Source: a bacterium
GTDB taxonomy: Bacteria; Sysuimicrobiota; Sysuimicrobiia; Sysuimicrobiales; Humicultoraceae
Length of the DNA: 16,925 nucleotides
Direction of reading: 5' to 3'
Assembly: GCA_041497675.1 (NCBI GenBank)
Contig: JBGQGY010000085.1
Span: 1-16,925, forward strand
Shown here piece by piece: positions 1 to 16,925 of this stretch. Numbering within the stretch: position 1 is the stretch's first letter; each line of letters opens with the position of its first letter. Below the pieces are notes generated by a model that saw nothing but the letters and a program-made list of their open reading frames with translations, did not search any database and was not told the DNA's origin. The position numbers and the translations under genes were made by a program.

Positions 1-455
1 GTCCAGCTGACGAGACCGAGCGCGAGAAACACATTGTAGAGGCTCGGGCCGATGACAGCCATGATGGCAATGGCGAACAGCAGTCCCGGAAACGCAAAGA
101 CGACTTCGGTAAGCCGCATGATCAGTTGATCGACGCGGCCGCCGAAGAACCCCGCCAGGAGCCCCAGCGTGACGCCAATCGCCACGGCGGACGCCTGCAC
201 CGCGATCCCCACCCCAAGCGAAATACGCGCGCCGTAGATCATGCGGCTGAAGACGTCACGCCCAAACGTGTCGGTACCGAGCAGAAAGGGCGCGCCGGGT
301 GGGCGAAGATAGTTGTTCAGATCGGCGTCGCGCACCGGGTCGAACGGGGCGATCACCGGCGCCAGCGCCGCGGCCAGCACCAGCACGCCGACGAGCACGC
401 CCCCGATCGCCAGGTTGCGCAGACGGCGGGCGCGACGCCACAGCGAGGGGTTCAC
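1..455 (-). CDS. dppC: Peptide/nickel ABC transporter permease, DppC/OppC family (3' part runs off the window)
   Basis: Not in the ORF track. Manual translation from GTG at 455, which overlaps the upstream permease stop (GTGA), gives MNPSLWRRARRLRNLAIGGVLVGVLVLAAALAPVIAPFDP...FLLGTDTFGRDVFSRMIYGARISLGVG. LGTDxxGRD and YGARISL are DppC signatures. Confidence 0.93.
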   Translation of the reverse strand, partial: MNPSLWRRARRLRNLAIGGVLVGVLVLAAALAPVIAPFDPVRDADLNNYLRPPGAPFLLGTDTFGRDVFSRMIYGARISLGVGIAVQASAVAIGVTLGLLAGFFGGRVDQLIMRLTEVVFAFPGLLFAIAIMAVIGPSLYNVFLALGLVSW

Positions 456-1399
456 GCGTACCGGATCCTCGGGTCGAGCCACGCGTATGACAGATCCACG
501 AGCAGATTGAGCAGGATAAAGACGCTCGCGATAAACAACACGCAGCCCTGGACCATCGGCAGATCGCGCACACCGATGGAGTCAACCAGCAGCCGGCCGG
601 CGCCGGGCCACGAGAACACGCGCTCGGTGATGACGGCGCCGCTCAACAGCGCACTCATCTGGACGCCTACGATGGTCACGATCGGTATGGCCGCGTTGCG
701 CAAGGCGTGGACCAGAATCACACGGCGTTCGGACAACCCCTTGGCCCGGCCCGTCCGGATGTAGTCCTGCCGGATCACTTCGAGCATCGACGACCTCGTC
801 AGCCGCGCCACGACCGCCGCCAACCCCACGCCGAGCGTGAGGGCCGGCATGAGCAGATACGGGATGGCCGGCCCGTATCCCGACGGCGGCAGCCACCGCA
901 GCTTCACCGCGAGCGTGTAGATCAGCAGGATGCCCAACCAGAAGTTGGGGATCGACACGCCGATCGTGGCGACCACGATACTGGCTGAGTCGAGCACCGT
1001 GTTCTGCCGGAGCGCGGCGACCACGCCCAGCGGGATCCCGATGAGAACGGCAAGCCCCAACGCGGCGCCGGCCAGCGCGGCCGTGGCCGGCACGCGCTCG
1101 AGGATCGAGGGCAGAACGTCCTGGTCGGTGCGGTACGAGATGCCCAGGTCGCCGCGTGCCGCGTTGCTCAGAAACTTTAGGTATTGGACGGGGACCGGTG
1201 CATCGAGCCCCCACCTGGCGCGGAAGCGCTGGGCGGCCGCCGGATCGACCGCGGCCATCTTCTCTTCCATCAGGAGCGCCACGGGATCGCCGGGGACGAT
1301 CTGCATGAGCACAAACGTGACCATCGTCACGCCGACAAAGACCGGCACCGCGAGCAGGATCCGGCGGAGGACAAACCGTGCGAGGCCCGCCACCGCCAT
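452..1399 (-). CDS. dppB: Peptide/nickel ABC transporter permease, DppB/OppB family
   Basis: 315 aa with N-terminal PGDP, GLDxPxxxQY, GDLGxS, the EAA-like loop DYIRTGRAKGLSERRVILVHALRNA and C-terminal DPRIRY. Confidence 0.95.
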   Translation of the reverse strand: MAVAGLARFVLRRILLAVPVFVGVTMVTFVLMQIVPGDPVALLMEEKMAAVDPAAAQRFRARWGLDAPVPVQYLKFLSNAARGDLGISYRTDQDVLPSILERVPATAALAGAALGLAVLIGIPLGVVAALRQNTVLDSASIVVATIGVSIPNFWLGILLIYTLAVKLRWLPPSGYGPAIPYLLMPALTLGVGLAAVVARLTRSSMLEVIRQDYIRTGRAKGLSERRVILVHALRNAAIPIVTIVGVQMSALLSGAVITERVFSWPGAGRLLVDSIGVRDLPMVQGCVLFIASVFILLNLLVDLSYAWLDPRIRYA

Positions 1400-1407
1400 C
1401 GACAGTG

Positions 1408-2946
1408 TCAGCGCCCCGGCCGGATCCAGACCTTCTGCATGGGCTGAAAGTCTATCTCGATTGGGTTGCCCACTAGACCAACGACGTTGCGTTGATGCAC
1501 CAGCACGGCCTTGTTGTAGTTGAAGAAGAACCAGGGGGCGTCGGCGACGATGAGATTCTCAGCGTCCCGGCAGAGCTTCACCTGCCCGCGCGGGTCGAAC
1601 GTCCGCTCGGCTTCATCAATAAGCGCATCGACCCTGTCGTTCTTGTAGCGCATCCGGTTGCCGGCGGGCCCCACGTTGCGCCGGCGGAACGGCCCGAGGT
1701 AGTCGACACAGTTCGGGCCGCCGCCGTGCGACAGCACCCAGGCCGGGATCTCCCCTTTGCCGGCGCGGTCGAGCATCACGCCAAAGTCCTCCTGCACGAT
1801 GCGGGCGCGGATGCCGACGGCGGCCAGGTAGCGCTGAAATCCCTCCAGCCACCGCCCGGTCACCGAGTTGGCCGCCCCGTGCAGTTCGAGATCAAATCCG
1901 CCTTCCCGGCCGGCCTGCGCCAGCAAGACCTTCGCCCGCGCCGGATCGTACTCATACCCTTTCAAGGTGGGATTGTAGGCCGCGTGGCTCGGCGGGAAGA
2001 CCCCGGTCGCCACGAAGGCCTTGTTTTGCAAGATGGTGCGCACCATCGCCGCCTTGTCGATCGCCAGATTGATCGCCTGCCGCACGCGGACGTCGTCGAG
2101 CGGCGGCCTTGTCACGTTCAGCCCGACGTGGCGTGTGAACAACTCGGGCACCTCGATGATGCTCGACTTCCACGCGGGATCGTCCGCATACCGCCGGTAG
2201 GTGACGTCGGTCAGGATCATGTACTCGAGGCGGCCGGTGTCAAATTCCGCCTGCGCCGTCGCCGGGTCGGGGATGATTCGAAACGTCAACGTGCTGAGAT
2301 ACGGGCGGCCTTCCCAGTACTCCGCGTTCGCCCGCAGGACGATGACATCGTCTCGGCTCCACGACTCGAAGATAAATGGGCCCGAGCCGACGGGGTGCTG
2401 CCCAAACGCCCGGCCCAACCTCGTCACGTCTTCTCGTGGCACGATGAAGAGGCTCGTGAACGCCAGGGGAAACGTAGCGTTGACAACACTGTTTGTCACC
2501 GACAGGCGGTAGCGGTCGAGGATCTTGATCTCCGCGATGCGGTCGAAGGCACGCGCAAATGGCGAGGCGGTCTCCGGCGCCAGCAGGCGCTCGAGCGTAT
2601 ATTTGACATCCCCGGCCACCACCTCGCGCCCGTTGTGAAACCGCACGCCCCGCCGCAGGCGAAAGGTGATGGTTCGGTGATCCTCGCTGATGGTCCACGC
2701 GTCGGCAAGACCCGGTTCCAATTGCAACGTCTTGGGATTGGTGCGCAGCAACGAGTCGAACAGGTTCATCTTGACGGAGATGGCGCGGACGGTCGGCGCC
2801 TGTGCCGGGTCGAGGCTCGCCGGGTCGCCGTCGAGCTGGCGGCGAAACCGACCGCCCGACACCGGACTCTGGGCAGCGATCGGCGCGAGGCTCCCCACCT
2901 GCACGAGGATCAGCACCACAGCCGCCGCCAGCATTACCCGATACAT
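1408..2946 (-). CDS. ABC transporter substrate-binding protein, family 5 (DppA/OppA-like)
   Basis: Start reassigned from 3522 to ATG 2946, which has GAGG upstream and is followed by a Sec signal MYRVMLAAAVVLILVQVGSLAPIAAQ with no lipobox Cys. Family-5 motifs: SLDP, PGLADAWTISED, FRLRRGVRFHNG, PVGSGPF, DVRVRQAINLAID. About 512 aa. Confidence 0.93.
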   Translation of the reverse strand: MYRVMLAAAVVLILVQVGSLAPIAAQSPVSGGRFRRQLDGDPASLDPAQAPTVRAISVKMNLFDSLLRTNPKTLQLEPGLADAWTISEDHRTITFRLRRGVRFHNGREVVAGDVKYTLERLLAPETASPFARAFDRIAEIKILDRYRLSVTNSVVNATFPLAFTSLFIVPREDVTRLGRAFGQHPVGSGPFIFESWSRDDVIVLRANAEYWEGRPYLSTLTFRIIPDPATAQAEFDTGRLEYMILTDVTYRRYADDPAWKSSIIEVPELFTRHVGLNVTRPPLDDVRVRQAINLAIDKAAMVRTILQNKAFVATGVFPPSHAAYNPTLKGYEYDPARAKVLLAQAGREGGFDLELHGAANSVTGRWLEGFQRYLAAVGIRARIVQEDFGVMLDRAGKGEIPAWVLSHGGGPNCVDYLGPFRRRNVGPAGNRMRYKNDRVDALIDEAERTFDPRGQVKLCRDAENLIVADAPWFFFNYNKAVLVHQRNVVGLVGNPIEIDFQPMQKVWIRPGR

Positions 2947-3078
2947 CACAGACCTCACTGCGAGGTTCTTGCCGCGGTGAGAACACCCCTCCCGCGTCAA
3001 TTCGACAGGAGCCTCTTTGCCTGCCGTGGAAGCCGCGCGTAGGCCGGCCGCCCGAACACCCACGCCCGGAGGTGAAGT

Positions 3079-4749
3079 GTGATCGATCTGAACGAGGTCT
3101 CGCAGGACAAGCTGATGGAGTTCACCCGCACCATCGCGCAGTGGACCAGGCTCTCCGGCAGCGCGGAGGAGCGCGCCGCCGCCGAGTACGTGGCGGGGGA
3201 ACTGCGGACGATGGGGTACGACGTCCGCATCCTGGAACACGACGCCTACATCAGCCTGCCGGGGAAGACCTCGCTGCGCATCACGGCGCCGCAGACCCGC
3301 GACGTGCGCTGCATCACGCACTCCATGGGCAGACCCACCGGCCCGCAAGGTGTCACGGCCGAACTCGTCTACGCCGGCCGCGGCGAACTCGACGATTACG
3401 CCCGCAGCGGCGCGGCGGGCAAGTTTGCGCTCGTCGAAGGGCGCGCGACCCCCCAGCACGCGGTCAACGCCACGCGGGGCGGCGCCTTGGGTCTCGTCTG
3501 TATCAGCGGCCGCGTCGCGCACGAGATGTGCTGCTCACCCGTCTGGGGCAACCCGTCTGCCGCTACGGTCGCCACGCTGCCCGCCGTGCATCTCATTTCG
3601 GTGGACAAAGCCGACGGCGAGTCGCTGCGAGACCTCTGTCGCCAAGGGCGGGTCGAGATTCGGGCGACCGCCGAGGTACAGACGGGGTGGACGACAACGC
3701 CCATTGTCCAGGCCGATCTGGCGCCGGGGCATCCCGCTGCCGAGCAGACCTTCGTGCTCTTCTCCGGCCACCTCGACTCGTGGTATCTGGGCGCGATGGA
3801 CAACGGCAGCGCGAACGCCGCGATGCTCGAGGTCGCGCGGTTGGCGGCGCATCATCGAACCGCGCTGCGGCGCGGCCTCCGCGTCGTCATGTGGTCGGGA
3901 CACTCGCACGGCCGGTACTCATCGTCGGCATGGTACGCCGACACCTTCTTCGTGGAACTGGACGAGCGGTGCGTGGCGCACGTCAACACGGACGCGCTGG
4001 GCGGCGTCGGCGCGGATCAGTTTGGCACCAACTCGATGCCCGAGACGGCGGCGCTGGCGATTGATGCGACGCGTCGTGTCGCGCAGGCGCCGATGGACGC
4101 GCACCGCGTCGGTCGGAACTCAGACCAGTCGTTTCACGGCGTCGGCATCCCGTGCATTCTCGGCGTGGTCTCAAAACAGGCAGACGGCGGCACCGGATGG
4201 TGGTGGCACACGCCGCATGACACGATGGACAAGATCGATCCCGCCCGGCTGACCAGAGACGCCAGGATCTTCGCAGACGTGGTCGGGCGATTGGTGACCG
4301 AGGACGTGCTGCCGCTCGACTATGCGGCGAGTGCGGCCGACATCCGGCAGAATCTCGACTCGCTCGCGCAGGCGGCGGGCGGGCGCTTCGACCTGACGCC
4401 GGCCATCAGCGAAGCGGCACGGCTCGAATCCTTGTGCCGGCGGCTGAGCGATGCGGCCCGCACGGCCGGCGTGCGCGCGCCACACATCAACGAGTGCCTG
4501 CGACAGCTGGGGCGCATCTTGATACCGGTGACCTACACTCGCGCAGGCCCCCACGCGCACGACCCCGCCCTCGAGGTGCCGTTCCTGCCGAAGCTCCAGC
4601 CTGTGCGCCAGTTAACCGCCTTGTCGAAGGGGAGCGATGGCGAGAAGTTCCTGTTGGTGGACTTGATCCGGGCACGCAGCGAAGTGACGAGCGCCCTCCG
4701 CCGTGCGTGCGCGGTCGTTGAAGCGTGCCTGGCCTCGGTGCAGACCTGA
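3079..4749 (+). CDS. M28-family metallo-hydrolase with PA domain, predicted cytoplasmic, non-canonical active site
   Basis: GGAGG precedes the GTG start. RLSGSAEE motif, PA-like segment (AELVYAGRG...GKFALVEG), ligand motifs SGHLDSW, GAMDNGSA, HVNTD and WHTPHDTMDKID. No signal peptide. Confidence 0.88.
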   Translation: MIDLNEVSQDKLMEFTRTIAQWTRLSGSAEERAAAEYVAGELRTMGYDVRILEHDAYISLPGKTSLRITAPQTRDVRCITHSMGRPTGPQGVTAELVYAGRGELDDYARSGAAGKFALVEGRATPQHAVNATRGGALGLVCISGRVAHEMCCSPVWGNPSAATVATLPAVHLISVDKADGESLRDLCRQGRVEIRATAEVQTGWTTTPIVQADLAPGHPAAEQTFVLFSGHLDSWYLGAMDNGSANAAMLEVARLAAHHRTALRRGLRVVMWSGHSHGRYSSSAWYADTFFVELDERCVAHVNTDALGGVGADQFGTNSMPETAALAIDATRRVAQAPMDAHRVGRNSDQSFHGVGIPCILGVVSKQADGGTGWWWHTPHDTMDKIDPARLTRDARIFADVVGRLVTEDVLPLDYAASAADIRQNLDSLAQAAGGRFDLTPAISEAARLESLCRRLSDAARTAGVRAPHINECLRQLGRILIPVTYTRAGPHAHDPALEVPFLPKLQPVRQLTALSKGSDGEKFLLVDLIRARSEVTSALRRACAVVEACLASVQT

Positions 4750-4810
4750 CGGCTGTCCGTACGCCCTGAAAAGTCACAATGACGCAAGCGATAACTGTGT
4801 AGTATGAGGC

Positions 4811-4839
4811 TTGCCGAACGATGTATGACAATGTAGGAT
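4811..4839 (+). promoter_or_regulatory. Sigma70-type promoter of the toxin-antitoxin operon
   Basis: TTGCCG (4811-4816), 17-bp spacer, TAGGAT (4834-4839), in an AT-rich intergenic stretch 16 bp upstream of the antitoxin ATG. Confidence 0.7.
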
Positions 4840-4840
4840 A
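4821..4840 (+). repeat. Tandem 10-bp imperfect direct repeat, candidate antitoxin operator
   Basis: ATGTATGACA followed by ATGTAGGATA (8/10 identical), overlapping the spacer and the -10 element. Confidence 0.5.
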
Positions 4841-4855
4841 TTTCTTGGTGACGCC

Positions 4856-5083
4856 ATGATGAAACGAACAGTATACCTCCCGGATCGAATCGCGTCGGTC
4901 GTCGAGCACTACTTGCGTGCTCACCCAGGGGCGACGTTCTCTGCATTGGTCCAGAGGGCCTTGCGAGAGCATCTTCAGCGGCCCCGTGCTGATCGAATCC
5001 TCGCGCTGGCCGGGTTGGTGAAGAAGAGAATCGGCAACGCCCGAAGTCGCGCCGAGGACGAAGTCATTGCGAAAGAACGGTGA
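4856..5083 (+). CDS. Putative type II antitoxin, ribbon-helix-helix (CopG/VapB-like)
   Basis: 75 aa. N-terminal beta-strand MKRTVYLPD followed by two helices (FSALVQRALREHL) is typical of RHH proteins; the gene overlaps a downstream PIN-domain gene. Confidence 0.8.
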   Translation: MMKRTVYLPDRIASVVEHYLRAHPGATFSALVQRALREHLQRPRADRILALAGLVKKRIGNARSRAEDEVIAKER

Positions 5084-5498
5084 GAGTCCGGCCGCCGTGG
5101 TCTTGGATGCCGGGCCCCTCATCGCGCTGGTTCATGCGGCGGACCAAGATCACGCCACCTCGGTGGCAGGCTTCCGGCAACTCGCTGCTTCTGGCGCGCG
5201 CTTGATTGCGCCGCTGCCGATCGTCTTCGAAGTCTACAAGTGGGTGCTCTACAATGGGGGGAGCAGAGCCGCGGGGCGGGCTTTGAGCACGCTCGTGGAA
5301 GCCACCGAGGTCGTGTACCCGAGCCCCGAGGAGTTTGGCGGCGTGCGGGAACTCGTCGCCGCACTTCCTGACTGGCAGGGCACCCTGGAAGACGCGCTGG
5401 TAGCGCTCATCGCGCTGCAACTCCACGTGCCCCTGTGGACCTTGAACTACCGTGACCTGAGCGCCTTTCCGCGGTTGTCGTTCTGGACTCCGAATTGA
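5067..5498 (+). CDS. vapC: PIN-domain (VapC-like) ribonuclease toxin
   Basis: VVLDAGPLIAL, DxxH, PIVFEVY, TLEDAL and LWTLNYRD match the PIN acidic active-site pattern. TTG start with GAGGA 8 nt upstream; alternative GTG at 5097. Confidence 0.85.
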   Translation: MRKNGESPAAVVLDAGPLIALVHAADQDHATSVAGFRQLAASGARLIAPLPIVFEVYKWVLYNGGSRAAGRALSTLVEATEVVYPSPEEFGGVRELVAALPDWQGTLEDALVALIALQLHVPLWTLNYRDLSAFPRLSFWTPN

Positions 5499-5986
5499 GG
5501 CGCGTCGTGAAGGGCAAGCCGACCGGGCGCATGCCCATCCAGTCACGCCTGGCAGACTTCTCGCCTGCACGCCTCCGAAGGATACTGGCCGATCTCCCGC
5601 CTGCCAAGGGCTATCGCCTGGACGTCAAGCCCCTGCGGTACCGCAGCGGCCCGCACCTTCAGGCCCTGTGCGACTATGAAGCGCGCGCTCTCACCGTACA
5701 AGTTCCCGAACCGTTCCGGCCCTTCAGACAGCGCATCCCCTACCGGGCCCAACGCATCAAGTCACGCGCGGCGCGCGGTGACCGGTTTGCGTTTCGGTGG
5801 TTTTACCGCGACATCGTGTTCCGCACCAAGACCGAAGTCATTCGCTTCCTGTATTGTCACGAGTTCTATCATTACTACCTCCACGAGGTGCTCGGGAAGA
5901 AGGGCTCGGCCGAGACGGCGTGCGACCGGTTCGCCCTCCGGTACTTCCGTAAACGCCCATCGAGCAACCACATTACAATGCCCTGA
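5495..5986 (+). CDS. Hypothetical zinc metallopeptidase (HExxH, resembling ImmA/IrrE)
   Basis: HEFYH at 5858-5872 followed by AETACDRFA, resembling the ExxAxxFA helix of ImmA/IrrE (COG2856). TTG start overlaps the toxin stop (TTGA); alternative starts are GTG 5507 and ATG 5531. Very Arg/Lys-rich. Confidence 0.65.
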   Translation: MRRVVKGKPTGRMPIQSRLADFSPARLRRILADLPPAKGYRLDVKPLRYRSGPHLQALCDYEARALTVQVPEPFRPFRQRIPYRAQRIKSRAARGDRFAFRWFYRDIVFRTKTEVIRFLYCHEFYHYYLHEVLGKKGSAETACDRFALRYFRKRPSSNHITMP

Positions 5987-6094
5987 AACCTTCTCTAGAA
6001 CAGGACTAAACTCTGCCCCAATTCGGCATATACATGGTGCATCCCATCCCCGCCGGAGGCTTTCCCGCCACCGCGACGCGAAGGAGTGAGCCGA

Positions 6095-6361
6095 ATGGCA
6101 AAGAGGATTCACCTGCATGTCAAGGTCCGTGATGCGATGGGCAACGTCACCGTGTACGACACGGCCGGGCTCGTCGATGAGCCCCCGGTGATCCATGAAG
6201 TCGTCTTCGATCCGCCCATGGTCCCGTCCGGTGGTTCCACACGGCTGACGATCCGCGCACACGATCCGGAAGACGAAGCGTTGACCTACGAAGTCCATGC
6301 GAGCGAGGGCGTCATCGAGCCGACAGATCAACCGAACGTGTTCATCTGGCGCGCCGCCTAG
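6095..6361 (+). CDS. Small Ig/cadherin-like beta-sandwich protein, apparently circularly permuted
   Basis: AAGGAG lies 8 nt before ATG 6095; 88 aa. PPVI...P..V..G...LTIRAHDPEDEALTYE..ASEGVI.....VFIWRA matches strands A-E of bacterial Ig/cadherin-like repeats. N-terminal IHLHVKVRDAMGN resembles the F-G hairpin. No signal peptide. Confidence 0.75.
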   Translation: MAKRIHLHVKVRDAMGNVTVYDTAGLVDEPPVIHEVVFDPPMVPSGGSTRLTIRAHDPEDEALTYEVHASEGVIEPTDQPNVFIWRAA

Positions 6362-8206
6362 ATGCTTGAACTTCGCATTACCGTCCGGGATCGCTTTGGG
6401 CAGGCTGCCCACCGGACGTTCACGATCGAGGTCGCCAAGCCGAGCCAGCCGGGGCCGGTCGACGTTCGCAGGCCGGGCCGGCCCCGCCAGCGCATCCGGC
6501 TTGGACAGATCCTGATCGAAGCGGGTCTCGTCACTCAGGCGCAGCTCCAGCAGGCGCTGGAACGTCAGCAAGAGACGGGTGAGCGTCTCGGTCAGATCAT
6601 CCTTGGTATGGGTCTCGGCTCCCAGGAGGGGGTCGCGGCCGCGATCGCCCAGCAGTTGCATATTTCGTTCGTCCGCCTGAGCGAAACAAGACCCGATGAA
6701 GCGCTCTTGCTGCGCGTGCCGGAGTATCTGGCACGGCGCCATCAGGTGATCCCTCTCAGCCAGGCGGATCGCACCCTCACGCTCGGTATGATCGACCCGG
6801 TCGACATCCTTGCGATCGATGAGGTCCGGCGCGTGACGGGTCTCGAGATCGAGCCCGCGGTCATCACGGCCGATGACTTCCAGCGCGCGCTGAGCGTGTA
6901 TCCGACGTCGGATACCGCCGTCGATGACGCGATCCAGGCGATCATGCCCTTCGATGAGCGGTTTGCGGAAGAGGAGCCCGACCGGCTGAAAGAGCTAGCG
7001 GATGAGGCGCCGGTCGTGCGCTTGGCCAACCTCATCATCATCCAGGCCGTCCGCCAGGCGGCCAGCGACATCCACGTCGAACCGATGGAGACCCTGATGC
7101 GGGTCCGCTATCGCGTCGACGGCACGCTGTACAGCGCCATGACACCCCCCGCGCGCGTCCAAGCCGCGCTGATCTCGCGCCTGAAGATCATGGCCACGAT
7201 GAACATCGCCGAGCGGCGGCTCCCGCAGGACGGCCGCATCCAGCTCAAGGTCGACGATCACGATATCGACCTTCGCGTGTCCTCGATCCCGACCACATGG
7301 GGCGAGAAGATCGTCATGCGGATCCTCGACAAGCGCGCCGCCTTCGTCGGGATCGACAGGCTGGGCATGGCGCCCGATGATCTGACGCGCTTCGAGCGAA
7401 TCATCTCCAGACCACACGGGATCATCCTGATCACGGGCCCGACCGGGTCGGGCAAGACGACGAGCTTGTACGCGATGCTGAACCGGTTGAACAAGACCGA
7501 GGTCAACATCACGACGATCGAGGACCCGGTCGAGTATCAACTCCCGGGGATCTCGCAGGTCCAGGTGAATCCACGAGCCGGGGTCACCTTCGCCACCGGC
7601 CTACGCTCCTTCTTGCGGCAGGACCCGGACATCATCATGGTCGGCGAGATCCGCGACGAAGAAACGGCCCGCATCGCGATTCACGCCGCGCTGACCGGGC
7701 ATTTGGTGTTGAGCACGCTGCACACCAACGATGCGGCGGGCGCGGTCGCCCGTCTCACCGGCATCGGGTTGGAGCCGTTTCTGGTGGCCTCATCGGTCGT
7801 GGGTCTCATCGCGCAGCGGCTCATCAAAGTACTCTGCGAGCACTGCAAGGAGCCGTACACGCCGCCCGATGATCTGCTGGCGCGCCTCGGGATCCCGGCG
7901 AACCCGGCGCCGACGTTCTACAAGGCCACGGGCTGCCCGCACTGCAGCCAGTCGGGGTATAAGGGCCGGGTCGGCCTCTTTGAGGTCATGCCGATGGACG
8001 ACCGCATCAAGGACCTGATCACCCGCAATGGCACCGCCGACCAGATCCGCGAGGCCGCGGTGGCCGCAGGCATGAGGACACTGTCGCAGGATGCCCTCAG
8101 CAGAGTGGTCTCTGGGGTCACGTCGGTGGAAGAAGCGCGCAGGGTCGTGTTCACGCTCGACCAGTCGCGCCGCCGCGTGGTGCAGGCCTCGCCGGCGACC
8201 GCTTAG
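6362..8206 (+). CDS. pilB: PilB/GspE/MshE-family secretion or pilus ATPase with MshEN domain and an extra N-terminal beta-hairpin
   Basis: MshEN motifs RLGQILIEAGLV...LQQALERQ and RLGQII (6497-6655), ASDIHVEP, RYRVDG, ERRLPQDG, Walker A GPTGSGKTT, TIEDPVE, LRQDPDIIMVGEIRD, His box LSTLHTND, Zn-binding CEHC/CPHC, and GYKGR. Confidence 0.95.
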   Translation: MLELRITVRDRFGQAAHRTFTIEVAKPSQPGPVDVRRPGRPRQRIRLGQILIEAGLVTQAQLQQALERQQETGERLGQIILGMGLGSQEGVAAAIAQQLHISFVRLSETRPDEALLLRVPEYLARRHQVIPLSQADRTLTLGMIDPVDILAIDEVRRVTGLEIEPAVITADDFQRALSVYPTSDTAVDDAIQAIMPFDERFAEEEPDRLKELADEAPVVRLANLIIIQAVRQAASDIHVEPMETLMRVRYRVDGTLYSAMTPPARVQAALISRLKIMATMNIAERRLPQDGRIQLKVDDHDIDLRVSSIPTTWGEKIVMRILDKRAAFVGIDRLGMAPDDLTRFERIISRPHGIILITGPTGSGKTTSLYAMLNRLNKTEVNITTIEDPVEYQLPGISQVQVNPRAGVTFATGLRSFLRQDPDIIMVGEIRDEETARIAIHAALTGHLVLSTLHTNDAAGAVARLTGIGLEPFLVASSVVGLIAQRLIKVLCEHCKEPYTPPDDLLARLGIPANPAPTFYKATGCPHCSQSGYKGRVGLFEVMPMDDRIKDLITRNGTADQIREAAVAAGMRTLSQDALSRVVSGVTSVEEARRVVFTLDQSRRRVVQASPATA

Positions 8207-8766
8207 CGAGTCCGGTCCCTGCCCAGCCGGTCCAAGAGTCCTTCCGCGGTCTCGTCAATCTCGATCATGCGCCGATTTTCCGGTTTGATGAACTGCTGCT
8301 CGACCGCGTGGTCGAGGAAACCGATCAGGCGGTCATAGTACCCGCACACGTTGAGGAGACCGCAGGGCTTCTCATGGACGCGGAGTTGCGCCCACGACAC
8401 GATCTCGAAGAACTCGTCCAGCGTGCCGAGACCACCCGGCATCGCAATGAACGCATCGCCCAGATCGGCCATCAGCGCCTTGCGTTCGTGCATCGAGTCG
8501 ACGACGCGCAGATCCGGCAGCTCCTTGTAGGCGACCTCGCGCTGCACGAGCAGCCGCGGGATCACCCCCACCACTTCGCCGCCGGCTTCAAGCGCCGACG
8601 ACGCCAGCTCGCGCATGGTGCCGATGCCCGACCCGCCGTATACGAGACCGATCTTCCGGTCCGCCAGCAGGCGGCCGAGCCCGCGGGCCGCGTAGACATA
8701 CTCCGGTCTGGCACCGATGTTCGATCCGCAAAAGACCGTCACGCGTTTCAATGCCAGCGCGCTCAC
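8203..8766 (-). CDS. LOG-family nucleotide 5'-monophosphate phosphoribohydrolase (TIGR00730-type)
   Basis: VFCGS, LVYGG, SMHERKALM and the signature PGGLGTLDE. GTG start overlaps the MFS stop (GTGA). Confidence 0.93.
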   Translation of the reverse strand: MSALALKRVTVFCGSNIGARPEYVYAARGLGRLLADRKIGLVYGGSGIGTMRELASSALEAGGEVVGVIPRLLVQREVAYKELPDLRVVDSMHERKALMADLGDAFIAMPGGLGTLDEFFEIVSWAQLRVHEKPCGLLNVCGYYDRLIGFLDHAVEQQFIKPENRRMIEIDETAEGLLDRLGRDRTR

Positions 8767-9932
8767 GCGTCATGCTCCCGAATCCGCGAAGCCAGGACCA
8801 GCCGCGCGGCGGAGATCGCGGCGGCCGCCAGCCAGATCGTCGTGAAACTGCCCGTACGATCCAGCACCCAGCCGAAGATCACGCCTGCCAGACCCGAACC
8901 CGCCTGCGCCGCGGCGACGGTGATCGACGAGATGACCCCCGCCCGATCGGGCCCGACGCTCTCGATCGCCAGGACGGTCAGGGGGGTCACGGCGACCGAT
9001 ATGCCCGTGCCCAGCACGAAGACGAGTGCGTACAGCAAAGCGCCCCTGCCGACCACCGTCAAACCGAGGAACGAGACCAGCAGGGTGGCGGTGCCGAAGT
9101 AGACGAGCGGCAGGCGTCGGCCTATGCGGTCGGAGAGGATCCCCGCGGGATACACGCCGGCCATTTGCCCGACCAGCACAATGCCCATGATGTACCCGCC
9201 CTGCACCTTCGTGTAGTGGAGCACCTGAGTCAGGTGCGTAGGCAGCCACCCGAGCGCCCCATTAGCGGTGAACAGTCCCAGCAGCGCCGTCACCGTGATC
9301 AACGCAAGGTTGCGGTCAAGCAGCCCACGCAGCGGAGTGCGAGGCCGGCCGGATGGCTCGCCGGCCGCCGCCCGATCGATCCCGGCCGACGGTAAGAGCG
9401 CCAACGCCCCGGCGCACAGCAGCGGCAGGCTCAGCAGCAAGTATTGATAATTGACCCACTGACTGAGCACCGGCAGGAGGCTGAGCGCCGTGAGCGTGCC
9501 GAGACCGGTGGCCGTGTCCATCACACCGACGGCTTTGCCACGGATGTCGCGGGTGAAGCGCACGGCCACGAGCTTGAGCGACGCGGTGAATGTCATGGCC
9601 ACAGCGGCACCGGCCAGGACTCGCGCCGCCAGCGCGACCGCATAGGATTGCGTAAGCGCCACCACGACGCCGGTGAGTCCCATCAGGATCAGACCGATCG
9701 TGAACTGTCGGCGCGGGTTGGCGTAGTCGGCGGCGGACCCCGCGGGGATCAAGGACGCGGAGTATCCGAGGAAGAACGCTGAGAAGAGGGTGCCGGCGCC
9801 CGTGTAGCTGGTGCCGAAGCGCGTCATCAGTTCGGGATAGAACGGCACGATGTTCAGCCGGGCCACAAAGGCGACAAACCGTCCGGACGAGAGCAGGACC
9901 AGGAGGGGCATGTGCCCGCGCAGCGGTTTCAC
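8763..9932 (-). CDS. Major facilitator superfamily transporter
   Basis: About 12 hydrophobic segments with motif-A-like GSAADYANPRR and GILSDRIGRR. The start is probably GTG 9932 or ATG 9911, because the 10055 start would overlap mobA. Confidence 0.88.
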   Translation of the reverse strand: MKPLRGHMPLLVLLSSGRFVAFVARLNIVPFYPELMTRFGTSYTGAGTLFSAFFLGYSASLIPAGSAADYANPRRQFTIGLILMGLTGVVVALTQSYAVALAARVLAGAAVAMTFTASLKLVAVRFTRDIRGKAVGVMDTATGLGTLTALSLLPVLSQWVNYQYLLLSLPLLCAGALALLPSAGIDRAAAGEPSGRPRTPLRGLLDRNLALITVTALLGLFTANGALGWLPTHLTQVLHYTKVQGGYIMGIVLVGQMAGVYPAGILSDRIGRRLPLVYFGTATLLVSFLGLTVVGRGALLYALVFVLGTGISVAVTPLTVLAIESVGPDRAGVISSITVAAAQAGSGLAGVIFGWVLDRTGSFTTIWLAAAAISAARLVLASRIREHDA

Positions 9933-9950
9933 GGTGGGGTTCAGACGTCG

Positions 9951-10553
9951 ATGACTTCGCGGGCCGCCGGGATCATCCTTGCCGGTGGATCGAGCCGCCG
10001 CATGGGTGAGGACAAGGCCGGGCTCGTCTTGGGCGACCGCACGCTGCTCGCCCACGTCATCGGTCGCGTGGCATTCGTGTGCGAACCGGTGCTCGTCGTG
10101 GCGCGCGCCGCAGATGAGTATCCGGACTGCGGCGCCACGGTCATCGCCGACCGCTGGCCGGGCAGCGGACCGCTCGGCGGGCTCATCACCGGGCTCGGGA
10201 CGGTCGCCGCACCGTTCGCCGCGATGGTCGCCGCCGACCTGCCGTTTGTCGAACCGGCGTTGCTGTCGGGTCTCCTCACGCTACGCGAGGGGTGGGACGC
10301 GGTTGTCCCAGAGATCAGCGGGCTCCCGCAGCCGCATTGCGCCATCTACGCCCGCGCAGCGATTGGGGTGGCCGAGGCGGTCTTTGACGCCGGCGGGAGG
10401 TCGCTGCGGGAGATCCTCGACGCGCCGGGTCTGCGCGTCCTCTACGTGAAGGACGAGCGGCTCCGCGCCTGGGATGCGGATCTGCGGTCGTTTCTCAACG
10501 TCAACACACCTGAGGATCTCCAACTGGCGCGTGAGATGCTGGAGAACGCTTAA
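9951..10553 (+). CDS. mobA: Molybdenum cofactor guanylyltransferase
   Basis: IILAGGSSRRMGEDKA, GPLGGL, AADLPF and C-terminal FLNVNTPEDL. Start taken at ATG 9951. Confidence 0.93.
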   Translation: MTSRAAGIILAGGSSRRMGEDKAGLVLGDRTLLAHVIGRVAFVCEPVLVVARAADEYPDCGATVIADRWPGSGPLGGLITGLGTVAAPFAAMVAADLPFVEPALLSGLLTLREGWDAVVPEISGLPQPHCAIYARAAIGVAEAVFDAGGRSLREILDAPGLRVLYVKDERLRAWDADLRSFLNVNTPEDLQLAREMLENA

Positions 10554-11393
10554 GCGCCGGACACCTGGGATTCGAGCCGGATGCGCTCGCGTCCGGCGTA
10601 GATATTGAACCGCTCACCCCTGAGGAATCCCACAAGCGTCATGCCAAACTCTCGCGCGAGATCCACCGCCAGACTGCTCGGCGCCGAGACCGCGCAGAGC
10701 ACCGGGACGCCCGCCACCAGGCTCTTCTGCACGAGCTCAAACGACGCCCGGCCGCTGACCATGACGAGGTGATCGGCGAGCGGCAGCCGGTCCTCCAGGA
10801 ACGCCCACCCGACCAGCTTGTCCAGGGCGTTGTGCCGCCCAACATCCTCACGCACGGCGACGAGCGCCCCGTCGCGGTCGAACAACGCGGCGGCGTGCAA
10901 CCCGCCGGTCGTGCGAAACACCCCCTGCGCCGCCGCGAGCTTTTCGGCCAAACCCGCGAGGAGCTCCGGCGTGATCTGCGGACCCGGCAACAGCCGCGGG
11001 TACCCGCGAAGGTGCAGGGCCTCGAGACTCGCCTTCCCGCAGACGCCGCACGCGCTCGTCGTGTAGAAGTGCCGTTCGAGGACGGCCAGATCCGGAAGCT
11101 CGCGCCCCCGCAACGCTACCTGGACGATGTTGTAGTGCTGGTCGGCGTCGACGTCGGGATCGGTGCAGTAGGTGAGGCGGTGGACCTGATCGCGTGACCC
11201 CAGCACGCCCTCGGCAAACAAGAAACCGGCGGCCAGCTCGAAGTCGTGCCCGGGGGTGCGCATCGTCACCGCCACCGTGCGCCGCTGCGACCCCGCGAGC
11301 AGCCGGATCTCCATCGGCTCCTCGGTCGCCACCTGGTCGGACCGTTTGTGCACGCGGGCGCCCGCCACGCTCCACAGATCCATGGGACTCTTG

Positions 11394-11410
<17 letters not shown>
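10550..11410 (-). CDS. fdhD: Formate dehydrogenase accessory sulfurtransferase
   Basis: EEPMEI, TMRTPGHDFELAAGFL, SACGVCG, TGGLHAAA, REDVGRHNALDK, SGRASFELVQK and SAPSSLAV motifs. Confidence 0.96.
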
Positions 11411-13619
<2,209 letters not shown>

Positions 13620-13727
13620 CGGGCGATTTCGCGGCGGCTCCCCTCACCCCTGCCGGGCGCTGCATCCGGTGCCCGGTGAAGGGCCGGGGCGGCGAACCGC
13701 CAATACTACTGTTCCTGCGGGTCTGCG

Positions 13728-16058
13728 ATGCGGCGAACCACTGGTGACGGCGCGTTACCCTTCCGGCGCTTCCATTCCTGGAGCGTCCGGTCCACTCTTG
13801 TCCTGTTGATCCTGCTGGCCATCATCCCCGCCCTCGGCCTGACGCTTGGGGCGGGGGTCCAGGCGCGGCAACTGGCCCGCGAGGACGCCCGCGAGGACGC
13901 CCTGCGGCTCGCCCGGCTCGTGGCGTCGCGCGAAGAACGAGTGATCGAGGGGACGCGCCATCTGCTGGTGGCTCTCTCGCTCGTGCCGGAAATCCGCGGC
14001 GCGAGCGGCGATATGTGCAGCGCGATCCTGTTTGCGGTGCTGCCTTCCTATCCAGAGTATGTGAACCTGGGCGCTGCACGACCCGATGGCACCGTCTTCT
14101 GCGGCACGCGGCCACTTGCGACACCCCAGAGCATTGCGCGGGACACACACTTCACCCGGGCGGTCGAGACCCGCAAGTTTGCGGTCGGTGCCGCATTCGA
14201 TGACCCAGGGACGGGAGCCCGAACGCTGGCGGTGGCGCACCCGGTGTTGGACGCGAACGGACGGCTCCTGGCCGTGCTGTTTGCGGGTCTCAAGGCCTCG
14301 TGGCTTGCCGACCTGGTGAGTGGCGTCAGCATTCCGCCGGGCGCCGAGGTCGTCATCTTCGATGTCCACGGCATGATTCTCGTTCGCAGCCCCGAGCCCG
14401 AGAAGTGGGCCAGCCGCGTCATGCCCGACGCGCCGATCACGCAGGCCATCCGTCAGACCCCGACCGGCGGGGTACGTGAGGTCCTAGGCGTCGACGGCGT
14501 CATGCGCCTGTGTGCCTTCACCCCGTTGTATGAAGATCCATCGAACAGTGTCTATGTCGCTGTCGGGCTCTCGACGCGCGAGGCCTTCTCGACGGCCAAC
14601 CGGCTTCTGCTGTTCAATCTCCTCGGCGTCGGAGTCGCCGCAACCCTGGCACTGGCGGTCGCCTGGTGGGGCGGGGGCTTCCTGCTCGGGCGGCAGATCG
14701 AGGATCTGGCGCGGGCCGCTGCGCGCATTCGCGAAGGTGACACCTCGGTGAGGGTCGCCGCCCCGCCGGGACAGGGTGAACTGAGCCTGCTCGCCGCGGC
14801 CTTCAACAAGATGGCGGCGACCGTCCAGTCGCGTCAAGGAGAGGTCGAACGCGCCAACAAGGACCTGCGGGCTCTCTCCAGTCATCTCGAGCAGCGCGTG
14901 CAGGAACGGACGGAAAGCCTGCGCGAGGGCGAGGCGCGCTACAGAGATCTCTTTGAGAGCGCCAACGACATAGTCTTCACCATGGACATGCAGGGGATTC
15001 TGACCTCGATCAACCGCACCGGCGAACAACTGCTCGGATACACGCGCGAGGAGCTGCTCGGCAAGAGCTTTCTGCAGTTGGCGGCCCCGGAAAACCACGA
15101 CGCCGCCCTCCGGCGTCTGGCCGCCAAAAGCGCCGGCGGTGACTCGATGCTCTACGAATCTGTCGTGATCGCGAAAGACGGCCGGCGCATCCCGATCGAG
15201 GTGAGCACGAAGTCGCTCCACCGCGACGGGAACCCCACCGAGGTCCTCGCCGTGGCGCGCGACATCACCGAGCGGAAGCGTGCCGAAGAGCAGCTCCGGC
15301 GCGAGACGGCCGAACGGGCACGGCTCGAAGCCGAGCTCGTGCAGTCGGCCAAGATGGGCTCGCTGGGGATCATGGCGGGCGGCATTGCCCACGAAGTGCG
15401 CAACCCGCTGGCGATCGCGTCGGCCGCGGCGCAACTGCTGCTGGAACAGCCAGACGACGAGCGGCTGCGCGCCGAGGGCCTGCAAAAGATTCAGACCGGC
15501 ATCCAGCGCGCCACCGGCATCGTCGAAAATCTCTTGAAATTTGCCGGACCGATGTCTGGTGAGATGCAGCCGGCGGACGTGAACGATCTCATCAAGGAAA
15601 CGCTCGCCCTAGTCGAGCACGAAATCACCCAGCGCGGCATCGACCTCCAGACACGTCTCGCCGACGGCCTGCGCCCGGTCCGCGCCAACGCGAGCGCCCT
15701 TGAACAGGTCTTGACGAACCTGATCCTCAACGCGTGCCAGGCGATGGACCAGGGCGGCATACTGACGGTGGCGACCGAATCGCAGGGGAGTGACGTCACC
15801 GTGCGCGTCGCGGACACCGGGCCCGGGATCAGGCCCGAGGACCTGCCCCGGATCTTCGATCCGTTCTTCACGACGCGCCCGCCCGGACAGGGCACCGGGC
15901 TGGGTCTGGCGATCAGCTATCGCATTGTCGAACAGCACCGGGGCACGATCGATGCGTTCAACAATGACGAGCACGGCGCGACGTTCGTCGTACGGCTGCC
16001 GGGTGTTGACACGGGTCGGTCCGCCGCCAGACTGCGCGCGGACAGGTTGGGGAGGTAA
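13728..16058 (+). CDS. Membrane sensor histidine kinase (TM-dCache-TM-HAMP-PAS-HisKA-HATPase)
   Basis: Two TM segments flank a Cache-like region. HAMP ([14 protein letters not shown]), PAS ending in RDITERK, H-box [13 protein letters not shown]-box [24 protein letters not shown] and GTGLGL. Exact start uncertain. Confidence 0.94.
13875..13902 (+). repeat. In-frame 12-bp tandem repeat within the kinase gene (ARED-ARED-A)
   Basis: GCCCGCGAGGAC twice, then GCCC; perfect copies. Confidence 0.7.
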
Positions 16059-16062
16059 CGGC

Positions 16063-16767
16063 GTGGCACGCGTCTTGGTCGTCGACGACGAACAGGATCT
16101 TCTCTGGGCGCTCTCGCGGAGTCTGGGCACCGCGGGATATGAGATCCTGACAGCCCGGACCGGTAGCGAGGCGCTCAGCCTGGCCCGCCGTCACCGGCCC
16201 GATCTGGTGATATTGGACATCATGATCCCCCAACCGGACGGGCTGGAGGTCTGCCGGCGGCTGCGGGGTGACCCCGTGCTGAGCGATGTCCCGATCCTCT
16301 TCCTCACCGCCAGACGCAGCGTCGAAGACCGTCTCCGAGGCTTGGAGGACGGGGGCGACGACTATCTGATCAAGCCGTTCGACATCCGCGAGCTCCGGGC
16401 CAGGGTCACCGCGCTGCTGCGCCGGACGCATGCCAGCGCGCAGCCACGCTCAAAGGAACTGGCGGTCGGCGACGTACGCCTGGATCCGGCGGTGCGCCAG
16501 GTCCTCGCTCGTGGAAGGCACGTCCAGTTGACGCCGTTGGAGTTCGACCTGCTCTACCACCTGATGGCGCATCCTGGGGAACTCTTCTCGTCGCAGGAAC
16601 TCCTGCAGGCGGTGTGGGGCCACGCTCCCGAGTCACGCGACTACGGTCTGGTCCGGTGGCACATGATGAACCTGCGGCACAAGATTGAAGCCGATCCCGA
16701 CCGGCCGGTCTACCTGAAGACGGTGCCGCGCCACGGGTATCTCTTCTCCGGGCGCCACACCGTCTAA
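16063..16767 (+). CDS. OmpR/PhoB-family response regulator
   Basis: GGAGG (16051-16055) then GTG 16063. Receiver domain VLVVDDE, ILDIMIP, FLTAR, DDYLIKPF; winged helix LTPLEFDLL...VWG...LRHKIEADP..P.YLKTV..HGY. 234 aa. Confidence 0.95.
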   Translation: MARVLVVDDEQDLLWALSRSLGTAGYEILTARTGSEALSLARRHRPDLVILDIMIPQPDGLEVCRRLRGDPVLSDVPILFLTARRSVEDRLRGLEDGGDDYLIKPFDIRELRARVTALLRRTHASAQPRSKELAVGDVRLDPAVRQVLARGRHVQLTPLEFDLLYHLMAHPGELFSSQELLQAVWGHAPESRDYGLVRWHMMNLRHKIEADPDRPVYLKTVPRHGYLFSGRHTV

Positions 16768-16800
16768 CGACGGCCTAACGGCATCCAACGCAGACCTAAC
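16764..16800 (+). promoter_or_regulatory. Four helically phased direct repeats, candidate OmpR/PhoB-family binding site
   Basis: CTAAC (16764), CTAAC (16775), CCAAC (16785), CTAAC (16796); spacing 11/10/11 bp. A TAnnnT element (TAGTGT) follows at 16823-16828. Confidence 0.65.
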
Positions 16801-16925
16801 ACGCAGAGACGCTCGGACCGGATAGTGTCTATGGTAGTTCATGAGCGCAAGACTTCGTGCCACTGGGGCCGACTGCGTTGTCGTCGCGCCGACGCGTGAG
16901 GCAGGACTCCCCATTCGCGCGGGCA

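Follow-up and report, generated by a model that had tools for sequence, protein, structure and literature searches.

A candidate naturally split Ig-like domain shared between an 88-residue protein and the N-terminus of a PilB-type ATPase

Extracellular pili and engineered split proteins are known cases in which one chain completes the fold of another. In chaperone-usher pili, an incomplete Ig-like subunit is completed by the N-terminal donor strand of its neighbour, and split inteins as well as the SpyTag/SpyCatcher pair, which comes from splitting the Ig-like CnaB2 domain, reassemble by fold complementation. In type II secretion, the N1 domain of the ATPase EpsE reportedly binds EpsL, a membrane protein of that system, through the latter's cytoplasmic domain. 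Archaeal cannulae are another donor-strand filament, according to the accessible part of 10.1101/2024.12.30.630787. PilB, MshE and GspE ATPases with a c-di-GMP-binding MshEN domain are treated in the accessible parts of PMC5013675 and PMC11656802, and that part of the latter, a review of PilB cofactors, does not mention "Ig-like" or "sandwich". No description of an Ig domain split across a small protein and an ATPase was found in the literature searched.

The locus described here lies in a stretch of DNA of 16,925 nucleotides (the window), and all of its features are on the + strand. A gene for a small protein is followed by one for a PilB/GspE-type ATPase, and the data point, with a probability of roughly 0.55, to a naturally split Ig domain in which the small protein is completed by a hairpin at the ATPase N-terminus and so tethered to the ATPase. 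As in donor-strand complementation, the Ig-like fold is incomplete, a strand from another polypeptide is expected, and the subunit has a donor-like segment at its N-terminus. However, two strands (a hairpin) are missing here and not one as in chaperone-usher pili, the setting is cytoplasmic, no PapD, usher or chaperone families were found in the window using Pfam, and the cognate donor would be the N-terminus of an ATPase. As in split proteins, one domain is in two pieces and non-covalent reassembly is expected, but unlike in split inteins or SpyTag there is no splicing and no isopeptide, and the split is a natural one between adjacent genes, conserved in a clade. The ATPase has full T2SSE and MshEN regions like its described relatives, but differs from canonical PilB in being an orphan gene with a 45-residue N-terminal extension made of hairpin and linker. 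As with EpsE and EpsL, an N-terminal appendage of a GspE-family ATPase would be the docking point for a partner, though the fold and binding mode are unrelated. Clear sequence homology is shared with tandem arrays of Big_9, PKD and K319L-like repeats (Pfam PF17963, PF00801, PF22352) in secreted and surface proteins. The region differs from those arrays in having only 1.3 repeats and a stop codon in the E-F loop, in carrying its second piece on an ATPase, and in showing no signal peptide on inspection by eye; its first hairpin is also without the canonical G-strand core.

The small ORF (6095..6361; ATG at 6095, TAG at 6359-6361) encodes 88 residues which, from the translation and from relatives, form an N-terminal beta-hairpin, h1, and then strands A-E of an Ig domain of the Big_9/PKD type. 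Direct sequence reading places a Shine-Dalgarno-like GAAGGAG (6080..6086) 8 nt 5' of its ATG. h1 occupies residues 4-27 (6104..6175; assigned from array alignment, AF2 and conservation), and the Ig body, strands A to E, occupies residues 28-88 (6176..6358; array alignments, the Big_9 match of a relative, AF2) and ends in the E-F loop. The small protein, MAKRIHLHVKVRD, has no hydrophobic leader and no visible signal peptide, as judged by eye and not by a predictor. Its stop codon directly abuts the start codon of the ATPase gene (junction TAG|ATG, 6359..6364, by sequence reading), and the frame is common to both ORFs. That TAG alone stands between two ORFs of the same frame had not been noticed in the sequence-only reading from which this analysis started. 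The ATPase (6362..8206, 614 aa, classified with Pfam and NCBIfam) begins with a second hairpin, h2 (residues 2-24, 6365..6433; assigned from array alignment across the stop, AF2 and conservation), followed by a Pro/Arg-rich linker (residues 25-45, 6434..6496) recognized by low identity, variable size and a drop in AF2 pLDDT. The ATG at 6362 is the only in-frame ATG, GTG or TTG found by eye 5' of the MshEN motif, so h2 must belong to the ATPase. Sequence reading found no Shine-Dalgarno before this ATG and no site comparable to GAAGGAG. The GC3 of the small ORF is 0.76, the same as in neighbouring genes. TAG is the stop codon of the ATPase gene and of a molybdopterin oxidoreductase gene in the window as well, and since it ends these other genes, neither pyrrolysine nor a general sense meaning is accepted for TAG here. 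A promoter and terminator scan of 5400-8800 gave nothing relevant, the RNA fold around the junction is not unusual (z = -0.46), no Rfam match was obtained, and no tRNA was found in the window.

When the two ORFs were read as one chain with the stop written as X, this read-through sequence aligned unbroken over the stop to tandem Ig arrays, and 661 proteins were matched at E<=1e-3 using phmmer. Single array alignments cover residues 4-115, 7-115 and 8-114 of the read-through, and BLASTP alignments gave 4e-13 and 3e-10. Six multi-repeat matches, among 150 listed, were scanned and all six carry Big_9, PKD and K319L-like_PKD. Aligned to the arrays, the region comprises F-G of repeat n-1, to which h1 corresponds, then A-E of repeat n, which is the body, and F-G of repeat n, which is h2. 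Because the read-through aligns unbroken to the arrays, h2 is, on this alignment, the F-G hairpin that belongs to the body of the small protein, with the stop sitting in the E-F loop. The likeness of h1 to h2 taken alone is weak, with 6 of 23 residues in common by eye, and the small proteins of three relatives matched the h2 region of the window only at E 0.24-0.56 in tblastn. What establishes the homology of the two hairpins is that each aligns to an F-G hairpin, in repeats that follow one another in tandem Big_9/PKD arrays. The small protein of one relative, P0103, matches Pfam Big_9 over positions 1-61 of 89 at 21.8 bits, which is below the cut-off of 23.6. Through this relative the body is seen to be the first two thirds of an Ig domain only, strands F and G being encoded in the next ORF. 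For the window small protein and the read-through, no Ig family was found in Pfam even at E<=10, and the PDB sequence search returned a best E of 0.46, which is chance level. A PKS_DH_N match to the same two sequences in Pfam (E 0.04-0.085) was rejected as being at chance level. An Atlas feature search also points to the Big_9/PKD/K319L-like families, as a lead only, with scores of 0.89-0.90.

These results bear on several claims of the sequence-only reading. What it had reported, in position and in content, was reproduced by rereading the sequence and its translation, and the P0103 match and the array alignments agree with its view that the Ig body is limited to strands A-E and that two homologous hairpins are present. 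However, it had called the small protein circularly permuted, and this is not the best description of 1.3 tandem repeats cut by a stop. It had also taken the ATPase hairpin for a copy of the small protein's own hairpin, whereas alignment across the stop makes it rather the cognate missing piece. Conservation of the ATPase hairpin and the presence of a c-di-GMP-type MshEN motif are likewise borne out by the findings below. Two outcomes that it had named as refuting its model did not turn up: fusion of the small protein to any of 45 hairpin ATPases, and a complete Ig domain in the model of the small protein alone.

Seven related small-protein clusters, among eight candidates, are 87-88 aa long at 64-95% identity and all end at the same point, and three further relatives at 41-49% identity keep h1. 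A hairpin is present at the start of 45 of the 120 closest ATPases. By eye, 44 of these 45 start in the same register, and not one is fused to the small protein or exceeds 655 aa; the 333 word-sharing candidates (386-1231 aa) likewise included no fused form. Relatives do not all have the same junction, as P0259 has at least 4 additional open codons 5' of the usual Met. Mean pairwise identity is 0.53 for h1 and 0.58 for the body; in the ATPases (42 sequences, three near-identical copies having been dropped) it is 0.54 for h2, 0.24 for the linker (residues 25-43), 0.12 for the tail and 0.63 over the full protein. In conservation both hairpins are roughly on a level with folded domains, and the linker, which also varies in length between relatives, is not. 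Three small proteins were paired with hairpin ATPases, the pairing resting on equality of their longest contigs (45315, 40442 and 10012), and two of these three ATPases belong to another deep hairpin clade than the window ATPase does. The hairpin module is found in distinct deep clades. More distant small proteins (longest contigs 4014, 3019, 7915, 1331, 5721, 1946, 37059 and 1791) had no partner among the 120 listed ATPases. Judged from the protein sequences of relatives, the split is old and conserved.

The two hairpins differ in their core patterns. Positions were tallied from the turn glycine, with anchoring successful for 29 of 32 array segments. Hydrophobic residues occupy +7/+9/+11 in fractions of 0.90/1.00/0.98 for h2 and 0.86/1.00/0.93 for the arrays. 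At +7 and +9, where 90-100% of h2 and 86-100% of array sequences have a core hydrophobic residue, h1 lacks it in 11 of 11 sequences, and h1 is hydrophobic at +2, +4, +5, +10 and +11 instead. A profile of the F-G hairpin gave mean scores of 5.2 bits for h1 and 8.6 bits for h2, but it was built from ragged segments, is rough only, and was replaced by the position tally. By that tally the G-strand core pattern is kept by h2 and lost by h1. With its hydrophobics at +2, +4, +5 and +10, h1 should therefore fit the groove less well than h2.

Structure prediction gave different pictures with and without h2. AF2 of the small protein alone has a pLDDT of 92.5 and a pTM of 0.67, with 85-95 over h1, and h1 is of high confidence in both models. 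Strands are predicted at 3-12 and 18-27 in h1 and at 32-39, 48-56, 73-76 and 82-86 in the body, and the C strand is absent. Foldseek found nothing at E<=1e-3 for this model; the best match was at 0.26, to two-domain proteins with an rmsd of at least 7.8 A, and these two-domain matches suggest that the modelled small protein is elongated. The read-through model gains strands at 64-69, seen only with h2 present, and at 91-98 and 104-111, which are h2 itself, and its pLDDT drops to 71-35 in the Pro/Arg linker. In Foldseek it matched Ig and cadherin domains with a probability of 1.00; for single Ig domains the TM was 0.64-0.65 and the rmsd 3.6-3.7 A. A recognisable Ig domain is therefore obtained in AF2 models only when h2 is included. 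This model is of a single chain, and its Ig fold follows from homology, since the alignment consists largely of uninterrupted arrays; it is not a sign of assembly in trans. Array rows in the folding alignment skip one repeat after query residue 76, which makes E-F co-variation untrustworthy.

In the ATPase, the T2SSE region spans residues 212-594 (6995..8143; PF00437, 480.6 bits), and MshEN (PF05157) scores 69 bits. Among NCBIfam models, GspE (TIGR02533) scores 646.2, above its cut-off of 630.25, and type IV-A PilB (TIGR02538) scores 654.1, under its cut-off of 675.65, with ATPase residues 47-596 matching PilB profile positions 2-562. A Walker A GPTGSGKT and two CxxC pairs can be seen by eye in the translation. 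A c-di-GMP-type MshEN motif pair of 53 residues (residues 46-98, 6497..6655) matches NF053729 from position 1 to 53 of 53 at 54.8 bits, the cut-off being 38. By eye, motif I (46-69) fits exactly the pattern given in the accessible part of PMC5013675, and motif II (75-98), after a spacer of 5 residues, departs from that pattern at three positions, with G/V/I where (L/V/I)/L/L is expected. The ATPase probably binds c-di-GMP. No pilus or secretion genes (PilC, PilM-Q, pilins) were found with Pfam among the 22 ORFs of the window, which makes the ATPase an orphan in 16.9 kb and an orphan PilB paralogue of Armatimonadota.

The proposed explanation is that, in an ancestral gene, part of a tandem Big_9/PKD Ig array preceded a PilB-type ATPase, and that this gene was cut by a stop codon within its last Ig repeat, at the E-F loop. 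One bicistronic message would then give two polypeptides, the 88-aa protein with strands A-E and an ATPase starting with the F-G hairpin. As the ATPase is without its own ribosome-binding site and starts directly behind the upstream TAG, its translation probably occurs by termination-reinitiation, beside the newly made small protein. h2 would insert into the open sandwich and complete the fold, and one small protein would be held on each ATPase protomer by a flexible Pro/Arg tether before the c-di-GMP-type MshEN domain. h1 would be a conserved, remodelled remnant of the preceding repeat, most likely offering another binding surface, either to a partner or for the pairing of neighbouring appendages, and probably not acting as a further donor to the groove that h2 would fill. 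This explanation gives the conserved h1 no defined partner. If true, it would be a new way to attach an accessory subunit, in which the N-terminus of a motor ATPase supplies half of an Ig-like domain, and it would provide a handle on an unstudied family of PilB paralogues in Armatimonadota that stands apart from pilus genes in the window and is probably c-di-GMP-sensing. It would also bear on the tolerance of gene fission within a domain, and the gene pair could act as a small natural tag-and-catcher system.

Other explanations start from the same observations. The sequence-only reading proposed a head-to-tail chain in which h1 completes the next body, giving a cytoplasmic tandem Ig stalk or filament with h2 capping or nucleating the acceptor end. 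An N-terminal donor in front of an incomplete Ig body does resemble chaperone-usher pilins, h1 is conserved much like the body and is kept down to 41-49% identity, and a 1:1 ratio gives each body two hairpins, which leaves h1 in need of some partner. The small protein alone gave no complete domain model, and the claim of the sequence-only reading that the short linker disfavours self-completion stands, as only 4 residues join h1 to strand A and the N and C termini of an Ig domain are at opposite poles. However, the chain needs h1 to occupy the groove of h2, and h1 has the pattern +2, +4, +5, +10 in place of the +7/+9 hydrophobics in every sequence and also falls below h2 on the rough F-G profile. 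The filament is weakened by this and is considered unlikely. Its fullest form, an 88-aa Ig chain of variable length nucleated by h2 and propagated by h1 from each protomer of a c-di-GMP-sensing PilB-type hexamer, is quite unlikely, although it would amount to polymerisation like that of chaperone-usher pili, but inside the cell and without chaperone or usher. It is likewise quite doubtful that the small protein is self-contained, with h1 packed on its own body, whether by true circular permutation or in some non-canonical manner, and the ATPase hairpin serving otherwise. AF2 is confident throughout for the small protein alone, and h1 is hydrophobic on both faces near its tip, as in a packed element. 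However, that model is without a C strand and resembles no single domain in Foldseek, the linker is too short to span the sandwich in canonical topology, and a cognate hairpin with a canonical core at the start of the next gene in 45 relatives would be left unexplained.

A single functional protein made by reading through or suppressing TAG, with the 88-aa protein as a by-product of a fused h1-Ig-ATPase, would fit the shared frame with its single stop, the folding of the read-through as a complete domain in the model, and an ATPase ATG that is without a Shine-Dalgarno. Yet a start codon is not required for read-through, and 44 of 45 hairpin ATPases have one in the same position; nor do the small proteins of 87-88 aa, all stopping at one point, speak for it. 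TAG also ends the ATPase gene and another window gene, neither a stimulatory RNA fold nor an Rfam match nor a tRNA in the window was found, and P0259 has its extra open codons before the Met, so that this explanation is regarded as distinctly improbable. Less probable still is a decaying, functionless fragment of a broken Ig array in front of the ATPase. The window small protein is without a Pfam match and no pilus genes surround the ATPase, but the ends are fixed, conservation extends down to 41-49% identity, both hairpins are far above the adjoining linker in conservation, GC3 is like that of neighbouring genes, and the module is present in distinct deep clades. The split Ig domain, with the small protein completed by h2, is the reading preferred here.

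Genome contigs were additionally searched. When the read-through and 11 small proteins were compared with all 80 loci from a scan of genome contigs, tblastn returned nothing better than E 0.019. L001 is the sole close locus (91%) among the 80 and ends at ATPase residue 74, and the other 79 loci are ordinary PilB genes at 41-52% identity.

The small ORF extends from an ATG at 6095 to a TAG at 6359-6361 on the forward strand (88 aa), with the sequence GAAGGAG 8 nt upstream of its ATG. The PilB/GspE-type ATPase (614 aa, same strand) starts with an ATG at 6362, the codon right after this stop, and ends with a TAG at 8204-8206; the two ORFs lie in one frame and the first TAG is all that separates them. 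No Shine-Dalgarno-like site was found upstream of the ATG at 6362, and no alternative in-frame ATG, GTG or TTG was seen by eye between it and the MshEN motif, so the ATPase necessarily includes its first 24 residues. A 163-aa ORF at 5495-5986 on the same strand ends 108 bp 5' of the small ORF and could be in one operon with it; it contains an HEFYH (HExxH-like) motif and has no family in Pfam or NCBIfam.

A 142-residue query joining both ORFs with the TAG as X (read-through query P0004) was scored against 1.84 billion representatives and matched 661 proteins at E<=1e-3, 120 at E<=1e-10 and 3 at E<=1e-30. Among the 150 matches listed, all six multi-repeat proteins scanned with Pfam were tandem arrays of Big_9, PKD and K319L-like_PKD repeats. 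Many matched stretches cross the stop (query residues 4-115, 7-115 and 8-114, for example), as do BLASTP alignments. The N-terminal hairpin of the small protein (h1, residues 4-27) aligns with the F-G hairpin of one array repeat, its body (residues 28-88) with strands A-E of the next repeat, and the hairpin at the ATPase N-terminus (h2, residues 2-24) with the F-G hairpin of the repeat matched by the body. The stop and the Met that follows are positioned within the E-F loop; the corresponding loops of the arrays are longer by about 3 residues. Homology between h1 and h2 follows from their alignment to the arrays, as their direct likeness is weak (6/23 identical by eye), and searching the relatives' h1 against the window gave E-values of 0.24-0.56 only. 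The window's small protein matched no Pfam Ig model, and its relative P0103 scored 21.8 bits to Big_9 positions 1-61 of 89, slightly below the cut-off. The sequence-only reading had noted an incomplete Ig body with two hairpins, which these alignments bear out; what it called a circular permutant with a second hairpin copy is better described as 1.3 Ig-array repeats cut by a stop.

We propose that the two ORFs encode a naturally split Ig domain, in which h2 completes the sandwich of the small protein on the ATPase, and assign this a probability of roughly 55%. The small protein would be co-translated with the ATPase and its A-E sandwich left open, h2 would insert into that open sandwich, and the insertion would tether the small protein flexibly in front of the MshEN domain, with as many as six copies on each hexamer and with h1 perhaps serving as a second, remodelled binding element. 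We infer that h2 binds the small protein in trans. The predicted models fit a sandwich completed by h2, and not by h1 in cis. Modelled alone from an 11-row alignment, the small protein (mean pLDDT 92.5, pTM 0.67) has strands at 3-12, 18-27, 32-39, 48-56, 73-76 and 82-86 and no C strand. Foldseek found no match to this model in the PDB at E<=1e-3 (best 0.26), and the top matches were two-domain Ig proteins at an rmsd of at least 7.8 A. The single-chain read-through model (27-row alignment, mean pLDDT 82.2), which is driven by the uninterrupted arrays, gains strands at 64-69 (C), 91-98 (F) and 104-111 (G). Foldseek matched it to Ig and cadherin domains with a probability of 1.00 (one match at E<=1e-3), and it compares with single Ig domains at TM 0.64-0.65 and rmsd 3.6-3.7 A.

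Seven of eight candidate small-protein clusters measure 87-88 aa, are 64-95% identical and have the same two ends, and three further small proteins (87-91 aa, 41-49% identity) have an unchanged architecture. NCBI assigns relatives of the window's proteins to Armatimonadota, which is probably the phylum of the window as well. ATPase relatives were taken as the best 120 listed of 2028 at E<=1e-150, from 8000 candidates scored. The hairpin is present at the N-terminus in 45 of these 120 (584-655 aa), with the register M-x-x-(L/I/F)-(R/N/H/Q/S)-(I/V)-x-V in 44 of the 45 by eye, and is absent at the start of the other 75 (499-599 aa). None of the 120 is long enough to also contain the small protein, no fused small protein-ATPase form was found among 333 word-sharing candidates (386-1231 aa), and none of the 150 listed array matches has an ATPase domain, the five weak matches all being repeated short ones. 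At the DNA level the only close relative locus in the genome contigs scanned was L001, which is cut at ATPase residue 74. When the hairpin was mapped on a tree of the last 500 residues of 119 best-listed ATPases (fragment P0175 omitted), 5 changes were required compared to a shuffle mean of 36.1, and 0/500 shuffles were as low. A 60-row clade (SH-aLRT 97) holds canonical PilB proteins of 564-591 aa without the hairpin. Small proteins and hairpin ATPases share matching longest-contig sizes (P0020/P0206, 45315; P0018/P0234, 40442; P0021/P0210, 10012). P0206 and P0210 fall in a different deep hairpin clade from the window's ATPase, and this suggests that the pair is perhaps as old as the hairpin clade. 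Hairpin ATPase P0202 (623 aa) and canonical PilB P0228 (569 aa) have a common longest-contig size of 70221, which makes the hairpin form a probable second paralogue, additional to the ordinary pilus ATPase. Some rows without a hairpin nest among hairpin rows, as 552-aa calls beginning within the MshEN motif. Four such calls start inside the first c-di-GMP motif: P0183, P0184 and P0194 are nested in hairpin clades and P0231 is in the canonical clade, and P0194 adjoins P0181 with branch lengths of 0.010-0.015. The 552-aa calls may be mis-called starts or broken N-termini rather than real hairpin losses.

Among 42 hairpin ATPases (three near-identical copies removed), mean pairwise identity was 0.54 for h2 and 0.62 for its F strand, 0.24 for the Pro/Arg linker, 0.12 for the C-terminal tail, 0.65 for the c-di-GMP motif and 0.63 for the whole ATPase; in the small proteins (n=11) it was 0.53 for h1 and 0.58 for the body. 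Numbered from the turn glycine, G-strand positions +7, +9 and +11 are hydrophobic in fractions of 0.86, 1.00 and 0.93 of array hairpins (29 of 32 segments anchorable) and 0.90, 1.00 and 0.98 of the 42 h2 sequences, but 0.00, 0.00 and 1.00 of the 11 h1 sequences, which are hydrophobic instead at +2, +4 and +5 (0.91 each) and +10 (1.00). Judged by these patterns, both hairpins are under constraint but they differ in kind: h2 is the predicted canonical donor for the body, and h1 has been remodelled. The same h1 pattern weakens the earlier proposal of a head-to-tail chain of small proteins, each completing its neighbour's fold, which we consider unlikely.

There is also some chance that read-through or recoding of the TAG gives some fused chain. 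However, TAG likewise terminates both the ATPase and the oxidoreductase genes, the junction RNA is no better folded than shuffles (z = -0.46), no Rfam match was obtained, no tRNA was found in the window, and 44 of 45 relatives retain a start codon at this position. The junction does vary somewhat, as relative P0259 has at least 4 extra open codons ahead of the usual Met. The favoured reading is that termination-reinitiation yields two separate polypeptides.

By sequence, the small-protein body and the hairpins belong with the Big_9/PKD arrays, and the ATPase with the PilB/GspE family. Chaperone-usher pili use donor-strand complementation, and they and other donor-strand filaments are the nearest analogue of the split Ig domain by mechanism. 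Unlike in chaperone-usher pili, two strands would be donated here, the system would be cytoplasmic, and the donor would be an ATPase. Donor-strand filaments other than chaperone-usher pili are covered in 10.1101/2024.12.30.630787, and the terms 'Ig-like' and 'sandwich' are absent from a PilB cofactor review (PMC11656802). A full-text literature search found no description of an Ig domain split between a small protein and an ATPase.

A second group of small proteins (P0134, P0143, P0137 and P0169; 77-131 aa), one of them from Armatimonadetes bacterium CSP1-3, has an A-E body with about 33-44% identity to that of the window's small protein, no clear h1, and Arg-rich tails after the E strand, which perhaps arise where the reading frame runs into a following gene read in a different frame. 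Should the genes of this group also lie in front of hairpin ATPases, h1 would be dispensable and the pairing of body and h2 would be the core of the system. Another relative of the small protein, P0127 (161 aa), has a 70-residue hydrophobic N-terminal extension, after which an internal Met lines up with the start of the other small proteins; either its start was mis-called or it represents a membrane-anchored variant.

The ATPase matches T2SSE (480.6 bits) and MshEN in Pfam, and in NCBIfam it scores above the cut-off for GspE (646.2 vs 630.25) and slightly below that for PilB (654.1 vs 675.65). Its residues 47-596 cover NCBIfam profile positions 2-562, which leaves the first 46 residues as an addition. 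Residues 46-98 match the MshE-type c-di-GMP motif NF053729 (54.8 bits, cut-off 38). Compared by eye with the pattern published in PMC5013675, motif I is an exact fit, the spacer has five residues, and motif II deviates at three positions. Pfam identified no pilus or secretion genes within the window; neighbouring genes encode a peptide ABC transporter, an M28 peptidase, an MFS transporter, MobA, FdhD, a molybdopterin oxidoreductase and a two-component pair. Shadow ORFs are expected in GC-rich DNA, and the window has a GC content of 66%. Two ORFs without a family match, one of 326 aa at 5762-6742 on the reverse strand, antisense to the small-ORF/ATPase pair, and one of 807 aa at 11256-13679 on the forward strand, antisense to the oxidoreductase gene, were rejected as genes and are regarded as shadow ORFs. 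The SBP_bac_5 ORF (1408-3522, reverse strand, 704 aa) has its family domain from residue 268 and overlaps with its 5' part the opposite-strand M28 peptidase ORF (3079-4749, forward); the listed start of one or both is probably too far upstream. The response-regulator ORF (15790-16767, forward) as listed overlaps the histidine-kinase ORF (13728-16058, forward) by 269 nt and its receiver domain starts only at residue 95, so its true start probably lies just past the kinase stop.
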